From: a virus | Direction: 5' to 3' (one strand) | Length of the DNA: 64,000 nt | Virus record (IMG/VR): IMGVR_UViG_3300037130_000236 | Shown: positions 1 through 64,000 of the stretch, in pieces | How positions within the stretch are numbered: position 1 is the stretch's first letter | Layout: the number at the start of each line of letters is the position of its first letter | The notes under the pieces: generated by a model | What the model was told of the DNA's origin: nothing | Database searches by the model: none | Seen by the model: only the letters and a program-made list of their open reading frames with translations | Made by a program: the position numbers and the translations under genes

Positions 1-2509
1 GTGCAATCGAGAACACCAGGGCAAACGAGTCCATGAAGCCGGAGATGGTCGAGCCTTCCTTGGCCATGGCAATGAAGATCTCACCAGGCTGGCCGTGCTC
101 GTAGAGTCCGACCGTCAGGTAACCCTCATGTCCCGCGATGGCGAACTTGTGGGTCATGGCCGGCCGAGTATCCGGCAGACGATGGCGCACGGCGCGCGGC
201 GGCGCATTCGGATCATCCAGAGTCGTTTCAGCAGCAGCCTTGGCATCGAGCTCGTTCAGAATGTCCTGAACTGTCTCGGCCTTCTTGTTTTCCTTGCTGG
301 TCACCAGCACCTGGTTGGACTTCGAGCCATCGCGGTAGATTGCAACAGCCTTCAGGCCCAGCTTCCAAGCCTGCATATAAGCATCCTCGATCTCCTCGAC
401 GGTTGCCGTGGCAGGCATGTTCACGGTCTTCGAGATTGCGCCGGAAAGAAAGGGCTGCGTGGCCGCCATCATCTTGACGTGTCCCATGTATTGAATGAAT
501 CGCTCGCCCTTGGTCGGCTTGAAAGCCGTGTCGAAGACAGCCAGGTGTTCAGCCTTCAGCGTCGTTCCTTCCAGGCACCCGAACTTGTCGATGTAGACGA
601 TGAAATCGTCGATCTTCTGATGGCCGTAGCCAAGCTTTTCCAGTGCCTGGGTAACGGTCTCGTTGACGATCTTGAGCTGTCCACCGCCGACCAACTTCTT
701 GTACTTGACCAAAGCCAGCTCAGGTTCAATGCCTGTGGTATCGCAGTCCATGAGGAACCCGATGGTGCCGGTGGGCGCCAGGACCGAGACTTGGGCATTG
801 CGGTAGCCGTAATTGAAGCCCTGATCGTAGGCAGTCTGCCAGTTGGACACCGCTGCACTGAACAGATCGTTCGGAATGGCGCTGCGGTCGATATGATCCA
901 GGGCCTCGTTGTGCATCCGGATCACGTCCAGGAAGGACTCCTTGTTGCTGAACCAACCGGGGCAAGCCCCTGTGTCTCCGGACCTCAAGCCTGTAGCCGA
1001 CTGCAGAGGTGCCAGATTCTCAGCCAGGAAGGCCGAGGTGGCGTAGGACCGTCCTGTCATGATCGCGGTGATCACCGCGGCATAGCTGCGGCCTTCATCG
1101 GAGTCATAAGGCAGGCCGAGGGCCATCAGAAGCGCGCCAAGATTGGCATATCCCAGCCCCAAAGGCCTGTAGTCATGCGAGTTCTTTGCGATGCGCTCAG
1201 TCGGATACCCAGACAGATCGACCAGAATGTCCTGCGCGATCGTGAACAGAGTCACCGCTTGCTCGAATGCCTTGACATCGAAAACGCCGTTCCTGAGGAA
1301 CTTCAACAGATTCAGCGAAGCCAGATTGCAGGCCGAATCGTCCAAAAAGAGGTATTCGGAGCAGGGATTCGAGGCGTTGATGCGGCCGCTCTCCTTGCAG
1401 GTATGCCACTTGTTGATGGTGTCATCGAACTGCATTCCCGGATCGCCGCACTCCCATGTGGCATGAGCGATTCTGTGCATCAGGTCGCGCGCGCGGTAGT
1501 TTTCGACCTCTTCTCTGGTTTTGACGGTCAATGTGCAGAAGTTGAGGTCTTTTTCGACCGCGTACATGAATTGATCGCTCACGCGCACCGAGTTGTTGGC
1601 ATTCTGATAGAACACCGAAGCGTACGCCGGACTGTCCGGCCCGCTCGTTCCGTCATAGCCTTCGCGCATCAGCGCCTGGGCCTTCTTGTCCTCCAGCAAC
1701 TTGCACTCGATGAAGTCCACGATGTCGGGATGCTCGATGTCCAGGATGGCCATCTTGGCCGCACGCCGCGTCTTGCCGCCTGACTTGATCACGCCGGCGA
1801 AAGCATCCAGGCCCTTCATAAAGGACAGTGGGCCGCTGGCGACACCGCCGCCTGATACCGACTCCTTGCTGGACCGCAGAGGACTGAAGTTGGTCCCGGT
1901 CCCGGAGCCAAACTTGAACAGAAGAGCCTCGGTCCTGGCCAAGGCCATGATCTCTTCCATCGAATCTCCGACGGAGTTGATGAAGCATGCCGAGCATTGA
2001 GGATTCTTGTAGCCTGTGGCGCCGTGAACGGTGGCCATGAGAGTGCTGTCCGGATACATAGGACCCCAGTGCCAACTCCCTGCCTGGGCATTGGGCTCGT
2101 ACTGGTCGCAGCCCACGTTAAACCACACCGGAGAATTGAAGGCTCCATACTGGTTGAGGAGCAGGAACGCCAACTCATGGGCAAATATCTCGGCGTTCTC
2201 GTTGTCGAAATAGCCCTGGGCAATACCGGCAGCGGTGATGGTCTTCACAACGCGGCGAACAAGCTGATCAACGCCAGTCTCGCGCTCGGCGGTTTCAAGC
2301 TTCCCGTAGAAATACTTGCTGACCACGATGTTGGTTGCGGTCACCGACCAGCTTTCGGGAACACGCACACCCTTCTGTTCGAAGATCACTTCACCTTTGA
2401 AGTTGGTGATCCGAGCGGTGCGTTCTTCCCACTTGATGGCGGTATACGGATCTTCACCCTTGGTGAAGTACCGATTGACCTCGATTTGATTCACGATGCT
2501 TCCTTTCAT
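1..2509 (-). CDS. nrdJ: Class II (adenosylcobalamin-dependent) ribonucleotide reductase, truncated at the window edge
   Basis: Manual minus-strand translation from ATG 2509 (MKGSIVNQIEVNRYFTKGEDPY...) contains FNSPVWFNVG, PQCSACFI, GSGTGTNFS, GGKTRRAAKM, NASNPCSEY, SACNLASLN, VLAPTGTIGFLMDCDTTGIEP and a C-terminal RHRLPD...THKF...GEIFI domain. It is missing from the ORF track because it runs off the edge. Confidence 0.96.
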   Translation of the reverse strand, partial: MKGSIVNQIEVNRYFTKGEDPYTAIKWEERTARITNFKGEVIFEQKGVRVPESWSVTATNIVVSKYFYGKLETAERETGVDQLVRRVVKTITAAGIAQGYFDNENAEIFAHELAFLLLNQYGAFNSPVWFNVGCDQYEPNAQAGSWHWGPMYPDSTLMATVHGATGYKNPQCSACFINSVGDSMEEIMALARTEALLFKFGSGTGTNFSPLRSSKESVSGGGVASGPLSFMKGLDAFAGVIKSGGKTRRAAKMAILDIEHPDIVDFIECKLLEDKKAQALMREGYDGTSGPDSPAYASVFYQNANNSVRVSDQFMYAVEKDLNFCTLTVKTREEVENYRARDLMHRIAHATWECGDPGMQFDDTINKWHTCKESGRINASNPCSEYLFLDDSACNLASLNLLKFLRNGVFDVKAFEQAVTLFTIAQDILVDLSGYPTERIAKNSHDYRPLGLGYANLGALLMALGLPYDSDEGRSYAAVITAIMTGRSYATSAFLAENLAPLQSATGLRSGDTGACPGWFSNKESFLDVIRMHNEALDHIDRSAIPNDLFSAAVSNWQTAYDQGFNYGYRNAQVSVLAPTGTIGFLMDCDTTGIEPELALVKYKKLVGGGQLKIVNETVTQALEKLGYGHQKIDDFIVYIDKFGCLEGTTLKAEHLAVFDTAFKPTKGERFIQYMGHVKMMAATQPFLSGAISKTVNMPATATVEEIEDAYMQAWKLGLKAVAIYRDGSKSNQVLVTSKENKKAETVQDILNELDAKAAAETTLDDPNAPPRAVRHRLPDTRPAMTHKFAIAGHEGYLTVGLYEHGQPGEIFIAMAKEGSTISGFMDSFALVFSIA

Positions 2510-2562
2510 TGACACCTTACCTGCCCTCCGTTTGTTCCGCGATCAGGTAAATCCCCTATGAG

Positions 2563-2781
2563 CTACCTGACTGTCGTGAAATGACCGCACTTTCGACAAA
2601 GCACTTCTGTCCAGCCTGTTAATGGTTTGTCGAACAGTATCTGGTCACCGCAACAGCCCGTTGCAGTCTCATACCAGCCAACCGATCCGCGGGGAAGCCG
2701 GGGATCGGGAGCGCCACTGAGCAAAAGGGCAAGCTGATCTCCGATTGTCATGAACGTGCAGACTGCATCAGCCACTGGCAA
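2563..2781 (-). CDS. Small hypothetical protein with Cys pairs (CC...CRKC)
   Basis: Tiles with neighbours; possible zinc ribbon. Confidence 0.4.
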   Translation of the reverse strand: MPVADAVCTFMTIGDQLALLLSGAPDPRLPRGSVGWYETATGCCGDQILFDKPLTGWTEVLCRKCGHFTTVR

Positions 2782-2989
2782 GCTCCTTTGCGTGGTTCAG
2801 AGCGTCCACGGCATCTTCAGCAAGACCGTACTCGTGATTGGAGGGATATTCGATTTCTTCGCCGTCAGGACCGATCAGGTTGAGCGACCCTGATTCGAAC
2901 TCGATAGCGATCGTCACCTGATAACCCGCGGGCAATTCACGAGCACATTGCTCAAGGCATGCATTGAGTTCTTCTGGTCTATGGGACAT
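2768..2989 (-). CDS. Hypothetical acidic protein
   Basis: Tiles on the minus strand; protein-like composition. Confidence 0.55.
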   Translation of the reverse strand: MSHRPEELNACLEQCARELPAGYQVTIAIEFESGSLNLIGPDGEEIEYPSNHEYGLAEDAVDALNHAKELASG

Positions 2990-3014
2990 AGCCAGTCCTG
3001 CCTTTCATGTTGAG

Positions 3015-3290
3015 TTAGCTGTTCAGGAAGTCGGCGATCGCGCCGGCGATGCGAGGATCGGCAAGACTGGCGATGGTCCTCGAATTGTTGTCGATCAGAT
3101 AGTGGATCTCCGAATGACTGAGCACTGTAACCGGGGGTGCGTAATAGAGCCGGGCCAAAGCCAAGGAGGCATTTGCCCTCCGGGCTGCTCGCTTTTGCTG
3201 CACACGAACAGCTGCCGCCAGTTGTTCTCGCCGAGGAATACTGGTTGAAAGAGGAGTTGAAGGTCGCTCTTCGTACCCGTGCCAGCTCAT
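3015..3290 (-). CDS. Hypothetical protein
   Basis: ATG at 3290 overlaps the stop of the upstream ORF. Confidence 0.45.
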   Translation of the reverse strand: MSWHGYEERPSTPLSTSIPRREQLAAAVRVQQKRAARRANASLALARLYYAPPVTVLSHSEIHYLIDNNSRTIASLADPRIAGAIADFLNS

Positions 3291-3502
3291 AGCACTCCTT
3301 TGAAAACAGGCGGATGCTTGAAACGCTGGCAAGCGCCTGACTCCCGATGAAGGTGTGCCTGGCCGGTGTACCGGCAACGCCAGCACACGCGGCGCCAGTC
3401 GGATGACTTGACGCCGCGCAGAAGCCACCACCAGAACTGGGAGTTGAACGGCCAGTGGTGGCGTTTGATGACCTTGTGGGGTTCCCAAAAGAGCTTAGGC
3501 AT
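3287..3502 (-). CDS. Hypothetical Trp/Arg-rich protein
   Basis: Overlaps the ligase stop; tiles. Confidence 0.45.
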   Translation of the reverse strand: MPKLFWEPHKVIKRHHWPFNSQFWWWLLRGVKSSDWRRVCWRCRYTGQAHLHRESGACQRFKHPPVFKGVL

Positions 3503-4589
3503 CGTCCTCGTCGGTCGTACTCTGCTTGAACTTCAGGGTGTCGTAGGCGTCGGCTGCATCCTTGTCTGCGCGCGGTCCCTTGTAGACCGGCTGGAAGAGC
3601 GAGCCGCCTGGGAAGGCATAGAGGTATTCAACCTCCACGATGTTGCCGGCCTCGGGAACCTCATAGTTGGCCGGGATCGTGACATTGCCTACTGTTCTGA
3701 CCCAGGTCGCATCCTGAACAAGGCCGACCTCGACCGAACGCTTGCCTTGGTTCTGCTGAATGACTTGACAGGTTGCCGAGCCCTTGAACTTGAACTTGAG
3801 CTGGTTGCCGCCGGAGTTCGGCCGGCCGGGCACGTACCTGGAGCCCAGCTTCTTGAAGACCACGCCTTCACCGCGCTCGGCTTTGATCTTGTCGAAGAGG
3901 GCGCGCTTGGTCTCGGGTGTGTAAGCCGTCGTCAGGAACCCGATCGCCGGCAAGGATGTCGTCCCCAACAGGCCCTCCAACAATGACCAGCGGTTCTCAA
4001 CAGGCATGCCGGTCGTATCCTGGCCGCCGTAACGAAGGACATCGAAGGGCCAGTACACGTCGCCAATCGCTTCGCCGTCGAGGATGAAGTCAGCATCCCG
4101 CTTGGTGCGAAGACTCAGAACGCCGGCGGCGATGGACTGGGAAACAGCAACGATCAAACCCTTGCGGTTGCCGCCGGTGATTTGGTCACCAACGCGCGTG
4201 ACAAACTGACGGACGCCGTCCTTTTTCTCCTGCATGCAGTAGTTCTCGCTGTCGAGCAGAAACTCCACCTGCTCTTCATCGACAGCGTTCAGGAGCTGCG
4301 GAATCAACCCGCTCTGCTGGCCAGCTAGCTCGCTGCCGGCGTAGGGCGTGCCCTCTTCGCCCTCGGAATAGCCTTTGCCCTTCTTCTCGGCTACGAGCTT
4401 GTCGTAGACCTTCTGTGCCGCGGCCAGGGCTACCGGCGTTGCGGTCTTGCTTCCGCTGTTCAGCGTCGAACCCCGCCGACCGTACTGGAAATTGACAACA
4501 TATCCGTTGTCTTTCTCCTCGATCTGGGCGTGGTAAACCTTGTCAGAGCTGCCGTCGCGGTACGCGAGGCTGATTGACTGCACACTCAT
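3495..4589 (-). CDS. WGR-domain / ATP-dependent DNA ligase fusion
   Basis: N-terminal SDKVY...QYGRRG (WGR-like); ligase motifs EKKDG, LDGE, FDVL, EGVVFK, KFK; C-terminal OB fold. Confidence 0.85.
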   Translation of the reverse strand: MSVQSISLAYRDGSSDKVYHAQIEEKDNGYVVNFQYGRRGSTLNSGSKTATPVALAAAQKVYDKLVAEKKGKGYSEGEEGTPYAGSELAGQQSGLIPQLLNAVDEEQVEFLLDSENYCMQEKKDGVRQFVTRVGDQITGGNRKGLIVAVSQSIAAGVLSLRTKRDADFILDGEAIGDVYWPFDVLRYGGQDTTGMPVENRWSLLEGLLGTTSLPAIGFLTTAYTPETKRALFDKIKAERGEGVVFKKLGSRYVPGRPNSGGNQLKFKFKGSATCQVIQQNQGKRSVEVGLVQDATWVRTVGNVTIPANYEVPEAGNIVEVEYLYAFPGGSLFQPVYKGPRADKDAADAYDTLKFKQSTTDEDDA

Positions 4590-4604
4590 TCTCTTTCTCC
4601 AATT

Positions 4605-4988
4605 TCAATCTGTGCCTGTCGGCAACATGGCGATTCCCGCCTGAGCTTTCAGGACATTGCGTTTGCGGAAGTGATCCGCCGGGAGAGCCAGCACGCGGTC
4701 CAGCTCTTGCTTTGTCAGCTTCTGGAAGTCCAGTGACAAAGCTCCACACAACCCAAGGAGGGTGATGCCAACTCCACCCATCTCCTGTTCAACCTTGCCG
4801 ACCGGCCGGGAGTAGACGTGGTTGACAATGCGAAGGGCATCCTCGTGAGGAACGCCCATCGCCTGGTTCAACTCGACCACCTCTTCCAGGAAGCGCCGGC
4901 CGCGTTCATGCTTGTCGCGGAAGACCTCCCACCCAAAACTGCTGGTGATCCAGCTCACGGTTCTGGCTGTCAGTTCATTGAGCTGCAT
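4605..4988 (-). CDS. MazG-like all-alpha nucleotide pyrophosphatase
   Basis: FLEEVVEL...EQEMGGV acidic helix pattern. Confidence 0.5.
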   Translation of the reverse strand: MQLNELTARTVSWITSSFGWEVFRDKHERGRRFLEEVVELNQAMGVPHEDALRIVNHVYSRPVGKVEQEMGGVGITLLGLCGALSLDFQKLTKQELDRVLALPADHFRKRNVLKAQAGIAMLPTGTD

Positions 4989-6043
4989 CAGGCCGCCCTC
5001 TGGAACTGCGTACGCCGGGCTGCTGCTTCCCGGACGATGTTGCAGATCTTGAGAACCGATGCCACTGTTGCGGACAGCACGAGGCCGCTGATCGGTGTAT
5101 CGTGGTCCGTCAGCTCATGAATGAACTGCGACAACAGATCCGCACGGACAGGCTGGCAGCCTTGATCGAGCAACAGATAGCGCAGGTGGGCAGTGAGCCT
5201 CACCCTGATCTCGTCGCCATCACGGGGCTCGGCGAGGGCGAGCTGTTTCCGGCAGATGTCCCAGTCTCCTCTGACCACCGCGGCGTTGAGCACCTTGATG
5301 TCAACCTTGCCGGAAAAGTCGGAGGACACGGCTGCAGCTTCGAGTGTGGCGCCATTGGACAGCCGTTCAACGGCCGACACGACATCGCCTGGTGCGAAGA
5401 TGCTCCGCTCAACCAGAAGCTGGGTCAGAGCAAGAACGGTCTGTTGATCGAAGCCGCCTTCCACCACAAACGGAGAGGCGTAATTGATCAACTGTTCAAT
5501 CTCTGAAGCACTGAGCCCATCCACAGTGAACTGGCAGCTCCCACAGCGTTTCTGAAGCGCCGGGATCAGCTTGGTTGGATCGGTCGTGCAGAAGATGAAG
5601 ATGTTGCAGGAGTCAGCCTGCTCAAGCGGCTTGAGCAGAATGTTCTGGGCGGCCGTCGTCATCTGCTGGCACTCGTCGAGGATGAACACCCGGTAGAAAC
5701 CGGCTCGCGGTGTCCAGCGCAGATCATTCAACAGATCGCGCATGTCCTCTGCCTTGCCGAAGGCCGCGGCGTTCATCTCATTGATCTCGAAGTCAGCATT
5801 CTCCAGGCAGGCGTCACAGGGTTCCCCGAACTCGCCGTGGGTACAGTTGACAGACATGGCCACAATCCTGGCCAGGGTGGTCTTGCCGCCGCGCGAAACC
5901 CCGACAAACTTCAGGGCGGTTGGAACCCGTCCGGCGGAGAACTGGTTCTTGAGTTGTTCGATGGTGTCGGTGTAACCGATCACCTCGCTGAAACGTCGCG
6001 GCCGCAGTGAGACGCTCAGGTTCCGTTCTTGTGTGTCAGGCAT
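4988..6043 (-). CDS. dnaX: DNA polymerase III clamp-loader subunit (gamma/tau-like, no tau C-terminal domain)
   Basis: LRPRRFSEVIG, Walker A GVSRGGKTT, Zn module C...PCDAC, FILDECQQMT, AQNILLKPLE, KRC arginine finger. Confidence 0.9.
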   Translation of the reverse strand: MPDTQERNLSVSLRPRRFSEVIGYTDTIEQLKNQFSAGRVPTALKFVGVSRGGKTTLARIVAMSVNCTHGEFGEPCDACLENADFEINEMNAAAFGKAEDMRDLLNDLRWTPRAGFYRVFILDECQQMTTAAQNILLKPLEQADSCNIFIFCTTDPTKLIPALQKRCGSCQFTVDGLSASEIEQLINYASPFVVEGGFDQQTVLALTQLLVERSIFAPGDVVSAVERLSNGATLEAAAVSSDFSGKVDIKVLNAAVVRGDWDICRKQLALAEPRDGDEIRVRLTAHLRYLLLDQGCQPVRADLLSQFIHELTDHDTPISGLVLSATVASVLKICNIVREAAARRTQFQRAA

Positions 6044-6088
6044 GCTTACCCTTCCGTTGTTTGAGACCCTTGACGATCTCGTGGAGGC

Positions 6089-6358
6089 TCATAGCTCGAT
6101 CTCATAGTCGGCGCCCATCGAAACCAGGGAACCTTCTGACCATCTCTTCTGAAGGTCTTCAAAGCTGCTGAACTCAGGCTCGGAGAATGGATAGATCAGC
6201 TCGCCTCCGCCACCTTCCTTTTCGATCACGCCTGCTTTCTCAAGCGCATAGAGAAAGGCACTGACCCGCGTGAACTCTTCGAGTTCAAGTTCGACATCAT
6301 CCAGGTACACCTGGTTGTTGTCCGAGTAGATGAACTCAATGCTGTACTTCATCTTCAT
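6089..6358 (-). CDS. Hypothetical acidic protein
   Basis: ATGA overlap with the ligase stop. Confidence 0.55.
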   Translation of the reverse strand: MKMKYSIEFIYSDNNQVYLDDVELELEEFTRVSAFLYALEKAGVIEKEGGGGELIYPFSEPEFSSFEDLQKRWSEGSLVSMGADYEIEL

Positions 6359-7428
6359 GACTTGTCCTCCCGCAGCCGGCGGAACTTGCCCATGCGAAGC
6401 GCCGCGCCATCCTTGGTCAGGTTCTGGTAATAGATCTCGGCCACCAGGCCGACCAGCTCGCCCCGAAGGTGCTGTTTCCAGAGCCGGTCACGGTCCAGGT
6501 CGGAAACCTTCTTGCCCATGCCGACTTCGCATTCGATCATCTGTCCGCCGGGAACACTGTCGCTGTCCCGATCCGGTGAGATGTTACCGTCATCACAGAG
6601 ATAGCCTCTGACCATCAGGTTGCCCAGGATGCCGGCGTGCTTGCCGCGGCCTTCCATGGCGCCGATGATCTCCATATCGCCGTCGATGAACGGCTTCCAC
6701 TTGAGCCAGACACCAGACTTCCGGAACTGGTATATGCCATCGACATCCTTGAGAACGATGCCTTCGTAACCCTGTTCCAGATACAGGTCTGTCCAGTGCT
6801 TGATGGCTTCCGGGTTGTTCGGCGCCCGGTAGGCAACGACCTTGATGATCTGCAAGTGATCGATGGCATCGGTCGCACAGTCCAGGGAGATCTTCCGGCT
6901 CTCTTGTGTTCGAGTGCAGGTCTTGCTTTCGAACTCAGATGTCAGAATCGTGTCCCAGACATGGAAGTCAATGGCCAGACTGCGCTCATCGAAGTCATGC
7001 CGGCGAAGCAGGCCACTGGTGACATCAAATGCCTCAGGCTGGTCGATCCCATGGATCAGGAACTCACCATCGAAGGTGCGATTGTCAACCAAAGCTGGAT
7101 AGAGGACGGCACTCTCTTCAAAGATCTTCAGGATGTGCCCGACGTTGTAGTGCGGCAATCCTGTCGAGCTGTAGGCAATCGCCTTCCCGTCCTTGACCAC
7201 CACAATGCCACGGATACCATCCAGTTTGGGTTCGAGGTAAACCTCCCGGAACTTGGGCGGCTTCTTCGGGTCGTAAACCTTGCACAGCTGGATGCCCTCG
7301 CGCTTGCGGCGGACAACCACCGGGCCTTGAACAGTGATGATCTCGACTACCTGCTCGCCAGGCTCAAGCTCATCCCAAAGAAATGGGCTCATCGTTGTTT
7401 CCTTCGCTGTAACTGTTTCGGTGGCCAA
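6355..7428 (-). CDS. ATP-dependent DNA ligase (phage-type)
   Basis: EPKLDGIRG, FDGEF, FHVWD, YEGIVLKD, WLKWKP, GRGKHAGILG OB domain. Confidence 0.92.
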   Translation of the reverse strand: MATETVTAKETTMSPFLWDELEPGEQVVEIITVQGPVVVRRKREGIQLCKVYDPKKPPKFREVYLEPKLDGIRGIVVVKDGKAIAYSSTGLPHYNVGHILKIFEESAVLYPALVDNRTFDGEFLIHGIDQPEAFDVTSGLLRRHDFDERSLAIDFHVWDTILTSEFESKTCTRTQESRKISLDCATDAIDHLQIIKVVAYRAPNNPEAIKHWTDLYLEQGYEGIVLKDVDGIYQFRKSGVWLKWKPFIDGDMEIIGAMEGRGKHAGILGNLMVRGYLCDDGNISPDRDSDSVPGGQMIECEVGMGKKVSDLDRDRLWKQHLRGELVGLVAEIYYQNLTKDGAALRMGKFRRLREDKS

Positions 7429-7870
7429 TCAGAAGGCAGCTTGAACTTGTGCTTTGGCCAGTCGATCCAGGGCACAAGAACACATGTCGTTTGCACCCAG
7501 GAACTGTGTAGCCGCCGCCGTGGGCGCTTGCAGATAGGCTGGCCATCGAACTCGTTCCAATAGGCCCAGAACGTACGCCAGAAATGAATCGGGTTGTAGA
7601 TGCGCATGGTTCTCCTGGTTCTTGAAATGCAACGGGTCGGATTGGTTGCCGACTTGATTCGGTATGACCGGGATAGAACCGGGAACACCCGGCCTCTGTG
7701 GATTGCCGAAAAGCCCTCGACGCCCTTGTCGCCGTACAAGCGGGATTGGTTACCCCTGGGCATGGCCGCACAGTTTCTGCCTGTCACCAGGCAGGGGCCA
7801 CATACAATATCGAATCGCTCCCTAGTAAAGCCGCGGTCCTACACCGCGAGCCGTTGCAAACTTATGTTGT

Positions 7871-8596
7871 TCAGATCAATCCGAGTCCCAGCTCTTCGCG
7901 CCGTGCGCGCGCGGCGCGCGCCAGCTCGGCGATCTTGGTCTGTTCCAGAAACTCGCGCCGGAAGTAGTCGAGTGCCCGCTCGACGATTGCATTCTTATCA
8001 GGGGAGGGCTTCTTGATCACCCAGACCGGATCGACCATGCAGAAGATCGGAATGCCTGGCAGCAACGAGCTCTCAAACCACTGGGTGTCGTGCGTCTTGG
8101 CCTTCGGCTTGTCGTTAGCTTCTTCGCCGAAGCCAAGCATGGCCCCGGCGGCCGTCCAACCGAGAATCATCACAGCTTCCAGATTGGGCATGGCACGGAT
8201 TACACGGAGGCATCTGGGACCGAAGCAGGCTGAGATCTCGGACTTGTCCGGCTCTCGCTGCTGTTTCTCATCGCCCTTCCGTTCCAGCGGAGGCTGGCAT
8301 TGCACCATACTGGTGATGAACACGTCTTTGGTTGTGTCCAGTTTGAGGAGCCTCATCCATTTCTCGAAGGCTTTTCCGTGGGCTCCGACCATCGAAACTC
8401 CACGTTCAGTTTCCGCGTCCCGTGGAGCCTCATACACCACGGCAATCCGAGCGTTGGGATCGCCGCGGTAAATGAAGCCACGGTTGTAAGGATGGATCAG
8501 ACTGAGCCGGCAGCCGTCACAAGGAACACAAAGCGCCTTGATGACGTCGCTTATCTTCTCCTGCTGAACTTCAAGCCCATCGAAGAGTGTAAACAT
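7871..8596 (-). CDS. Uracil-DNA glycosylase family 4-like protein (4Fe-4S Cys retained, catalytic motifs altered)
   Basis: CDGC, RGDPNARIAVVYEAP, DVFITSMVQCQPP, EISACFGPRCL. Confidence 0.8.
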   Translation of the reverse strand: MFTLFDGLEVQQEKISDVIKALCVPCDGCRLSLIHPYNRGFIYRGDPNARIAVVYEAPRDAETERGVSMVGAHGKAFEKWMRLLKLDTTKDVFITSMVQCQPPLERKGDEKQQREPDKSEISACFGPRCLRVIRAMPNLEAVMILGWTAAGAMLGFGEEANDKPKAKTHDTQWFESSLLPGIPIFCMVDPVWVIKKPSPDKNAIVERALDYFRREFLEQTKIAELARAARARREELGLGLI

Positions 8597-8597
8597 G

Positions 8598-8762
8598 TCA
8601 GCGATTGAACCTCTTGCCGATCGTTTCTCCAGCCGCCTGGAAGATGCTGTTACGGTAGGAAGACCGGGCGCCCATCATTACGACGCCCACAAAGGTCACA
8701 CCCACCAGGAGCCAGAAGGTCTTCGTGAACAGTCTGGCAACAACAAAAGCCAGGATGTCCAC
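8598..8762 (-). CDS. Small membrane protein (54 aa, GTG start)
   Basis: Manual translation MDILAFVVARLFTKTFWLLVGVTFVGVVMMG...; fills the gap between dnaN and the UDG-like gene exactly. Confidence 0.5.
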   Translation of the reverse strand: MDILAFVVARLFTKTFWLLVGVTFVGVVMMGARSSYRNSIFQAAGETIGKRFNR

Positions 8763-8764
8763 GG

Positions 8765-9964
8765 CTAGGGCCTCACCGGCATGATCGCGTAGGTCGCGTC
8801 GATCCCATCGTTCGCGTCATCCACGATCAACGCCTTGGCCGCCTTCGCCTTCACGTTGTAGTCACTCACTCCGAAGCGGAGCTTCTCGAGGTTGGAACCG
8901 CTGGCCACGTTTTTCACATACGGGAGGTTGGTGGTGATCGAGATGTTGAGATCCGCCGGCATTCCCTCTTCCCGCTCAATCGGAAGCTCGTCTGTGATGT
9001 CGGCATTCTTGCCCTTGGTGATGACACGAATGACGTCACCGACAACCTGGAGCTTCACCAGCAACAGCTCATCGAAAGCCGGCGCGCGTTCGAGCACCTG
9101 CTTGAGCTGTTCCCGGTCGATCTTGAACCAGAAGTCCGGGGCGTGAGTCCGAAGAACACTCACGATGGCCGGGAAGGTTCCGAGCAGTAGCCTGGTGCCG
9201 AAGAAGGTGTTGTCGCCGATCTTGAAGAACAGCTTGACGACATCGTTACGGCCATTCTTCGGGCCTTCGATGACCTTCACACCGTCTTCCTTCTTGACCA
9301 GCTTGGCCAGGGCAGGCAGCGCCAGACGCGGGAGCAGGATGCTCTCCATCTTCTGCGGGCCTTTCTCGCCCTTGATGATGATCCGCGCGCAAGCGTGGCC
9401 GTCCGTCGCCTGCGCTTCAAAGCCCTCATCGCCGCATAGCAGGCGCATGCCGCCTAGCTCGAACTGCTGAGTGCCTTCGTTCTCGTTGGGGATGCAGAAC
9501 GAAACCCGGCGTACGAACTCGGACAAAGCCTGCCCCTTCATGGTGTAGGCTTCGGGCTGCCGGAAAGGAATCTCCTGCATCCGCTTGGCCATTTCATCCA
9601 TGCCGGTCGGATTGTCGCTCAGATGGAAGACGCTCTTGCCGATCTTCACCTGGATCTTGGTCGGCTGATCCTTCTTCTCGATGCGCGAGACGTCGGCAAT
9701 ATCATCCGGGTCGCGGTGAAGCAGGCCGGCACGAAGCTGCCCTGGGTCGAGTAAGGCTTGACCAGGCAATTCGACCGTGGCTGAATGCTTGATGACAGTC
9801 TCGGCTTTGTGCATGGTGGTGTACAACAGAACGGCTGCTTCGGTCTCAGTCTTAAATGCCCTGACCAGGATTCCGCCGGAGCCTTCCGTGCTCTTCTTGT
9901 CAATCGTGAAGGAGACGTCGTTCACTGCTGCGAGCAGGTCTCCGACCTTGATCTGGAATTTCAT
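8765..9964 (-). CDS. dnaN: DNA polymerase III beta sliding clamp
   Basis: ~400 aa three-domain pattern; MKFQIKVGDLLAAV, QATDGHA, TRLLLGTFP, C-terminal YAIMPVR. Confidence 0.85.
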   Translation of the reverse strand: MKFQIKVGDLLAAVNDVSFTIDKKSTEGSGGILVRAFKTETEAAVLLYTTMHKAETVIKHSATVELPGQALLDPGQLRAGLLHRDPDDIADVSRIEKKDQPTKIQVKIGKSVFHLSDNPTGMDEMAKRMQEIPFRQPEAYTMKGQALSEFVRRVSFCIPNENEGTQQFELGGMRLLCGDEGFEAQATDGHACARIIIKGEKGPQKMESILLPRLALPALAKLVKKEDGVKVIEGPKNGRNDVVKLFFKIGDNTFFGTRLLLGTFPAIVSVLRTHAPDFWFKIDREQLKQVLERAPAFDELLLVKLQVVGDVIRVITKGKNADITDELPIEREEGMPADLNISITTNLPYVKNVASGSNLEKLRFGVSDYNVKAKAAKALIVDDANDGIDATYAIMPVRP

Positions 9965-9988
9965 GTGCTGGTTCTCCGTGAGAAATGC

Positions 9989-10010
9989 AAGGCGGGATCG
10001 CTCCCGCCTT
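9989..10010 (-). terminator. GC-rich hairpin immediately after the Rad52-like gene
   Basis: AAGGCGGGA-TCGC-TCCCGCCTT perfect 9-bp inverted repeat. Confidence 0.55.
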
Positions 10011-10014
10011 TGGG

Positions 10015-10941
10015 TTAGGCTGCCTGCTGTTCCTGCAGTCGGCTCTGAGCCTCCGGACTGGTCGCGGCATTACGTCGCGCCTTGGAGCATTTCGGACAGA
10101 CACCAACTCCGTACTGGGCCATGCCCCGTAGGTAGATGTCCCAGGCGTGCATAGACTGGGTGATGTTGTCCTTGTCCGTGTACTGGATGGTCACGATCTG
10201 CTCACCGCAATCGTTGCAGTAGTTGATCGGGTAGGCCCATTCGGGGATCTGGGGCTGCTGTTTCCATTGCCCGGTCTTCGGGTCATAGGGATAGCTCAGC
10301 TTTCCGAAGGAATAGAAGTAGATCCCAGGACCCCACTTGGACATGGCGCGCTTGTAAGCCTGCGCTTCTGCCGAGGTGATCCAGTTCTCGTCCGCTGTGT
10401 CCTTGGCGCCGCTCGAATCCTGCCAGACCCATCCCAGAAGCGGTCCCATCCAGATGCCGACCCGGACGATCGCACCCACCTTGTGGGCACTGATCTCCGA
10501 CTGCGGCGAGATGACTTCCTTGGTTTTGTAATCGAGTTTGGCCTTGATGATCTTGGTGAACGGCGCGATGTCCACCCGGGTCACTTCGGACTGCCAGAAG
10601 CCATAGCCGATGACTTCGTTCATTCGTGCGGTATAGACCCGCGAGTCGGCATAGGCTGCCGCGGTTGCGGTCTTGGCCGTGTAATCGATCGTCTGGGGAA
10701 GGAATGACACATCGTCGGGATGAAATGGCGCCTTCAGCAGGTCGATGGTTTTGGCCCAGTCCTGCAGGTAAAGCGGAAGAGCCCGCTCGTCTTGACCGCC
10801 GCCGCGCATGAGCCTGTCGATGTCTGTCAGAATATGAGGTTCAGCGACAGCTTCAGGTTCCTGCGCCTCGACAGCAGAGGGAACTTCAGCAGTGGAAGCA
10901 GCCGCAACCAGTGCGGGTGCATTGTTCTTTCTCGGTGGCAT
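10015..10941 (-). CDS. Rad52/Rad22 (Sak-like) single-strand annealing recombinase
   Basis: APFHPDDV, AYADSRVYTARMNEVIG, SAEAQAYKRAMSKWGPGIYFY; C-terminal CxxC...CxxC. Confidence 0.8.
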   Translation of the reverse strand: MPPRKNNAPALVAAASTAEVPSAVEAQEPEAVAEPHILTDIDRLMRGGGQDERALPLYLQDWAKTIDLLKAPFHPDDVSFLPQTIDYTAKTATAAAYADSRVYTARMNEVIGYGFWQSEVTRVDIAPFTKIIKAKLDYKTKEVISPQSEISAHKVGAIVRVGIWMGPLLGWVWQDSSGAKDTADENWITSAEAQAYKRAMSKWGPGIYFYSFGKLSYPYDPKTGQWKQQPQIPEWAYPINYCNDCGEQIVTIQYTDKDNITQSMHAWDIYLRGMAQYGVGVCPKCSKARRNAATSPEAQSRLQEQQAA

Positions 10942-10943
10942 GA

Positions 10944-11111
10944 TTATTCCTCGAACCAATTGAAATGGAACCGTTGGCCGCCGCTCGGAATGTGTTTGGC
11001 CGGAGCCCCACATTTCGGACAGGGTTTCTGCTCAGTGCCCATCGGCACCAGCTCTTCAAACTGATGCCCACACTTCTTCTCGTCGGGGCATTTGAATTCG
11101 TACAGTGGCAT
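10944..11111 (-). CDS. FmdB-family zinc ribbon protein
   Basis: MPLYEFKC...CGHQFEEL...CPKCG. Confidence 0.85.
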   Translation of the reverse strand: MPLYEFKCPDEKKCGHQFEELVPMGTEQKPCPKCGAPAKHIPSGGQRFHFNWFEE

Positions 11112-11435
11112 TTGAACAACTCCTCGGTGGAACGGTGCGGTTGATGATCGGGCTAACGACCGCTTTGAACTTGCGGCAGAAAGGGGCCTGCCGTCTGTGA
11201 ATTTCTTCCAGCTCGGCACGGCCACCCTCACCCAGGCGGAAACCGTATGGGCCCCGCTCGATATACAACTCGTTCAGCGAGTTGAGCATCTGGTGAAAGT
11301 GGTCAAGGCCATTTCCCAGTTGCAGGCCGTGTCGTTTGTTCATCACGGAACAAACTAACAGTAAGTTCGCTTCCGTCATACAATTGTTGGGAGCCATCTC
11401 AATCAGCAACAGGACCATACGTTCCACGAGTACCA

Positions 11436-11786
11436 TTACGTGATTACCTCCACCATAGGTGAACCGTCGGGGCTTCCAAAGACCCGGTAGCTGGTGCCCC
11501 ATTGCGGGGCGCCGATTTGTTCTTTGACTCGCTCAAGTGCGCGGGCCGCGGCTTGGCACATCTTCTCCAGCAGTTCGCCACGAAACACCGGAACCATGGT
11601 CTTGCGACCGGCTTCGATGATCTCTACGTGCGGAACCGTCCAAAAGGTTCCGCTCTCGCAGCGACGGTAATGAATGCAGGTAATGGCATTCTCATCACCC
11701 GGTCCAAAGCAAAAGGAGACCGTGGCTCTGATGCCACTGCTGTCCGAGTCCTTGCGCTCGGGAACAGTGACGATTGCATGAGTCAT
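11436..11786 (-). CDS. Possible SpoVG-like nucleic-acid-binding protein
   Basis: GIRATVSF...I.....GTFWTVP...G......L.EK.....A pattern resembles SpoVG by eye. Confidence 0.35.
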   Translation of the reverse strand: MTHAIVTVPERKDSDSSGIRATVSFCFGPGDENAITCIHYRRCESGTFWTVPHVEIIEAGRKTMVPVFRGELLEKMCQAAARALERVKEQIGAPQWGTSYRVFGSPDGSPMVEVIT

Positions 11787-11812
11787 TCCTGTGAGAAAGC
11801 GTGTCATAGAAA

Positions 11813-14152
11813 CTAAGCAGCCGCCGGCAACTCGACTGCCTTGACCTCCTTGCGAATACGTTGGACAAGGAAGGTATTCCGGCAGTTGACGTTGCACTGC
11901 TCCACTGCCCGCTTGACCGCGGCCCAGGACGCGAGGAAGACGATCATCTTCCTGGCCCTGGTGTTCGCTGTGTAGAGAAGGTTTCGCTCAAGCATCGGAT
12001 AGTGGTGCATCGTCATGAGGAGAATTACAATTTCAAACTCGCTGCCCTGGCTCTTGTGAGTCGTGGCCGCGTAAGAGAGCGACAGGTTGTCCGTCTCCTT
12101 GAAGGGATAACGAACCAATCGGCCGTAGAAATCGATCAGGATCTCTTTATGGGTTTCATCGAATTCCTTGATGAACCCGATGTCGCCGTTCGAGATCTCC
12201 ATGCCCTGCTGGTAGTTGTTAGCCAGTTGCATCACACGGTCACCGGTCCGAAACTTGTGACCTTTGACAGCTACTTCCTTGCCGTTGGGATTCAGTGTTT
12301 CCTGGAGAACCTTGTTGAACTCAATCGAACCTGCTGGGCCGATTCGCATCGGCGTCAGGATCTGAATGTCCCTGATAGGATCGACGGCGTGCTTGGCAAC
12401 GATCCGTTGAATGACCGGAGGCAGCTTCGCTTTGATCCACTCCAGATCGTCCTTGCCCTCCGGTCCCTTGGGAACTTCCATGAAGTAGGAGTCGGCTTCA
12501 ATGCCTTGCCCCTTCTTCACGTCCGGAAAGATCGGCGTCTGTCCGGTCCTGATCTTGTAGGCATTGCGGATGATCAGCGAGTTCTCAGCCTGACGGAAGA
12601 TGGTCTCCAGTTTGGTGACCTGGATCTTCTCGCAGTTGATCATGTCGCGGAGGACCATCCCGGGCCCAACCGAAGGGAGCTGGTCCACGTCACCCACAAA
12701 TACCACTGAACAGGAGTCAGGTACGGCGTCCATCAGGGAATCGGCGAGCTGGAGATCCAGCATCGAAGCTTCATCGCAGATCAGCAGGCTGCAATTGAGC
12801 GGGTTCTTCTTGTTGCGCTGGAAGTCATTGTCCTCATAGCTCCACTCCAGCAGTTTGTGGACCGTCTGCGCTTCCTGACCGGTGACTTCAGCCATGCGCT
12901 TGGCAGCGCGGCCAGTAGGCGCGCACAGCTCGACGTTGAGACCCAGCCGGGCTGCCGTGCGCAAAAGCATCTTGAGGGTGGTTGTCTTGCCAGTGCCGGG
13001 ACCGCCGGTCAGGATCGACAGGTTGTTCCGAAGAGCTGCAATGACCGCCTGACGCTGTTGTTCGTTCGGCTCTTGGCCCAGGTCCTTCTCGACACGTTCC
13101 AGTGTCTCCTCGATGCCGCGAGGCGCAATATGCGGAAAGCTCTGCAGCTCTCCGATCCGTCGAGCCAGTCTAGTTTCTGCATCGTAATAAACAGACAGAT
13201 AGTAGAAAGTCATCGCAATGCCGTTCAGCTTAACTGGCTGGCGAATAAGATGCTTGGGGCCTGGATCGCTGGCGAGAGACGACATCTTGATGACAGCTTG
13301 CTCTGCGACCTCCATCGGAAGCTGTTCGTTTGGGTTGAGAGTGCCTTTTCTACTACTGGCTACCTTTCGAACTGTACCCACGAGCTCATCCTGTGTAAGG
13401 AAGCAATGGCCATTGCTGGTTGCTTCTGAGACCACATGCGTAACAGCGCCTTCAGTCCGTTCCGAGCAGCGTTCCGGCCAGCCCATACGGGCAGCCATCT
13501 CGTCTGCCTTTTTGAAACCGATCCCACTCAGCTTCATGGAGCGGTAGGGATTTTTCTCCAGGATTGTAATGGCGTCCTTGCCGAACGCGGCGAGGAACTT
13601 CTTGCCCCAGGCGCTTGGGATGTCAAAGCGGGCCAGCCACAATTCCAGTTGGCGGAGCACGGGGTCATGTTGGCTACGCCAGGACGCCACGATCTTGTCG
13701 GCCTTATCAGCTCCGATTCCGGCGCACTCGGTGAGGCGTTCGGGAGAGTTGTCAAGGATGTTGATGATCGCGACACCGAACTTCGACATCAAGGCAGCGG
13801 CCGTTTTCTTGCCGATGCTCTTGACGTGATGCTCCAGGTACTTCTGAATGCCCCGGATGGTATCGGGAATGACTCTTACCGCCTGCTCGGCTTCAAACGT
13901 CGGCCCGTACTTCGAATCGTCGACCATCTTGCCGTGGAACTCGAACAGATCATCCGGATCCCAGTCGGGGAATGAATTGCATTTGACGGCCAGATCCTTC
14001 TGCCCCGGTTCAACCGGATGCACGGTCAGGATCCGAAAGGTACAACTTTCCTCAGGCTCGCTGCCTTCGGTTGTGGTCTCGGGTGGTTTGTCCATGACAC
14101 GCGGATACCGCTGCCACAGAACCTGACCCCTGAAATGCTGTTGCTCGTCCAC
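11813..14152 (-). CDS. recD2: ATP-dependent RecD2-like SF1B helicase
   Basis: N-terminal OB + HhH (GIGADKA, GIGFKKAD), TGGPGTGKTT, APTGRAAKR, DEASM, VGDVDQLPSV, YAATTHKSQGSEF, LYTANTRAR. Confidence 0.95.
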   Translation of the reverse strand: MDEQQHFRGQVLWQRYPRVMDKPPETTTEGSEPEESCTFRILTVHPVEPGQKDLAVKCNSFPDWDPDDLFEFHGKMVDDSKYGPTFEAEQAVRVIPDTIRGIQKYLEHHVKSIGKKTAAALMSKFGVAIINILDNSPERLTECAGIGADKADKIVASWRSQHDPVLRQLELWLARFDIPSAWGKKFLAAFGKDAITILEKNPYRSMKLSGIGFKKADEMAARMGWPERCSERTEGAVTHVVSEATSNGHCFLTQDELVGTVRKVASSRKGTLNPNEQLPMEVAEQAVIKMSSLASDPGPKHLIRQPVKLNGIAMTFYYLSVYYDAETRLARRIGELQSFPHIAPRGIEETLERVEKDLGQEPNEQQRQAVIAALRNNLSILTGGPGTGKTTTLKMLLRTAARLGLNVELCAPTGRAAKRMAEVTGQEAQTVHKLLEWSYEDNDFQRNKKNPLNCSLLICDEASMLDLQLADSLMDAVPDSCSVVFVGDVDQLPSVGPGMVLRDMINCEKIQVTKLETIFRQAENSLIIRNAYKIRTGQTPIFPDVKKGQGIEADSYFMEVPKGPEGKDDLEWIKAKLPPVIQRIVAKHAVDPIRDIQILTPMRIGPAGSIEFNKVLQETLNPNGKEVAVKGHKFRTGDRVMQLANNYQQGMEISNGDIGFIKEFDETHKEILIDFYGRLVRYPFKETDNLSLSYAATTHKSQGSEFEIVILLMTMHHYPMLERNLLYTANTRARKMIVFLASWAAVKRAVEQCNVNCRNTFLVQRIRKEVKAVELPAAA

Positions 14153-14212
14153 AAATCCACCTAACTGTTAGTCTGCCATTTCTGGGCCTGGCATTGATAT
14201 AGAAGGAAACCC

Positions 14213-14560
14213 CTAGAAGCAAAGCTCTTCGGGGAGAGGAACCCATCCAGTGAACTGTGGTGACACCAGTTCCTCCAGGAGCGGCGGCATCGGCTCTGGT
14301 GCAAAGGCCAGCGCCAATTGAACCGGTCGCCGGCATGGGAGTGGTTGAATCCCAACGAGGTTGTCCTCGGTAAGGTTCTCGGCGCCGCGCAGGTATTCCC
14401 AACGCTTTGCGAGGAGCCCCAGGAAGCCCAGGTGACAGGGCTTCAACAGAACGTTCCCGGAAACAACTGCTTGAGAAGAACAGTCGGCATCGATATTGAA
14501 CAGGAACTCGAGGCCCGTTGGTTCTTTCCTGCCCAACCGGAATGTGTAGCGGCTTCTCAT
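14213..14560 (-). CDS. Hypothetical protein
   Basis: ATG overlaps the stop of the upstream ORF. Confidence 0.4.
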   Translation of the reverse strand: MRSRYTFRLGRKEPTGLEFLFNIDADCSSQAVVSGNVLLKPCHLGFLGLLAKRWEYLRGAENLTEDNLVGIQPLPCRRPVQLALAFAPEPMPPLLEELVSPQFTGWVPLPEELCF

Positions 14561-14865
14561 CGGGCGCCGACTCTCTCTGCGAGATCTATACCAGTCTTCT
14601 CTGTGAAGAGCGCCTGGCCTTCCCGGTAGCAGTCGTAGAGATCGGGCCTGTGTGTGTCCAGTTGAACCACCTGGATAAACCAGTCGGTGCATGCTCGGAT
14701 GATCGGACCTGATCCGTAAACCAGGTACCAGTTCCGCATCGCCAACAATAAGACCGCTGGGTTGATCGGGGGATGTATGTCGCACAGGACAGACTCAAGC
14801 ACCCGGATTGTTTCGTCGTCCAGGCGTCCCGTCTTGTCCAATGTACGATCCAAGGGATTTGCCAT
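14557..14865 (-). CDS. Hypothetical protein
   Basis: AGGAG RBS before ATG 14865. Confidence 0.55.
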   Translation of the reverse strand: MANPLDRTLDKTGRLDDETIRVLESVLCDIHPPINPAVLLLAMRNWYLVYGSGPIIRACTDWFIQVVQLDTHRPDLYDCYREGQALFTEKTGIDLAERVGAR

Positions 14866-14933
14866 TTCTTCTCCTATCCAACTGTTAGTTGACTCAGGCT
14901 CGGTCTCGGATTGACAATGAACCCGGAGGCAGG

Positions 14934-15344
14934 ATGCCACGCACTTTAGGAAAGCACACCAATCACTTCGGTCCATTCATCAGACGGCGGCGACGCGAGT
15001 TGAGCCTGACGCAGCGCGAGGTCGCTGCGGCTCTCAAGGTCTCTGCGCCTGAGTTTGTTGGCATGATCGAATCGGGCCTTCGCAAGCCAAACTTCGAACG
15101 GTTACCTGCTCTGGCAGAAGTCTTGCAGGTTCCGGTCCTCGAGATGATCCAGATGGCTTTTGCAGACGTCTACCCAAGCCTGGTGGGCTACCTGACACAA
15201 GAACAAACAGCTCAGACCGCCAAGGCCAATCGGCTGGGTCAGAAGCTCTACGCTCTGCCCCAGCCAATACGCCAGCCCATCATCAAGATGATCGACAAGT
15301 TCTATGCCGAACGATCCGTCGAGAAGAAGGACAAAGTGGCGTAA
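14934..15344 (+). CDS. XRE-family HTH transcriptional regulator
   Basis: FGPFIRRRRRELSLTQREVAAAL...VGMIESGLRKP; GGAGG RBS; the only resident plus-strand gene. Confidence 0.9.
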   Translation: MPRTLGKHTNHFGPFIRRRRRELSLTQREVAAALKVSAPEFVGMIESGLRKPNFERLPALAEVLQVPVLEMIQMAFADVYPSLVGYLTQEQTAQTAKANRLGQKLYALPQPIRQPIIKMIDKFYAERSVEKKDKVA

Positions 15345-15571
15345 TCTACCTGCGCTGCAGTCAGACTTTCCTTTTCCACCACTTCGCCGCGTCGGCGAGC
15401 CCTCTCCCTCAGAAGAGCCTTTTCCTGATTCTTCAGGTGCTTGGGCAAGCCACGCACCTTGGATCTGGATTGCTGGGTTATTGCCTGACGGATCTTCTGT
15501 GCGAACTCCAGGCACCTCTCGATCTTCTCGTCCGACATTCCCGGGATCTCTGCAAGGAAGGGATCAGCCAT
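15302..15571 (-). CDS. Hypothetical basic protein
   Basis: Tiles; its 3' end overlaps the XRE gene end. Confidence 0.45.
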   Translation of the reverse strand: MADPFLAEIPGMSDEKIERCLEFAQKIRQAITQQSRSKVRGLPKHLKNQEKALLRERARRRGEVVEKESLTAAQVDYATLSFFSTDRSA

Positions 15572-15803
15572 TGGTGTTGTTTTTCGGCTTCTCAGCAACC
15601 ACAATCGAAACTTTCATCTGGGTGATGCTGTGACCCTTCACGCCCTTCCGCTTTTTGACTTCTTTCCAGGCACGGTTGAACGCCGTGCCATAATCGCTGG
15701 CCTTGGCGGTTGCCGACTGCCCCATGTTGACACTGGTAAGCTCGGGCATCTGGAAGTAGAAGGTGTAAGTTCGCAGGTTGTCTTCTGCACCGATGATTTC
15801 CAT
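15564..15803 (-). CDS. Hypothetical protein
   Basis: TGATG coupling to the upstream ORF. Confidence 0.55.
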   Translation of the reverse strand: MEIIGAEDNLRTYTFYFQMPELTSVNMGQSATAKASDYGTAFNRAWKEVKKRKGVKGHSITQMKVSIVVAEKPKNNTNG

Positions 15804-16501
15804 CAGGCTGCCTCTCTTTCCTGTGGATACCAAGCCTCTGTCAGCGCCGGCGTCACACATTCGCACTCGAAGAACTTGCGATCGACAGGAAACGGGTTGG
15901 CTTCCGCAAAGGCTAGCATCTTCGCTCTGGTCTCCGCGTCAGGATCCATATCGTGCCAGCTGTTGCGGCCGAACGCGCCAAATGCAGTGTCCATCTTGGC
16001 GAGTAGCTCGTCGAGTTCAGGCACCGGTCTTTCGAGAAGCCTGCGAGTAATCCTGTACCCATAACACCGGAAAGGACGGACTGAACGGCACCTCACGAAG
16101 AGAGGCTTGCAGTTGCTCTTCAGTTTGATCCAACCTTCAGGTTTGAATCCCCGGCGGCCAGCCGCCTGCTCTTTGATCGTTGCACGCCAGCGCGCGGCAT
16201 AGTCGTTCGGCGGTTCAGGGACATCGGTGAAGAAGGTCAACGGACAGGTGTAGTGGGAAGGTCCGCAGCTCTCATCGAGCGACTTGACTCCCCAGCCTTC
16301 CCCTTTGAACCGCTGCATGATGTCGTATCCGATGTAGCGATGCGAGGCCACGCCTGGTGCAGCGATCTCCCAGACCGACCATAAGATGTTGCCCTTCGTC
16401 ACCTTCTTGAGACAGCGTCGGGTAGTTCCACCGTACTCGCTGTCCGTGGTCAGTTGACGGATGAGTGACTTGCGTGAGTAGTATCCAGAGATCCAGCCCA
16501 T
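15803..16501 (-). CDS. Conserved mobile-element hypothetical (DUF6927-like)
   Basis: MGW...GWGVKSLDESCGP..YTCP...WR pattern recalled from plasmid/phage proteins. Confidence 0.6.
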   Translation of the reverse strand: MGWISGYYSRKSLIRQLTTDSEYGGTTRRCLKKVTKGNILWSVWEIAAPGVASHRYIGYDIMQRFKGEGWGVKSLDESCGPSHYTCPLTFFTDVPEPPNDYAARWRATIKEQAAGRRGFKPEGWIKLKSNCKPLFVRCRSVRPFRCYGYRITRRLLERPVPELDELLAKMDTAFGAFGRNSWHDMDPDAETRAKMLAFAEANPFPVDRKFFECECVTPALTEAWYPQEREAA

Positions 16502-16503
16502 GC

Positions 16504-17124
16504 CTATACTGCTTCCTCAAGTGGCGGGCACTTGCAGTTGGTGAGACGTTCTTTACAAGAGCCACAGAGGGCATAGCCCTCGGGATCTACACGCAGGGGC
16601 CGGGATTCGGTCAAACGGCCGGCACGAAACAGTTGGCCGGCAGAGATGCCTCTGACCTTGGTTTTGACAGGCAGCGGCCCGAACATGTTGTCGATGATGG
16701 TGCCGTCGAGAGCGAGGTTGCAGAGATAATCGGCATCTCTGTTTTCTTCCCGCGGATACCACACGTACGAAATGACAATGCCTGAATAGAAGGCCAGGAT
16801 TTCCCTGATCTGATGTTGAAGTGCTATCAGGTTCTCGTCCTTGCATCTCCACTCTCTGGTCATCTGATTGACCAGGAGCTGGGAGTCCGCGCGGAACTCA
16901 ATACGATCGACGTCGGATGTGAAGTCGAGCAACGGGTCCAGGCTGTTTACAGCCAGCAGCAGACCCCGGTACTCAGCAATGTTGTTGCTGCCGATCAGAG
17001 TCTCGTTCAGGCAGGCAACGTATTTGTGCTGCTCATCGAATGCGACGAAGGCACAGGACGCTGGGCCCGGCTCGGTGGCTGAGTTTGAACGGCTGCCACC
17101 ATCCGTGTAGATGATCAGCTTCAT
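16504..17124 (-). CDS. rnhA: Ribonuclease HI family protein
   Basis: IYTDGGSR, NNIAEYRGL, RADSQLLVNQM, WYPREENRDADYLCN. Confidence 0.9.
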   Translation of the reverse strand: MKLIIYTDGGSRSNSATEPGPASCAFVAFDEQHKYVACLNETLIGSNNIAEYRGLLLAVNSLDPLLDFTSDVDRIEFRADSQLLVNQMTREWRCKDENLIALQHQIREILAFYSGIVISYVWYPREENRDADYLCNLALDGTIIDNMFGPLPVKTKVRGISAGQLFRAGRLTESRPLRVDPEGYALCGSCKERLTNCKCPPLEEAV

Positions 17125-17642
17125 GCCGCCAGTTTCCGTTCGTGGCGGCGGAACTGAATCGTCTTCTTCATCCACTTGTCGAGGGTCATCTTCCGATTCA
17201 GCTTGCCCTGGTGATCGACGATCAAGATGCCGTTGAGATGGTCGATCTCATGCTGAATGACTCGTGCTTCCAGGCCCTCGGCGACCATAGTGATCGGTTG
17301 AAAGTCTTCGGTCAGCCCAGTGACGCTGATCTCCGTTGGACGAGTGACCTTGACCTGCAAGCCGGGCAGGCTCAAGCAACCCTCCGCGACCGTCGATGTT
17401 TCGGAACCGAACTCAATGATTTCGGGATTGGTCAGGGACTGCATCTGTCCCTGGCTGTCCTGGTAGATGATGACCCGCTTCAAGACGCCGATCTGATTGG
17501 CGGCCAGGCCCTGTCCGCGGAAGGAGAGGCAAGCTTCCTTCATGTCGCCGATCAGATTTGTGAGACCCTCGCCGAACTCAGCATCAACTGGTTCGCAGGT
17601 CTTGAGAATTACGCCGTCCGGATATTCGCAGATTGCGGTCAT
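17121..17642 (-). CDS. def: Peptide deformylase
   Basis: GLAANQIG, EGCLSLP, QHEIDHLNG. Confidence 0.96.
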   Translation of the reverse strand: MTAICEYPDGVILKTCEPVDAEFGEGLTNLIGDMKEACLSFRGQGLAANQIGVLKRVIIYQDSQGQMQSLTNPEIIEFGSETSTVAEGCLSLPGLQVKVTRPTEISVTGLTEDFQPITMVAEGLEARVIQHEIDHLNGILIVDHQGKLNRKMTLDKWMKKTIQFRRHERKLAA

Positions 17643-17986
17643 TCTTTTTCCTCCAGCATGTTGAGAATGCCTTCAAAGACCTTTTCAACAGCGGTCACGC
17701 CGTCGAAGAAGCTCCGCTCGAAATCGGCGCGCGTTGCTTTCGTGTAGTCCAGACACGTTGTGAGCTGTTCCTCTGTCGGCTGCACATGCAAGGCTGCCAT
17801 CAGGGCGATACGGATCTTTGTGGCCGCATAGAAGTCCAGAGAGCGGATCATGCGGCTGTACACCGGCGAGATGTTCTTCACATCCGATGTCGGTTCGCGC
17901 AGCATTTCCCGGAACTGCGCCGGCCGGTTCTCAATCAACGCGATGGTAGCGTTCAGTGCTGCATTCAAACTCATCACATCACCCAC
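17639..17986 (-). CDS. Hypothetical helical protein
   Basis: Tiles with ATGA overlap. Confidence 0.55.
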   Translation of the reverse strand: MGDVMSLNAALNATIALIENRPAQFREMLREPTSDVKNISPVYSRMIRSLDFYAATKIRIALMAALHVQPTEEQLTTCLDYTKATRADFERSFFDGVTAVEKVFEGILNMLEEKE

Positions 17987-18570
17987 TCTTGCTTTGGTGT
18001 TTTGTCCTGTTCGAGCACTGACTCGTAGTCGACCAGGATGCCAAGCCTGGCATCGAAATTACCGGGATGTGGCAGGAATGGAGAGTTCCGCCTATACAAC
18101 TGCCGCTCTGCAACCAGATCGCAGGTGCAAGCTGCCGTAGGTATATCCTTTGCTGCGAACTGCATCCCAAGCAGAACCGGATCGGTCAGTTCAGGACCGC
18201 CGACTGGTTCAAAAGACGAGCGGTAAATCCTGTCTTTCCGCAGAACCGAGTCACCGTAGACACCGTACTGGACGGGAACGATTCCCATGGGCGGATAGAC
18301 ATCGAGATGCCAGCGCCAAACTTGAAACGGTTCGTCCAGACCGGCCCACTTCATGTACCGGTCAACGAAAACGTGACTGACCATCAGATGAAGACCAGGA
18401 AGCACGAGGCAATCCTGCACCACTACGGTGTAGGGCGCCTCATTGGGGTCCAACACGAAGCTGATCAACTCTCCAAGTCGGTTCAGACAAGTGATTCCGA
18501 CCCGCGACATATACACATAGTCGACAGCTTCTTCGATCATGATTCGTGCTGAAACAACGAGTTCGGTCAT
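17974..18570 (-). CDS. Hypothetical protein
   Basis: 198-aa ORF tiling downstream of the ssb terminator. Confidence 0.55.
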   Translation of the reverse strand: MTELVVSARIMIEEAVDYVYMSRVGITCLNRLGELISFVLDPNEAPYTVVVQDCLVLPGLHLMVSHVFVDRYMKWAGLDEPFQVWRWHLDVYPPMGIVPVQYGVYGDSVLRKDRIYRSSFEPVGGPELTDPVLLGMQFAAKDIPTAACTCDLVAERQLYRRNSPFLPHPGNFDARLGILVDYESVLEQDKTPKQEWVM

Positions 18571-18579
18571 AGCTCTTGA

Positions 18580-18604
18580 AGCCGGGTGGGGTTACCACCC
18601 GGCT
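18580..18604 (-). terminator. Hairpin after ssb
   Basis: AGCCGGGTGG-GGTTA-CCACCCGGCT perfect 10-bp inverted repeat. Confidence 0.55.
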
Positions 18605-18614
18605 CTCTTCCGCC

Positions 18615-19232
18615 TCAGAAGGGGATGTCGTCGTCGATCAGGGCCTGCTGCGCGGGCTGGACAGCCGAAGGAGCGGGTTGCCGCTGCTGTGTCTGCCGGG
18701 CTGCGGGAGCTGCCGCTTGTGTGCGGGGCGCCGCGGCCTGACGAGGAGCTGCCGCCTGACGCGGGGCCGGTTGCTGTGCGGGCGCAGCGGCCTGCTGATG
18801 GTTCCCGTTCCCGCCATTCCCGTTGCTGTTGCCGTTGTTTTCGCTCTTGGGCACCACACGGAACGGACCGGAGATGTCGCGCGCAACGCAGCGGAAGCCG
18901 ACGGCCGCGTTGTCGATCACATTGCCGCTCTGCTTGTCCTTCTTCGAATAGGTCGTGAACTCCATCTCGCCATCGTTGATGACGATCGTGTCGCCGGGGC
19001 TGAACCGTTCGGCAACATACTGAGCCTGACGGCCGAATGCAACCACGTTGACCCAAGTGGTCTTGTAGGCCGTGGTCTGATCCTGGCCGTTGTAGTTGCG
19101 GACATCGCCCTTGCCTTCGCCGACCCACCGCTCGGTGGCGACGCCGACCTGCACCCAAGCCTTGTCGCCTTCACCCTGCAACTCCGGCTGCTTGCCAATC
19201 TTGCCATCGAAATGAACCTTGATTCCTGCCAT
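18615..19232 (-). CDS. ssb: Single-stranded DNA-binding protein
   Basis: OB fold (TTWVNVVAFGRQA), Q/A/P-rich linker, C-terminal DDDIPF. Confidence 0.92.
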   Translation of the reverse strand: MAGIKVHFDGKIGKQPELQGEGDKAWVQVGVATERWVGEGKGDVRNYNGQDQTTAYKTTWVNVVAFGRQAQYVAERFSPGDTIVINDGEMEFTTYSKKDKQSGNVIDNAAVGFRCVARDISGPFRVVPKSENNGNSNGNGGNGNHQQAAAPAQQPAPRQAAAPRQAAAPRTQAAAPAARQTQQRQPAPSAVQPAQQALIDDDIPF

Positions 19233-19356
19233 GCTTCTCTTCCTCTTTCATCCAGCCATACGGCCGGGGATTCTCTTAGTTGACATCAATCTGAGCGAGT
19301 ACAAAACTAACCGTAAGGTAGCTCGCCAGACACCGGACTGCATTCGGGTAAAGCCC

Positions 19357-19536
19357 TTAGGCTTGCTCTGCAGGTAGAGGTGGCGCAACCAACCCGCGCT
19401 TCTCCCACTCCTCGCGGCAGACGGGATGATAGATCCACCACTTGGCTATCTCAGGCGGATCGTTCTCCTGAGCGTACTTGCGGAAATCGGCCTCTTCCGC
19501 CGGGTCGAGCTGGCGAAACAGAATCTCTTGCAGCAT
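19357..19536 (-). CDS. Small hypothetical protein (59 aa) overlapping the ThiF 3' end
   Basis: Manual translation MLQEILFRQLDPAEEADFRKYAQENDPPEIAKWWIYHPVCREEWEKRG...; GAGG RBS; below the ORF-track cutoff. Confidence 0.6.
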   Translation of the reverse strand: MLQEILFRQLDPAEEADFRKYAQENDPPEIAKWWIYHPVCREEWEKRGLVAPPLPAEQA

Positions 19537-20278
19537 GTTTCCTCTTGCGTTCGCACTGGGTCACCGGTATAGGCGCCATCTGGCCGGTGGCGAGGTTGAC
19601 GAAGCCTCCTTGATAGGAAACCTCGCGGTGCCTGAACAGCCGCGCCAGCAAAGCGAGCGCGTGATTGGCCAGCACCTGGTTCACAAAGGGCTCCTGTCGT
19701 TTCAGCGCCTCGACGGAGCTGCAGGAGGGCAGAGTGTCCGAACCGTCCAGTCTGGGATCGAGGATCTCCGGGTAGAGTTCCGCGACCGTGAGCAGACGGT
19801 ACTTGGCATGCTGATTGCGCCGGTTCCGGGGCTGGCCCAGAACGAACTGACCGTTGTCGGCATTGTTCCCGATGTCCAGCCAGTAGAGCGTCTTCTTGAA
19901 GGCTGGAGACCGGCTGATGGCCAGCCTGGCCGCCCGCGTATCCACACAGGTGATCAGGATGTCTACAACCCCATCCGTCTTCTCTGTGAAGTGCCCGGTG
20001 GAGGCGTTCCATTTCAGTCCCCAGAAGAGGTTCAGCCTGTTGGCAATTACCAGTGACTTGTACAGGCCGATCTCCGACTGGGAGAAGGGCTGCCTTACAC
20101 AATTGGTGGAGGAGATGCGATCGCCATCAACGAAGATGACATTGAGACCAGGCTGTCCCTCGGCAAGGAGGGACTGGTTGATGTACGGCAAGCCGCCGGC
20201 CAGCGCACTGCCCGTCCCTCCACATCCCACCACTGCGACGCGAGTTCGAGAACACCTGTGATCCAGCTTGTGGTTCAA
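19451..20278 (-). CDS. PRTRC system ThiF (E1-like) protein
   Basis: VAVVGCGGTGS, DGDRISSTNCVRQPF, WLDIGN, PSCS...AL.RQ..FVN; probable TTG start overlapping the upstream TGA. Confidence 0.9.
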   Translation of the reverse strand: MNHKLDHRCSRTRVAVVGCGGTGSALAGGLPYINQSLLAEGQPGLNVIFVDGDRISSTNCVRQPFSQSEIGLYKSLVIANRLNLFWGLKWNASTGHFTEKTDGVVDILITCVDTRAARLAISRSPAFKKTLYWLDIGNNADNGQFVLGQPRNRRNQHAKYRLLTVAELYPEILDPRLDGSDTLPSCSSVEALKRQEPFVNQVLANHALALLARLFRHREVSYQGGFVNLATGQMAPIPVTQCERKRKHAARDSVSPARPGGRGRFPQVRSGERSA

Positions 20279-20565
20279 GGGATTGCCACCGATCTCTTGA
20301 CTCGCTTGTACTTGTTGCGAAGACGCAGCCTCTGCTTGTTGAAGATTGTGATCGTTAACCGCGAGCCCATGTTCAGAAGAGAGAATTCCATCTTCTCGAC
20401 CAGGGCGTAGTGAAGGCTCACCCCAGTCGTTAGATCGACCAGCGGATACTTGCCCGTGGTCTTGATGTAGAAGCTGCCTTTGCACTCCAGGATGGTTCCG
20501 ATTTCAAAGTCCTGAAAGCGATAACGCAACCCAACGGTAACAGCGATTGTGTTCTTCATTGGCAT
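20275..20565 (-). CDS. Hypothetical protein in the slot between PRTRC B and ThiF
   Basis: Coupled at both ends; no JAB (ExnHxH...D) motif. Confidence 0.55.
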   Translation of the reverse strand: MPMKNTIAVTVGLRYRFQDFEIGTILECKGSFYIKTTGKYPLVDLTTGVSLHYALVEKMEFSLLNMGSRLTITIFNKQRLRLRNKYKRVKRSVAIP

Positions 20566-21278
20566 CCTTCAGTCAGCAAGTCACGAACTGTCTGTTTGGA
20601 GGGGTGCAGATACTCGAGGCCGAATGCTTCAGCGCCGGCCAGCTCCGTCCACAGCCCAAGGAAACCTCCGGAGTGCTTGGTAAGCACACCAGCACCGCTG
20701 GGATGAGTGAACTCGCTATCGAAGAAACCTTCTTCCCAGACTTCCAACGTGGACACGTCGGTGACCCTCGGCCGCTTCATGCTGCCTGAGCAGACACTTC
20801 CTCGACCTGGCTCGGTGTTCCAGTAGGGAGCCACGAAGAGTGGATCTTCCGGATCAGGACGATGATCCCCAGCCAGGGCGCGCAAGGATAAGCGGCCGCG
20901 GTTGACGATCCAGATCAAAGCCGGGTGAGGAAACACCTGGCCATTCAGAGCTACAGCCTCTTCCTTGTGGAAGAACATGGCCCGCTTTCTTGCTGGCGTC
21001 CACCAGACAATCGCGTTGGAGTTGCAGGCGATGACATTCGGCGGCAGGTAAACCAGACCGGTCTTCTGGCCAAGAGTCTCCAGGAGTTCAGTCAACAACT
21101 CGATCGAGATGAGGCTGCCAGGGCCGACCTGCAACTCCCCGTCCAGGCAAACCGGCGTGTGTTCAGTCAGGAATCCGGACTTGTCCTTCTCGGTTCCGCC
21201 AGCATAGTAGAGCAGCACCTTGTTCAGGGTGTACTCATGGCGCATCCCAATGTTTACTTCGAGGTGCATTTCTCCCAC
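20556..21278 (-). CDS. PRTRC system protein B (prokaryotic E2 family D)
   Basis: IVWWTPARKRAMFF, HPALIW, APYWNT..GSVCSGS, WEEGFFDSEFTHP. Confidence 0.88.
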   Translation of the reverse strand: MGEMHLEVNIGMRHEYTLNKVLLYYAGGTEKDKSGFLTEHTPVCLDGELQVGPGSLISIELLTELLETLGQKTGLVYLPPNVIACNSNAIVWWTPARKRAMFFHKEEAVALNGQVFPHPALIWIVNRGRLSLRALAGDHRPDPEDPLFVAPYWNTEPGRGSVCSGSMKRPRVTDVSTLEVWEEGFFDSEFTHPSGAGVLTKHSGGFLGLWTELAGAEAFGLEYLHPSKQTVRDLLTEGCQ

Positions 21279-22309
21279 TCCTCAACCGTCATCACGCATT
21301 TGTTCAGAAGACCAATCAGCTTGACCATCCGAGGCAGAGCTTCGAACAGCTTCGCGAATGCCCGGTAGTCATCAGGCCGGTAACCCCGGACGATAGTTGG
21401 CGCCGGGTCACAGCCGCTGTTGTACAGATCCTGCTGGTATTCATCGATCCAGGCGGTGATGTTGTCCTTCCTGTCGACACCGAGGGCAAGACCGATCTGC
21501 GAAGCGCCGTCGTAATACCGGGCATTCTCGACGGAGTATTCCAGCTCGGGGATTGTCTTCGGCAACTTGATCGTCTTGGAAAGCTTGTAGGCTTCCAAGC
21601 AGGTCAGGAAGAGTGCCCTGCATTCCTCATCGGGAATGGTGTCGAAGGCTGCTTTGATGCGACGCTCGGCGAACTTTAACCGGCTGGCTTCCTTGAGATA
21701 CACCGGACAGTCATTGGGATCGGCGAGCTCCTCAGCCAGAGGCTCTTCTCCTTGCTCCCTCTCTTCAGCCAGGTAATCCTGACGTATTTCATATTCGGCT
21801 TTGGCTTCATTCAAAGAGAAAGGCATCGTCACGGCACAGGCTGCGCCATAGATCAGCCAGTAGAACGTCGCCATCAGCTTCTCGTACTCAGGAGCTTTGC
21901 CCAGGCGTTGGACCACCGTATCCAGTGCCATGTATTGCATCGACCCATTGGTCCAGGAGAAACACAAGTACAACGGTTCCTTCTTTGCCTTCCGCATCCA
22001 CTCTTCACTGCTCAGCTCGAAGTGAATCTCAAACCCTTCATCGCACCAATAGGAAGCCAGCATGTCTTTCAGCGCCCGGATCAGGACTTCAACAACATCT
22101 TTGGCGCCCTCGGTGTGTTCATTCCTCACGTAGCCCTTGTCCACCAGAACTTCCAGTGGTTTGAGAGCCAGCTCCATATCGCGGCGAACCGTGTACTGGA
22201 ACTGCACCCCGCGCAGACTTGGCAGGCGGAGAAAGTTGGCCGGCGCGATCAGACCAACGGATGGATCAGACTCGCGGCGGGAGTGAGCAGATCTTTGTTT
22301 CGTTGACAT
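21254..22309 (-). CDS. PRTRC system protein F
   Basis: Position between C and B; N-terminal LRLPSL motif. Confidence 0.6.
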   Translation of the reverse strand: MSTKQRSAHSRRESDPSVGLIAPANFLRLPSLRGVQFQYTVRRDMELALKPLEVLVDKGYVRNEHTEGAKDVVEVLIRALKDMLASYWCDEGFEIHFELSSEEWMRKAKKEPLYLCFSWTNGSMQYMALDTVVQRLGKAPEYEKLMATFYWLIYGAACAVTMPFSLNEAKAEYEIRQDYLAEEREQGEEPLAEELADPNDCPVYLKEASRLKFAERRIKAAFDTIPDEECRALFLTCLEAYKLSKTIKLPKTIPELEYSVENARYYDGASQIGLALGVDRKDNITAWIDEYQQDLYNSGCDPAPTIVRGYRPDDYRAFAKLFEALPRMVKLIGLLNKCVMTVEEWEKCTSK

Positions 22310-22465
22310 CTGTCGAACAGCACGTGCAGAGCCTGCCCTATCTTTCGCGCGGATTCGCATTTCACAACCTCGCCAACAATGGCAATCGAAGCGGGATCAC
22401 CCTGATCCGCAAACTCATTGAGCCTGCGGATCAAGGCAACCTTCTTTGATGATCTGGTCAACTGA

Positions 22466-22675
22466 CTACCCCTTGGCGCCCACTGCCCGACCGAAGCGGA
22501 ACCGCAGCTTGCCGTTGCGGGCCTCAGGGCCCACAACTGTTGCCGTGGTGATCTCGGGGTACTGCGGAGCGTACATCGCCCGCACCTGCTCGATGGTGAA
22601 TTCCGGATTGGGGTCCGGCAACACTGCATCATCGAACACGAACTCCCGCGTCATTTTCTCGACTTTGACTGCCAT
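22466..22675 (-). CDS. PRTRC system protein C (ubiquitin-like)
   Basis: REFVF...LPDPNP.FT.EQVR..YA.QYPEI..A...GPE......F.RAVGAKG. Confidence 0.9.
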   Translation of the reverse strand: MAVKVEKMTREFVFDDAVLPDPNPEFTIEQVRAMYAPQYPEITTATVVGPEARNGKLRFRFGRAVGAKG

Positions 22676-23262
22676 TATTCGGCCTCGCCTTCGTCGAATC
22701 CGTCTGGTAGTTCAGCGGGAAGTTCGCCGTCTTCTGCCGGCGGCGCCGCGGCGGGCTCCTCGGCGTGAACGGCGGCAGCGGCATTGGCATCGCCCGCGGC
22801 CTCCCAGAGTGTGAAGGTATCCGGGGCCTGGGCAGTACCAGCCGTTGTCTTGGTTGGATGAACGGCAGGCTTGCCTTCATCCTTCTTGTCGGCCTTCGCC
22901 GGCGTCACCTTGGTCTTGGCCTTCGCCGTTGCTTCCTTGGCTGACTTGGCAACCTCGGCAAGCGTCTCCTGGAGTTCCTTCAGGCTTTCCAGAACGGTTG
23001 TGTGGCCGTCGGAGTAGCTGGCCAGCAATTGAGGCAGCTCAGCGTCGATCTCTTCGGGTGTGCCCACCAGGGATAGAGGTGTGATCAAGGCTGCAACATC
23101 TTCCTTTGTCACGCCTTCCTTCTGGGTCACGTCGCGGGTCAGCTGGCTGTCACTGTCGACCGCCTTGGGAATGACGTTGACCCTGATTTTGGTCTTGTCA
23201 ACCGAAGCGATCGTAATCGTCACGGGCCGACTCTGAAGAATCGGCATCAGTTCTGTGAACAT
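22675..23262 (-). CDS. PRTRC system protein E
   Basis: MFTELMPIL...IRVNVIPK...PLSLVGTPEEIDAEL; low-complexity tail. Confidence 0.88.
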   Translation of the reverse strand: MFTELMPILQSRPVTITIASVDKTKIRVNVIPKAVDSDSQLTRDVTQKEGVTKEDVAALITPLSLVGTPEEIDAELPQLLASYSDGHTTVLESLKELQETLAEVAKSAKEATAKAKTKVTPAKADKKDEGKPAVHPTKTTAGTAQAPDTFTLWEAAGDANAAAAVHAEEPAAAPPAEDGELPAELPDGFDEGEAE

Positions 23263-23295
23263 GGTTGTCCTCGCCCAATGGGCTGTTGATGTTGG

Positions 23296-24483
23296 CTATA
23301 GATCGGTTACACCGGAACGGTGGCCGCCAAGCTCAGTCCTGAATCGGATCTGACCTTTGAATTCCTCCGGCCGGTTCCAATCGAACAGACACGGATCACT
23401 CAGGTTGTAAAAGGGATTGATTTCCAACAGCTTGACACCGTACTGGTTATAGCTGTCAGAAAGACTCCGCCGGCGCTTGATGAACACATCGAAGACTACT
23501 GAATCGAGATGAGAAGCATCTCGCAATTCCTTGTCAAAGAACTGCTCGATCGCCCACTTGATGCCGGCGGCGTCTTCGGTAATCTCCGAGTACACTCCGC
23601 GGTAGTAGTATTGGCTGATCCCGACGAGCTTGCGGTCCTGCATGAAGCAACGGAACTCTGACCACTCGGGCAGGTCCAGACCTTCACGAATCCAAACACT
23701 GGGCGGGTAGTTCATGGCGATCTGCATGTGCAGGTCGTCATAGATGCGCTCGGAACAGCAGGTCAGGAGATCGAAAGCCATCTGGCCTGAGGTGATCTGG
23801 CCATTTGGCAACTGAGCGCCTTCGCCGAGGCTACATCCCCAGTAGAAAGCATCCTTCGGACTGCGCGAGCCAAGGCGGACAAAGATACCCTTTGGAAACT
23901 GCTGAACGGCCTTGTCCAGCCGTGCGATCAGGTGATCCTTTACCGTCTCGTGGTTCTCGGGCACACCCTCGGTAAAGCCTTCGCCCAGCTCGATGATGTA
24001 GCTGCCCATGACGCGCGCTTCTTCCAGGGTCATCTGAACCCTTACTGAGGGAACCGACAAGCTGTGCAAAGCGTTCGGCCAGCTCTCTATGTAGGTCGGC
24101 CATGACACATCCCAGATGGGTCCCTTGGGCTTGTATCTCTCCGACTCGGGCTTCTTCAACCACTCTTCCCCGGCGGCTATACTTGCCTTCATCATGGCAA
24201 GAGAAAACTCATGGCGCTCTGGTGAACCAGGCGCGCCGAACTCTGCGAACCGATCTGTCGAGGGGTCGTAGTCACTCATGTCAGGAATATCTTCCTGATG
24301 TGCAACGGCGCCGCCGGTACGGCCGCACCCTTCGCAAGGATGGCTGGTGTGGGATAAACAGCCGACATGGCTGCATGGTTCACCCGGCTCAAGCGTTATC
24401 GCTGTGGTTAAACCAGCGATCCGCTCCTGCTCCCGCCACCATTCCGGGGGATGAGTGTGTTCGTTCATTGGGGTGTCTGCCAT
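23296..24483 (-). CDS. Cdc123/R2K-like ATP-grasp protein with an N-terminal Cys/His module
   Basis: FVRLGSRSPKDA, EFRCF...LVGISQY, VFDV, LLEINPF, SDPCLFDW; N-terminal PCSHVGCLSHTSHPCEGCGR. Confidence 0.8.
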   Translation of the reverse strand: MADTPMNEHTHPPEWWREQERIAGLTTAITLEPGEPCSHVGCLSHTSHPCEGCGRTGGAVAHQEDIPDMSDYDPSTDRFAEFGAPGSPERHEFSLAMMKASIAAGEEWLKKPESERYKPKGPIWDVSWPTYIESWPNALHSLSVPSVRVQMTLEEARVMGSYIIELGEGFTEGVPENHETVKDHLIARLDKAVQQFPKGIFVRLGSRSPKDAFYWGCSLGEGAQLPNGQITSGQMAFDLLTCCSERIYDDLHMQIAMNYPPSVWIREGLDLPEWSEFRCFMQDRKLVGISQYYYRGVYSEITEDAAGIKWAIEQFFDKELRDASHLDSVVFDVFIKRRRSLSDSYNQYGVKLLEINPFYNLSDPCLFDWNRPEEFKGQIRFRTELGGHRSGVTDL

Positions 24484-24497
24484 GTTTCTCCAAAGTT

Positions 24498-24580
24498 TGA
24501 CGGCGGTTGGATTCGAACCCACGAAGGCTTGAGCCAGCAGTTTTGCAGATTGCCGTGTTTGACCACTTCGCTACCGCACG
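24498..24580 (-). pseudogene. Degenerate tRNA with a Tyr-type body and GCA (Cys) anticodon
   Basis: TAGCGAAGTGGTCAAAC D arm, CTGCAAA loop, long variable arm, GGTTCGAATCC; mismatches in the acceptor, D, anticodon and T stems; no CCA. Confidence 0.65.
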
Positions 24581-24586
24581 TTCTGG

Positions 24587-24766
24587 TTAGGCAACGCGAT
24601 CCTCATTATTCAAGTGATACGTCTGAAACCCTAAAGGACCGAGACCAAGCATATTCGTGGCAAAACCTTCTGCTTCTTCTCTGGATGAAAACCAACGCAG
24701 AACCAAAAGCATTGGCCCCTTCTTCCTACGGTCCAGCAGAATCCAGACATCTTCCAATTCAGCCAT
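24587..24766 (-). CDS. Small hypothetical protein
   Basis: Coupled to the upstream HNH ORF. Confidence 0.45.
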   Translation of the reverse strand: MAELEDVWILLDRRKKGPMLLVLRWFSSREEAEGFATNMLGLGPLGFQTYHLNNEDRVA

Positions 24767-24767
24767 G

Positions 24768-25361
24768 TCATGCAACCCTTTCGTTGTTGATGATGTGGTC
24801 GAACGGATCGAAGTCCGCTTCGGAAACAAAGGGCACATCACTATTTGGTAGGACACTGATCGGTGACATCACAGGAAGTAACCGAACGGTGCCAGCGAGA
24901 GGCCGCTTCATTGTTGCCGGATCGATCCCGAACTGCTTCAGATACGAGATGTCCAGAGTCCATTCGTGCCGGCTGCGTTCCTCAAAGATCTCGAATGCCC
25001 TGGCGATATAGGCCTCAGCAGTCGATTGTTGTGGCCACTGGTTCACCTTCATCAGGTGGGCACGGACTTCTTCGAACTCGCCATTCACGCTGGCTAATCC
25101 GATGTGCTTGACTTTGTGGCACATGGGGCACAGGGCTATCAGCCTCACCAGAGTCTGGGTGTGCGTCTTGTCGTCGTACAGCCAGACCTCATGGCACTCA
25201 ACAGGCCAGCGACGGCCACGGCCGGCGCATATCTCACAGCGGTGTCTGGTCAGCTTCGAGGTTTGCTTCTTCAGAACTTCCCACACGGAAGGAGGAACGC
25301 TGGATCTCACATTCGAAAACCAGCAGGAAGCGGGCACAAGTTCGATCGTCAGTCGTGGCAC
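24768..25361 (-). CDS. HNH-type nuclease
   Basis: CEIC...ECHEVW...LIALCPMCHKVKH. Confidence 0.75.
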   Translation of the reverse strand: MPRLTIELVPASCWFSNVRSSVPPSVWEVLKKQTSKLTRHRCEICAGRGRRWPVECHEVWLYDDKTHTQTLVRLIALCPMCHKVKHIGLASVNGEFEEVRAHLMKVNQWPQQSTAEAYIARAFEIFEERSRHEWTLDISYLKQFGIDPATMKRPLAGTVRLLPVMSPISVLPNSDVPFVSEADFDPFDHIINNERVA

Positions 25362-25386
25362 GGTCAGCTCTCAAACACTTTGTTGG

Positions 25387-25569
25387 TCACAGCGTTGCCG
25401 TGATCGGGGCGTCTTCGATCAAGCCGTCATAGGCCCAGATGTGATCGCCGCCGTTTTCCCGTGCCTGCGTTGCGGCTTCTTCGATGGCGTCGTTCTCGGT
25501 CGGTGCCTCGATCTCCATATTGGTGGTGACCAGGGCTTCCGTTGTTACTTTCACTCGGAACTTGGGCAT
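25387..25569 (-). CDS. Small hypothetical protein
   Basis: MPKFRVKV...IEAPTENDAIEEA, typical small phage ORF. Confidence 0.55.
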   Translation of the reverse strand: MPKFRVKVTTEALVTTNMEIEAPTENDAIEEAATQARENGGDHIWAYDGLIEDAPITATL

Positions 25570-25757
25570 GCTTCCTTCTCGTCTTTCTCAATCGTCGCGG
25601 CCATGGCAAACAACTGACCGCGTTCGCAGGTTGGGTCGTGGTGTTCACACCCCTTGCATTCTGGACAGCAACTGTAGATGCCGAGTCCAAATTCGGCACG
25701 CTTGGCTATAGCCAGAATCCTGGGATAGACCGCAAGCTTTCGCGCGGTGACATCCAT
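25551..25757 (-). CDS. Small Cys-rich hypothetical protein
   Basis: CPECKG...HDPTC. Confidence 0.5.
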   Translation of the reverse strand: MDVTARKLAVYPRILAIAKRAEFGLGIYSCCPECKGCEHHDPTCERGQLFAMAATIEKDEKEACPSSE

Positions 25758-25802
25758 ATCAGTGTTTCCTTTCCTGTTAGCCTGCGGTATCAGGGGAATC
25801 CC

Positions 25803-26183
25803 TTAATACAGAGGTTCTACTCTGACCTTGTCCACCCCACGAGAAACCATTCCGAGGGCGCGCGCCGCTGCGGTAGACAGATCGATCACTCTCGTCTTTA
25901 CAGCGGGGCCTCGATCGGTAATGGTGACGATGACAGACTTCTGGTTTCGCAGCGAGGTGACTTTCACACGCGTGCCCAGCGGCAGCATCCTGCTGGCCGC
26001 TGTCAGCTTGCTCTCGTCGAATCTCTGGCCATTGGCCATGCGCCGGCCCTGGTGGACGTGCCCGTAATAACTGGCGATGCCAACCACGGTCTTCACAGTT
26101 CTTGTGACTGCTCTTGCTGTTGCCGTAACAAACAAGAACAAGCACAGGATCCAAACGCAAACGGAGCGCCTAAACTGGGGCAC
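25803..26183 (-). CDS. rlpA: RlpA-family (DPBB) lytic transglycosylase-like, with signal peptide
   Basis: GIASYYG, MANGQRFD..KLTAAS..LPLGTRVKVT, TITDRGP, IDLSTAAA. Confidence 0.92.
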   Translation of the reverse strand: MPQFRRSVCVWILCLFLFVTATARAVTRTVKTVVGIASYYGHVHQGRRMANGQRFDESKLTAASRMLPLGTRVKVTSLRNQKSVIVTITDRGPAVKTRVIDLSTAAARALGMVSRGVDKVRVEPLY

Positions 26184-26206
26184 GGTGCCTCCTTACAGGA
26201 TTGAAT

Positions 26207-26560
26207 TCATGCAGCTTGAATGCCTAAGCTATCGAGGTACTTACTCACGTCGGGATCACCGTTCACGCGCTTCCGTTCGAGCAGAGGATAGGCTGCCGAG
26301 TTAATCTGAATGAACTCAGCCAGGCGGGCATATAGTGGTGGGTTCTTCTTCAGCAGGGCAAGAATCTTCATGCGTGCCGATGGAAAGTAGCACACCTTGT
26401 CTTGAGCGATGGCCGGGAAGATCACCCAAGCCAGATCGAACCAGGCGTTGGAACCAATCACAACACCTTCACTCATCCTGAAGCTCAGGTACTCTGCGAT
26501 GTCGGCGATCAACTGGCAACGACCTGCGCTATCCAAGGGGATTCGCTTTCGTGATTCCAA
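26207..26560 (-). CDS. Hypothetical protein
   Basis: Tiles. Confidence 0.5.
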   Translation of the reverse strand: MESRKRIPLDSAGRCQLIADIAEYLSFRMSEGVVIGSNAWFDLAWVIFPAIAQDKVCYFPSARMKILALLKKNPPLYARLAEFIQINSAAYPLLERKRVNGDPDVSKYLDSLGIQAA

Positions 26561-26678
26561 GACTGACCGATCCCGGATACATCTGTGATTTCAAGTGCTC
26601 TGGGATCGGATCGTTGACGGTCTTGTACCAGGCGCCGCGGCGGATTGCCGCCCTTGTTCTTGCGTCGAGGAGACCCAT

Positions 26679-26888
26679 TTACTTCCGGTCTCCGAGCTCC
26701 CAGAATCCGATCAGTTCGTCGCCATTCACTTCGTCGATGATCTCGCCTGATGTTGTCGAGATTGCATCGTCTGCGAAGGCATTGGCCTTGATCGGTTCGA
26801 GAGAAGTCTGAATGGCCTGGATAGCGTCACCCAGATTGATGCCGGTTTCCAGAATTCCGATGTCGACTTTGATCACTAACTGTTTCAT
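26679..26888 (-). CDS. Small acidic hypothetical protein
   Basis: MKQLVIKVD...GFWEL. Confidence 0.55.
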   Translation of the reverse strand: MKQLVIKVDIGILETGINLGDAIQAIQTSLEPIKANAFADDAISTTSGEIIDEVNGDELIGFWELGDRK

Positions 26889-26972
26889 GGTTGATCTACC
26901 AATTCGCCCGGGATTTCCCGGTAAGCTATTCCCATTCCCTTCACGGCGCCGCAAGCATTGCAGCGCGCGCGA

Positions 26973-27314
26973 TTACGGGCAGGATTGCGCTTCTTGCACA
27001 TGCCGCATTGCCAGCCCTGTTTCAGCAGTTTTGGCTTCTTCAAATGGCTCTCCTTTACCGAGGGCTATATGGTTCCGTTTGATGAAGTGCTGGCACAGTG
27101 CCCTAAACAGCAGATCCCACACCAGCAGCCGCTTACGCGGAAATTTGGTGATGACGCCATCCCTGTACTGGCGGCCATCCTTACGGAACAGCTTGAAACC
27201 GTAGTTCCCGGTGCTTGCCGTTCCAGTGGCGTCGTTCCAGATGTGAGCGGACCCGAGAGGGTATGCCTTTGCTTCCTCACCTCTGGGCCACATCTCAATC
27301 TTCAAAACGATCAT
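26973..27314 (-). CDS. Hypothetical phage-type protein
   Basis: MIVLKIEMWP.G...LG...I.ND..G....GNY. Confidence 0.6.
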   Translation of the reverse strand: MIVLKIEMWPRGEEAKAYPLGSAHIWNDATGTASTGNYGFKLFRKDGRQYRDGVITKFPRKRLLVWDLLFRALCQHFIKRNHIALGKGEPFEEAKTAETGLAMRHVQEAQSCP

Positions 27315-27568
27315 CGTATCCTCGAATCAAGAACCAGGGCCGGTGTGAACAACAATCCCGCTAGCAAAGCGTTCAACGGTCACTCCGTTTATCCACTTAA
27401 CTCAGCCATCTCTAGGCGACTGCTATCGCCTTACAGATCTGGCGTAGGACTCCCTTCCCACTGGGTCTGCTCCTGCCCTGGCTATTGAAAATGGCCCGTC
27501 ACGATTTGGATTTCAAATCCAAAACCGGGAAAAGTCGCCAAAACCGAATAACAACAAAGAGCGATTTT

Positions 27569-27584
27569 GGCCTCGCGTGAGGCC
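27569..27584. terminator. Short hairpin downstream of tRNA-Leu
   Basis: GGCCTC-GCGT-GAGGCC. Confidence 0.35.
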
Positions 27585-27603
27585 TTCTCCCTATTTCTGA
27601 AGT

Positions 27604-27690
27604 TGGTGCAGATGAAGAGACTCGAACTCATACGCCGTTACGGGCACCAGCACCTCAAGCTGGCGTGTCTGCCAATTCCACCACATCTGC
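27604..27690 (-). tRNA. tRNA-Leu(GAG), CCA encoded
   Basis: GCAGATG/CATCTGC acceptor, CCAGC-TTGAGGT-GCTGG anticodon arm, long variable arm, A73-CCA. Confidence 0.95.
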
Positions 27691-27699
27691 GCTACAAGG

Positions 27700-27773
27700 T
27701 GGCTGGCGGTCAGGGATTCGAACCCCGATAAGCGCCTCCAAAGGGCACTATCCTACCGTTAGATGAACCGCCA
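27700..27773 (-). tRNA. tRNA-Gln(TTG), CCA encoded
   Basis: TGGCGGT/ACCGCCA acceptor, CTTTGGA loop, GGTTCGAATCC, G73-CCA. Confidence 0.95.
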
Positions 27774-27777
27774 GTAG

Positions 27778-28266
27778 TTAAGCTGCTTCCGAGGTTACTG
27801 CGGCCGTTTCATCTTCCAAAGGCTCGGGAATGACCGTCGGCTCATCCCCTTCCTTGTAGTAGATGGAATGAGGTTTGCCATCTTCGACAGGAAGACGATA
27901 ACCGATAAGGTTTGGCATCCCGGCGTAAGGTGGACAAGCCCGAACGGTGCCTTGAACTGCCGTGAGGCGATAGCGAGTACCATCTGATGTCTGAATCAGT
28001 TGGCCCGCTTCATAAGGACTCTCCATTGCGATCGCGTGGTTGCGCTGCTCGATTGCTCTTGCAAGTTCAAACTGTCGTGTTTGCACACGTTTTACCAGCT
28101 CGGCGACTGTGGTCGCCGACATGTTGGCCTTCATTCGAGGATCGTTGTCCGGCCAGCAAATGTCGATGATGGAGTCCAGATGCCTACCCTGATGGGTGTG
28201 GTCTTTGTCGCACCGCGCGACACAACCGTCGTCCAGACGAATCCACTTCGCACAGATGAAACCCAT
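27778..28266 (-). CDS. Hypothetical protein
   Basis: Tiles; N-terminal Cys/His motif. Confidence 0.5.
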   Translation of the reverse strand: MGFICAKWIRLDDGCVARCDKDHTHQGRHLDSIIDICWPDNDPRMKANMSATTVAELVKRVQTRQFELARAIEQRNHAIAMESPYEAGQLIQTSDGTRYRLTAVQGTVRACPPYAGMPNLIGYRLPVEDGKPHSIYYKEGDEPTVIPEPLEDETAAVTSEAA

Positions 28267-28268
28267 GG

Positions 28269-28460
28269 CTATTCCTGCTCCTCATCTTCTGAGCTGTCGT
28301 CTTCCTCTTCGATCTGAGCGGCAACCCATTGCCAATAGCCGCGTCGCGTGTTGTTCTCATTGACCTCTTGTTGCCAGTCAGTGACCGAATGTGTGGGATG
28401 TGAATTCCATTCCCCGTACTTCTCGGCAAGCTCCTCGGCGGACAGTTCTTTGTCAGGCAT
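28269..28460 (-). CDS. Small acidic hypothetical protein
   Basis: WGE-like HP...DWQ.EV....TRRGYWQWV motif typical of small phage ORFs. Confidence 0.65.
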   Translation of the reverse strand: MPDKELSAEELAEKYGEWNSHPTHSVTDWQQEVNENNTRRGYWQWVAAQIEEEDDSSEDEEQE

Positions 28461-29067
28461 AAAGCTCCAGGTGGCCGATTACGGCGTCTACATCGGCTTT
28501 GCAAACAGGCGTGGTGCAAATGGCAGTCAGGACACTCTCTTCCGTTCCATAGAACGGAGGATTGCTGTCGTGGAATGATTGGACCCGATAACGGCAGTTG
28601 CCTTCGATTCCGGCGGTTCCCGTCAAGGAGTCCTGAACGAGGGCTTCCCGAATCATCTTCAGTTCCCGGCTGTTTCGCACGCTGAGTACGATCGTCGTGA
28701 TTGGCTCAAGAATGGTTTCATCGCCGTTGTTAATGATCTCGCACCCACGCATGGCCGATACGACATGGGCGCACTGCGCCATCAGGCGGCCGGGCTCCAT
28801 GGAAATCGACCGCGGCGAACTGTCGGGCGGAGTGACCTGAACGGTTTTTGGAACGATCACATAGATCCGCTCTTCCGAGATCTCCTCAGCTTCAGTCCCT
28901 TCGTCCGCATTTGCAGGCGCTGGCACATCTATGTCCGTCACCTGATGCTCGAACACGTAGTTGCTCTCGTGGATCGTATCGACCGCTTGCACCAGCAACT
29001 GCCGGATTTCGCCCACATGCGGCTTCTCAACGGTCACCTTCAAGGTGACCTCGCTGAACTCTCTCAT
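28453..29067 (-). CDS. Peptidyl-tRNA hydrolase, type 2 (Pth2-like) with an N-terminal extension
   Basis: GRLMAQCAHV, IVLSVRNSREL, FHDS, LTAICTTP...VD..IGHLELY. Confidence 0.75.
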   Translation of the reverse strand: MREFSEVTLKVTVEKPHVGEIRQLLVQAVDTIHESNYVFEHQVTDIDVPAPANADEGTEAEEISEERIYVIVPKTVQVTPPDSSPRSISMEPGRLMAQCAHVVSAMRGCEIINNGDETILEPITTIVLSVRNSRELKMIREALVQDSLTGTAGIEGNCRYRVQSFHDSNPPFYGTEESVLTAICTTPVCKADVDAVIGHLELYA

Positions 29068-29142
29068 CGTTTCTCCGATACAACTGCATCCTATGGAATT
29101 GTTGGCTGGAATTGGATAGAGGAAAGCCCCTAAACGTACGAA

Positions 29143-29160
29143 GGGCGCCCGAAGGCGCCC
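29143..29160. repeat. GGGCGCC-GAA-GGCGCCC hairpin (UUCG loop on the minus strand), copy 1
   Basis: Identical 18-mer at 30089-30106. Confidence 0.7.
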
Positions 29161-29164
29161 CGGC

Positions 29165-29320
29165 TCACGACACATACCCTCGGTATCGAGGCTTGGTCGG
29201 TGCATTTTCTAAATCGGCCTTTGCCAGACGTCGATTCAACTTGGCATTGCGCCGCTTGTACGTCTTTCTGATCACTCGGCCCTTCACGGAAGAGTCGAGC
29301 TGTTCAATCTTCAGTTTCAT
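29165..29320 (-). CDS. Small basic protein (51 aa)
   Basis: Manual translation MKLKIEQLDSSVKGRVIRKTYKRRNAKLNRRLAKADLENAPTKPRYRGYVS; GAGG RBS. Confidence 0.6.
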   Translation of the reverse strand: MKLKIEQLDSSVKGRVIRKTYKRRNAKLNRRLAKADLENAPTKPRYRGYVS

Positions 29321-29338
29321 CGCCGCCTCGCACCTTCG

Positions 29339-29962
29339 TCAGACACTGACGGGGACCAGCTTGTGGCGAACCGCGTACATGACGAGTTGAACTTTGTTGT
29401 GGCACCCGATCTTCTCCATCAAGGTCGACTTATGCACTTCCACGGTCTTTGCGCTCAAACCGAGGAGGATGGAGATTTCCTTGACGCTGTTTCCCTCGGC
29501 GAGCATCTTTAGAACCTCATTCTGTCGAGGAGACAGCCGATGGAAGCCGGCAGAGTGTTCATGTCCGGTAAATCTGGGCAGAATGGAAAAGTGGGAATCG
29601 CCGCGATAGATCTTGGCAATCACTTTCTGCAGCTCATCGAAACCACACGTCTTCGTCAGGTAGGCCGAGGCTCCAGCTTCGACTGCATTGAGGATATGCT
29701 CTTCTTCGGTTGATCCGGTAAGAAACATCACTTTCAGTGGAAAGTGAGAAGACTTGGCCCATCGAGCCGCTTCAAATGGATCGGCGCCTGGGATATTCAC
29801 ATCGAGGATGAGAATATCGACCTTCTGGTCGACAGCATGTTCTGCTGCCTCGCGCGCATCTCCATGATCCCCGATGATTCGGATCGTGGAAGTCTGTTCC
29901 ATGATCTTGCACAGAATTTCACGGACCAGAACATGGTCGTCCGCCATTACACATCGAATCAT
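29339..29962 (-). CDS. Orphan NarL/LuxR-family response regulator
   Basis: ADDH, ILILDVNIPG, FLTG, YLTK; LSPRQNEVLKMLAEG.SVKEIS..LGLS.KTVEVH. Confidence 0.93.
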   Translation of the reverse strand: MIRCVMADDHVLVREILCKIMEQTSTIRIIGDHGDAREAAEHAVDQKVDILILDVNIPGADPFEAARWAKSSHFPLKVMFLTGSTEEEHILNAVEAGASAYLTKTCGFDELQKVIAKIYRGDSHFSILPRFTGHEHSAGFHRLSPRQNEVLKMLAEGNSVKEISILLGLSAKTVEVHKSTLMEKIGCHNKVQLVMYAVRHKLVPVSV

Positions 29963-30088
29963 TGGCCTTTTTCCTCTCAGCTAATATCAGGCCGGAAGAT
30001 GGCCGTATTGAGGATAGGGGAAAGCCCCTATGAATCTTTTGTGACATGGAATACATGATGTTTCTGTATAATGCGCGTCCGGCCTGCT

Positions 30089-30355
30089 GGGCGCCCGAAG
30101 GCGCCCTTCTGTTGCCAGGCCAAGCAGACTTGGCCCCGTCTAGTCTTTCGGACTAGACAGCAGCAAGAACGCCCAGGGTGTTCTCCGCGGCCGTGGCCGG
30201 TTCGAAGACCTCAAACGTCATGCTGGCGACATACCCAGTGTTGGCATATATGCGTCTGTGTGTCCTTCTGCCGATCCAAAGATCGACACGGCAGCCACAC
30301 CACCCGGCTCGTCATCTCTATCCGTCACTGATTCCGTCGAAACCGTGACGGGCCC
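30089..30355 (-). ncRNA. ssrA: tmRNA coding piece (permuted gene); 3' limit approximate
   Basis: 5' GGGCCCGTCACGGTTTCGACGG, pseudoknot CTGCC/TGTC/GGCAG/GACA, resume context CATATAT-GCC, tag ANTGYVASMTFEVFEPATAAENTLGVLAAV* (30245-30153), stop inside the GTCTAGTC-CGAAA-GACTAGAC hairpin. Confidence 0.85.
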
Positions 30356-30421
30356 ACCAAAGCCCTCTCTGACTTACATTCCCCCGAAGTTCGGTGAACT
30401 TCAGCTAAAGCATGAGGGCTT

Positions 30422-30490
30422 TGGTGGACCCGGAGGGAATCGAACCCTCGTCCGAAATCGTGAAGACGATCTGTCTTCTCACGAGCGTTA
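30422..30490 (-). ncRNA. ssrA: tmRNA acceptor piece (permuted gene); 5' limit unknown
   Basis: ...GGACGAGGGTTCGATTCCCTCCGGGTCCACCA; pairs with GGGCCCG at 30355 to give a 7-bp stem with G3-U70; GCTCGT pairs with ACGAGC of the coding piece. Confidence 0.88.
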
Positions 30491-30890
30491 TACTCCCCAT
30501 TCCTGGGGAAACTTGATGCGGGAGACTCTCGCCAGTGAGCCTTTAATCAACTTTGGAGCCGGTTCTTTCCGGAATCTCCACGGCCTGACCCGCATCTGTG
30601 GGCACAGTGTCAACGTTTTTATCGTGGTGTGCGTCACCCACCTGGTGCCTTGTTCCGTGCCCAATTTGCTTTGGGTGCAGCCAAAGCCTCGTCCGCTGTG
30701 TGTCGAAGGTACTTCCGTCTGGGCTACTTTGCGTTTCGAACTGAATCTACTTTGCGTTTGGCCTACTCTTGGTTTCCCGTGCACCGGTCAGCCACGAAGT
30801 CCTTGCAGTCAACGCCTTTCAGCTCCTGCTCTGACTTCGCCGGCGGGAATATCAACCCGTCGCCCGCTACCCATCCGCACCCAAACTCGA

Positions 30891-31103
30891 TTACTCCGTG
30901 TATTTGCGACCGTCGATCGAAACAGAAAGGCCATCGTTCGATGCGCCTTTCACTATTTCCAACGCGAGTCGGGAATCGTCGGTATAGGCTAAGCCTTGAG
31001 GATCGGAATCTTGAACATTCTTCCGAACCCAGGCGGCCCCTTCTTCGCTTCGGCCTTGAATGGAGTAAATCCCAGTACCTGCAACTTCAATGTCGAAATC
31101 CAT
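30891..31103 (-). CDS. Small hypothetical protein
   Basis: MDFDIEVAGTGIYSIQGRSEEGAAWV...EIVKGASNDGLSV, protein-like; GGAG RBS. Confidence 0.65.
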   Translation of the reverse strand: MDFDIEVAGTGIYSIQGRSEEGAAWVRKNVQDSDPQGLAYTDDSRLALEIVKGASNDGLSVSIDGRKYTE

Positions 31104-31143
31104 CGTCTTCTCCTGATCCAACCAATTGAGCGATTTCAAATGC

Positions 31144-31467
31144 TTAGTAAAACGTTGGAGGCGGCTCCGGCGGAGGCGCCACATAGCCAACCACCTCAGG
31201 CCCCATCGCCTGCGGAGCGCCCGGAGATGCCACAGGGGGTCCTGGATCTGGTACTGTGATTGCCGCTGCCAACCGGGCCAAGCAGTTTTCAGCCAGGTTG
31301 TCTTCCACCAGTTCCTCCCGCGAAGGAGGAAGCGCAGAAGTGGGCAGTCCTGGGGCGTAGGCGTCCATGGCCAGGTTGAGAAGACCCTGATGGGTCTGCT
31401 GCTGGAAGAACTCCCATTCGAGGTCTGTGAATACGACTTGTTTACCCATGATTTCTCCAGTGTTCAA
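31144..31467 (-). CDS. Hypothetical protein with a Pro-rich tail
   Basis: Tiles. Confidence 0.45.
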   Translation of the reverse strand: MNTGEIMGKQVVFTDLEWEFFQQQTHQGLLNLAMDAYAPGLPTSALPPSREELVEDNLAENCLARLAAAITVPDPGPPVASPGAPQAMGPEVVGYVAPPPEPPPTFY

Positions 31468-31528
31468 TACAGCAGAGTCTCGCCGGCTACCAAAAGCACC
31501 ACCGTCATAGTTGGCAGAAGTTTCGGGT

Positions 31529-31864
31529 TCATTGGACCTTACAGCCTTGCAGCTTCAGGTAGTCACGAATCTCTTGTTCACGGGCCTTGGGGACGTGAAC
31601 AGCCAGAATCGCAACATCCCGCGTTCTCTTCCACCGATTGAATGCCAGCGAGAAATCAATCGCTTCGCCGTCCTTTTCGCTTATCAGAACGCCACACTGA
31701 TCGAGATCGTACTTTGTCTCTGGCTCAAGAATCCAGATGTCGTCCGTTGCTTCCGGCGGCGGGTTCTGATCGTGGAATTCGATTTGGCTGTCGTCGTGGT
31801 AGTAGCCCTCCGGCCAATGATGGTCGTAGAACTCCATGATCTCTGCGCCGAGTGCTTTAGCCAT
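31529..31864 (-). CDS. Hypothetical protein
   Basis: TAATG coupling. Confidence 0.6.
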   Translation of the reverse strand: MAKALGAEIMEFYDHHWPEGYYHDDSQIEFHDQNPPPEATDDIWILEPETKYDLDQCGVLISEKDGEAIDFSLAFNRWKRTRDVAILAVHVPKAREQEIRDYLKLQGCKVQ

Positions 31865-32445
31865 TAGGCCGCAACCTGTTCCGTCTGCTTTTGAGAGCAC
31901 TTTGCAGCCCTTGATGTGCTTTTGAGAGCCTTCAGCATCGGACGGGTGATCTTGAATCGCCGTTTCGGTGTGCGGTCATATCGAGTGAATCGCTCCACCT
32001 TATCGACCCACACATGATCCTCTGTCGCTCCCCGCGGTTCTACGGCGATGAAGTGGTCTGGCGTGATACTGGTGCAGGTCACTCGATGTCCGTCCCAGAT
32101 GAACTGGCGGCCGACAAACATACGCTCACCCTCGAGGATGAAGGGCTTCCGACCGGCCCATTCTTCGTATGCCTGGCAGGCGGAGATGTTGCGAACGTCC
32201 ACCGCGGCGCTGTAAAACCGCTCGTGTTCACAGCCAAACCAATAACCGCCCCGAAAGTCGTCCATGAGTTTCTTGAAGTCGCACTTCATAAATCTCATAC
32301 CGCTGGTGATCGCAAGCACGACTGCCGAGTGCATGGAATGGTTTAGGCGTTGCCACGCATGTCCGGGTGTGGCCTCCTGATTCCTGTTCCAAACGTGCTT
32401 GCACAGCACGTAAGCAGGGCTCTTGTATTTGGTGGGACGAAGCAT
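31864..32445 (-). CDS. Hypothetical protein
   Basis: GGAG RBS; 193 aa. Confidence 0.6.
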   Translation of the reverse strand: MLRPTKYKSPAYVLCKHVWNRNQEATPGHAWQRLNHSMHSAVVLAITSGMRFMKCDFKKLMDDFRGGYWFGCEHERFYSAAVDVRNISACQAYEEWAGRKPFILEGERMFVGRQFIWDGHRVTCTSITPDHFIAVEPRGATEDHVWVDKVERFTRYDRTPKRRFKITRPMLKALKSTSRAAKCSQKQTEQVAA

Positions 32446-32519
32446 GGGTCTCCTTGTCTGGCTACAACCAGATTGAACTGTGAGCTTGCAAATTGGGATA
32501 AGGGAAACTGCTTAGGTCT

Positions 32520-32662
32520 TGGGGGAGATGGCAGGATTTGAACCTGCAATTCCCGGGTCAGCTGCATTGCCCCGCAGCGTTACCGCTCTCGGTCACCATG
32601 CGTGACCCAGGAAACCGGCGCAAGACCGGCGGGCTATCCGATACCACTGCCAATCATCTCCC
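32520..32662 (-). ncRNA. 143-nt tRNA-like RNA with a His-type G-1:C73 acceptor and greatly expanded core
   Basis: GGGAGATG/CATCTCCC 8-bp stem + CCA; GCAGG-TTCAAAT-CCTGC T arm; AGTGGTA D-like loop; ~66-nt extra multibranch closed by TTCCTGGGTCA/TGACCCGGGAA. Confidence 0.75.
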
Positions 32663-32666
32663 ACAT

Positions 32667-33011
32667 CTATTCTGGCAGCTCTTGATCGATCAGCTCTGCC
32701 AGCTCGATGTTCCGGGCGCTCGCCGCGCGCAGAAATGCTTTCGATGCGTCTTCCATCTCTAATGCGGCATCGTATTCCGCATCGCCAGAGTCGCCTTCCT
32801 TGGCCACATCGAACCTCTTGATGGCCTTGATCAGGCTTTTCGCTTCGTCTAGCATGGAGGCTTCCTCATCATCTGAAGGGTGTGGCGGAACAAATACATG
32901 GCCACAGTTTTGGCACGCTTGGCCGGCCACGGCCTCAAGAGGGATTTCCAGTCCACAGTCTGGGCAAACACCATCTTGATAACTGCGAATGATCGAAATG
33001 CTTTCCGACAT
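32667..33011 (-). CDS. Hypothetical protein with a double CxxC zinc ribbon
   Basis: CPDCG...CQNCG. Confidence 0.5.
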   Translation of the reverse strand: MSESISIIRSYQDGVCPDCGLEIPLEAVAGQACQNCGHVFVPPHPSDDEEASMLDEAKSLIKAIKRFDVAKEGDSGDAEYDAALEMEDASKAFLRAASARNIELAELIDQELPE

Positions 33012-33019
33012 ATGTGCTC

Positions 33020-33661
33020 CTACTGGGGATCCCAGCCGATCTGTTCGATCACATCGGTATCGTGATGCTCGTAACCGCGAAGCTCTGCCTGGCCGACCGT
33101 CACCGGGTCTTGTATGCCCATCGTGATTCGTTGGCACAGCCTGTGGGTCAAGACGATTCCGACAGCCACGCTCAGATTGAAGCAGTGGTAGGCCGGGATC
33201 TTGATGAACCGATGGCAGAGCGCGCGGTAGACCTGTGGAATGGAACCATCCTCGGGTCCGAAGAGGTAAACTCCCCGGTCGGGATGGATGAAGTCGTTCA
33301 GTGGTTCTGCGTTCTCTACGACCTCGATCGCCACCGGTGTAATCCCCGGTTCGAACAGGTCGAGAGGCTTATCGCTGGTGCCCCATTGAACATCGGCATA
33401 CCCGCGCATGCGTTCTTCCCGCGGCAGCCTGTCATAGTCATGGGGATTGACCCGCTTTCCTGTCCACAGCAGATTGTCGATTCCCGTGCAGGAACAGGTG
33501 CGCAGGACACCACCAACATTGCGGACGTATTTCGGGTTCACCAGAACGACGCCGCTGCCTTGCAGCGGCAGCCGGGCGCCGTGCTGTAGGCAACGCCTGA
33601 GTACCTTCTTGCTTTCAAACAGACATCCGCATTTCTCAGCTCTCAGTGCGTCAGTTGCCAT
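33020..33661 (-). CDS. SpoU/TrmH-family RNA 2'-O-methyltransferase
   Basis: NPKYVRNVGGVLRT, LFGPEDGSI, CFNLSVAVGIVL (SPOUT knot). Confidence 0.88.
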   Translation of the reverse strand: MATDALRAEKCGCLFESKKVLRRCLQHGARLPLQGSGVVLVNPKYVRNVGGVLRTCSCTGIDNLLWTGKRVNPHDYDRLPREERMRGYADVQWGTSDKPLDLFEPGITPVAIEVVENAEPLNDFIHPDRGVYLFGPEDGSIPQVYRALCHRFIKIPAYHCFNLSVAVGIVLTHRLCQRITMGIQDPVTVGQAELRGYEHHDTDVIEQIGWDPQ

Positions 33662-33667
33662 GATTCC

Positions 33668-34108
33668 TCAGTATTGTGCGAGTGTGATTGCCGTGACATT
33701 GAACCGGCGTTTGGCCTTGTCGTAGATGTCGTCCAGATCGAGATCGATGCGTTCGCCGGCGCTGTTGAAGGCCGTTGCATGCCCGTTGATGTAGCGCAGC
33801 TTTTCACTGCCTATTTGCTCAAAGACAACGATCTGATCGTCCTGAATCAGTTCTGCCAGCTCGGCTACAAGATCGACTTCATCATTGTCCTCGTCTGCAC
33901 CGAAATCGACCGTCGGCCAACCGCCGCTGTCGTTGACAGCGTCATCCGGCGCAACTCCAAACAGCTTTCTGGGATCTTTGCCGTCGGCCGGTTTCTCTTC
34001 CATTTCTTCCCAAACCTCCAGGCCGCGCTTGGCTGCCCACGCGCGGAAAGCAGCCTCATCCTTTACCGCAAAGTAGTTGCTGCGTGCACTGCCGTACCAG
34101 TTTGCCAT
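33668..34108 (-). CDS. Conserved mobile-element hypothetical
   Basis: MANWYGSARSNYFAVKD...G.EKLRYING.A. Confidence 0.7.
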   Translation of the reverse strand: MANWYGSARSNYFAVKDEAAFRAWAAKRGLEVWEEMEEKPADGKDPRKLFGVAPDDAVNDSGGWPTVDFGADEDNDEVDLVAELAELIQDDQIVVFEQIGSEKLRYINGHATAFNSAGERIDLDLDDIYDKAKRRFNVTAITLAQY

Positions 34109-34182
34109 GTGGTTCTCTCCTAGTCGCGGTACCGTTTCATCCGGTCCACCACTTGTTCGCGCGTTTCACCTTGCGGCTGTAT

Positions 34183-34686
34183 TCACGCCGCAGTTTGTTC
34201 CAGCGCCACCACTCCAGAAATGCCTTGATCATTGCGCTCCCAACTCTTGTTCGCCATCAGGTCAAGCCAGTACATCCGCTCGGCCATCAGAATCCGGCCC
34301 AGCCAGTTCGTGCCTTGGCCATTGCAGACACCGTAGAAATAGTCATGCCAGGTGTTGCCCTCAACAAGATCGTGAGGGAAGGTATTCACCAGCTGAATGC
34401 GAATGTCCTTGTTCTGGGCGAACTTGGCATGAACCACCTCGGACATGACGATCAGACTGATCTCTTTCCAGTCCGGCCGCGTGAGATGCTTCAGCTCCTT
34501 CGAAAGCTTCTTGGCGCCTTTGCCATCCGTGCTCTCGTACTTGAGCCTGTATTCCTCGTCCCGCGGCAACAATTTGGCTGCCTGATACGCACTCTCGCTG
34601 TTTTGGTACAGGTGGCCGCTATGCCAGAGCGGCGCCTCATGGAAGTTCGACAACCAACGATATTCGCCCATGAATGAATCGATCAT
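34183..34686 (-). CDS. NADAR (YbiA-like) family protein
   Basis: WLSNF, SESAYQAAK, KFAQN, LVEGNTWHDYFYG..NGQGTNWLGRILM. Confidence 0.92.
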   Translation of the reverse strand: MIDSFMGEYRWLSNFHEAPLWHSGHLYQNSESAYQAAKLLPRDEEYRLKYESTDGKGAKKLSKELKHLTRPDWKEISLIVMSEVVHAKFAQNKDIRIQLVNTFPHDLVEGNTWHDYFYGVCNGQGTNWLGRILMAERMYWLDLMANKSWERNDQGISGVVALEQTAA

Positions 34687-34814
34687 CTTCAACCTTTCCG
34701 TCCCTGTGTCCCGATAGGAGCATCGCCAAACGTTCCCGTCAGAAACACAGGGCACGGGCGGTGAGACCGGATCGTTGGCGCGACCGGTACGCAGTCTCTT
34801 TCCGCAGCTTGAGG

Positions 34815-35057
34815 CTACCGAGGTTTAACCTCAGTGCCCGTCCAAACGTGTGTTGCGGGTTCGGGCTTCATGGTCTTGGGTAGCTGCCGGCCTTCCCAGT
34901 GAACTTCGCTGGGCTCAAAGGTTCGGCTGTATTCACACGCTGTTTCCGCGTCCTCGTCACCTTCGAGGGCTTTCTTGAAAGCCTCTTCGATGGTCTCGGC
35001 TTCCACTTCCTTGGTGGCCCAGTGAAGCTCGGGTACTTCGATCTCAAACCTTGCCAT
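34815..35057 (-). CDS. Small hypothetical protein
   Basis: MARFEIEVPE...VEAET.EEA. Confidence 0.6.
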   Translation of the reverse strand: MARFEIEVPELHWATKEVEAETIEEAFKKALEGDEDAETACEYSRTFEPSEVHWEGRQLPKTMKPEPATHVWTGTEVKPR

Positions 35058-35177
35058 CGGTTCCTCCGTTGCAGGGTACTTCGTAGGCTTCGTGAAGGTC
35101 GTCGGCCATCATCAGGAAGCGGCGCGCGCCTTCGCGCAAGCAGGCTTCATCCAACAGGATGGGATACCAAAGTCATT

Positions 35178-35510
35178 TCACTTCACTCGCACCATCGTCG
35201 TTGTAGCGAGGGTGTCGTAGACGGTGTCCAGCATCTGTTTGGCTAAGGCTCGTCCATCCGGATCGGCCATCAGAGCCACAAACTCCGGACTCTCGTTCCA
35301 CAGGCTGAAGACCAGCGCTTTGAGGCCGGCGATGTCGCCACGGTCAATGAACTCCGAGCACCGCTCGCAGGCAGCCCAGACACGCGTGTAGTTGTGAGCG
35401 GGGCCGACTTCCGGCCCGGACTCCACAAACATGCGAACCAAGATGTCTTGGCCCGCGTCATAATGTCGTGTGGCTAAGCGCTGACTGCAGAAATCACAAT
35501 TGTCTGGCAT
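35178..35510 (-). CDS. Hypothetical protein with CxxC pairs
   Basis: CDFCS...WAACERCS. Confidence 0.6.
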   Translation of the reverse strand: MPDNCDFCSQRLATRHYDAGQDILVRMFVESGPEVGPAHNYTRVWAACERCSEFIDRGDIAGLKALVFSLWNESPEFVALMADPDGRALAKQMLDTVYDTLATTTMVRVK

Positions 35511-35525
35511 CGTGCTCCTTCAAAT

Positions 35526-35615
35526 TGGCAGGGGCGACAGGATTTGAACCTGCAGTGAACTTGCGTTCCGTGGCTTTGGAGACCACTGTGCCGAACCGGA
35601 TTGCACATCACCCCT
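35526..35615 (-). tRNA. tRNA-Trp(CCA) with an atypical long variable arm, CCA encoded
   Basis: AGGGGTG/CGCCCCT, GTGC/GCAC D stem, GTGGT-CTCCAAA-GCCAC, GAAC-GCAA-GTTC variable hairpin, G73-CCA. Confidence 0.88.
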
Positions 35616-35964
35616 GTGCTGTCCACTCGTTGAGACACTGACGGCAGTTGTATTGTGCCGCGGTCTCGGTGGTCCGCATATCATTCTTGGTTGTCCGAAT
35701 GGTTATCTCGACTGAATCTACATTCCAGCTGAGGCATTTCGGACACTCCACATGTGTTGGTAACGGTCGAAGCATCGAGCCGCCAGGAAACTCCTTGCGC
35801 GCCTCGATCTCTTCAACCACACTCTTGACTTCTGCTTCGGTGAAGGGACGCCCCTTCACCCGAGCGGCCAGAACATCGTTCACTTTGAGCCAGAACGGGG
35901 CATCCCATCGTCCGTGGGAACTGAAGCTCACCCAGCTCATGGGAATCTCGCCTATTTGTGACAT
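35608..35964 (-). CDS. Hypothetical protein with a C-terminal zinc ribbon
   Basis: CPKC...CRQC.NEW. Confidence 0.55.
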   Translation of the reverse strand: MSQIGEIPMSWVSFSSHGRWDAPFWLKVNDVLAARVKGRPFTEAEVKSVVEEIEARKEFPGGSMLRPLPTHVECPKCLSWNVDSVEITIRTTKNDMRTTETAAQYNCRQCLNEWTAQG

Positions 35965-36881
35965 TTGGCCTTCGTGTCCTTGGTCAGCTTCTTGAAGTTG
36001 TAGACCCAGATCTTCGACTCAACGGCATTCGGCGGCAGTGGGAAAGTGATCCCGGCCTTAGCCTCGACGTTGGTCAGCATCGTGTGGACACTCTCCAGGT
36101 CGTTGCCCAGATCGCCGGCCTGAGGAAACAGGAAGGCGACGTACTGGCCCGTCACGATATCGACCACGATCTTGTAGAAACCCGTGGGCACATCCACTTG
36201 GTCGGTGCCGATCTTCTTGTCCGTGGCCACGTCATAGACTGGCCCGGCATAGATCAGATAGGTATGACCGCTCTCGTAGGCGCCGGCGCGAACCGCCGTC
36301 TCGAGCAGCTTCCACAACCCTCGGTTCAAACCCGGGCGCTGAGGCGTCATATTGGAGAGCATGAAGCTCTCCCGTTCCACATCCGGATCCCAGCGCATGT
36401 CGCCGTCCGGAGCAATGTGGCCCATATCGAATCCGCTGCCCACATAGTCAGCCGGCTTGGCGCGACCGCCCTCCGGAAGGGTATCGTCGGCAGCAAAGGC
36501 ATTGCTGCGCACTTCGCAGCCAACCGCATGTTCAGGCGTCAGGGTGTAAGACACCCACTCCGGAAGCTTGGCCACCTCATCGCTGTATACCAGATAGGCT
36601 CGCCGGCAAATGTAGGCGTGCGTACTGTCAGCCGTGAGCAATTCTCCCCTGATGGTCAGAGGTGTCCCATAGGGAACGAACTGATGACAGGAGCTGAGGG
36701 GCTGTTCTGGAGGAGCTGAGTAGACAGTGGGTGCCAAGATCAGGGCGACCATGGCAACGGCCACAGCAAAGCCAAGTCCGCGGCAGAGTCTCTTGACTTG
36801 GCTGAGGGCACATGGAAAAGCCTTCTCATGTCCACACTCAATGCACCGCAGCTTGGTGCGCTCGGGGGTAACGGGCTTCAT
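35952..36881 (-). CDS. DNA/RNA non-specific endonuclease (NucA/EndA-like) with an N-terminal TM segment
   Basis: YVGSGFDMGHIAP, SFMLSNMTPQ..GLN.G.WK.LE, IYAGPVY, VPTGFYKIV. Confidence 0.92.
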   Translation of the reverse strand: MKPVTPERTKLRCIECGHEKAFPCALSQVKRLCRGLGFAVAVAMVALILAPTVYSAPPEQPLSSCHQFVPYGTPLTIRGELLTADSTHAYICRRAYLVYSDEVAKLPEWVSYTLTPEHAVGCEVRSNAFAADDTLPEGGRAKPADYVGSGFDMGHIAPDGDMRWDPDVERESFMLSNMTPQRPGLNRGLWKLLETAVRAGAYESGHTYLIYAGPVYDVATDKKIGTDQVDVPTGFYKIVVDIVTGQYVAFLFPQAGDLGNDLESVHTMLTNVEAKAGITFPLPPNAVESKIWVYNFKKLTKDTKAKCHK

Positions 36882-36990
36882 GATGCCGCCACACACCCAT
36901 GGGGTTGGGATAAACCCGAAGATCTTCACACGACAATCGCAAACGAATGCGCTTCCAAGTTGCATTTGGCACTCACTTTCTGGTTCAAAT

Positions 36991-37031
36991 CTCCCGCCGG
37001 GAAAGGGTTCACCGGGCTAACCCGGCGGGAG
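36991..37031. other. Strong intergenic hairpin
   Basis: CTCCCGCCGGG / CCCGGCGGGAG perfect 11-bp inverted repeat. Confidence 0.6.
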
Positions 37032-37066
37032 GGGTGGCGTTGTCCTTGATCTTGGACGACCTGAGC

Positions 37067-37414
37067 TTACGCACCAGGACGGGATTCACAACCCGTATTC
37101 ACGCCCGCTTGTGGCTCCGGCTGCACCGGAACAAATTTGCTTCCCGACTCTCTCATCGCCGCGAGAATACGAGCAGCCCGTTCTGTATCAAAGCTCTCGG
37201 GACGGCCGTCGTAGCAGCCTGGAATTCTCCCCGTGCTTGCCCGATAGCAACGGCTTCTGATCTCGTCGGCCAATTTACGATCCGCTTCAGTCGGCGTCAC
37301 ATCGCATTTGAGACAGCGGTCGTTGACAATCTGATTGCAGCCGCAGCGATCGCAGAACGCATACCCATCAGCTCGATAGTTGATACCGTTCTTTAACGCA
37401 TACTCGTCCTGCAT
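37067..37414 (-). CDS. Hypothetical protein with CxxC pairs
   Basis: CDRCG...CLKC. Confidence 0.5.
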   Translation of the reverse strand: MQDEYALKNGINYRADGYAFCDRCGCNQIVNDRCLKCDVTPTEADRKLADEIRSRCYRASTGRIPGCYDGRPESFDTERAARILAAMRESGSKFVPVQPEPQAGVNTGCESRPGA

Positions 37415-37428
37415 TGTTTCTCCATTCA

Positions 37429-37559
37429 TGGTGGGGCAAGGAGGACTTGAACCTCCATGCAACGCCGGTCATGCAGCCCGGCTGCGCCTATCCTGCAGGG
37501 TTGAGCACTGTTGCGCCGGATTATCGGTCCGGTGTGTCTACCAGTTTCACCATCGCCCC
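37429..37559 (-). ncRNA. 131-nt tRNA-like RNA: Leu-type body, GAT anticodon, 59-nt variable region, CCA encoded
   Basis: GGGGCGA/TTGCCCC-A-CCA; GTG-AAACTGGTAGA-CAC D arm; CCGGA-CCGATAA-TCCGG; GGAGG-TTCAAGT-CCTCC. Confidence 0.82.
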
Positions 37560-38194
37560 ATTTGAGGAGCCGAGCCCAGAAGGCTTATTAGGCCAGCCCG
37601 GGCCCGGCTCCGAAGGTTCCGAAATTGGGTCACCTATCAAACCATCAGAGGGTTACACTGCGTTCGCCACCCACAATCGCCAGAATGCTGTGATTCACCG
37701 ATTAGCTCCATGCGCGCTATGAATTGACAGCTCACTTCCTGGGCCGTCCGAAGGCTTACCAGAGCGCGTACCACGGCTGGTTGGGGCATTCTCCCACCTC
37801 TGCTTCGTTGGTTCCGAAGAACCGATCTCGTGCCAGGGGACGGATTTGTCACCGTCATCTCTCCGGCGGATTAACGCGTCTCCGCAGGCCGCTCTACTTC
37901 TTGAGCTACTCCCGACTCAATACTTCAACCGGTGTGCTGTTACGCTAAAGAGTCCATGTCTCGCCTTACCAGGCCAGCCGCAGTTTGCGTAGCAAGAAAC
38001 GTGTCAACTGCGACCCGCGTGCCAATAGCGTTTGGCGTGAATGCAGCAATTCCCGGCGAGCAGCCGGCCTGCTTCATCTCTGCACCCCGAACTGCCACGC
38101 ATACCATTCCGATACGTCTCCGGCAGTCCCCGTGTCACGACTCACTCCTTGGAGGATGGCTGCTATCAAGCCAACCTTCCGGTTGAAGAACTTG

Positions 38195-38425
38195 TTAGGC
38201 CGCGGCGGTCAGCGTGACCGAACTGATGGGGGTCGGCGCCGAAGCGGCGGGCTTGGCTGCCTTGGTTGCCTTGGCGGGCTTCGCAGCGGTCGCCGGCGCG
38301 TTGGCGGCGATCTTCTGGCTGGCGATCGCGGTAAAGAAGTTCAGCGCGGTCTGGGTTTGCTCGACGGTTGCGGTTGCAATGTATTCCACCAGGTACTGCT
38401 CAAAGCTCTTGGCTTTCTTTGCCAT
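38195..38425 (-). CDS. Small Ala/Lys-rich (histone-like tail) protein
   Basis: AGAGG RBS; APATAAKPAKATKAAKPAA. Confidence 0.6.
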   Translation of the reverse strand: MAKKAKSFEQYLVEYIATATVEQTQTALNFFTAIASQKIAANAPATAAKPAKATKAAKPAASAPTPISSVTLTAAA

Positions 38426-39415
38426 TCGAATTCCTCTTTCGGTTGGGTTAATGATTGAGCCACACAGGACTGTTGTTCCTGTCTCTTTCACCGTGTTCAG
38501 GATCGAGACTGACGGGATCCATCCTGTGTGGTCCAGTCATGAGCGTTTTGTTCCGCCGGACTCGCTCCCACCGGTCTTAATGCCCGATCCGAGTGCTAGG
38601 TGAAGCCGTACAGCATGGCTTCACTGGCACTGCGTCGTAGGCATCTTTTGGGGCATCACGGTTGAACTCGTGACATCCTCCACCACCTGATGTGTTTCAT
38701 GGCATCAGGACCACTCCTTGGTTTTACTGGCCAAGAACAGGTCGCACCATCAGGGAAAACCCTTATGGCGTTTGATCTGCCGTCAGTTTGACAAGATCAG
38801 TTGAACTACCAAAGCTTCCATCGGCGTTTCCTTGCCTGAATCGACGCACAGCAGATTGGCCAATTACACGCAGAAGGTTTGCTGATATCCGCAACTCCAG
38901 GATTTCTCCTTGGAGCCTGCGGATTTCGGTTCCTAATCGTGTCATCATCTGTTCGTGACAATCTGCGCAAACAGCCCGTCGCATTCGTCTCGACGAGCAC
39001 TTTTGACATACGCACATGTTCATTGCCCTTGAATTGCGTTTTCCTGTTTTGGACAGCTGGATGACCGGGATTGGTCCCGGCGAGCGAAGGTTCGGAACAT
39101 GGTCCCCGACCAATTCGCCGCCGCGGAAAGTAAAGACGGGCGCACACCTGATCAGGCATGGCGGAGAGCCATCTCACGCGACACTTGTCTGGAAGTATGC
39201 TGCGCCGAATGGAGGCTTTGCCTCTGCCGGTCGGATAGACGCGGCAGCAAGGCGAAACCAATCTGGAAGACGGAGGGGAGTTGAGGAAGGGGTACCTGAT
39301 AAATAGCGTTGAAATGGGGCAAATAATGGCATTCTAAGGTCGGTAGAGGCCCAGCCGGGCACGCTGCGGGTTCTGAATATTGAACATGCTTTTTGTAGCT
39401 TCTAATAAGTGCCGA

Positions 39416-39766
39416 CTAAGCCGCCTTGTCCAGGTGCCTGACGAGCATCCGCTCCACCGACGCCACAGACTGATAGCCCGTGACCGTCTCGGCACGGCTG
39501 CCGCTCTTGAACAGGATCAGGGTAGGAATACCCCTGACACCATAAGCAATGGTCTGGCCCTGTTCTGCATCCACGTCGTACTCGACAACCTTTAGGTTGG
39601 AGTGCTTTTCGGCAACGGTGTCAACTACAGCTTTCAGTTGCTTGCAAGGACCGCACCAGGCGGCGGCGAAGAACACCAGAACCGCACCTGGGTAGTTGGT
39701 TACGTCGGCGCACCAGTCCTTGTCCGACGTCGGCATAATCTTCGTGAGCGAAGTCTTCACTGACAT
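39416..39766 (-). CDS. trxA: Thioredoxin
   Basis: FFAAAWCGPCK, VRGIPTLILFKSG. Confidence 0.95.
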   Translation of the reverse strand: MSVKTSLTKIMPTSDKDWCADVTNYPGAVLVFFAAAWCGPCKQLKAVVDTVAEKHSNLKVVEYDVDAEQGQTIAYGVRGIPTLILFKSGSRAETVTGYQSVASVERMLVRHLDKAA

Positions 39767-39921
39767 TGCGTTTCTCCTGACTATGAGTTCAGAACAGTTC
39801 ACCCGGTCCTGCGCACTGCAGTCCTTGCTCCTGCCTTTCTCAAGGAGGATCTCGCGCGGATGGCGTGGGCCTTGCCGGCCAATAGGCCGAATCTGTCTAT
39901 AGGGTGAAACACCTAGCCGTT

Positions 39922-40347
39922 TCAGTCTTCGGCAGGATGAGCGACTTGGTTGCCGTCTTCTCCCACTGACTGCTGGGCGTCTTCGTCCTCGTCCTCGCCG
40001 TCTTCCGGCTCTCTGCCGGCGCCGGGGTCCATGTTGAAGTCACACGGCCGGCACTCGTGGCCAGTTAGTGCCTGGAAGCTCTCCTGGATGTTGTCCATGG
40101 TTGCGGCCAGGTTCTTTCCGTCGAGGTCGCTGATTCCCTGTTGGGTCAGCAGGCAGTCGTTGTAGACCGTTTCCATCGTGGTGAGCGCGTTGTCGACCAG
40201 TTTCAACTCAGGAACTGCTGCGAACAACGCCTCAGCCATGGAAGAACAGTCGGCGTGCATAAAGGATCCGATGAACTGCAGGATCTTCTCAGCCAGCTTG
40301 TCGGAAACGACAACCGGCTCCGGTGGGACGATTTCAAACATAGACAT
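39922..40347 (-). CDS. Hypothetical protein with an acidic tail
   Basis: Tiles. Confidence 0.55.
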   Translation of the reverse strand: MSMFEIVPPEPVVVSDKLAEKILQFIGSFMHADCSSMAEALFAAVPELKLVDNALTTMETVYNDCLLTQQGISDLDGKNLAATMDNIQESFQALTGHECRPCDFNMDPGAGREPEDGEDEDEDAQQSVGEDGNQVAHPAED

Positions 40348-40364
40348 CGGGGCTTTCTCTTTCG

Positions 40365-40922
40365 TCAGGCGGCGATCGCATCCGTTTTCTTGCGGTCGAG
40401 ATAGAGCAAAGCGTTCGACAGCATGCAGCTGAACAGAACCGATTCCGCTCCTTTGTTGAACTGCATCACAGGGATGTTCAGAGCCTGGGCAATGCGGATT
40501 CCCTGTCCTGTTCCGCCACCACCATCTTCATTGGGAAAGGCAATCACCAAGTCGGCATGTTCGAGGATGCCGTAGTTTCTGGCGTGCAGTGAGCGTACCC
40601 CGGGTTTGAGGCGGCTTGCCGCCGGATGGTACTGGGTGACAGAGGCATACCAGTGAGGGTGCAGCCTTTCGGAAGCTACAACAATCTTCGCGCGGTCAGG
40701 AATGATCTCCCGGTTGTAGGAGGACCAGGGCAGATATACGTTCAGCTTCTCGGCAAGAGCGCCTTTCATGGCGGCCTCGTCGATGCCGTAGGCAGCGCCC
40801 GTGCTGATCGTGCAGTTGTGGTTGTGGCTCAACTCATAGGAAAGAAAGCGAGCCTTCCGTTCCTGCTGGTGGTCAGGGTTCCGGGTTCCGATGATGGCGA
40901 CAACTGGTTGTGCAAGAGACAA
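40365..40922 (-). CDS. SLOG-superfamily (DprA/YspA-like Rossmann) protein
   Basis: AIIGTRNP, STGAAYGIDEAA, ARNYGIL, GGGTGQGIRIA..LNIPV. Confidence 0.8.
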   Translation of the reverse strand: MSLAQPVVAIIGTRNPDHQQERKARFLSYELSHNHNCTISTGAAYGIDEAAMKGALAEKLNVYLPWSSYNREIIPDRAKIVVASERLHPHWYASVTQYHPAASRLKPGVRSLHARNYGILEHADLVIAFPNEDGGGGTGQGIRIAQALNIPVMQFNKGAESVLFSCMLSNALLYLDRKKTDAIAA

Positions 40923-40935
40923 GCGGAACTCCTTT

Positions 40936-41316
40936 TCAGGCGGCTTTGCGTCGGTCGAGGTAAGGCAGCCATTCCGTTGGAAAGATGATGTTCTGTGGCG
41001 CGCCCCGGAACATGGGAGCGATCTGGTGGTCCTTGTAGCCTGCCAACCCGCAGCCTATACGGGTCATTCGGAAGGTCAGGTCTGATCGAAGCTGGGCGAA
41101 TTCGAGGAAGTCGACAATCTTCTCCCGGATTATCTCCAGGGACAATGTCTTGGGTCGATCCGGCCAGGGAGTTGCATCCTTGGTTGGAAGAGCATAGGAC
41201 TGCCCTTGCAGTCCCTCGCCGCGGCCGTAGATCGCGCCCCAGCGTTTCTTGGCCTCAAGAGCAGCGCCGGCGCCGTGCCGGCCGGCGAGATTCGATCCAA
41301 AGACAAAGATCTCCAT
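40936..41316 (-). CDS. Phage macro-like domain protein (IFVFGSN family)
   Basis: IFVFGSNLAGRHGAGAA, GEGLQGQSYALPTK, TRIGCGLAG. Confidence 0.75.
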   Translation of the reverse strand: MEIFVFGSNLAGRHGAGAALEAKKRWGAIYGRGEGLQGQSYALPTKDATPWPDRPKTLSLEIIREKIVDFLEFAQLRSDLTFRMTRIGCGLAGYKDHQIAPMFRGAPQNIIFPTEWLPYLDRRKAA

Positions 41317-41552
41317 CAGAAATCCTCTTCTTCGTCTTCCTCGTCGTCATCGAAGTCCGACTCTTCTTCGAGATGGATGTTGTACTGCGAGACGGCTTCC
41401 AGCGCATCCTCGTAATCCAGGTCGTACTCGTCGCTGACTTCTTCAACCAGGTCGGAGTCGTCCAGGCCCGGATCTACATCGAGCAGATCGTCGAAGAAGT
41501 CGAAGAGTTCCTTGGCGTCGATGCCAACGACTGAATCTCCTTCAATGAACAC
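41316..41552 (-). CDS. Highly acidic small protein (possible DNA mimic)
   Basis: Very Asp/Glu-rich throughout. Confidence 0.55.
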   Translation of the reverse strand: MFIEGDSVVGIDAKELFDFFDDLLDVDPGLDDSDLVEEVSDEYDLDYEDALEAVSQYNIHLEEESDFDDDEEDEEEDF

Positions 41553-41554
41553 GG

Positions 41555-41761
41555 CTACACCTCCCGGTGCGATTTGATGTAAGAGTCTGCTTTCTCAAAA
41601 GTCACCAGGCACTCGTCCTGAAGAACGAAGACCAGTGCGCGGTGTGCGGTGTTGGGTTCTCGGTCCAGGACCGCTTTCATTGTCGAGGCCAGATCCTGCT
41701 CGATTTCCTGCTCTGCCATGCTGATGTACCCAGCAGCGATCGTGGCGTGCGATGCGGACAT
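41555..41761 (-). CDS. Small hypothetical protein
   Basis: Tiles. Confidence 0.5.
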   Translation of the reverse strand: MSASHATIAAGYISMAEQEIEQDLASTMKAVLDREPNTAHRALVFVLQDECLVTFEKADSYIKSHREV

Positions 41762-41762
41762 A

Positions 41763-42095
41763 TCAGTTCCCCCGGTAGAATGAGCGTAACCACTTCAGGT
41801 ACAAGGACCAAAGGGCCAGCGTGGCTAGCAGACCTACTGGAAAGAGAACCCAGACCAACAAGCACGTCAGAAAGATCATTCCGATGAATGTCGCCGGGCC
41901 AACAATCAACCCGGCAAGGAATGTCTGGATCGCCAGATTCTTCTGGTCGATCCGATTGATCTCTTCCTCTGTGAAGCCGGCCTGCCGGGCCAGTTGACGG
42001 CGTTGTTCTGCCTTAGCCAGACCTCGCACGATCCAGATAAAACCCAGGACCAGCACTATAAAGACGAAGGAACCCATAGCGCCCTCCGATAGCAT
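41763..42095 (-). CDS. Membrane protein (3 hydrophobic segments)
   Basis: Hydrophobic helices. Confidence 0.6.
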   Translation of the reverse strand: MLSEGAMGSFVFIVLVLGFIWIVRGLAKAEQRRQLARQAGFTEEEINRIDQKNLAIQTFLAGLIVGPATFIGMIFLTCLLVWVLFPVGLLATLALWSLYLKWLRSFYRGN

Positions 42096-42178
42096 TCCGT
42101 GTGTGATGCACCGTGAGTTACCTCTTCCATCCTGCGGCCGCGATCAACGCGTACTTGGTCCGCATCATTTGTTCTTGG

Positions 42179-42913
42179 TCACGAAGCTCTTGCGAGCTGG
42201 CCTTTTTGAATCTGATGGTGAACCACACGCCTGGTCCAGCCGAGGAATTCGTCCACAGTCAAAGTGCTTTTAGCGATGTTGCACACAGAGCAAGCTGAAA
42301 CACAGTTTCCTGACACATACCCGACGTCGCTGTTCAAGCGGTCGATACCGTTCATCGGATACATTTTCTTTGTCTTGTATTTCTTGCGCTTGAACGCCTG
42401 ACCTTCCTCCGGCGTAGCCCCACAGTAGTAACAGTCTCCAAAGATGAGCTTCTTAACTTCATGCTCTGTGAGGCTGAATCCAAGGCCTCGGTGCGCTGCC
42501 GACGTTGGTAGCACTGACATGGCCCGGACCATGCACTTGCTTTCGACAGATACTCCGCGGCACTTACAGGACTTCATCTTGCCGGCAATGAGGTCGAAGG
42601 TCTGGGCTACGACCATCTTGCCGCATACGCATTCACACTTCCAGCGAACCTGCCGAGTATTGGTGACACGCAGGAACCGGCGAACTGCCAGAAAGCCGAA
42701 GACCTGGCCGATCTTGACCTGAGCGCTCTCGTTACAACCACATGAGGTCTTCTTGCCCGCTACCAACGAATCTGAACGAACGTCGATCCTGTTGCCGCAG
42801 TTGCAAACGCAGTGATAGTAGCCATGATCACCTTTCGTGCAGCGACTGAGGGCTTTGAGGAGCCCGAACTGCTGTCCGCTCAGATTCACCAAACTAGGAA
42901 TTACCGCCTCCAA
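42179..42913 (-). CDS. HNH homing-endonuclease-like protein, copy 1 (two CxCxCG...SC repeats)
   Basis: CYYCG, GIDRLNS..GY..GNCV.AC.VCN.AK. Confidence 0.85.
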   Translation of the reverse strand: MEAVIPSLVNLSGQQFGLLKALSRCTKGDHGYYHCVCNCGNRIDVRSDSLVAGKKTSCGCNESAQVKIGQVFGFLAVRRFLRVTNTRQVRWKCECVCGKMVVAQTFDLIAGKMKSCKCRGVSVESKCMVRAMSVLPTSAAHRGLGFSLTEHEVKKLIFGDCYYCGATPEEGQAFKRKKYKTKKMYPMNGIDRLNSDVGYVSGNCVSACSVCNIAKSTLTVDEFLGWTRRVVHHQIQKGQLARAS

Positions 42914-44565
42914 CCAGCCGAACTGATGAGCTTGTACTTGATTCGCGTTGTCTCCTCCGGATCAGCTCCGGCCAAACTCTCCGCATACATGAGCAAGCCT
43001 GCTTCGGTTGGGCCTTTGCCTTCATGGAAATCCATGAAGACACCGGCCCGCGGTGCTCCGCGGTCGGTTATCTCTTGCACTCGAATCTTGACGACGGCTC
43101 CGACCACGTTCTCTCGGTGAGTCCAGATCCATTCACGCCTCTCATCCGTGATTGCGAATGAGCCGACCTCTCCGAGTGCTCCGTTTTCCGGATTCCGAAC
43201 AACCAGTCGCCCGACCGAATCGCTGTACTTGCCCGTACCCGGCAGCACTTCAACCAATTCCAGGTCAGCGAAGTCAACCTGTTTGACCTTGAACCACGTT
43301 CCGCCAGCGGGATCTCCGGCTGCTTTGACGACAACACCTTCGCCAAAAGGTAGCGGAAGAGAAACAATCTCGTTGTAGAAAGCAATTGGATCCTCCCCAC
43401 GTTTGCAGGCACGGACCATATTCCAGTTGCTGTTGAAGAACCTGATCTCATCTATGACCTTCTCAGCCAGGTACCGGCGCTGGACATAGGGCAAACCACT
43501 TACGTCCTTGCCCTTGTACTTGACCAAGTCCCAGCAGTGAGCGGTCGCTGGGCCACGAAGTCGCTGGATCTCCTGCGCGCGCTCAGGAAGCGCGTTCAAG
43601 ATGCCAGCCACGCGGCCAACGCCATCGGGATGGTAGAGTTCGACCTTGCCGACGGTTCCTTCCAGGTCGGGATAAGGCATCAGCTTGCGAGATGTGAAGA
43701 ACCGGGAGTGGTTGTGCAGATCCTCGAGCTGAGGAATCCGGTCGTAATAGGTCTCTCCTGTTGGCCGGTGCGAATGAAATACAGCACGGCCCTTGCCGAT
43801 GGTGAAGTTGGCAAGCGAGCCATCGAGCTTATGCTCGATGACCCACTGCTGTGAAGGTTGGGCGGGGACAATGACGTCCTTGACGCGGCGCTCGGCAAAG
43901 CCAATAGCAGCCTTCGTGTTATCCCGCCCGACTTGTTCCAGGAACTCTTTGGGCCTGAGAGAGTAGGAGGGTTTTTCCAACGCCAGGCCGTCGTCGTTCA
44001 TGGGAATTACGATCACGCCCTTCTCGGTCGTGATGAATGCGTACCGGCCTTTGTAATCGCCACGGGGAATGTTCAGTTCCCACTGCTCTGTGCCAGGAGG
44101 CACATCGGCGACAACCAGGTCGAAATGAGGGCCGGCTTTGTCAGCCTCATGGAAGTGGTAGTTCATCCGGGACAAGAACATCTTGGTCCCGATCTTCACG
44201 GCCACGGTCTCGTCGGCTAAGAGGGTCTTGGTTCCCTTGCCATAGCCGGACGCGATGACTCCGCTGAAACCATCAACAGTATGCGGTTCGTTCTCGATGG
44301 CGAGAACGCGCGAGCTGACTTTTGGCAGCCCTTTTGGGAGAGTGTATTTAGCACCTGATTGAACAGGTGCCAAGCCCCCAAGGATAGCTCCATCAACCGT
44401 TCTGACATTCCAGAGGTTCCTCGTAATCCAGCGGCTCGGGGTACGCCCAAGCGCGCGTGTGACTGCACTGCTGGTGCTGGGGAGAACAACGGCACTCAGC
44501 ACATCCAATGCGTTCTCCTGGCCCCAAAGAATGGCGGCACGGGCCAACGTTCTGATAAAGCCCAT
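42901..44565 (-). CDS. ATP-dependent DNA ligase fused to a LigD-type 3'-phosphoesterase-like domain
   Basis: HFHEADKAGPHFDL (PE-like H..H.D), EHKLDGS, CWDL, EGVVVK, WFKVK, GTGKYSDSVGRL OB. Confidence 0.8.
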   Translation of the reverse strand: MGFIRTLARAAILWGQENALDVLSAVVLPSTSSAVTRALGRTPSRWITRNLWNVRTVDGAILGGLAPVQSGAKYTLPKGLPKVSSRVLAIENEPHTVDGFSGVIASGYGKGTKTLLADETVAVKIGTKMFLSRMNYHFHEADKAGPHFDLVVADVPPGTEQWELNIPRGDYKGRYAFITTEKGVIVIPMNDDGLALEKPSYSLRPKEFLEQVGRDNTKAAIGFAERRVKDVIVPAQPSQQWVIEHKLDGSLANFTIGKGRAVFHSHRPTGETYYDRIPQLEDLHNHSRFFTSRKLMPYPDLEGTVGKVELYHPDGVGRVAGILNALPERAQEIQRLRGPATAHCWDLVKYKGKDVSGLPYVQRRYLAEKVIDEIRFFNSNWNMVRACKRGEDPIAFYNEIVSLPLPFGEGVVVKAAGDPAGGTWFKVKQVDFADLELVEVLPGTGKYSDSVGRLVVRNPENGALGEVGSFAITDERREWIWTHRENVVGAVVKIRVQEITDRGAPRAGVFMDFHEGKGPTEAGLLMYAESLAGADPEETTRIKYKLISSAGWRR

Positions 44566-44577
44566 ACGCCCTCCGGT

Positions 44578-44856
44578 TTAGTAATCGTGCGTTCCGATGT
44601 CCATCAGGCCAATGCAGGGATCGGTGTTGTGATGGAAGATTGAATCTGCTTCCGGCGGTTCGCCGAGTTCCTTGTGAAGCGCCTTGGCCGCGGCAATCGC
44701 AGCCTCCGTCACCTGTGTTGCGTTCGGCTTCGAATCAAATTCCAGCGATTCCAGCTCAAGCACATCGGACTTTAAGCCATCGGGATGGACATCCAGAAGC
44801 TTGATGAAGAGGATGAACATGGTCAGTCCTGCTCGATCTTGGAACGATTCCTCCAA
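44578..44856 (-). CDS. Small hypothetical protein
   Basis: Tiles; start uncertain. Confidence 0.45.
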   Translation of the reverse strand: MEESFQDRAGLTMFILFIKLLDVHPDGLKSDVLELESLEFDSKPNATQVTEAAIAAAKALHKELGEPPEADSIFHHNTDPCIGLMDIGTHDY

Positions 44857-45068
44857 CGTGGAGGCACTTTGTCCGAATCTGAGCGAGATCCATCGAGATC
44901 GAGGATATGGACATACCGTTTGGTGTCGATGAAGCGACGATTGCCTGCGCCAGGAACATCAAAAGTTCCCTCGACTCGGATCGTTCCATCGTTCACATAG
45001 AGGACGCCCTTGACGAAAGCTCGGCACTCGGCGTCGGTGTTGAACTCGAAATACTTGTTTGCTGCCAT
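44823..45068 (-). CDS. Small hypothetical protein
   Basis: GGAG RBS before MAANKYFEF. Confidence 0.55.
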   Translation of the reverse strand: MAANKYFEFNTDAECRAFVKGVLYVNDGTIRVEGTFDVPGAGNRRFIDTKRYVHILDLDGSRSDSDKVPPRWRNRSKIEQD

Positions 45069-45078
45069 AGGTCTCCGG

Positions 45079-45118
45079 CAGAACAGGCGGGTCTGCAGTC
45101 TACAGACCCGCCGTTCTG
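45079..45118. promoter_or_regulatory. Long hairpin directly upstream of an RBS
   Basis: CAGAAC-A-GGCGGGTCTG / CAGACCCGCC-GTTCTG, 16 bp with one bulge. Confidence 0.45.
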
Positions 45119-45352
45119 AAGATCTCTCATTACCTTGTTGGGGCGGCATTTTAACCCACAGCTCCGCCGGTGGGCGCTGACCAATCCTGGAGACTAGCGC
45201 GGCCCTTTGCCGTGAACGGCGTTGTGGCAATGCAGCACGGTCGTGCTACTGGTTGCCGGGTTGTTGGTTCGCTAACAGTTGCTGCCAACAAGACCAAAGC
45301 GAAGAACCGCAGCCAGAAGAGCATGTTCCTCCTGCAGGTTTCGCAAACGTGA

Positions 45353-45610
45353 TTAGTTCGTGCCGAGAGCGATCGACACTTCGTACAAAGTGTCGCCTGC
45401 CCTGTTCAGCACCTGGCGGCCCACTTCATGCTGCTGTTCGTCAGTAGCATTAGGGTCAAAGGTTTCCCGCAGCTCCGCAACGATGAACTTGGCCAACGTA
45501 TCGCCGGCGATGGGAGTTGTGGGCTCTCCGGTTTTGTCGTCGAAATACTCGGAGAGATAGTTGTCCGGGTAGGCCGAATTGGCCTTGTTAAGCAGTTCGA
45601 CTAACTGCAT
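45353..45610 (-). CDS. Hypothetical protein
   Basis: GGAG RBS; GDTLAKFIVAELRETFD motif. Confidence 0.65.
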   Translation of the reverse strand: MQLVELLNKANSAYPDNYLSEYFDDKTGEPTTPIAGDTLAKFIVAELRETFDPNATDEQQHEVGRQVLNRAGDTLYEVSIALGTN

Positions 45611-45664
45611 GTTCCAGCTCCTTCAGTTCCCTGATTCTTTGGGGAGTAAACCAGTGGTCGAGAT

Positions 45665-47178
45665 CATTGCTGTCCAAAATAGCAGGAAGCTCTTCACGCT
45701 TGCCTGACGCGCAAAGTGGGCTGATCCCCGTTACTCTGGAGTGGGTTCCTGAGCAGAACCACAGCCAAAGAGAGAAGGATCAGCCATGACTCAAGTATGC
45801 AGTGTCTACTCGCAGCTTTTGCAACTTTTTCCACGCGGACAGTTCGCGCAGGCTGTCAAGCAGCATCAAGCCGAGTTCAACGCCAAGGGGTTCACCTGCT
45901 GGGAACAGTTCGTGGCCATGCTGTTTTGCCAGGTGGCGCATATGAACTCGCTACGCGAAGTCTGCCTGGGTCTGGCCGGATGCGAATCGCCGCTGAAGCA
46001 TCTGGGCATCAGCGCCGCGCCCAAGAAATCGACCTTAGCGTATGCCAACGCCAATCGCCCTTGGGAACTCTACCAGTCGATTTTCATGCAGTTGCTGGGA
46101 AAGTGTCAGGCCGAGACGGCGACCCGCAGTAGCCGCAAGTTCCGCTTCAAGAACAAGCTGATGAGCCTGGATGGCAGCATCATCGAGTTGTCGGCCACGA
46201 TGTTCGATTGGGCCAAGTATCGCCAGCGCAAGGGCGCCATCAAATTGCATCTGTTGTTGGACCACGACGGCTACCTGCCCTCGTTCGCGGTAGTGACGGA
46301 CGGCAAATATAGCGAACTGAAAGTGGCGCGAGGCTTGCATCTGGAAGCGGGTACGATCCTGGCCATTGATCGCGGCTACAACGATTACGTCTGGTTCGGG
46401 CAATTGACGCGGGACGGGGTCTTCTTCGTCACACGCATGAAGACCAACACGGTCTACACGACGGTCGAGGTGTGCGCGGTTCCAGAAAAGGGCAACGTGC
46501 TCAGCGACCAGATTGTCTCTCTGCCTTCCCTGGATAAGGATGGCGAGGCGCCGGTCCTGTTCCGGCGCATTGAATACTGGAACGCGGACAAGCAGGAGAT
46601 TCTGGTGTTCTTCACCAATCTTCTGCACTTGGCGGCCTCGACAGTAGCCGCGATCTATAAGGACCGTTGGCAGGTGGAACTGTTTTTTAAGGCCCTGAAG
46701 CAAACAGCAAAAGTGAAGTCGTTCCTGGGCACCAGCGCCAATGCGGTCAAGACGCAGATCTGGACGGCGCTGATCGCAATGCTGATCCTGAAGTACCTGC
46801 AGATGAAGTCCAGCTTTGGCTGGTCGCTTTCCAATCTGGCGGCCCTGCTGCGCCAGCAACTGTTCATCTTCAGGGACTTGTGGGCGTGGCTCAACAATCC
46901 GCTGGAGGGACCGCCAGCCGCACGGCAACTGGCCGAGCAGTTACCCATGCCGCTCATGTGGTAGCCACGAGTTGGACAGCAGAAGAAATGCAAGCATCCA
47001 CTTGAGCCCGTAGCACAGAACTTACACGCCGGCGAATTGGACAGCAGGATGCCGGAAACATAGAAGGTCCTCCAGCGCGAGTCATCGAAGAAACCTGACG
47101 CTATCGCCGGGAGAGGATACCTATGTCCAGTGAAATCAACCGCTCAATTCACAGAAAAAACTGTCTTGGACAAGAGTG
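45665..47178 (+). mobile_element. Complete IS4-family insertion sequence (1514 bp) with 9-bp target duplication GGTCGAGAT
   Basis: Left end CATTGCTGTCCAA, right end TTGGACAAGAGTG (10/13 inverted repeat); GGTCGAGAT at 45656-45664 and 47179-47187. Confidence 0.93.
45786..46964 (+). CDS. IS4-family DDE transposase (DUF4372 N-terminus)
   Basis: SLDGSII, KLHLLLD, IDRGYND, YKDRWQVELFFKALKQ, NAVKTQIW. Confidence 0.96.
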   Translation: MTQVCSVYSQLLQLFPRGQFAQAVKQHQAEFNAKGFTCWEQFVAMLFCQVAHMNSLREVCLGLAGCESPLKHLGISAAPKKSTLAYANANRPWELYQSIFMQLLGKCQAETATRSSRKFRFKNKLMSLDGSIIELSATMFDWAKYRQRKGAIKLHLLLDHDGYLPSFAVVTDGKYSELKVARGLHLEAGTILAIDRGYNDYVWFGQLTRDGVFFVTRMKTNTVYTTVEVCAVPEKGNVLSDQIVSLPSLDKDGEAPVLFRRIEYWNADKQEILVFFTNLLHLAASTVAAIYKDRWQVELFFKALKQTAKVKSFLGTSANAVKTQIWTALIAMLILKYLQMKSSFGWSLSNLAALLRQQLFIFRDLWAWLNNPLEGPPAARQLAEQLPMPLMW

Positions 47179-47350
47179 GGTCGAGATAGCGATCGCCGAC
47201 AGAGTTCAGATGATTCAGCCGGTACTGTTCTTCTTGAGTCAGCTTGCCTGCAATGTTCTTGTCAATCAGCAGGCCGCGTTCGTGATTGAGAATCGGCCAC
47301 TCCTCGGCTGAGACCACATGTGGTCTCTTCTGCCAGCTGCGATATTTCAT
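47179..47350 (-). pseudogene. 5' part of a small ORF interrupted by the IS4; the 3' part continues below 45655
   Basis: Removing the IS restores ...GDRYLDHWFTPQRIRELKELEHAVSRTA*. Confidence 0.65.
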
Positions 47351-47397
47351 AAGCTCCTTCAGCTCAGGGCCGTCGTCTAACGGCCCTGGCTGGTGGG

Positions 47398-47787
47398 TTA
47401 CAGTGTCTCGAGCAGCTTCTTCAGATCCTCTTCGGAAGCGCCTTCGAGCGCCTCGTCCTGTTTCCTGGCGAGAATCCCGAGAATCTTCTGCTTCTGGGCC
47501 TTCTTATTCGCGGCCTGCTCGGCCTCTTCGGCTTCGGTCTTCTTCACTGCGATAACGTGCTTGACGATCTCCAGCTTGAGCTGCAGGATCGTGTCGGCCT
47601 TGGTCGTGGTCAGCACGAAGCTCTCAGTCTCGGTTTCCCTGATCTGACGAGCAATGCCCTTGGCGATGTTGTCGAGGCTGGCGCCTCCGTTGCGAACGGT
47701 CAGCGGCAGATCAAACAAGTCCTCTACGGTGACGAGGCCCTTGGACGTATCGAACCGCAGCTTCAAACGTGCTGCTTTCTCGAACAT
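47398..47787 (-). CDS. Conserved large-phage hypothetical (coiled-coil C-terminus)
   Basis: MFEKAARLKLRFDTSKG..TVEDLFDLPL. Confidence 0.75.
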   Translation of the reverse strand: MFEKAARLKLRFDTSKGLVTVEDLFDLPLTVRNGGASLDNIAKGIARQIRETETESFVLTTTKADTILQLKLEIVKHVIAVKKTEAEEAEQAANKKAQKQKILGILARKQDEALEGASEEDLKKLLETL

Positions 47788-47812
47788 GGATTCTTTCTCC
47801 TGGGTGAATTGG

Positions 47813-49840
47813 TTAGAAGGTGATCTTGAGGGTACGGGTGAAGCTGCCCTTCACGCGGCACAATATATAGTTCCGCTGTGTGGATGAAAAGCCGATGCCG
47901 CTCAGTTGGCGATCTGACTCCTCGGTCTTCATCTTCGAGCCAACAACCTCGAACACCTTGCGATGCACGTTGAGGCTGTCGGTCAGGAACTCGTTGAAGA
48001 ACCCGCGGGCCTTGCCATCATTGAGGCAGCCGTCGAGCATGAAGAAGTAATGCTTGTTGCCGACGGTCTTCTCATCCCAGTAGTTGGGCGAGAGCATGAG
48101 AACGGACACTTTGTGGAAGGTCTGGGTTGGAATACCCCAGAGATTCTTGGCCGCCTGCGATGAAGGAAGCGACTTGACGATCTCCAATCCGCCCTTGTGG
48201 GTGTAATTGAATTCCGCCACGACCGCAGCAGTGTTGGCAGGAACAGCCTTCGGATGAGCAAACGTGCGAACGACGCCATCGAATTCGATTTCAACTTCGA
48301 ACCCAACGTCCACGGTCTCCCGCTTGTTGTAGTTGTAAACGAATAGCCTGTAAAGGCCCTCGCGCATAGTCCTACGATCGGGATATGTGATGTTCTCGAC
48401 CGCGCTTCGGCTACCGCCAGATCCCACATTCATGTCCACATCGAGTTCACCACCCGCTCTTGACCGCCGGTTGCTGAAGCAGATCTCTTCGCCATTGATT
48501 GTCGTGCGAGATGCTCCAGGCTCGATGAGATGCAGATCGAGATCGTCATAGTTGAACCAGGACAGCGAACAGCGAAGGTCGCCGTCTACGGCGCCGCCGG
48601 CACGCTTGACACGTTCCTTGATGGAATCAGCAAGTTCTCCTGCATAGGACCAGGAGAAGTTGTTCGGCCATTTGAACATGGTCTTGGCCGTCGGATCGAC
48701 GGGAGAGATCAAGCTGAGCAGGTTGCCGGCGTGACGGTTCTCGAACATCACTTCCAACGACTCTGCCTTGGGCAGCACGTTGGCAAGGAAGTCCTCGATG
48801 GACACCGTCTCGATTTTGTCCAGGTTGGGTACCTTCTCGGGAACTGCGCTGGCCAGACCGTCGAAGACATTCATGGCCTTCTTGGCCTTGCGGTCCGCGA
48901 AGAGAATGTTGTTGATGGTAATGTCTTCGATGGTGGCGTAGCGACGATCCAGAGCAGAGGTGAACCCCAGCTCCTCGATCGTGGTACGCGCCTTCTCGAT
49001 CATTCCCTTGGTGATCAGAGCAGTCGGCCGTTTGTAGTTGGTGGGTGCGACCTTCGACTCGTACGAAGCTACGGCGGCATCCATTTCCCGGCCTTCGGAC
49101 AAGTCTGTGAGCAGCGATCCGATGACGTTGCCACGTATCCTTGATACCGCAGCCGGAACAGCCTTGGCATGCAACCAGGCGAACAGATCCTGCGCTTCCA
49201 CGCTGCGCACCTTGGCGAACTCCACCTTCAGCTTGCGGAAGCTGGTCAGTTCGAAAGTGTGCTCCTCACCGCGATACAACGAGTTCTGGCTGATCAGCTC
49301 AAGAATAGTGTCGATCGATTCCAGTGTGATCTCCTTGAGACCACGGAGAAGCACATCCTTGGTACTTCGGAAGTCCGACAGTTGTGGACCGATGGCATCG
49401 CCACGGACAACACAGGTTGTTGGAAGCGTGATGAAGAAGTGCTCCCAGGCCAGAACTTCCTTTGATTCAAGTTGCTGAAGGTTCCCATCCGTCCCTGCAG
49501 TGCGTTCGGTGTGAAGGAAGATGTTGTCGATCGGAGACAACTTGACCAGGGCGGACAGCGCATCAACTACCGGCTGGTAGGGACTGCCGACACGAACATC
49601 CCAGAGGCTCACGAGCTGTCCGTCAATGATGGCGACTATACCGCCTACTGCACGGATGAAGCTCTTGCAGCACTGGCAGTCATGCTCAGTCCGCTGTTTG
49701 TAGAGTGGGTTCGAGCCCGCCGGGAAGCTGCTGAGATAGACATCCCACAGCTGATCCTTGTCGACTTGCACCCGGTATAGTTGATACCCCTTCATGACAT
49801 CGAACTGCAGGGCAACCGCCTTCTTTAAGACACTGAACAT
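47813..49840 (-). CDS. Conserved large-phage hypothetical, 675 aa, with a C-terminal YfaP/DUF2135-like domain
   Basis: HDCQCCKSFI, SLSWFNYDDLDLH, ELDVDMN, AVENI, NKHYFFML. Confidence 0.75.
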   Translation of the reverse strand: MFSVLKKAVALQFDVMKGYQLYRVQVDKDQLWDVYLSSFPAGSNPLYKQRTEHDCQCCKSFIRAVGGIVAIIDGQLVSLWDVRVGSPYQPVVDALSALVKLSPIDNIFLHTERTAGTDGNLQQLESKEVLAWEHFFITLPTTCVVRGDAIGPQLSDFRSTKDVLLRGLKEITLESIDTILELISQNSLYRGEEHTFELTSFRKLKVEFAKVRSVEAQDLFAWLHAKAVPAAVSRIRGNVIGSLLTDLSEGREMDAAVASYESKVAPTNYKRPTALITKGMIEKARTTIEELGFTSALDRRYATIEDITINNILFADRKAKKAMNVFDGLASAVPEKVPNLDKIETVSIEDFLANVLPKAESLEVMFENRHAGNLLSLISPVDPTAKTMFKWPNNFSWSYAGELADSIKERVKRAGGAVDGDLRCSLSWFNYDDLDLHLIEPGASRTTINGEEICFSNRRSRAGGELDVDMNVGSGGSRSAVENITYPDRRTMREGLYRLFVYNYNKRETVDVGFEVEIEFDGVVRTFAHPKAVPANTAAVVAEFNYTHKGGLEIVKSLPSSQAAKNLWGIPTQTFHKVSVLMLSPNYWDEKTVGNKHYFFMLDGCLNDGKARGFFNEFLTDSLNVHRKVFEVVGSKMKTEESDRQLSGIGFSSTQRNYILCRVKGSFTRTLKITF

Positions 49841-49843
49841 TGG

Positions 49844-50344
49844 CTAGGCTCTTTCCTCGAACATGCTGTCGATAATGCCGCTGTCACCGTACTCCAATTC
49901 GGTGGTCAGCTTGGCAAGCTCGCTGGCTGTGAATGGACGGAACCGCGGCGTTGCCTCAGTTCCCGCGAACGATGCGTTCTGGATTCTGCGGCCCATCAGA
50001 CTTGCTTGTCCGACCAGAACACTGGGCACGTTGACCACTCCGCCGCCGATCAGCTTGCCGTCGACGCGGAAGGTGACGTACTTGATGAAGCGATCGGCCG
50101 AGTCCGTGTGGACCCGCAGGCCCACCCGGCCGCCGGGAATCTGCTTGCAGTCGTAGTCCCGCTCCCAGCCGTTGGCAATGCCACGGCGGACACGACGAAC
50201 CCAACTCTTGGCGTCGCGCAGCAGATACATGAAATTGCGTTGATCTTCCTTTGCCGCGCTGCGAATCTTCTCAGCCACGTCTGGAGTGATCCAGTCGCGG
50301 ATCGATTCGCGGACGGCGTCTGAAATGCCTTTACCCTGGCTCAT
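49844..50344 (-). CDS. Hypothetical protein
   Basis: GGAG RBS; tiles. Confidence 0.55.
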   Translation of the reverse strand: MSQGKGISDAVRESIRDWITPDVAEKIRSAAKEDQRNFMYLLRDAKSWVRRVRRGIANGWERDYDCKQIPGGRVGLRVHTDSADRFIKYVTFRVDGKLIGGGVVNVPSVLVGQASLMGRRIQNASFAGTEATPRFRPFTASELAKLTTELEYGDSGIIDSMFEERA

Positions 50345-50461
50345 GAAGTCTCCATTTCGGCTATCTTCCGCCGATGTTGATTTTGATTGCGTCTGTGACA
50401 AATCCAAAGAAAAGGACAGCGGCCACAACGATGAAAGCTCCTAGAAATGCTTCGGGCCAGG

Positions 50462-50704
50462 TCATTGGGCTGGCCTCGTTTCCCGGTAGAGATACCCGTA
50501 AACACACGCGAAGGTGAGAACGATCAGCAACACCAGCGCCAGGAAGAACGGCATGTTCGGGAAGATGAGCAGCACTCCGAAGTGCAGTGTGATGGCTGCC
50601 CCAATGCAGCCAATCAAGCACAGGAGGTGCTTGAATGCGGTCCCATGCCGTTTGAGGTTGATCCGCGAGGGCTTCTTCCTCGCTGTGTCAATATCGATTC
50701 TCAT
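50462..50704 (-). CDS. Small membrane protein
   Basis: Two hydrophobic helices. Confidence 0.55.
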   Translation of the reverse strand: MRIDIDTARKKPSRINLKRHGTAFKHLLCLIGCIGAAITLHFGVLLIFPNMPFFLALVLLIVLTFACVYGYLYRETRPAQ

Positions 50705-51028
50705 AGCCGAATACTCCTCGCTCTCTCAGCGGGCGGCGCCTTCCAACGCCGCCCACTTTGATGTCCAGCAATTCTCTGGCAGTCGGTAAGCTCAGGACAG
50801 CTTCAGGCAATCTGTGTGTCCTGAACCTGGCATACTCGCTGTAGGTCCCAGTCGTGCTGGATCTGCCGTTTTACGGGCGTCTTGTTAAAGCCGAGTCGAA
50901 CACCGGACACCCTCGAGGACTGAGGCGTGGCGCTGGGATCATTGCCACTGCATGATGTGTTCGTTGGTGCGTCTCAAGCTGTGTCTACAGTAGGATGGAT
51001 GGGCTGCAGGCTGAATAGAGGGAAGCTC

Positions 51029-51457
51029 CTATGCGGCCTTCGCTTCAGGCACCAGCATGGTTGAGTGGCGATCGGCATCTTCCTCGCGGGCACGCTTCCA
51101 GCAATGCAGGAAGCCGCCGTCGTGGGCGCCTGTCTTCAGATCGATGGCGAAGATGCCAAAGAAGATTAGCGCCTCCAGCGCGAAGCTGGAAAATATCCCG
51201 AACACAACGCCACTGAGCACACCGACAATGGTGCGAACCCAGGGCGTCTTGATGGGCCGGGTGACCCAGACGACAAGCCACACGATCAGGAGCGCCGGCA
51301 TGAGAGCTGCAACCAGAAACAGGATGAGCAGCTCGACCGCGGACTTCATGGCAACCCACAGGAATGCCTTCCGACGGTAGCGCCTTCGGTTGCGCCAGAA
51401 TAAACAACTGCCGACAATCGCAATCGCGGCGGCCCATAACATGACGATTGGTTTCAT
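51029..51457 (-). CDS. Membrane protein
   Basis: GGAGG RBS; several hydrophobic helices. Confidence 0.6.
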   Translation of the reverse strand: MKPIVMLWAAAIAIVGSCLFWRNRRRYRRKAFLWVAMKSAVELLILFLVAALMPALLIVWLVVWVTRPIKTPWVRTIVGVLSGVVFGIFSSFALEALIFFGIFAIDLKTGAHDGGFLHCWKRAREEDADRHSTMLVPEAKAA

Positions 51458-51600
51458 AGAGCCTCCGCTGGACGCAAGGCAGCCAGCTCCGAAACTTGAC
51501 GTTTCAGACGAGCGGAGCTGACCATGCACAGGCACACGGCTGCGCCGAGTGCAAGGATGAGCGTGAAAAGGAACGCGAATGCCTTCAACGAATACCTGAG

Positions 51601-52128
51601 TTAGCTCTGCTGGTTCCAGGCATCGAACGTCAGTTTGTCTATACCGGAGGACGGTTGAATGCACTGAATCATTGGACCTTCGTGATCGCAGGATGTGCAG
51701 CGAACAAACTGATAACCGTTGCGCGTGCTGATGCCCATTCCGACGATGCTGTGACAGACGGGGCACGGCACGTAGCGATTGCGGCCGTCTGTAATGTCGA
51801 AGTGGATCTCCTGCCAGAGCTTGTCGAGCACGTCACCATGGCAGCGGTGTGCCGGCCTGCAGAAGCAGCCGAGAATATCGTCGTCTGTGAACGTCCCGTC
51901 TGTGGATAGAGCTAGCAGGATCTGCAGCCGGCGCTTGGGCTCGACATGAGCCCACTTCGGATCGCCGCGCAGCCACTCCTCGTAGGAATCAACGGCTTCG
52001 TCGACCGATCCAACCTGAACGGATGCCTTGGTATTGCCGACAGGCAGGTGGGTAAACGGATTGCCGTAGATGCTGCCGCGGCCGATGTACTTGGTGGAGT
52101 GCTCTCGCTTGCAGTGAACTACTCGCAT
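51601..52128 (-). CDS. DUF4326 domain fused to a Lar-like zinc finger
   Basis: VVHCK....YIGRGS.YGNPF, LGCFC.P...CHGDVL; C-terminal CPVC...VRCTSC..EGP. Confidence 0.8.
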   Translation of the reverse strand: MRVVHCKREHSTKYIGRGSIYGNPFTHLPVGNTKASVQVGSVDEAVDSYEEWLRGDPKWAHVEPKRRLQILLALSTDGTFTDDDILGCFCRPAHRCHGDVLDKLWQEIHFDITDGRNRYVPCPVCHSIVGMGISTRNGYQFVRCTSCDHEGPMIQCIQPSSGIDKLTFDAWNQQS

Positions 52129-52571
52129 CAGTTCCTCCGTGGCAGCAGGATCATGGGCGAAGCCATGACCATGCGTACGGTTTCTCCGCTGCTATCAGTT
52201 GGCGGCAGCGGAGCGGCTGGTGGTATCCATCCAAACTTGCGCCTGTTACGACGCAGTTCTCTGTCAGCGCCGCAGTGCTTGCACAGGTCGTGCAGCTTCG
52301 CGCACTTGTCACAGAGAACATCGGTGCAGGTGCTGCCGTAGAGCACGTCTTTGTTGCAGATGGCACAGGGCCGCGTGGTCATTGCGGCCCCGCCGATGCC
52401 TGAGCCAAGGTAGTGGCAGATAGGACAGAGCAGCAGCTTCAGGCGTGCTGCGCGATCGTAGTCGTTCTCGAGATCCTTAGCGCGCTTCAGGTAGTCACGA
52501 GCATGACTGTTGTTCATGCTGGTTTGCCACTGAACGGCGTGTCGATCCAATTTCTTGGCTGCTTGATTCAC
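52128..52571 (-). CDS. Cys-rich hypothetical protein
   Basis: CPIC, CAIC, CDKC, CKHCG. Confidence 0.65.
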   Translation of the reverse strand: MNQAAKKLDRHAVQWQTSMNNSHARDYLKRAKDLENDYDRAARLKLLLCPICHYLGSGIGGAAMTTRPCAICNKDVLYGSTCTDVLCDKCAKLHDLCKHCGADRELRRNRRKFGWIPPAAPLPPTDSSGETVRMVMASPMILLPRRN

Positions 52572-52589
52572 TTCAACTCCAGGCCGTGG

Positions 52590-52826
52590 CTATGCTGCGG
52601 CGGTTACTCCGGCTCCCGGATGTTCTTCACTGGCCTCTGGCTTGGAGCCAAAGAGATTGAACAGATAGTCACCGAGCGATTGCACGCGCCGGGCGATCTG
52701 GCTGGGTAGGGAGTGCAGGCGCTGCAGGTCACACTTCTTTTCGTCTTCCTTGCGGATGATCAGGTAGAGCCCGCCTGTGATGGCGACGATGGCAACAAAC
52801 AGCAGGAATCCAAAGATCAGCTTCAT
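52590..52826 (-). CDS. Small single-pass membrane protein
   Basis: GGAGG RBS; MKLIFGFLLFVAIVAITGGLYL. Confidence 0.6.
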   Translation of the reverse strand: MKLIFGFLLFVAIVAITGGLYLIIRKEDEKKCDLQRLHSLPSQIARRVQSLGDYLFNLFGSKPEASEEHPGAGVTAAA

Positions 52827-53010
52827 GGTGCGTCCCTCCAGGACGGGTGCTACGCGGCTTACTGCCTTTTCGCCGGCTGTCTGAATGTACGGATGAGCTC
52901 GAACGTCGTGAATCCGAAGAACACGATGACGAACAAGGACAAAACGAATTGAGCAAGACGGGTCACTCCGATGAAGGCGAGTGACAGGATTGCAAGAATT
53001 GAGAGCTTGG

Positions 53011-53634
53011 TCATGCTGCCTCTCTTTTGAGAACAGTTGAATGCAAATGGTGATGAACTCGAAGAACCCAGGCGATGAAATCGTCGCCTGATAGCGTGCT
53101 TTTGGCCTCATTGCATTTGCCACAGCACGATACGACATTGTCGGGCTCATAGCCGAGGTCATTGTTCCAGCGATCGATGCCGTTATAAACGAAAGCACCC
53201 GTGAAGGAGTTGGAAACTCCTGTGGTGAACTTCTGAGCTGGAACACAGCCACAGTAGTAGCAATCGCCGGCAAAGAGTTCGAGGCATTGGTTTTGGGACA
53301 AATTCCACAGGTAACCTCGGCTTTTAGCTTGCCGTTTGTAATGTGCGATCAGCTTGTTACGAGCCGCAATTCCCTCGCCAAGGCTGGCGGAAGGACGAGG
53401 TTTACCTCTAAGTGGGTTTCCCGACCTGTTAAGACAACCGCAGCTCTTCTTTTGTCCATTTACCAGCTGGCTTGTTGAAGCTGTGGTTGCGTTTCCACAG
53501 GAACATTTGCAATTCCAAAGCTGTTCGTTTCGCTTGTTCTTTCCGCCTTTGCAAATGACTTCCAGCTTGCCGATGAAATTGCCAACAAAGCCTTTTGTGG
53601 AAGAACGCGGTCGTCTTTTGGAGGGATAGGTCAC
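53011..53634 (-). CDS. HNH homing-endonuclease-like protein, copy 2
   Basis: WNCKCSCG...KSCGC; CYYCG, GIDRWNN..GY..DNVVSCCGKCN.AK; GTG start overlapping the upstream TAG. Confidence 0.85.
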   Translation of the reverse strand: MTYPSKRRPRSSTKGFVGNFIGKLEVICKGGKNKRNEQLWNCKCSCGNATTASTSQLVNGQKKSCGCLNRSGNPLRGKPRPSASLGEGIAARNKLIAHYKRQAKSRGYLWNLSQNQCLELFAGDCYYCGCVPAQKFTTGVSNSFTGAFVYNGIDRWNNDLGYEPDNVVSCCGKCNEAKSTLSGDDFIAWVLRVHHHLHSTVLKREAA

Positions 53635-53996
53635 TATGCGGTTCCCTTCAATACGCTCTGAGTGTGTTCTTTGTTGAGCTTCATCCGCCGGAAAGGTAGG
53701 TAGACCCAAAGCATGAGCACATTCAGCAACGTATTGCCGAGCGCAAACATGACCGAATTGGCTTCGGTGATCCCGTGAATGCCGAAGTTGATGGTCTCCA
53801 GCCCGAGCAGGCTGATGCCCTTGTTCTTGTCGATCCACTTCAGGGTTGCGTCCTTGCGTTTGGTGGTCAGCAGCTTCTGAATCCAGGGAATCTTGTCTGC
53901 CTTCAGGAAGGCGCCCCAGGCGAAGATGCCGACACCGACACCGGCCGCGACGTTGCCGGTATTAGACGGGGTCAGAATCATCCGTGTTCTCCTCAC
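53634..53996 (-). CDS. Membrane protein
   Basis: Hydrophobic N- and C-terminal segments; GAGGAG RBS. Confidence 0.6.
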   Translation of the reverse strand: MRRTRMILTPSNTGNVAAGVGVGIFAWGAFLKADKIPWIQKLLTTKRKDATLKWIDKNKGISLLGLETINFGIHGITEANSVMFALGNTLLNVLMLWVYLPFRRMKLNKEHTQSVLKGTA

Positions 53997-54357
53997 AGTG
54001 GCGAGCTTTGTACATGCAGAAGGCGTACACGGCTACGAAGAACAGCAGCAATGCGATCTTGAATCCTATAGGCACAGCTTTACCTCCGTGCAAATGGTCT
54101 GGCCTTTAGGCCAGACCCGTTTCAGGCCGAGCAGAATTGCGTATTCCATGGCTCGGGTATTCGCAAGCCAACGCAGGCCGGTGGTAATCCATCGGGCCAC
54201 GAGTGCCTGCGACTTCGTCGGTGTTCCCGCAGCTTTGCGGAGCCGCTCATCAAGGATCGGCAGACACGTCCGTGCGGGACGTCCGTAGACAAGGAGCTCT
54301 CGGGTCTTGCCCCGGTCGCGGAGCTTGCCGGCGATGAGGGCGGACCAGAATCCTGCT

Positions 54358-54633
54358 TCATACGACGGCAGGAGCCACAATAGCCAGATTGGCATGGGTT
54401 CCTTCCTGATGATGCCGGTTGAGATACGCTTGAATCTCTGCCAGGACCGCATGTTCCTCGGCCATGGTTGCAATTCGCATTTCATCGAAGTTGTAGAGAC
54501 GCACGGTGCCGTGCTTCAGGCAGGTGGTTGTTGTCACCACCTGTCCATGAAAGTTCTCGTGGGCGCGAGTAGTGGGCCAACTCCAATGGTCTCCTGTGCA
54601 CGAGCACTTGGGCCTGCGATGAAATCCGAACAC
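54358..54633 (-). CDS. Small hypothetical protein
   Basis: GGAG RBS. Confidence 0.45.
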   Translation of the reverse strand: MFGFHRRPKCSCTGDHWSWPTTRAHENFHGQVVTTTTCLKHGTVRLYNFDEMRIATMAEEHAVLAEIQAYLNRHHQEGTHANLAIVAPAVV

Positions 54634-54642
54634 GTTCAGCTC

Positions 54643-55143
54643 CTAGTGAATGACATGGGTGAAGAGATGCATCACCCAGTTATGGCCGACATTGACGAGG
54701 CCAGACGCCGCGCCAATCAGGACAAGGGAAAGAATCCCTCCCAGGAAGGCAGCCAGCAGTTTGAGACTTGCAGGTGCCTGCTTGTCCGGAATGGTCAGGG
54801 CATACATCTCCCTGAGTGCGGGTGCTTCCGCTTCGATAACAGTCCGATCAACATTCCACTTCTTGCAGAAGGTGTCGATCTTGGCCGTGGCTTTGTCCCG
54901 CAGGGCAAAGTACGCAGGCGATCCTTTGGGTAGTCCCTTGGCCTGGTGGCCATTGGCTGTCTCGATGATTCGGGCCAGAGCCTTTTCAAGAGCTTCCTGG
55001 TCCCGATGCTGGCGCCAGGCGTTGAACGTGCTCATGCCCGTTCCGTGCCAGGAGCGAATCTTGAGGCCCGCCTGTTGTAACCAGGGCGTAGAAACCTCTG
55101 CGGTGATGACTGCGGCCATGCTGCTCCTCTTATGACTCCACAA
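54643..55143 (-). CDS. Membrane-anchored hypothetical protein
   Basis: C-terminal TM helix. Confidence 0.55.
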   Translation of the reverse strand: MWSHKRSSMAAVITAEVSTPWLQQAGLKIRSWHGTGMSTFNAWRQHRDQEALEKALARIIETANGHQAKGLPKGSPAYFALRDKATAKIDTFCKKWNVDRTVIEAEAPALREMYALTIPDKQAPASLKLLAAFLGGILSLVLIGAASGLVNVGHNWVMHLFTHVIH

Positions 55144-55146
55144 TAA

Positions 55147-55171
55147 GAGCCCCGACCATTGGCCGGGGCTC
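55147..55171 (-). terminator. Intrinsic terminator-like hairpin
   Basis: GAGCCCCG / CGGGGCTC followed by TTATTG on the minus strand. Confidence 0.55.
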
Positions 55172-55231
55172 AGGGGAACTACCTAGTGCAATCGGTATTT
55201 GTCATCCGCTCGATCAGAGCGAACTCGGCCA

Positions 55232-55939
55232 TCAGGCTGCCTCTTTACCGTACTCCCCGTCGGGAAAAGGATCTGTGTTGACCTGTTCGGCAGGAGCTTC
55301 TTCGACAGCTGGCGCTGCTTGGAACTCAGACGGAACTTGCTCGGCAGGAAGCTGGTTGCTGAGCACCTGATCGGGGTCAATGCCTGCATCGATCATCTGT
55401 TGACGGCGCATGGCTTGCTGTTCCTCCATCACGTACTTGCCGAGGCGTTCCGTGACATGGCGGTCGAATTCGACCTGACGAGCAGCTTCGTCCTCGATCT
55501 CGTGGAAGGGACAGCCGGCCGTGTCGAGCTTGACGACATCGGTAACGGCCCGCTTCAGTGCGAAGGTAAGCAGTCTGGACTGCTCGTTGAGCCCGTTGAT
55601 CTGGTTCAGGATGGTGAGGCTGACCGTTTCTTCAGCCTTGGGCTTGACAACCACCTTGGCATCCTTGAACTGATCGAGCGAGGCAATGTCGGCGCGAATG
55701 GTCTCGGCCGCGGCGCGCGCCGAACCCAGGTTGCCGATGGTCAGAGCCGGTGGCTGGAAGGTCTTCGTGGTATCACCCACGGTGACTTCGACCACAAACG
55801 ACCAGCGACGGATCTTGCGCTGGGCTTCCTTGCTCTTGGGTGCGAGGTTGTTTCTGTTCTTCTTGGGCGTTCTGGTTCTGGATACTGGCACGCATTTCTC
55901 CTGAAGTTGTAACTTCAAGTCCAGTGTGCAGAAACTCAT
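55232..55939 (-). CDS. Hypothetical protein (start uncertain)
   Basis: Long ORF with a basic N-terminus and acidic C-terminus. Confidence 0.6.
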   Translation of the reverse strand: MSFCTLDLKLQLQEKCVPVSRTRTPKKNRNNLAPKSKEAQRKIRRWSFVVEVTVGDTTKTFQPPALTIGNLGSARAAAETIRADIASLDQFKDAKVVVKPKAEETVSLTILNQINGLNEQSRLLTFALKRAVTDVVKLDTAGCPFHEIEDEAARQVEFDRHVTERLGKYVMEEQQAMRRQQMIDAGIDPDQVLSNQLPAEQVPSEFQAAPAVEEAPAEQVNTDPFPDGEYGKEAA

Positions 55940-56459
55940 GAAAGTACCAAAGGCATGGCAGGCTGGCCTTACGACCAGCCTGTTCCGTCCATGCTGTAGT
56001 CTTTGGCTACAAGCGCATAATCCATCTCCTTCGGCAGGCTGCCTACGCCGCACACCGGCACGCTGTGGCCGAACAGGCGGTGTTCAACATCGTGAAACGC
56101 ACATGGTATTGCTTCAGAACATCCGTGATGCGTTAAGCGGGCGGTGCTCGGGACATCTTCGCTCCAATGAGAGGTGCATTCAGCGCGAATCGGTCGAATC
56201 ACGCCGGTGAATGGTTGAGTAGGCCATCAACCGGTGGAATCCTGCCGCTTGTCGGGACATCAATCGCTCCATTTAGCGATTAACGGAATCGTGAATTAAC
56301 CACTAGGGACATGTTTGCCTATACTAGAGCGGGAAATCCCGGACCAGAAAACAGGCAAAGTGTGTCGAAAGTATCAAGACTCGATCGGAACTCTAGGGAT
56401 GTCCCGACATCTCACTTGCAAAAATCCGAACCTCGATGCGGAATTGAATCCGCAGGAGA

Positions 56460-56945
56460 TTAGGCTGCCGATGCCAACGCGTCGGCAATGGCTTCGACGG
56501 CGACCGGACCCGGGGTGGATGCCGGCGCCAGGACCGTAATGGTCTTGGCGCGCGCATGGAATCCGCGGCCACTGGAATTGCGATGCCACTCGCTGGTCAC
56601 ATAGACCAGATCGCCCTGCTTCAGCGCCAGGATCTGGGCATGCAGGGTGGGATCGGCGGTCTGAACGAACCGGTCCTTGTCGGGATTGATCTGGATCACA
56701 AGGCCGATGTACTGACGACCGAACTCGTCCTCGATGCCCTCGTCACGAACGGCGAGCACGGTGCCCTGCATCCGGATCTCGGTGTACACCTCGGTGCCCA
56801 CGGACAGACCCTGGCCGTCCAGGATCTCGCGGTTCTGTTTGGTCTGAAGTGCGAAGTTCTGCGCGGCACGAACGAACGGCTTAATCGCCACGGGCGGCGT
56901 GTTGCGCTGCTGATTGCGCTGGCGGCTAACAAAAGAGCTGGCCAT
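56460..56945 (-). CDS. Hypothetical protein, possible OB fold
   Basis: AGGAGG RBS; beta-rich GTVLAVR...GDLVYV pattern. Confidence 0.55.
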   Translation of the reverse strand: MASSFVSRQRNQQRNTPPVAIKPFVRAAQNFALQTKQNREILDGQGLSVGTEVYTEIRMQGTVLAVRDEGIEDEFGRQYIGLVIQINPDKDRFVQTADPTLHAQILALKQGDLVYVTSEWHRNSSGRGFHARAKTITVLAPASTPGPVAVEAIADALASAA

Positions 56946-57291
56946 TTGATTGCCCTCCTTTGGGCATTTGCGTTGTTGGTTGAGGTTGTGCATCGGCAAA
57001 GACCGAGGCAGTTACTGGTGAGCTTGAGGTCTCCGAGGAGCCGGAGCGATGGCGCCAACGAACACCATGTTGGAAGAGAACTGTCCAACTTGGCATTGGG
57101 CACAGGCATCGCCACGATATGGCTTGCCTTGGTTGTCCTCACCAGAACGGCAAACCACTTCGAGGTTGCCGAAAGATGGGCGGTAGCTGTGGCAGGCACG
57201 ACGCAGGAAGTCCCTGGTCTTGGCCACAATCACCTGGCGGTTCGGTTCGTCAGGCCTCATGTCGCCGGCAAAGATGACCAGCTTGGTGAGG

Positions 57292-57669
57292 TCAGACTCC
57301 GGACTGGTCAACTCCCTCGGGAGGACCGGACGGGGCAGACGGATTGTCCCTTGCATACAACGCCTCCTCAGGCATGGGTGGAAGATGCGGAAACTGAGCA
57401 GCCCACTGTGTAAGCCGCATCTGCAGCTCACAAAGATCAGTGGTCTTGCCGGTGAATACCAGCTCGGCTGTGTGCAGCACAGGCGTCGATTCAAGGACAT
57501 TGACCCGGACATCGATGGGCAGGCCGGACGCACACTCGATCCGGCCCAGAGCCAATGGAAATCCAGGATGGTAGGCAACGATCAGCTTGCAGGCGCCGGT
57601 CGAGCCGGGATCAGCAAACAACAGCTTCTCGAAGTCATTGCACTCGAAGTCGTTGAAGTCGCTGGGCAT
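57292..57669 (-). CDS. Hypothetical protein
   Basis: TGATG coupling. Confidence 0.5.
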   Translation of the reverse strand: MPSDFNDFECNDFEKLLFADPGSTGACKLIVAYHPGFPLALGRIECASGLPIDVRVNVLESTPVLHTAELVFTGKTTDLCELQMRLTQWAAQFPHLPPMPEEALYARDNPSAPSGPPEGVDQSGV

Positions 57670-58127
57670 CAGGCAGCCTCAAGGAGCTGGATGCTTTCGG
57701 TCAGTGTTGCTCCCAGGATGTCTGAGGTGCTTTCAGGATGAGCAGCGGAGTTCTCGGCGAACACCGTCCAGAGCGTGAGGAACTGTTCCCGATGCTCCCA
57801 GACGTATTTGGCGATACGGTCAAGGACCGAGAAGCTCAGCAGCGTGTCGATCTCCCTGCGCGCGATGCGCATGCAGTCACCGAACTCACTGCTCGGATCG
57901 CTGATGAACAGTTGGTTGGCGTAGAGCTGGATCAGGTAGAAGGACAGCACTTGGCGTGCATCCTTGTTCAGGGTGACAGTGAAGACGACCTCACTGATGG
58001 CGACCAGCACTTGGTCATCCGAAGGGATTCCACCCTCGAACTTGGAAAAGGCAGCCTTGATCGCATCGGTGACAAGAATGCTGCCCTTAACCATGCTGGC
58101 AAAGGAATTGAGTAGACCAGTATTCAT
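57669..58127 (-). CDS. Hypothetical helical protein
   Basis: GGAGG RBS. Confidence 0.6.
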   Translation of the reverse strand: MNTGLLNSFASMVKGSILVTDAIKAAFSKFEGGIPSDDQVLVAISEVVFTVTLNKDARQVLSFYLIQLYANQLFISDPSSEFGDCMRIARREIDTLLSFSVLDRIAKYVWEHREQFLTLWTVFAENSAAHPESTSDILGATLTESIQLLEAA

Positions 58128-58404
58128 GGTGAGTCCTCCAGACCCAACGGGTTGTTGTTGCGTGAAAGATCGCCGGGCAGTCAAGGAGATGAACCTGCCC
58201 GGCGCCCTCTGCAGTGGAGTGCGAGGGAATCTCTGTGGATTGAGCGGAGCAAGCTCGACGCTCCAAAGAGCGGTCAGATAACGCTCCGACCCAGCGGGCC
58301 TGTTTCTAGCGCGGGAGGTCTCCGCTTTTCAGGATGCACGCACCCTGCCCCAATTGCATTGTGGATGGGGTCGAGCAGTGAAGCACTACGGCAAACACCG
58401 TAGG

Positions 58405-58704
58405 TTAGAACTTCAACTTGTCCAGTCCAATGCAGCGGACTGAGTTGTGGTTGACTTCCGGTGCAACCCGGCGAAACTTGGGCTTGGCCGGTCGACCCAG
58501 AACCGCTTGCAGTGTCTTCTCCATCGCAGCACCCGGCCGCATGAGGCGGACGTTGCGCTCCATCAGAGCAGTGAATCCCGGAAGGTTCTGGTGAGCCATA
58601 CCGAGAGCAACCTTGGCAGACTCCGAACCCAGGTTGTACTGGGCCAGCAGTCCATGGAGGACCTGCCGACGGCCGGTCCTGTCGAGAGCTTGAACATCGA
58701 TCAT
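58405..58704 (-). CDS. Hypothetical protein
   Basis: GGAG RBS. Confidence 0.55.
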   Translation of the reverse strand: MIDVQALDRTGRRQVLHGLLAQYNLGSESAKVALGMAHQNLPGFTALMERNVRLMRPGAAMEKTLQAVLGRPAKPKFRRVAPEVNHNSVRCIGLDKLKF

Positions 58705-59085
58705 GGCGAACTCCGCATTGCGGTTGACGATGTTGAGGTTGGGCTGAGGGCTAGAACTTCCGGCCGATCAAGCCGGTCGAATAGGCGAGCGTGTCACCGG
58801 TATCAGAACCGTTGAGCAGAGCTTCTCTCGATGCCTGGAAAGTCCGGGGCATGAGAGTGCGGATCATCCGGTCTTCGTGAATGGCGTGCAGGCGGTCCTG
58901 TCCTAACGTGGAACCGCGACGAGTGCGAGCATGAGGCATGGGCATAGACGAGGCTCTCCTTGAAGCCTGGTGGAAGTGGTTGAATTGTTGGGATTTGAAA
59001 CAGAGGGAGTTGGGAACCGCGGCATCAGAGAACAACAAGGTTCAATCTGCCACCTGAAAGTGAATGATGATCCCGGCCACGATAA

Positions 59086-59337
59086 CTACCGTGGCCAAGG
59101 TATGGGCTCAGCAGAATACATCCGCTCCAACTCGCCGACCTGAAAGGCCTGCTTGTTCTTGCGACGCTCCCACCAGAAAAAACCGGCGAAGATCAGAACG
59201 GCCAGGGCAACCTCGGCCATCAGTAAAGGAATCAAGTCACGGTGCTCCCAGACGAACAGGGAGAGAGACTGTGACGCATCGGAGAACCACGAAGGATCCT
59301 TCGGCGGATTGAGAATGATGACATCACCGTTGAGCAC
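59086..59337 (-). CDS. Small membrane protein
   Basis: AGGAG RBS; single TM helix. Confidence 0.55.
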   Translation of the reverse strand: MLNGDVIILNPPKDPSWFSDASQSLSLFVWEHRDLIPLLMAEVALAVLIFAGFFWWERRKNKQAFQVGELERMYSAEPIPWPR

Positions 59338-60314
59338 GGCAGTCTCCTAGCAGATGGCAGCCGATGCACCGGCAGCCTGCATGGCCTTGTTGCACTGGGC
59401 GTTAAAAATGGCAGCGAGAATCAGGGCAGTGATTACCCCGGCAATGACACGAGCAGCGATGTAACCAAGCATCTCCAGCATGAGCATTCTCCTTGAACAC
59501 ACAGGTTGTACCGAGTGGATGAGAGACAGGACGTAAAGTCCATAGAGGGAAGGCATTACAGCAAAGCGATGAGCCTGGTAGTGGAGTACCAGGCCCATGG
59601 GTGCCACAGATGGCACAAAGCTTGATCGAGCAGGATATAGCGACTCTGGTGTATAACCGGCTTTCCGCTTTCAGCAAAGCCGATGATGGGGTTTACACTC
59701 ACCCACCACTCCTGAACACAGCCAGAAGTGGATTTACACTAGGTCTCTCCGTCCTGCCTGACACCAACACATACACGCGCGCACGCGGGAGCTGGTTCTC
59801 AGGATTGCCCTTAAATAGCCAAACCACAATAGGCCGCGGTCAAGCTTCACCACCGTTCAATAGGCGGTAGTTTCAGCATGACTGGCTTTTATGGGCTTAA
59901 ATGAATCCGGCGCTCCAAAGCTCTTTAACGTGATCTGAGCATCGGGGACGTGGTACATGTGGGCATAAGCCACTGTAAGCATCTGAATGACAGACACTTA
60001 CCTGACTACCTCACCACTTCGCCTGACACGCCTCTACCCGAGGGCGAAGCCCCTCGGGACATAGCGGCTGTTCTGCGGCTGGTTGCCCAGCGGCGGGTAT
60101 TGACTGTTGGCATATCCATATATAGGTATTGACTGACCCTGGGCTGAGCCCAATGAGGCAATCGATCCCATGTGTGGTTCCAACTTGCCGATTCCCAGGA
60201 CGAATCCTGGTCATCAGGATGGGCATGACCCATCAATGTCAGAATCGTTCCAGAGTGGAATGATCCTGACATTTCGGCCTTCAAGCAGGGCCGAACCGCC
60301 AAGTTGTTAATGGT

Positions 60315-63300
60315 TTAGAAGTCTGTGCTTTCGTCGAACTCGAAGTCCTCTGAAGCAATCTCTGCCACCAGGTTGGACTTGTAGTCCGAGTGCAGCTCAG
60401 GAGCTGAGTCATAGACGTGGATCACGCCCTTGGGCGACATCATGTAGCTGCCGTCCGGGATGGTTGGATCGGCTGTGCGGGACAGGAGCTTGTCATTGCT
60501 GCGGTGGTAGATATTGCCACCGAGAGCCTTGACTGCTACTGGCCTAACCAGCCGGCGCTTTGCATAGCCGTTGAGGTCGATGAATGCGACGCAACCGGTA
60601 AGGCCGAGATCCTCCTCGGCCGACAGGATGTCATCCAGGATGTAGTTCGGCACACCGTCACCGACGGATTGCGTGAACTTGTCCTCCCCAACGAGTGGGT
60701 CGGTGTTGCGGTTATAGACCGTGTTGAGCCAGTAAATTCCGAACTTGCGCCGAGTCTCCACAGACCATGGCCGCCCGGACACACTGAGAGTGGTGCCCGA
60801 TACGGAGAACTGGTTGGTGTAGAAATCAACTAGGCCTGGAGTGTGAACTTCCTCCATGCTGGTGACCTTGCCGGTGGCGTCCTTGACCAGGATGGTCTCG
60901 GTGAAGCCATTGGCAATACGGTCATAGACGTTGTCAGGCAGCACGCCGCCGTTGTCGGCCTTGGCTTCCTGGAACTGACGAATCCACCAGCTGCGAAGGT
61001 CTCTGACCATCGAGAGGATAGCTTCATCCTCCGGATAGGCATTGAGCAGCTTGGCTGCCAGTGGCCGCTTGATCATGTGTTCCACCTGACGGCTCTCTTC
61101 GAGCAACTGGTCACGACGCGTGTTCAGCAGATTGAGCGCCTTGCACAGCTTGGTTTCCACCAGAATGTAGTTGCCCATGTTCTTGCGATCACGGGGCATG
61201 CGGTTGGCGAAGGAGATCGGAAAGACCAATGTCTTCAGAGCTTCCTTAGCCTCAGCGAAGAGCGACATCACTGTCAGCTTGTCGCCTTTACGCATCTGGG
61301 TGTAATCGATGACCAGGTCCGAGTTGGACATGGCACGAGCACACATGAAGTCTGGCTTGGCGGCGTTGACAAGCGATGCCACATAGACAAACCAGTCCAG
61401 CGTAGGCTCATACTCGATCGGCACGATCTTCGCCAGTCCCTCAGGCAGCAGCTGAATCAGCTCATGCCTTTGCGGAGCGATGAAGTTGTCAGGCACGATG
61501 AACGTCTTGGCCTGCAGGCTCTCACCGATGGTGATCCGGTGTTCGCCAGACAACAGGGTGTCCAGCCAGCCGTTGTTGATGAAGGAACCCAGGGATTCCG
61601 AATACTCGGTGAACTCCCTGAGCTGCTGTGCGAAGCAGTTGAAGTTCCACTCATCGCCGATGCCCAGCCACTTCTCGCGGTTGGTCTTGGCGAATGCGGA
61701 TACCTCACGGACTTTGATGGTGAGTTTGGGTTGAACTGGATAGTCCATCGTCTGCCACTTGGCGATGAAGGCAGGGTCCTGGATGGCGAACAGATTGTCA
61801 TCCATATCCCCACCATTCAGCTTGCCCAGCAGATCGCCGGCGTTGGCGCCGAAGAAGCACCAGCCCTGTCCCTTGGACTCCAGGAGTTCAGGAACAAGGA
61901 TGTTGCAGACAAGAACCATCTCAGTTGAGTTGGTGTTGGGATTACGCCCAACGAGCACCGGGCCTTCCAGGAGATCCGGAATGCACACGGTAGGCAGCCC
62001 ATCCCGCTCGCCACCGAGAGTGTCGAGTGTGAAGTCGGGCATGCCGTTGGGCATCATGACCAGTGGATTGGGCCGAGCATAGACACGGATCGCACCCTTT
62101 AGTGGAATGCGGCCGCGGGTAATGTCCAGAGAATCCTGGAAGCCATGCTTGAAGATCCGCCGGTAGAGCACCGGCAGAGTCTTCGATTCATGCTGCAGCT
62201 TCATGGCACGCACCAGCGCCCATTCGGGCTTGGGCATATCCATGTCGCGGCGAGCAGCGTCCGACACATTCACCAGAGTGGCGAAGTAGTCAGTGATGGC
62301 ATCTTCGTCGTCGCCGAAGAGGATCTTGGCACGCTCGTCCATGACCTCAAGGCCATACCGTACGCAGAGGTCTTCTTCGAAGAACCCGGCATTGGTGATG
62401 GTCTGAAGATCGGTCATGAGTTCGTGCTTGCTGGTCTTCAACAGCAGCCCGATGTAGATGCGGTCGCCATGAAAGACGACCTCGTCCTTGGAGCCATAGA
62501 GATAGATGTCATAATCTGCCATCCTCTCGTTTGCTGCGTAAATACCTTTGCCGAGACCGAATGGTCCGACCAGGGTTGCAGCGCACCCGTCAAAGCCGGG
62601 TAAGTTGATGACGCCAGAGCCATCTAGGAAGCTGGTCTCCTGATCGTTGAGCAGCTTCATGTTGAAGTTGAGAATGGAGATGACTCTCCCATTCTTCAGC
62701 TTGGCCATGGTGACCTGGCCTGTCGGCACCGGATAGCTCGAGATGATCTCGGCTTCCAGCATGGACTGGTGAGCAGCCATGGTACGGCGCATCCGCTTGG
62801 GCGCCTTGGGATCAGAGGAGATGAACACTCCCAGATCCTTGAGGCGCTTGACGTTGGCCGAAGCTGACACCAGGACCATGGTCCCGGTGCCATTGACATC
62901 GGCATAGACGACGCGGAAGCGTTCGTCACCTTCAGTCCAGCCGTGACGGCAAAGGAACTTCGCCGTTTCAGCCATGTCCTTGCATCCATCCTTGCCGGAC
63001 GCTTCGAATGTGACGATGCCATACCTGGCACCTTCGGGCATCAGTGCATCGAGAACCTGCCGGGTCTCATGCTGCATGAAGTGCTCGTCCTTCTGATAGA
63101 GAACAGGCTTGCCGGGATACGGCCGGCGCACACGAGTGATGATCTCTACGTCCGTTGCGTCATAGAGAATGTGGAAAGCCATTCGGCTGTCGTGGTTCCA
63201 CAAGGGAACTTCGACATCAGTCGCTTCGCCGTCAGAGTAGATGAACTCCTCTGCCGTTTGCTCATCTTCGAGACGCAATGCCTTCACGTCTTCCTCCTTG

Positions 63301-63368
63301 AGATGATTGTGAATTGGGCTGTGGCTTAGAGCGATCAGTTCGCTCAACAGATTCTTGTCGTTAGACAT
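60315..63368 (-). CDS. Single-subunit two-barrel RNA polymerase-like protein (YonO / cellular RdRP-like), ~1017 aa
   Basis: FLDGSGVI, GPFGLGKG, GPVLVGRNP, LNGGDMDDNLFAIQDPAFI occur in the order of the RdRP motifs F(S/T)DGxG, GxKG, VLVxxNP, SGxDLDGD.yfv.wD; AAGGAG RBS before ATG 63368. Confidence 0.75.
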   Translation of the reverse strand: MSNDKNLLSELIALSHSPIHNHLKEEDVKALRLEDEQTAEEFIYSDGEATDVEVPLWNHDSRMAFHILYDATDVEIITRVRRPYPGKPVLYQKDEHFMQHETRQVLDALMPEGARYGIVTFEASGKDGCKDMAETAKFLCRHGWTEGDERFRVVYADVNGTGTMVLVSASANVKRLKDLGVFISSDPKAPKRMRRTMAAHQSMLEAEIISSYPVPTGQVTMAKLKNGRVISILNFNMKLLNDQETSFLDGSGVINLPGFDGCAATLVGPFGLGKGIYAANERMADYDIYLYGSKDEVVFHGDRIYIGLLLKTSKHELMTDLQTITNAGFFEEDLCVRYGLEVMDERAKILFGDDEDAITDYFATLVNVSDAARRDMDMPKPEWALVRAMKLQHESKTLPVLYRRIFKHGFQDSLDITRGRIPLKGAIRVYARPNPLVMMPNGMPDFTLDTLGGERDGLPTVCIPDLLEGPVLVGRNPNTNSTEMVLVCNILVPELLESKGQGWCFFGANAGDLLGKLNGGDMDDNLFAIQDPAFIAKWQTMDYPVQPKLTIKVREVSAFAKTNREKWLGIGDEWNFNCFAQQLREFTEYSESLGSFINNGWLDTLLSGEHRITIGESLQAKTFIVPDNFIAPQRHELIQLLPEGLAKIVPIEYEPTLDWFVYVASLVNAAKPDFMCARAMSNSDLVIDYTQMRKGDKLTVMSLFAEAKEALKTLVFPISFANRMPRDRKNMGNYILVETKLCKALNLLNTRRDQLLEESRQVEHMIKRPLAAKLLNAYPEDEAILSMVRDLRSWWIRQFQEAKADNGGVLPDNVYDRIANGFTETILVKDATGKVTSMEEVHTPGLVDFYTNQFSVSGTTLSVSGRPWSVETRRKFGIYWLNTVYNRNTDPLVGEDKFTQSVGDGVPNYILDDILSAEEDLGLTGCVAFIDLNGYAKRRLVRPVAVKALGGNIYHRSNDKLLSRTADPTIPDGSYMMSPKGVIHVYDSAPELHSDYKSNLVAEIASEDFEFDESTDF

Positions 63369-63502
63369 GGTGATTCTCCTTCCCCCTCCACGGGGTCGGT
63401 TGAGTACGAATGAGTTTTGCTGGGTCTTGTGCGCAGAAGCCGCGGGCATGGGCTTCCTGTTGCCAGTCAGTTCCCATGCCCTGTTTGCGTCGTTGAGTAG
63501 TC

Positions 63503-63775
63503 TTAGAGGGAGGCAGGCGTTGCGGCCGTCTTCTTGGCGAAGAGGCCAGTGAACCCAGTCCATGCCTGCTTGGCTGCCGGGATCGCACAGACCTGAGCGG
63601 TGCCAGCCGCACGGGCTGTCACATCGGTGGTGCGCTGCGTGGCATCGGCGGCATAGTGAATGCCTTTGGCAAGGTTGTCGCCGATGAAGTGAATGGCGAT
63701 GGAGCTGAATGCTCCGTTGACGATTTCGTTCAACATGGCACGCTGTTCAGGTGTGAGCTGTTTCTTCGTGGTCAT
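63503..63775 (-). CDS. Small hypothetical protein upstream of the polymerase
   Basis: AAGGAG RBS. Confidence 0.6.
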   Translation of the reverse strand: MTTKKQLTPEQRAMLNEIVNGAFSSIAIHFIGDNLAKGIHYAADATQRTTDVTARAAGTAQVCAIPAAKQAWTGFTGLFAKKTAATPASL

Positions 63776-63801
63776 TTCATTCTCCTTGAATGGCAGCAAG
63801 C

Positions 63802-63971
63802 GAATTAGGACCGGGTGGGCTAAAACCCAAATAGGCCAGCCTCCCTGTACTACTTGTTACCTGGTGTCTTCATCCCCATCACTTGCGGCGCCTCGCACGA
63901 AGCCCCATGAACGAGTCACATGACCAGTTGCTGCTCTGTTTATGAGTCGCTGAATTAGACCCGGGTGGGCT
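63802..63971. repeat. Two 20-bp direct repeats GAATTAG(GA/AC)CCGGGTGGGCT, 150 bp apart
   Basis: 63802-63821 and 63952-63971, 18/20 identical. Confidence 0.75.
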
Positions 63972-64000
63972 GTCAGATAAATGTGGCAAATCTCTTACGC

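Follow-up and report, generated by a model that had tools for sequence, protein, structure and literature searches.

A 143-nt tRNA-shaped gene is located on the minus strand of the window (the whole 64,000-nt stretch of phage DNA that was analysed), at positions 32520-32662, and its outline can be read directly from the sequence. Its parts and immediate borders are given below in the order of transcription; RNA positions 1-143 correspond to window positions 32662 down to 32520.

32663-32669, minus strand: upstream junction, the TAG stop of a zinc-ribbon ORF and 4 nt (AUGU) before G-1
32655-32662, minus strand: 5' strand of the acceptor stem, GGGAGAUG (G-1 and positions 1-7; RNA 1-8), in perfect pairing with 32523-32530
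RNA 9-10: linker AU
32631-32652, minus strand: D arm (RNA 11-32), stem (U/G)GGC/GCCC, 14-nt loop ending in GGAUA
32614-32630, minus strand: hairpin at the anticodon position (RNA 33-49), made of G26, a CCGGU/GCCGG stem, the loop CUUGC and U44
32550-32613, minus strand: variable arm of 64 nt (RNA 50-113), beginning with an 11-bp helix, UUCCUGGGUCA/UGACCCGGGAA
RNA 114-115: linker UU
32531-32547, minus strand: T arm GCAGG-UUCAAAU-CCUGC (RNA 116-132)
32523-32530, minus strand: 3' strand of the acceptor stem, CAUCUCCC (positions 66-72 and C73; RNA 133-140)
32520-32522, minus strand: encoded 3' CCA (RNA 141-143)
32446-32519, minus strand: spacer of 74 nt, conserved, containing a small hairpin and, ahead of the ATG of a 193-aa gene, AAGGAG

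The acceptor stem GGGAGAUG/CAUCUCCC consists of eight perfect pairs, and the CCA follows directly, with no unpaired discriminator base; the 5' strand is invariant in 12 of 12 distinct copies of the element (see below). The UUCRANY-type T loop and the GG of the D loop are likewise present and invariant across copies. Positions 15-23 of the D loop form a variable patch, and the D stem of the window copy contains a U10.C25 mismatch, which is G-C in other copies. The initial annotation of this DNA had described an 8-bp acceptor stem with G-1:C73, a CCA end and a T arm, and a core about 66 nt beyond the size of a tRNA, and both parts of this description are correct, the RNA being 66 nt longer than the 77-nt tRNA-His. 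Since all four tRNAs of the same cluster that are recognised by standard tools encode their CCA, the CCA of the element is probably its real 3' end, with C73 paired to G-1. The genuine tRNA-His of Acidobacteriaceae, which we examined for comparison, has the same G-1...C73-CCA layout, and this, together with the CCA ends of the cluster, makes a His-type reading of the acceptor end natural.

Standard detectors do not see the gene. Rfam RF00005 gives no match at the locus, either at the gathering score or at E<=1, ARAGORN makes no call there with or without intron mode, and none of the Rfam intron or ribozyme families match at E<=1. Genes of this kind are thus missed by tRNA finders and by Rfam, and phage genomes are probably under-annotated for them.

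The window corresponds to the part of a large phage genome that is devoted to replication and accessory functions; it has genes for a clamp loader, a sliding clamp, a Dda-like helicase, ligases, a ThiF-family protein and a D123-family ATP-grasp protein. The carrier is a large temperate phage of soil Acidobacteriaceae; the records closest to it are IMG/VR proviruses 124 kb and 178 kb in length, and a further copy of the element resides in a prophage within an Acidobacteriaceae MAG (G001). On one side of the element, the minus strand encodes tRNA-Leu, tRNA-Gln, Pth2, a response regulator, a permuted tmRNA and the 193-aa protein; on the other side follow, in order, the small zinc-ribbon ORF, a SpoU methylase and NADAR, and beyond NADAR come a tRNA-Trp whose extra arm measures 16 nt, an Endonuclease_NS protein and, at 131 nt, the second giant tRNA of this phage. 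We saw neither a promoter-like nor a convincing terminator-like site near the element, and, given the tight operon spacing, the RNA must be processed out of an operon transcript. Pfam, PHROG, PADLOC and Atlas offer no informative match for the neighbouring 193-aa, 146-aa and zinc-ribbon proteins. Genes for HisRS, Ro60 (TROVE) and canonical tRNA-His were not found in the proviruses G002 (58% complete) and G271 (83% complete). Farther away in the window, and all on the minus strand, are the D123-family ATP-grasp protein (23296-24522), the ThiF-family protein (19451-20485) and a WGR-domain ATP-dependent ligase (3495-4589) with a weak RNA_ligase match; these may possibly serve in modification or repair of protein or RNA.

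Copies, alleles and fold of the element

A covariance model built on three copies, combined with a 19-mer scan of metagenomes, recovered 15 full-length copies of the element, 12 of them distinct and all 143-144 nt long. They come from related proviruses, one Acidobacteriaceae MAG and metagenome contigs, and belong to two allele clades, A and B. Given 12 distinct copies, conservation of the tRNA-shaped locus, on which the initial annotation had staked its reading, is borne out.

Minimum free energy folds of three copies give a cloverleaf with a giant arm (z-scores from -3.3 to -3.8). Across the 12 distinct copies, 95.4% of the pair cells form standard pairs, as compared with 34-50% when the partners are slid, and the observed covariation score is reached by none of 500 shuffles, so that the tRNA-shaped structure exceeds chance. 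The basal part of the long helix contains two compensatory pairs, UA<->CG and GC<->AU. The acceptor, T, D and hairpin stems yield no covariation evidence, because all copies belong to one narrow phage lineage, and they are backed by their fit to the tRNA plan; one copy has a mismatch in the T stem. Covariation among homologues, which had been proposed as a check, thus gave compensatory changes in the long helix and nothing informative in the core stems.

The giant arm is simpler than first described. The initial annotation had an 11-bp helix closing several further hairpins; the helix is real, and the multi-hairpin junction is replaced, in the consensus folds of each clade, by a single unbranched irregular rod of about 23-24 bp. 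The three inner hairpins cannot form at the same time, since they have residues in common with each other or with the 11-bp helix: the GGUCA of GGUCAC is also part of that helix, and GCUGC runs into CGCU. In clade A the rod is built of 11+4+2+3+4 bp and ends in a GUAA-type tetraloop (AGCG-GUAA-CGCU), and in clade B of 13+3+3+4 bp with a 6-nt loop. The distal arms of the two alleles are unrelated in sequence, and both fold into rods of equal length. Within clade A, several substitutions in the arm disrupt pairs and none is compensated. The distal arm of this clade also shows more variation than neutral sites do: the window copy differs from the copy L001 at 6 of 42 distal-arm positions, against 4 of 158 neutral sites (p=0.007), and several of these changes break pairs. 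The clade A arm also contains a 13-codon frame, AUG GUG ACC ... AGC UGA (32564-32605, minus strand), which is lacking in clade B and which we judge to be there by chance.

Comparison of the two clades reveals a patchwork. Four-fold degenerate sites of three flanking genes differ at 20 of 223 positions (9%). The distal arm (44 columns) differs at 62% of positions (p=3e-14 against the four-fold sites), the 9-nt D-loop patch at 58% and the hairpin loop at 25%; the figures are 3% for the acceptor stem plus T arm, 1% for the D stem plus GGAUA, and 0% for the hairpin stem. Conservation of the core is no higher than that of the four-fold sites. Between the replaced patches, the 3' strand of the D stem, G26, the hairpin stem and most of the 5' strand of the arm base are almost unchanged. 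A search for tertiary or antisense pairing gave no co-varying complementarity of the distal arm with the D-loop patch or hairpin loop, or of these two with each other, and no significant match to the element elsewhere in the window except for a 17-mer spanning the T arm, which is common to the element and the phage tRNA-Trp (35538-35554).

A sliding comparison indicates that the genomes of the two clades are mosaic throughout, with blocks of 95-100% identity broken by short divergent tracts and indels. Among such tracts are 32865-32985, where an indel of about 150 nt falls inside the zinc-ribbon ORF, and 34430-34600, where a stretch of NADAR is 52-62% identical amid blocks of 95-100%. The simplest reading of the element is that a tract of about 100 nt may have been exchanged with a much more diverged homologue. 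Preservation of the core stems and of the total length inside the exchanged tract points to long-term constraint on the tRNA-like frame and to freedom in the tip of the arm.

The hairpin that occupies the anticodon position has an invariant stem, CCGGY/GCCGG, flanked by G26 and U44, and its register was set by canonical numbering from these two residues. Clade A closes the loop with U.G and has CUUGC (5 nt) in it; clade B closes it with C-G and has CUUGGC (6 nt), i.e., the alleles differ by an indel in the loop on an unchanged stem. The arm resembles that of the host tRNA-Pro(UGG), CCUGC-CUUGGGC-GCAGG, minus one or two loop bases. The loop had originally been read as UCUUGCG, with C33 and without GTG. 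There is indeed no GUG in it, and the 7-nt register is one option only: it is available in clade A alone, places C at both 33 and 37, and leaves no nucleotide 26. A 7-nt loop with U33 and a purine at position 37 is not found. Since the loop varies by an indel on an invariant stem, unlike an anticodon loop, decoding is unlikely, and the loop of 5 or 6 nt agrees with the proposal of a non-decoding RNA; from these sequence features, it is very unlikely that the element decodes codons.

The element has a narrow distribution. In a sister lineage, in which the 193-aa neighbour protein is 83% identical, the upstream ORF leads directly into the conserved spacer across a gap of just 81 nt, with no element there; judging by this arrangement, the sister lineage has an empty site, and the element is dispensable there. 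Contigs with more distant relatives of the neighbour gene do not have the element either; homologues of the 193-aa protein over the range of 42-83% identity all led to contigs that lack it. A covariance-model search of 151 genomes of the family Acidobacteriaceae and 151 genomes of the order found it in G001 alone; the next-best matches are ordinary Pro(UGG), Arg(UCU) and Ser tRNAs, and the two unpublished genomes in the family set, G004 and G027, gave only matches of ordinary tRNA length and are not used for any of our conclusions. Patterns representing the T/acceptor region (28-mer) and the D/hairpin region (19-mer) occur in this phage lineage only. Ten further metagenome contigs with the 19-mer have no match to the covariance model; the one of these that was inspected, L046, was rejected as a relative, as its sequence is a GC-rich terminator hairpin. 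L059 gave a weak, mismatched match.

Relation to known tRNA-like RNAs

The element does not fit RF00005, tRNA-Sec, allo-tRNA, tmRNA or YrlA, as it departs from each of these families in a defining feature. The nearest published concept is that of the irregular tRNAs with G-1 in Acidobacteria (PMC5389517). These RNAs, described by Mukai et al. in 2017 and comprising allo-tRNAs and 'G-1 tRNA1' species, share with the element the host phylum, the origin in peat or forest soil, the non-canonical cloverleaf and the long variable arm; some of them have G-1 and are charged by HisRS whatever their anticodon, and some are suspected of a regulatory role or of a link to conflict systems (PMC5389517). E. 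coli HisRS charged the irregular acidobacterial G-1 tRNAs more effectively than it charged tRNA-His, yet these RNAs did not insert histidine in vivo and are not used in translation (PMC5389517). Allo-tRNAs are defined by a 12-bp acceptor branch of the 8/4 or 9/3 type, and the Mukai RNAs have such a branch, ordinary size and 7-nt anticodon loops (PMC5389517). The element, by comparison, is carried by a phage; its branch is 8/5 (13 bp), its loop measures 5-6 nt, and its arm extends over 64 nt.

Bacterial tRNA-His resembles the element in the pairing of G-1 with C73, the encoded CCA and the 8-bp acceptor stem, and differs from it in having a GUG anticodon in a 7-nt loop and in lacking a class-II-like giant arm; tRNA-His was absent among the covariance-model matches that we examined. 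Class II tRNAs and tRNA-Sec also have an extra arm between the anticodon and T arms, and the 8/5 acceptor/T branch of tRNA-Sec is the same as the 8-bp acceptor stem and 5-bp T stem of the element. The extra arms of class II tRNAs and tRNA-Sec are roughly 3-9 bp long, and the arm of the element, at about 24 bp, is longer. Two further marks of tRNA-Sec, the anticodon UCA and a G73 that is left unpaired, are missing from the element, which has a CUUGC or CUUGGC loop and a paired C73.

Among phage RNAs, the RNAC of T4 (rnaC, species 1 RNA) is similar in several respects: it is a stable RNA of about 140 nt (annotated length, 139 nt) that ends a phage tRNA cluster, and it has a true T arm, a terminal closing helix and no assigned function (AF158101 annotation). 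Its interior architecture is different, and there is no encoded CCA at the annotated end. We reject T4 RNAC as a homologue of the element, since the model scores it at 20.7 bits with filters off, in a partial alignment that covers generic T-arm features only. In the T4 region 70908-71171 (L073, AF158101), rnaC has a z-score of -4.6 and a canonical T arm, and rnaD, at z = -0.8, has no structure beyond chance.

The phage tRNA-Tyr that acts against the defence systems Septu and retron-Eco7 provides a functional parallel. Both systems cleave the variable arm of tRNA-Tyr, and the phage tRNA-Tyr counters this as a resistant copy or decoy (PMC13096335). Similarity to the element consists in a class-II-type RNA of a phage, whose variable arm decides the outcome of defence; the decoy role of phage tRNA-Tyr is proposed, and these molecules are also working tRNAs that restore decoding, unlike, in our reading, the element (PMC13096335, PMC11555353).

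The tRNA-like domain of tmRNA is an example of chargeable tRNA mimicry without an anticodon. A second tmRNA-like device, one of the roles offered by the initial annotation, is nevertheless not what the element appears to be: it has no G3:U70 (the third pair is G-C or A-U by numbering), a hairpin fills the place of the anticodon arm, there is no conserved tag frame, and no Rfam tmRNA family matches at the locus. In YrlA, a bacterial Y RNA, a tRNA-like module sits on a Ro-binding stem, and the gene is adjacent to that for Ro60 (TROVE); this family is also rejected, because in the element the 5' and 3' ends themselves form the acceptor stem, and no Rfam match was found.

Possible roles of the RNA

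The main signal for charging by HisRS is the G-1:C73 pair; in some species, the enzyme recognises GUG in the anticodon as well. We favour, with moderate confidence, the explanation that the phage encodes, in this element, a tRNA mimic that does not decode, can be charged by HisRS and acts through its tRNA shape. The RNA would be cut by RNase P from the operon transcript in such a way that the additional G-1 is left in place, as in bacterial tRNA-His, and would then be trimmed at the 3' side to the encoded CCA; RNase P leaves an 8-bp acceptor stem only for tRNA-His and tRNA-Sec (PMC11143913). The HisRS of the host would recognise G-1:C73 and charge the RNA, which seems plausible by analogy. As the loop cannot present an anticodon, the charged RNA would not read codons, and its effect would come from the tRNA shape. 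The evidence that goes against this explanation is the restriction of all copies to one lineage, the empty site, a core that between clades is conserved no better than four-fold sites, the uncompensated changes in the arm and the lack of a GUG anticodon.

As to what such a mimic may do, the role that we prefer, with low confidence and by analogy with other phage tRNAs, is that of a decoy or competitor for host enzymes directed at tRNA. The targets might be defence nucleases, including the kind that cleaves variable arms, or acceptor-modifying toxins, and the long arm would be an exposed surface that is exchanged between phages. An amino-acid donor, which the initial annotation had offered beside the decoy, would be another candidate role. 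Nothing points to a link between the element and any particular defence system. A bolder version posits a whole class of phage tRNA mimics that are charged and never decode, with the hypertrophied arm serving as bait or shield against enzymes that act on class II arms or acceptor ends. We regard it as speculative and rather doubtful; if true, it would explain why the arm alleles, and the matching D-loop patches, are exchanged between near-identical phages.

Phage tRNAs are now known as weapons against bacterial defences that cleave tRNA, and, to our knowledge, oversized tRNA-like RNAs such as T4 RNAC have had no function assigned to them for fifty years. The locus described here is a clean, conserved case: G-1:C73 is a recognisable signal for charging, the loop rules out decoding, and the arm occurs naturally in two versions on near-identical phage backgrounds; charging, the binding partner of the arm and protection of the phage are therefore directly testable.

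It is unlikely, in our view, that the element is a relic, i.e., a phage tRNA gene that has been rearranged or is decaying, that may descend from a long-armed phage tRNA, and that is carried without function. Such an origin would account for the narrow spread (one of about 300 genomes searched in the order of Acidobacteriaceae), for the empty site in the sister lineage, for a core that is no better conserved than neutral sites, and for the structural blemishes, namely the uncompensated pair-breaking changes in the clade A arm, the T-stem mismatch in one copy and the D-stem U.C mismatch in the window copy. It sits badly with the preservation of helices, CCA, G-1:C73 and total length in both alleles despite 60% replacement of the distal arm, with the identity of the stems within the replaced tract, and with the two compensatory pairs in the basal helix; a decaying gene is not expected to keep a 24-bp rod in two unrelated sequences.

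The position of the element, 4 nt past one stop codon and 74 nt short of the following start codon, with no promoter or terminator nearby, is also what one would expect of a processing signal acting in cis, in which a tRNA-shaped RNase P site parts the upstream cistron of the operon from the downstream one and the RNA that is cut out does nothing further. Processing of tRNA-like structures within mRNAs is an established activity of RNase P (PMC11143913). A minihelix of acceptor and T stems would suffice for that purpose, however, leaving the GG of the D arm, the CCA, G-1:C73 and the 64-nt arm superfluous, and the sister lineage has the same two genes without the element; we hold this explanation to be distinctly improbable.

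Two further alternatives can be weighed against an exhaustive scan in which all internal segments were deleted in silico (about 1,170 variants per clade) and the products run through ARAGORN. When the arm is shortened, the clade A core is called as tRNA-Gln(UUG), with a 7-bp stem and C73, in 346 deletion variants; no clade B variant is ever given a 7-nt loop. A tRNA-His(GUG) call was obtained once in about 1,170 variants, and is taken as chance, and no consistent canonical tRNA emerges in either clade.

The first of the two is a working tRNA, which would, for instance, decode CAA/CAG via UUG and insert His or Gln, or, in clade B, would be a frameshift suppressor with an 8-nt loop, the giant arm being armour against host nucleases. 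The tRNA-Gln(UUG) calls agree with this, as do two precedents: in the second giant tRNA of this phage the loop has its normal 7 nt, with C where U33 is expected, and a tRNA-like domain of tmRNA with a large extension in the direction of the variable arm reportedly passes through the ribosome (Bessho et al. 2007, PNAS). On the other side, the 7-nt register demands C33 and a pyrimidine at 37 and leaves out nucleotide 26, the C-G closing pair and the extra G of clade B permit only loops of 6 or 8 nt, and an indel in the loop on an invariant stem is the opposite of what an anticodon loop should display, so that we see little chance of a decoding tRNA.

The second, an interrupted gene that would yield a normal tRNA once its insert had been spliced out, has next to no chance, even though the 66 additional nt make up a single compact module, closed by a helix, within the variable region: splicing, which the initial annotation had wished to see tested, finds no support in the deletion scan, which gave no consistent canonical tRNA and never a 7-nt loop in clade B, the intron mode of ARAGORN and the Rfam intron and ribozyme families (E<=1) are blank, 64 nt is far below the size of a group I intron, and the defective loop lies outside the insert.

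Other RNA genes of these phages

The permuted, two-piece tmRNA (30062-30514, minus strand) matches Rfam tmRNA_permuted with 70.7 bits and is 2 kb away from the element; its predicted tag is 30 aa long, ends in ...GVLAAV, and is kept in G001 with two substitutions. The tRNA-Trp(CCA) at 35526-35615 (minus strand), with its 16-nt extra arm, combines a class I identity with a class II body, and in clade B its place is taken by an ordinary tRNA-Thr(UGU) (L064, 10672-10747, minus strand).

The second giant tRNA, at 37429-37559 in the window and 13939-14070 in L064 (both minus strand), is 131 nt long in the window, with a Leu-like body, A73 and a 57-nt branched variable arm that is about 96% conserved between the clades. 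Clade A has GAU as its anticodon and clade B has ACG, and both retain C32 and C33. The pattern is the reverse of that seen in the element, and suggests, from the sequences of the two alleles, a design in which the anticodon may switch and charging may be independent of it.

In G001, about 25 matches to tRNA models, several of them long-arm tRNAs of 86-88 nt, are packed into 4.3 kb of contig C5 (707792-712099); this is a second dense tRNA array, possibly from another prophage.

What the first reader, a model, noticed from the sequence alone, without database searches (positions are those of the whole stretch)
37429..37559. Giant tRNA-like RNA no. 2: Leu body, Ile anticodon, 59-nt branched variable arm
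Seen: all four canonical arms pair well and CCA is encoded; the D arm and A73 are Leu-like; the anticodon loop is CCGATAA (GAT, with C33 instead of U33). The variable region is closed by GCAAC/GTTGC and contains GCCGG/CCGGC. It shares the giant arm and C33 with the 32520 RNA, which suggests a family. Established: LeuRS ignores the anticodon and reads A73 plus tertiary shape. Inference: a Leu-for-Ile miscoder, a decoy, or a scaffold with a protein-binding arm.
Basis: partly seen in the sequence, partly recalled or inferred. Interest (0 to 1): 0.85.

Follow-up and report, generated by a model that had tools for sequence, protein, structure and literature searches.

The report
Phage leucine-type tRNA with giant arm
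A peat-soil phage carries a real, conserved gene for a leucine-tRNA-shaped RNA with a 56-base branched extra arm. Its anticodon loop copies the host's isoleucine tRNA loop (arginine in sister phages) except for one normally universal base, so it probably acts in the phage-host fight over tRNAs and not in ordinary decoding.

Summary
On the minus strand at 37429-37559 lies a 131-nt tRNA-shaped gene (Rfam tRNA 47.4 bits; ARAGORN misses it). It has a leucine-type class II core, A73, an encoded CCA, the anticodon loop CCGAUAA (C33, GAU), and a 56-nt three-way-junction arm in place of the normal variable hairpin.

I found it only in a narrow group of peat and permafrost phages or prophages. Four compensatory base-pair changes, one at the base of the arm, support the fold.

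Sister phages carry the same body and arm, but their loop is CCACGAA (ACG) or CCACAAA (ACA). The GAU and ACG loops match the tRNA-Ile(GAU) and tRNA-Arg(ACG) loops of G001, the host of the ACG-type prophage, except for U33C.

C33 also occurs in 10 otherwise ordinary tRNAs, all in two tRNA arrays: one on a viral contig and one of unexamined origin in the G001 genome. It occurs in none of the other 273 tRNAs examined.

RNA-library contigs keep the arm, with no spliced form. They do not prove transcription or show the mature ends.

My best reading (about 0.4) is a nuclease-resistant mimic or stand-in for the tRNA whose loop it copies. A working armoured decoder is the main rival, and a deliberate Leu miscoder is unlikely.

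This scan has noted other giant-armed phage tRNA-like RNAs on other DNA. I found none in Rfam or in the papers searched.

The parts
37429..37559 (-). The whole giant-armed tRNA-like gene (131 nt, G1 at 37559, CCA at 37429-37431)
   Evidence: Rfam RF00005 47.4 bits. Custom model R1 163.6 bits. Conserved in G002, G303, G001, L045, L081, L337 and L339.
37553..37559 (-). Acceptor stem 5' strand GGGGCGA. It pairs with 37433-37439 (UUGCCCC). A73 is at 37432.
   Evidence: Pair 7/121 changes A-U to G-C in L045.
37534..37550 (-). Leucine-type D arm (GUGA AACUGGUAG ACAC)
   Evidence: Pair 11/25 changes U-A to C-G in the ACG type. A 30-nt pattern spanning this arm and the anticodon arm (loop free) matches ordinary tRNA-Leu genes exactly.
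37516..37532 (-). Anticodon arm: stem CCGGA/UCCGG, loop CCGAUAA at 37521-37527, triplet GAU at 37523-37525, C33 at 37526
   Evidence: The loop is CCACGAA in G001, L081 and L339, and CCACAAA in L045. The G001 tRNA-Ile loop is CUGAUAA and its tRNA-Arg(ACG) loop is CUACGAA.
37459..37514 (-). 56-nt branched variable arm. The base helix is GCAAC/GUUGC. Hairpin Va is GUGCU...GGCGC with a 15-nt loop that holds the palindrome CCUGCAGG. Hairpin Vb is GCCGG-GCUGCAUGA-CCGGC.
   Evidence: MFE fold. Pair 48/99 is compensatory, and pairs 53/75 and 56/72 change U.G to U-A. The two loops are invariant in all copies. The arm pattern was found in no other IMG/VR contig.
37440..37456 (-). T arm GGAGG UUCAAGU CCUCC
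   Evidence: Pair 104/120 changes G-C to A-U in L045.
37560..37806 (-). Structured non-coding RNA block directly upstream, ending in a long hairpin 7 nt before G1. It accompanies the giant-armed gene in all three lineages.
   Evidence: Alignments. RNAalifold gives 47 pairs, 6 with compensatory changes. No Rfam match.
37067..37417 (-). Downstream Cys-rich 116-aa gene, with its GGAG ribosome-binding site immediately after the CCA end
   Evidence: Read from the sequence. It has no Pfam, NCBIfam or PHROG family. Its homologs mark the same slot in related phages.

Best explanation
This is a genuine phage gene for a tRNA-Leu-derived RNA that has been rebuilt in two ways.
1. Its variable hairpin has grown into a 56-nt three-way junction.
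2. Its anticodon loop has been rewritten to copy, base for base, the loop of tRNA-Ile(GAU) as seen in G001, or of tRNA-Arg(ACG) in sister phages. Only the normally universal U33 differs: it is C.

Working model (inferred). The RNA takes part in the tRNA-centred arms race between phage and host. It presents a target-like anticodon loop that enzymes depending on U33 or the U-turn cannot process, chiefly anticodon nucleases or loop-modifying toxins. It would therefore act as a resistant mimic that soaks up or outlasts the attack on that tRNA species. The bulky arm would stabilise the RNA and probably keep it away from normal ribosomal use or from host enzymes.

Shown here: the gene, its fold, its Leu ancestry, the loop swap, and the recurrence of C33 in tRNAs of two tRNA arrays.
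Inferred: the enzyme it faces, and that it does not decode.
For: - It is a real, selected RNA. Rfam tRNA scores 47.4 bits. Four compensatory pairs lie in four helices, including the arm base, and 98.4% of cells are paired. The two arm loops are invariant.
- The body is Leu-derived. Its nearest host tRNAs are Leu. A 30-nt pattern spanning its D arm and anticodon arm, with the loop left free, matches hundreds of ordinary tRNA-Leu genes exactly. The base of the arm sits exactly where the Leu variable hairpin sits.
- The loop is the variable, functional part. Between the GAU and ACG types, 3 of 3 triplet positions differ, against 9 of the other 128 positions. Positions 32, 33, 37 and 38 and the whole stem are unchanged.
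- Both loops equal the tRNA-Ile(GAU) and tRNA-Arg(ACG) loops of G001 apart from U33C. Both types occur in contigs of one metagenome (L337 and L339).
- C33 is not random decay. Of 283 distinct tRNAs in all held loci, 10 have C33. All 10 lie in two tRNA arrays, one on a viral contig and one in the G001 genome.
- Co-resident tRNA-shaped RNAs in this phage lineage cannot decode. The 32520 RNA has a loop of 7 or 8 nt. Relatives carry tRNA-likes with 44-51 nt in place of the anticodon loop.
- The neighbourhood fits nucleic-acid conflict. A SpoU methyltransferase, a NADAR protein and a non-specific endonuclease lie in the window. RtcB and RlaP lie beside the homologous slot in more distant phages.
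- Published context: phage tRNAs are proposed or shown to escape anticodon nucleases through loop changes (PMC10264068, PMC11555353). Large inserts in the variable loop leave only marginal tRNA activity (PMC7590224). U33 enforces the U-turn needed for ribosome binding (PMC13276492).
Against: - No nuclease or toxin aimed at tRNA-Ile(GAU) or tRNA-Arg(ACG) was identified in any host.
- The ACA loop in L045 copies no natural tRNA loop. That copy also carries two helix mismatches and may be drifting.
- A pure decoy would not obviously need the intact acceptor stem, A73, CC(A) end and T loop, yet all are conserved.
- The other ten C33 tRNAs look like working decoders, so C33 by itself does not mean non-decoding.
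- The comparison rests on five distinct sequences in three lineages.
- The expression evidence is only RNA-library contigs that also cover the neighbouring genes.
Confidence: 0.4

Rival explanations
1. Armoured working decoder. The RNA is aminoacylated and used on the ribosome as the phage's own spare tRNA for the heavily used AUC/AUU codons (CGU/CGC/CGA in sister phages). C33 and the big arm protect it from host tRNA-targeting enzymes. The anticodon, U36-A37-A38 and A73 would steer charging towards IleRS (or ArgRS), despite the Leu-type core.
For: - The loop is a perfect natural anticodon loop apart from position 33, with purine 37 and the U36-A37-A38 motif needed for t6A (PMC13276492).
- All core, T-loop and acceptor features and the CC(A) end are conserved.
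- C33 recurs in ten otherwise ordinary tRNAs in two tRNA arrays.
- Hairpins inserted at the variable position recur in tRNAs that keep their own identity sets: Trp(CCA) at 35526-35615 with A1-U72 and G73, and Lys(UUU) of 89 nt in G001.
- The triplets match the most used Ile and Arg codon families of these phages: 47 and about 43 per 1000 codons.
Against: - The same Leu-type body carries Ile, Arg and Cys-type triplets.
- By my own knowledge of the E. coli identity sets, the Ile pairs (C4-G69, U12-A23, C29-G41) are absent, and position 20 is U where ArgRS needs A20. LeuRS ignores the anticodon, so Leu charging is the default expectation.
- No natural decoder is known with an arm of this size, and engineered tRNAs with about 50-nt inserts are barely active (PMC7590224).
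Confidence: 0.25
2. Carrier or scaffold. The tRNA body serves only for folding, processing and perhaps aminoacylation. The conserved three-way-junction arm binds a phage protein, such as the adjacent Cys-rich protein or the SpoU methyltransferase, or locks two copies together through its palindromic loop. The job would be off the ribosome.
For: - The arm loops are invariant in all copies, while stems vary with compensation.
- Loop 1 carries the 8-nt palindrome CCUGCAGG and is complementary over 5 nt to loop 2 (read from the sequence).
- The gene always travels with a structured upstream RNA and abuts a conserved small Cys-rich gene.
Against: - It does not explain why the anticodon loop copies real tRNA loops and is swapped between sister phages.
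- No partner protein was identified, and the Cys-rich gene also occurs in phages that lack this RNA.
Confidence: 0.15
3. Deliberate Leu miscoder. LeuRS charges the RNA, and it inserts leucine at Ile (or Arg, Cys) codons as a programmed form of mistranslation.
For: - Leu-type core and A73.
- LeuRS does not read the anticodon (established knowledge).
- Natural mismatched tRNAs exist elsewhere, for example CUG-clade yeast tRNA-Ser(CAG), bacterial tRNA-Pro variants and allo-tRNAs (PMC5389517).
Against: - The phage's own genes use the affected codons at 4-5% of all codons. Neither the GAU type nor the ACG type avoids them.
- Leu for Arg or Cys would damage phage proteins.
- C33 and the 56-nt arm should weaken ribosome use (PMC13276492, PMC7590224).
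Confidence: 0.07
4. Processing punctuation or decaying gene. The cloverleaf survives only as an RNase P / RNase Z cleavage signal that separates the upstream RNA from the downstream mRNA. Alternatively it is a tRNA gene on its way to loss.
For: - It sits inside an operon-like run, 7 nt after a long hairpin and 11 nt before the next start codon.
- No sigma-70 promoter or intrinsic terminator was found nearby.
- The terminal A of CCA is missing in the ACG and ACA types.
Against: - Purifying selection reaches the anticodon stem and loop flanks and the arm loops, which a cleavage signal would not need.
- The loop swap reproduces real tRNA loops.
Confidence: 0.08

Closest known systems
Bacterial class II tRNA-Leu (Rfam RF00005)
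   Same: It shares the 7/5 acceptor/T architecture, the Leu-type 3-bp D stem and AAYUGGUAG D loop, A73, and an extra arm that leaves the core at the same place with the same flanking bases (C before, AU after). A 30-nt pattern spanning its D arm and anticodon arm, with the loop left free, matches real tRNA-Leu genes exactly.
   Different: The anticodon is GAU, ACG or ACA, not a Leu anticodon. Position 33 is C, not U. The arm is a 56-nt three-way junction, against a hairpin of about 11-15 nt.
Phage tRNAs with anticodon-loop changes that escape host anticodon nucleases (van den Berg et al. 2023, PMC10264068; Azam et al. 2024, PMC11555353)
   Same: It is phage-borne. Its loop copies a host tRNA loop with a single substitution. 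Its content differs between close relatives, as expected in an arms race.
   Different: Those are otherwise ordinary tRNAs whose body matches their anticodon. Position 33 and giant arms are not part of that description. No cognate nuclease is known here.
Engineered aptamer-tagged and V-Spinach tRNAs (Mukai 2020, PMC7590224)
   Same: An extra structured RNA is grafted at the variable arm of an otherwise complete tRNA.
   Different: Those are man-made. Small hairpins stayed active, and a roughly 50-nt aptamer left only marginal activity. This one is natural and conserved.
Natural tRNAs whose body and anticodon disagree (allo-tRNAs, PMC5389517; from my own knowledge, CUG-clade yeast tRNA-Ser(CAG) and bacterial tRNA-Pro variants with Ala/Thr anticodons)
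   Same: A body read by an anticodon-blind synthetase carries a foreign anticodon.
   Different: Allo-tRNAs have 8/4 or 9/3 acceptor/T branches, whereas this one is 7/5. None has C33 with a giant branched arm, or swaps between two host-copied loops.
Non-decoding tRNA-shaped RNAs: the tmRNA tRNA-like domain, bacterial Y RNA YrlA (PMC4201824) and, from my own knowledge, the stable species 1 and 2 RNAs of the T4 tRNA cluster
   Same: These are tRNA mimicry used outside ordinary decoding. Some are phage-encoded and sit among tRNA genes, and a permuted tmRNA lies 7 kb away in this window.
   Different: Those lack a normal anticodon arm. This RNA keeps a complete one. It has no Rfam match to tmRNA or YrlA.

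Membership tests
tRNA (Rfam RF00005) | Full cloverleaf scoring above the family's gathering threshold (29 bits) | tested here: met
   47.4 bits over model positions 1-71, with the arm treated as an insertion.
tRNA (canonical decoder) | U33 before the anticodon and a purine at 37 | tested here: not met
   C33 in all copies of all three lineages. A37 is present.
tRNA (canonical decoder) | Variable region within the natural range (4-5 nt, or a single hairpin of up to about 24 nt) | tested here: not met
   56-nt branched arm, 59 nt with flanks.
tRNA-Leu (class II) | Leu-type D arm, A73, and a long arm placed as in tRNA-Leu | tested here: met
   Alignment with host and phage tRNA-Leu. The nearest G001 tRNAs are Leu. 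Pattern scans support this.
tRNA-Leu (class II) | Leucine anticodon (NAG or NAA) | tested here: not met
   GAU here; ACG and ACA in relatives.
tRNA-Leu (class II) | Charged by LeuRS | not testable with these tools
   Needs an aminoacylation assay.
tRNA-Ile(GAU) | Anticodon loop CUGAUAA and A73 | tested here: inconclusive
   6 of 7 loop bases match (U33C), and A73 is present.
tRNA-Ile(GAU) | Class I body with a 4-bp D stem and the E. coli identity pairs C4-G69, U12-A23, C29-G41 (my own knowledge of the identity set) | tested here: not met
   The body is class II, with G4-C69, G12-C23 and G29-C41 (read).
allo-tRNA | 8/4 or 9/3 acceptor/T-stem composition (PMC5389517) | tested here: not met
   7-bp acceptor and 5-bp T stem.
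Intron-containing tRNA | An insert removed from the transcript: a group I intron in the anticodon loop, or a bulge-helix-bulge intron | tested here: not met
   The insert lies in the variable arm and is only 56 nt. No intron family was found in Rfam. RNA-library contigs from three runs span it unspliced, and no joint skips it. RtcB was not found in the two near-identical viral records, which are 58% and 83% complete. Contigs cannot exclude a rare spliced form.
tmRNA / YrlA-type tRNA mimics | Match to the family model; the anticodon arm replaced by other domains | tested here: not met
   No Rfam hit on this stretch at E up to 1 other than tRNA. The anticodon arm is complete.

The most novel reading that the evidence does not exclude
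The giant-armed RNA is a ribosome-active tRNA of a private phage decoding channel. It would be charged through its Leu-type body, or through a phage factor docking on the arm, while reading Ile or Arg codons. C33 and the arm would make it invisible to host tRNA-targeting immunity. Sister phages would retarget it simply by swapping the triplet. That would make it a natural, modular, re-addressable tRNA chassis.
Probability: 0.08. Interest if true: 0.9.

Novelty: new variant of a known kind. Interest (0 to 1): 0.62.

Why it matters
If the reading is right, phages do more than carry spare tRNAs. They rebuild a tRNA chassis in three ways: they remove the universal U33, bolt on a large folded arm, and swap in the anticodon loop of whichever host tRNA is at stake.

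That would point to host enzymes that attack tRNA-Ile(GAU) and tRNA-Arg(ACG) and that have not been described.

It would also offer a functional reason for C33, a feature normally treated as an error. In this sample C33 was found only in tRNAs of two tRNA arrays.

Finally, it would give synthetic biology a natural example of a tRNA that tolerates a 56-nt graft.

Even if the function differs, this is an uncatalogued, conserved RNA class that standard tRNA finders miss.

Tried and rejected
- **ARAGORN.** It does not call the gene, here or in any homolog.
- **Rfam.** At E up to 1 over 26-40 kb, nothing but tRNA matches this stretch, and nothing matches the upstream block.
- **GenBank phage collection.** BLAST of 3 kb around the gene gave no match.
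- **Loop-free pattern of D arm plus anticodon arm.** They yielded only near-identical extra copies.
- **Arm-specific patterns in IMG/VR.** They found only the same two proviruses.
- **Bacterial genomes.**
  - BLAST over 301 genomes of the G001 family found the gene only in G001.
  - The covariance model over 151 relatives found the same. That set includes the unpublished genomes G397, G402, G403, G404, G406 and G408, which contribute only to this negative count.
- **Splicing idea.**
  - No joint across the arm appears in four RNA libraries.
  - The RNA contigs cover the whole phage region, so they do not prove specific expression or show the mature ends.
  - One joint in the other RNA (32548 to 32649, one contig, 30-nt side) is too weak to use.
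  - RtcB and RlaP were not found in the two near-identical viral records, which are incomplete.
- **T-box-like idea.** No aligned triplet in the upstream RNA changes in step with the anticodon.
- **Attachment-site idea.** The gene lies between phage genes on both sides in the window and in the G001 prophage, not at an end.
- **Codon usage.** The codons read by GAU or ACG are neither avoided nor enriched in the respective phage types.
- **Promoter and terminator scan.** It found nothing relevant.
- **Single-sequence folding.** The z-scores are not significant.
- **Protein families.** Pfam, NCBIfam and PHROGs gave nothing for the adjacent Cys-rich gene.

Full report
**What is there**

The feature lies on the minus strand at 37429-37559. 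Rfam's tRNA model matches it end to end (47.4 bits, gathering 29, E 5e-7 for the window) and treats 56-57 nt as an insertion at the variable position. ARAGORN does not report it.

Read 5' to 3', the parts are:
- acceptor GGGGCGA/UUGCCCC
- U8 G9
- a leucine-type D arm (GUGA / AACUGGUAG / ACAC)
- anticodon stem CCGGA/UCCGG with loop C32 C33 G34 A35 U36 A37 A38
- C45
- an arm from GCAAC to GUUGC (RNA positions 46-101)
- A and U
- T arm GGAGG-UUCAAGU-CCUCC
- A73 and an encoded CCA

The arm folds as a three-way junction:
- a 5-bp base helix
- hairpin Va (GUGCU/GGCGC) with a 15-nt loop
- hairpin Vb (GCCGG/CCGGC) with a 9-nt loop

Folding energy alone is unremarkable (z = -1.2 for the whole RNA, +0.16 for the arm). 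The case for the structure therefore rests on comparison.

**Where it occurs**

The window is part of a large phage or prophage. Around the gene lie RecD2, a ligase, thioredoxin, a SpoU methyltransferase, NADAR, a non-specific endonuclease and a permuted tmRNA.

Copies of the gene were found as follows:
- Two IMG/VR proviruses carry nearly identical copies: G002 (124 kb) and G303 (178 kb).
- One 6.1-Mb bacterial genome, G001, carries a 92% identical copy inside a related prophage.
- Peat and permafrost contigs carry further copies: L081, L089, L092, L097, L162, L337 and L339. L045 holds a more divergent one.

Wider searches found no more:
- BLAST over 301 genomes of G001's family found it only in G001.
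- A covariance model (R1) over 151 relatives, 91 of them in the same genus, found it only in G001. Every other hit was an ordinary 85-90-nt tRNA-Leu at 68-76 bits, against 164 bits for the real thing.
- Six unpublished genomes (G397, G402, G403, G404, G406, G408) contribute only to that negative count.
- Arm-specific patterns found no other IMG/VR contig.

The family is real but narrow in what could be searched.

**Is the fold selected?**

Six sequences, five of them distinct, were aligned (A4).
- With the full cloverleaf plus arm structure, 98.4% of cells are paired.
- Four pairs change on both sides and stay paired: 7/121 in the acceptor, 11/25 in the D stem, 48/99 at the base of the arm, and 104/120 in the T stem.
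- Two U.G pairs of hairpin Va become U-A.
- Only 2 of 500 shuffles reach these values, and slid controls collapse to 39-49% paired.
- Two pairs are broken in some copies: 49/98 in L045, and 78/96 in G002 and L045.
- A 1-nt deletion in the D loop of L045, together with the compensatory pattern, excludes a protein-coding reading.

The sample is small, so this is supportive and not conclusive.

**Ancestry**

The body is leucine-derived.
- With the arm removed, the closest tRNAs of G001 are Leu isoacceptors.
- A 30-nt pattern spanning the D arm and anticodon arm, with the loop left free, matched hundreds of ordinary tRNA-Leu(CAA/UAG) genes across bacteria exactly.
- The arm leaves the core where the Leu variable hairpin does, with the same flanking bases. 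Host Leu reads C-GCC-GAAA-GGC-AU, and here it is C-GCAAC...GUUGC-AU.

The arm is therefore an expansion of the loop of the normal Leu extra arm.

**The new and most informative result: the loop is swapped**

The three lineages share the body, the anticodon stem, C32, C33, A37, A38 and the arm. They differ in the triplet:
- GAU in the window type
- ACG in G001, L081, L089 and L339
- ACA in L045

Between the GAU and ACG types, all three triplet positions differ, against 9 of the other 128 positions.

G001's own tRNA-Ile(GAU) has the loop CUGAUAA, and its tRNA-Arg(ACG) has CUACGAA. The phage loops CCGAUAA and CCACGAA are those loops with only U33 changed to C.

Both types occur in contigs from one metagenome (L337 and L339).

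The loop therefore behaves as a functional, exchangeable cassette that imitates specific tRNAs. Neutral drift would not give this pattern.

The ACA loop matches no natural tRNA loop. It is known from a single contig that also has two helix mismatches.

**C33 is a recurrent trait of tRNAs in two tRNA arrays**

Of 283 distinct tRNAs, 273 have U33 and 10 have C33. All 10 sit in two tRNA arrays:
- a viral contig (L287): Ile-GAU, Val-UAC, Leu-GAG
- a 4.5-kb array in G001 (L332), whose origin I did not examine: Ser-GGA, Tyr-GUA, Glu-UUC, Thr-CGU, Thr-GGU, Phe-GAA, Pro-UGG

Hairpins inserted at the variable position also recur in tRNAs that are normally class I:
- The window's tRNA-Trp(CCA) at 35526-35615 keeps A1-U72 and G73 but has a 4-bp extra hairpin.
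- G001's array has an 89-nt tRNA-Lys(UUU) with one.

The RNA studied here is the extreme of a trend.

**Expression**

Six metatranscriptome runs from peat and permafrost hold 45-61% of the words of the 601-nt stretch around the gene.

Laid on the window, contigs from three of them span the gene with the arm intact:
- X17: 37400-37873
- X16: 37244-37550
- X18: 37119-37534

No joint skips the arm.

These libraries also cover the neighbouring protein genes, and contigs cannot show the ends or rare forms. The result argues against obligatory removal of the arm. It does not prove a stable 131-nt species.

RtcB and RlaP, which flank the homologous slot in more distant phages, were not found in the two near-identical viral records. 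Those records are 58% and 83% complete.

**Context**

Directly upstream lies a conserved structured RNA at 37560-37806.
- It is 247 nt in the GAU type and about 189 nt in the others.
- It has six compensatory pairs.
- It ends in a long hairpin 7 nt before G1.
- It accompanies the gene in all three lineages and has no Rfam match.
- No triplet in it covaries with the anticodon, so a T-box-like pairing is not supported.

Directly downstream, the ribosome-binding site of a small Cys-rich gene follows the CCA. That gene has no known family. It also occurs in phages where an ordinary tRNA, or a tRNA-like with 44-51 nt in place of its anticodon loop, occupies the upstream slot.

**How it most likely works**

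Shown here:
- a conserved tRNA-Leu-derived fold
- an exchangeable loop that copies tRNA loops
- invariant C33
- an invariant, structured arm

From the literature:
- U33 enforces the U-turn needed for ribosome binding (PMC13276492).
- Large inserts in the variable loop leave only marginal tRNA activity (PMC7590224).
- Phage tRNAs are proposed or shown to evade anticodon nucleases through loop changes (PMC10264068, PMC11555353).

From established knowledge, LeuRS does not read the anticodon.

Inference. The RNA offers the loop of a high-demand host tRNA in a form that enzymes depending on U33 or the U-turn cannot process. It sits on a stable chassis that is probably excluded from, or poor in, normal translation. 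It would act as a resistant mimic in the conflict over tRNAs (confidence about 0.4).

The main rival (0.25) is that it still decodes, as an armoured spare tRNA. The intact acceptor end, the natural loop and the other C33 tRNAs fit this view. The Leu body shared by Ile, Arg and Cys-type triplets does not, and neither does the size of the arm.

An efficient Leu miscoder is unlikely (0.07). The GAU-type phage uses AUC and AUU at 47 per 1000 codons, and the ACG-type prophage uses CGU, CGC and CGA at about 43 per 1000. Neither avoids them.

A scaffold or partner-binding role for the arm (0.15) is compatible with the invariant loops, the CCUGCAGG palindrome, and the 5-nt complementarity between the two arm loops. 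It leaves the loop swap unexplained.

**Comparison with what is known**

The RNA passes the tRNA family threshold. It fails three marks of a canonical decoder: U33, the size of the variable region, and agreement between body and anticodon.
- It is not an allo-tRNA, because it is 7/5.
- It is not a tmRNA or YrlA-type mimic, because its anticodon arm is complete.
- By the evidence available it is not an intron-bearing tRNA.

I found no description of such RNAs in Rfam 15 or in the papers searched.

Earlier notes of this scan report other giant-armed phage tRNA-like RNAs on other DNA. One is a tRNA-Ile(GAU) with C33 and a long arm. Another is a Lys-type family lacking U33, where a later check left only low odds for the bold reading. 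These are unverified leads. They suggest the phenomenon is wider than this phage group.

**Verdict**

This is a real and unusual gene. I rate it a new variant of the phage-tRNA and tRNA-mimic theme. It has one concrete new clue, the host-copied, U33C, exchangeable loop, which makes the function testable.

Noticed in passing
window 37560-37806 (-): A conserved structured RNA lies directly upstream of the giant-armed gene. It is 247 nt here and about 189 nt in the ACG and ACA lineages. It has six compensatory pairs and a long terminal hairpin, and no Rfam match. It always travels with the gene.
   Followed up: partly
window 32520-32661 (-): A second giant tRNA-like RNA with an 8-bp acceptor, C73 and CCA. 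Its anticodon-like loop is UCUUGCG here and the 8-nt CCUUGGCG in G001, and its arm has diverged strongly, so it cannot be a decoder. Its arm shows no sequence similarity to the arm at 37459-37514. One RNA contig shows a weak joint from 32548 to 32649.
   Followed up: partly
window 35526-35615 (-): A tRNA-Trp(CCA) that keeps A1-U72 and G73 but carries an inserted 4-bp hairpin (GAAC-GCAA-GUUC) at the variable position. This makes a class I tRNA look like class II. The G001 prophage has an ordinary tRNA-Thr(UGU) in that slot.
   Followed up: partly
L332 (G001:C5:707700-712200) and L287 (IMG/VR contig): Two tRNA arrays hold all 10 C33 tRNAs found among 283 distinct tRNAs: Ile-GAU, Val-UAC and Leu-GAG in L287, and Ser-GGA, Tyr-GUA, Glu-UUC, Thr-CGU, Thr-GGU, Phe-GAA and Pro-UGG in L332. 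L332 also has an 89-nt tRNA-Lys(UUU) with an inserted variable hairpin.
   Followed up: partly
L045:2874-2984, L043:2862-2982, L043:3878-4003: Related phages carry tRNA-like genes with intact acceptor, D and T arms but 44-51 nt in place of the anticodon loop. The L045 copy has G3.U70. They sit right upstream of the homolog of the Cys-rich gene. L043 also has a 126-nt tRNA-like with a tmRNA-like acceptor.
   Followed up: no
L011:1498-1588 (genome G191): An 88-nt tRNA with a leucine-type class II body and the same anticodon stem (CCGGA/UCCGG), but anticodon ACC with a normal U33. It stands alone next to an IS1595-family transposase gene.
   Followed up: partly
L096:2-109 (metagenome contig): A leucine-type tRNA with a CUA (amber-reading) anticodon and a 36-nt variable region.
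   Followed up: no
window 30218-30486 (-): A permuted (two-piece) tmRNA gene on the phage (Rfam RF04321, 70.7 bits). A counterpart lies in the G001 prophage (73.5 bits).
   Followed up: no
L038, L041, L043 and the P0008 contig: In more distant phages, the homologs of the Cys-rich gene sit beside RNA-repair genes (RtcB, RlaP), NADAR and a SpoU methyltransferase. RtcB and RlaP were not found in the two proviruses closest to the window.
   Followed up: partly

Follow-up and report, generated by a model that had tools for sequence, protein, structure and literature searches.

Two-barrel RNA polymerases are described in reviews as sharing a DxDGD/DxDxD loop whose three aspartates are invariant in every member, from bacteria to Pol II to the RNAi polymerases (PMC2919709, PMC10770324). 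YonO of SPbeta and gp64 of P23-45 are DNA-dependent phage RNA polymerases of the same clade, and the characterised phage and bacterial members of that clade considered here, YonO, gp64 and gp96, use DNA templates (PMC5467207, PMC10770324). The cellular RdRP QDE-1 also takes DNA as template (PMC9508822), and PolD has a two-barrel core able to make DNA (PMC7708050). The DNA analysed here, a 64-kb stretch referred to as the window, encodes a single-chain protein that is probably an active two-barrel RNA polymerase of the non-virion type, carried by an Acidobacteriaceae prophage and transcribing phage DNA independently of the host enzyme. Its loop reads DxDD.

The cellular RdRPs QDE-1 (PDB 2J7N, 7Y7P-T) and RDR2 (7W82, 7EU1, 7ROZ) carry the DxDGD loop and are only 11–14% identical to the window polymerase. 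In contrast to these enzymes, the window polymerase is bacterial and phage-encoded, falls below the PF05183 cut-off, and has no RNAi-like partner genes that could be seen in the window. The phage enzymes gp64 (P23-45) and gp62 (P74-26) (PDB 8F72, 8F5M; PMC10770324) come from lytic Thermus phages rather than an Acidobacteria prophage, were found through their DxDxD signature, and are ~590 residues long; the window polymerase is ~420 residues longer, has extra N- and C-terminal domains, and shows no detectable sequence similarity to them. The virion RNA polymerases phi14:2 gp66 (crAss-like, PDB 6VR4) and P23-45 gp96 (8H2M) are parts of giant injected virion or tail proteins, whereas the window polymerase is the product of a free-standing phage gene outside the structural module.

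YonO (PMC5467207) is, like the window polymerase, prophage-encoded, roughly 100 kDa and of the same broad clade, and its R-x-P motif lies 43 residues before the Asp loop, compared with 46 here. The YonO loop is a canonical DNDGD, and its gene precedes a late structural operon, whereas the window gene precedes early-like and replication genes. YonO has no match to Pfam RdRP, whereas 7 of 48 diverse relatives of the window polymerase match at E ≤ 0.01 (best E 1.5e-10). The original prediction had called the protein YonO/RNAi-RdRP-like. Fold and profile evidence place it among the single-chain two-barrel polymerases of the QDE-1/RDR-like clade, but no specific kinship with YonO was detectable by sequence: when the family profile was aligned to YonO by hhalign, the probability was 1.2% (E 0.044) and the stretch concerned was an unrelated one.

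The polymerase gene in its prophage

The polymerase gene belongs to a large temperate prophage of Acidobacteriaceae (peat-soil Acidobacteria) that is myovirus-like and has portal, terminase, head and sheath genes. An open frame on the minus strand at 60315–63563 translates to 1082 aa. Since homologs all begin at Met66 of this frame (position 63368), and an AGGAG Shine-Dalgarno sequence lies 7 nt 5' of the ATG at that position, the polymerase gene was assigned to 63368–60315, encoding 1017 aa and ending with the stop codon at 60315–60317. The boundaries originally given, 60315–63368, are thus exact.

The gene had been said to head a ~60-kb unidirectional run, and this was borne out: it is the second gene of a same-strand run of about that length, just after a divergent switch. 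Homologs of 24–40% identity occupy the same place, just after the strand switch, with many small genes following on the same strand. Downstream, the run contains many genes for replication (RNR, ligases, clamp, clamp loader, helicase and Erf). This neighbourhood would suit a two-barrel enzyme that has been taken over for DNA metabolism, carrying out primase-like or PolD-like DNA synthesis for the replication module, and the PolD core (PMC7708050) provides a precedent; an altered loop could accompany altered substrate choice. Such a replicative role is nevertheless very unlikely because the phage already encodes its own split family A polymerase (PolA) and a DnaG/Toprim-type primase. In addition, no PolD chain was present in the 50 best structural matches, and the closest folds among the matches listed were all RNA polymerases.

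Intact copies of the gene are present in the window, in related genome G002 and in other viral contigs; the copy in related genome G001 is frameshifted. Comparison with intact close copies gave a dN/dS of ~0.06 (95 synonymous versus 20 non-synonymous differences), and the gene is under strong purifying selection. About 15 metagenome studies of peat and permafrost contain the same gene. Four metatranscriptome studies yielded contigs that span the gene and its neighbours; they were not taken as evidence of expression because strand, ends and level are not readable from the contigs and DNA carry-over is possible.

Fold and catalytic motifs

An AF2 model of the polymerase (pLDDT 84.6, pTM 0.77) was compared with solved structures by Foldseek. 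The best folds were RDR2 (3.1e-14) and QDE-1 (3.4e-14 to 1e-13), each with a probability of 1.0, and the model contains two double-psi beta-barrel domains forming the catalytic core, the feature on which the original prediction of a two-barrel enzyme depended. The beta'-like double-psi beta-barrel comprises residues 422–531 (61776–62105, minus strand). The beta-like barrel region was placed approximately at residues ~200–320 (62409–62771, minus strand), as a beta-rich block of the model inside the span that matches RDR2 and QDE-1; it holds FLD249-G250-SG and GLGK274-G275.

At the sequence level, Pfam RdRP (PF05183) matched residues 529–625 of the 1082-aa frame with an E-value of 0.014 and 14.5 bits, compared with a gathering threshold of 23.8. 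As seven of the 48 diverse relatives match this family while the window protein scores 14.5 bits, the family borders PF05183 by sequence profile, and the window polymerase is no member by the Pfam rule. A profile built from 24 homologs matched QDE-1 chains at E 0.002, aligning R-N-P on R-S-P and GGDmD-D on GGDYDgD. Taken with the PF05183 match and the unambiguous fold search, this profile match indicates that the likeness of the motifs goes beyond chance. No PHROGs family was found for the polymerase, a tblastn search of 50,697 phage records came back empty, and phmmer against PDB sequences gave a chance match only. The polymerase family, which numbers 249 cluster representatives at E ≤ 1e-3 (clusters at 50% identity), is wholly unannotated.

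That the nearest solved folds, QDE-1 and RDR2, also copy RNA is a point against a DNA-transcribing enzyme. A QDE-1-like polymerase working on RNA templates, or on both RNA and DNA, which copied phage or host RNA or made dsRNA for regulation or counter-defence and did not serve as the phage's general transcriptase, is nonetheless improbable: YonO, gp64 and gp96 use DNA (PMC5467207, PMC10770324), QDE-1 itself also accepts DNA (PMC9508822), RNAi-like partners were not seen in the window, Z differences are in part an effect of chain length, and a phage DNA-binding zinc finger (PF24623) is present at the N terminus of one homolog.

All four motifs that had been predicted to follow the two-barrel order and spacing are present: FLDGSG at residues 247–252, GLGKG at 271–275, VLVGRNP at 471–477 and NGGDMDDNLFAIQD at 518–531 (1017-aa numbering). 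The spacings D249→K274→R475→D521 are 25, 201 and 46 residues, compared with 34, 219 and 45 for D709→K743→R962→D1007 of QDE-1 (residue numbers from PMC2919709). R475-N-P477 (61938–61946, minus strand) is the counterpart of QDE-1 R962-x-P964 in the HMM alignment; its position 46 residues before D521 matches the two-barrel R-x-P motif (QDE-1 R962/P964, Rpb1 R446/P448). Among the 111 long relatives (≥600 aa), the first of these columns is R in 107 and the last is P in 110. K274-G275 corresponds to the K-G motif of QDE-1 K743 and Rpb2 K987, as judged by motif and spacing rather than superposition. In 48 diverse family members, G250, K274 and G275 never vary. At ~20% mean identity, K274, G275, P477, D521, D523 and D524 are all invariant, and R475 comes close to it. 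Residue 249, the candidate for QDE-1 D709 and Rpb2 D837, is D in 82/111, E in 11/111 and other residues in the rest.

One of the eight two-barrel invariants, QDE-1 R738 (Rpb2 K979), is without a sequence counterpart, residues 265–273 containing nothing basic; this absence, too, speaks against an active polymerase. Thr265 is conserved in the stretch aligned to R738. K191, R195 and K294, all invariant or nearly so, might stand in for R738 in three dimensions.

The shortened metal-binding loop

The metal-binding loop, G519-G-D521-M-D523-D524 (61797–61814, minus strand), was aligned by HMMER family profile to GGDYDGD of QDE-1, and the alignment leaves the Gly of QDE-1 as an inserted residue, in agreement with the earlier reading of the loop as DMD-D without Gly. 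The three aspartates of the superfamily's DxDGD/DxDxD signature are kept with a different spacing. DxDD was present in 111/111 of these long relatives and DxDGD in 0/111; 109 show DxDD in the alignment itself, and for the other two, whose rows were misaligned, a motif search read GGDNDD and GGDLDD. No long relative departs from DxDD, so the shortening belongs to the family as a whole and is not damage to this copy, which answers the question originally raised of whether the homologs would all prove to be DxDGD.

A catalytically dead relic or structural protein, in which the short loop marks lost activity, might be suspected from the departure from a 'universal' motif, the missing canonical residue and the frameshifted G001 copy. 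It is the least credible of the explanations weighed here, given intact copies in the window, G002 and other viral contigs, a dN/dS of ~0.06, and DxDD, R-x-P and K-G motifs that stay invariant or nearly so at ~20% identity. The prediction of a divergent element-encoded RNA polymerase, by comparison, is supported by the fold, the motifs, the conservation of DxDD, the purifying selection, the phage context and the conserved position of the gene. The further suggestions made with it, of altered chemistry or RNA templates and of a self-contained control system that joins the polymerase with the ncRNAs, stay hypothetical.

In the favoured reading, that of an active DNA-transcribing polymerase, catalysis would take place at the usual two-barrel site, with R475-x-P477, K274 and the acidic residue at 249, and the Mg-binding triad would be D521-x-D523-D524, on a loop one residue shorter than D-x-D-G-D, with the D523-D524 pair presumably taking part in metal coordination. 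The active site may thus tolerate, or exploit, a different metal-binding geometry. The DxDD family is large, under strong purifying selection, and keeps its aspartates on the shorter loop; it contradicts the universality of the loop stated in reviews, the known RNA polymerase families being compared here by published description. Motif searches for phage RNA polymerases that demand DxDxD will therefore miss it. The family adds a predicted self-transcribing lineage of large prophages in Acidobacteriaceae, an abundant soil group.

More speculatively, and with rather low probability, the DxDD clade could be a functionally distinct branch whose enzyme is teamed with the 300-nt RNA 3' of the gene, possibly in relay with a two-barrel polymerase of the tail module. 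The compressed loop might then alter metal or substrate handling, for example towards single-metal or Mn-preferring catalysis or a QDE-1-like relaxed template choice; the RNA might act as template, primer, processing ribozyme or regulator; and a relay would amount to host-independent transcription. In the tail module of G001, a 1141-aa ORF (full-length homologs 1642–1723 aa) contains R-H-P and MDADGD. It is no more than a candidate for a second two-barrel polymerase: phmmer against PDB, hhalign against the DxDD polymerase family and Pfam were all negative, and its AF2 model (pLDDT 48.6) was too poor for a fold search.

Control region and downstream RNA

The first gene of the run is a 90-aa ORF (63506–63775, minus strand), found by tblastn always just 5' of the polymerase gene. 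Its identity is 74–96% in five related loci and 40% in locus L013, compared with 45–53% for the polymerase, and it has no Pfam or PHROG match. By position, as its neighbour, it may be linked to the polymerase. A promoter- or operator-like motif, AGCCCACCSGGKNCTAATT, occurs on the minus strand at 63803–63821, ~27 nt before the 90-aa ORF, and again at 63953–63971, two copies in the window versus 0.11 expected. Every related locus has one copy in the same place, and the motif is absent elsewhere in the loci examined. The motif AGCCCACC..CTAATT occurs only in the control region 5' of the polymerase operon.

Directly before the start codon is a conserved 5' leader (63369–63400, minus strand), in which a small hairpin, CCCC-GTGGA-GGGG, runs into the Shine-Dalgarno AGGAG. 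The leader, which is presumably functional, is nearly identical between phages whose polymerases are only ~49% identical.

By analogy with P23-45 gp64 and SPbeta YonO, expression of the gene would begin early, from the conserved control region at the divergent switch, and would depend on the RNA polymerase of the host (or on one of the phage that is injected). The new polymerase would then transcribe phage DNA without the host enzyme; its likeliest targets would be the long run downstream, later genes, or both. Promoters for this step were sought as direct repeats, as intergenic 16-mers with ≤3 mismatches and as 13-mers over the whole minus strand with ≤1 mismatch. Beyond tRNA-like arms, these searches found no recurrent promoter-like motif in the 64-kb window, which counts against the proposed mode of action.

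Directly 3' of the polymerase stop lies a conserved structured non-coding RNA block (60013–60310, minus strand), recognised by DNA conservation and RNAalifold; the ORF at 60006–60302 is probably spurious. The junction words GAAA, UU and CUGAUGA resemble a hammerhead core. The RNA was not called a ribozyme because no Rfam family, hammerhead included, matched even at E ≤ 10 and stem II would be non-canonical. For an RNA-templated enzyme, this block would be one candidate template. RNAalifold gave 74 pairs, of which 18 show compensatory changes, a number of covarying pairs reached by 0/500 shuffles, and 90.7% of cells were paired, compared with 27–50% when the partners were slid. SPbeta resembles the window element in also having a non-coding stretch with RNA downstream of its polymerase gene (PMC5467207).

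Gene, motifs and fold of the polymerase

Translation of the minus strand gives an open frame at window positions 60315-63563. All of the aligned homologs (23/23) start at the methionine at 63368, an AGGAG sequence lies 7 nt 5' of this ATG, and the DNA further upstream is a conserved leader; the gene was therefore assigned to 63368-60315, encoding 1017 amino acids, in agreement with the original prediction. The four motifs named in that prediction were all located in the translated sequence: FLDGSG (residues 247-252), GLGKG (residues 271-275), VLVGRNP (residues 471-477) and NGGDMDDNLFAIQD (residues 518-531), in 1017-aa numbering.

An AlphaFold2 model of the polymerase, with 24 homologs as input, was confident (mean pLDDT 84.6, pTM 0.77), and disorder was limited to 54 N-terminal and 11 C-terminal residues. 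Foldseek searches of the PDB with this model placed RDR2 of plants (E 3.1e-14) and QDE-1 of Neurospora (E 3.4e-14 to 1e-13) at the top, in line with the RNAi-RdRP-like polymerase of the original prediction, followed by the phage non-virion RNAPs P74-26 gp62 (1.4e-6) and the gp64-type 8f72 (1.8e-5), and then by Pol IV, the virion RNAP of a crAss-like phage and bacterial beta'. The closest predicted viral structures were those of uncharacterised Caudovirales proteins and of entries labelled by their depositors as RNA-dependent RNA polymerase.

At the sequence level, the polymerase scored 14.5 bits (E 0.014) against the Pfam RdRP family (PF05183), under the 23.8-bit cut-off. PF05183 was matched by 7/48 diverse relatives at E <= 0.01 (best 1.5e-10), with no second recurrent Pfam family found among these 48, and it is present in 39% of the members of the nearest named cluster in the ESM Atlas. 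A profile of the family matched QDE-1 chains at E 0.002, aligning v-R-n-P with A-R-S-P of QDE-1 and GGDmD-D with GGDYDgD, the glycine of QDE-1 appearing as an insertion. YonO, in which the loop is DNDGD and R-S-P lies 43 residues upstream of it in the SPbeta record, did not align with the family profile (probability 1.2%), so the proposed relatedness to YonO was not borne out by sequence. The polymerase is a real, intact phage enzyme, a single-chain two-barrel RNAP of the QDE-1/RDR/gp64/YonO clade.

The DxDD loop across the family

A word-indexed search returned 27 homologs, all unnamed or annotated as 'hypothetical protein'. An exhaustive profile search retrieved 249 cluster representatives at E <= 1e-3, 101 of them at E <= 1e-30, and exact look-up of ten representatives gave no informative name (0/10). 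In the family HMM alignment, D-x-D-D occupied the loop columns in 109/111 proteins of at least 600 aa; the remaining two were misaligned and by motif search contain GGDNDD and GGDLDD. DxDGD was found in none of the 111, and the shortened loop of the original prediction is thus conserved in its homologs. In a 48-member alignment of about 20% mean identity, K191, R195, G250, K274, G275, P477, G519, D521, D523 and D524 were invariant, and R475 nearly so. Comparison of polymerase codons with intact close copies showed 34 synonymous and 8 non-synonymous differences from G002, a 124-kb IMG/VR record classed as a provirus, and 95 and 20, respectively, from locus L046 (dN/dS ~0.06). A dead copy among DxDGD homologs was ruled out, because DxDD is family-wide, the residues are invariant and dN/dS is ~0.06.

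The loop of two-barrel RNAPs is described as an invariant DxDGD/DxDxD (PMC2919709, PMC10770324), and a literature search for DxDD with two-barrel or double-psi polymerases found no description. Ruprich-Robert and Thuriaux list eight residues that are invariant throughout the two-barrel RNAPs (PMC2919709), and five of these are in place here. The third loop aspartate is shifted by one position, the first-barrel acidic residue is D or E in 93/111 relatives, and QDE-1 R738 has no sequence equivalent in the family. The family is large and undescribed, and its catalytic loop is a new variant.

A distant branch of ~1100 aa has the loop NGADFDD (L015, L019, L020, L022-L025, and L016, L017, L018 and L021). 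The last four loci come from a single Acidobacteriota MAG, where the branch occupies at least four contigs; this points to several related prophages or to a mobile element. Contig 4 of the related MAG G001 carries a 98-99% identical polymerase copy at 3184994-3188045 (L002/L004) that is frameshifted and broken near residue 135, and a second, 77% identical match covering only residues 1-540 at a distant site (484604-486250, L003).

The host phage and the likely role of the enzyme

The window is ~97% identical to G002, and the polymerase gene recurs in Acidobacteriaceae MAGs. Genes of the window include those for an RNR large subunit, ligase-like proteins, a clamp loader, a sliding clamp, Erf, a RecD/Dda helicase, a non-specific nuclease and PTH2. 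Outside the window span, G002 encodes a DnaG/Toprim primase, a RecA-like protein and a family A DNA polymerase split into two genes (96218-99349; L030:16218-19349), an exonuclease plus N-terminal part of 466 aa and a palm part of 337 aa, with small ORFs between. The opposite side of the polymerase gene holds portal and terminase genes; in G001, a tail sheath and a major head protein are encoded as well. The element is a myovirus-like phage, large and temperate, that brings its own replication machinery, and this counts against a replicative function of the two-barrel polymerase.

The polymerase had been predicted to head a ~60-kb unidirectional run; it does lie at the start of this same-strand run, as its second gene, after a divergent strand switch. 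The order of strand switch, a few tiny genes, polymerase, 0.4-0.7 kb gap and many small same-strand genes is shared by homologs with identities of 24%, 33% and 40%, of which one lies on a 216-kb contig; one of these homologs has an N-terminal phage DNA-binding zinc finger. Position, layout and zinc finger fit an early-expressed non-virion RNAP, of which P23-45 gp64 is an example (PMC10770324). No repeated promoter candidate was found within the 64-kb window, so the target genes are putative. DNA-dependent transcription of phage genes is probably the function of the polymerase; the main rival, an RNA-templated or dual role, appears unlikely.

A candidate tail-borne virion RNAP with a canonical DxDGD is a 1141-aa ORF in the G001 tail module, after the sheath gene (L035:14341-17766, contig 4; full-length homologs 1642-1723 aa). 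It contains PLGFEGRATAR, R-H-P and MDADGD in beta' barrel order; sequence searches with it were negative, and its AF2 model was of poor quality.

Near-identical sequence was present in runs of ~15 peat and permafrost metagenome studies. Contigs of four metatranscriptome runs covered the polymerase gene and its neighbours, with DNA carry-over possible. These contigs were much deeper on an IS4-family insertion sequence (45665-47174; DDE transposase 45786-46964 (+)), as expected of a multi-copy IS; it interrupts the phage run and is missing from G002, which is elsewhere 96-98% identical to the window.

Conserved flanks and other elements of the window

Both flanking sequences exceed the polymerase gene in conservation. 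On the upstream side, a 90-aa ORF without a known family (63506-63775 (-), leader to 63971) shows 74-96% identity across five related loci and 40% in L013; the polymerases of the phages with the 74-96% identical ORF are 45-53% identical. Its leader DNA is conserved and contains the 19-nt motif AGCCCACCSGGKNCTAATT, which has two copies in the window and occurs in all fetched loci at the leader site only.

Downstream, a conserved structure was found in the 300 nt 3' of the stop codon (60013-60310 (-)). Compensatory changes were seen in 18 of 74 predicted pairs; shuffles gave 7.1 +/- 1.9 such pairs and slid partners 1-5. Of the cells, 90.7% were paired. This RNA matched no Rfam family. Its junction strands, GAAA / UU / CUGAUGA, resemble a hammerhead core, and a similar core lies at L042:13596-13633 on an unrelated 62-kb viral contig.

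The window also carries tRNAs or tRNA-like genes, one of 128 nt, and a circularly permuted tmRNA (Rfam RF04321, 70.7 bits), at 30218-30486, 27604-27773, 35526-35615 and 37432-37559 (-). A 19-nt element that contains a small hairpin of the GGGGCTTTCCCC type occurs three times (29114-29132, 30012-30030 and 51013-51031); its minus-strand reading is TAGGGGCTTTCCCCTATCC, and it could be a terminator or regulatory hairpin. A 675-aa protein (47813-49840 (-)) matches PHROG 1735, of unknown function, over its full length (E 1e-267) and is widely conserved in phages.
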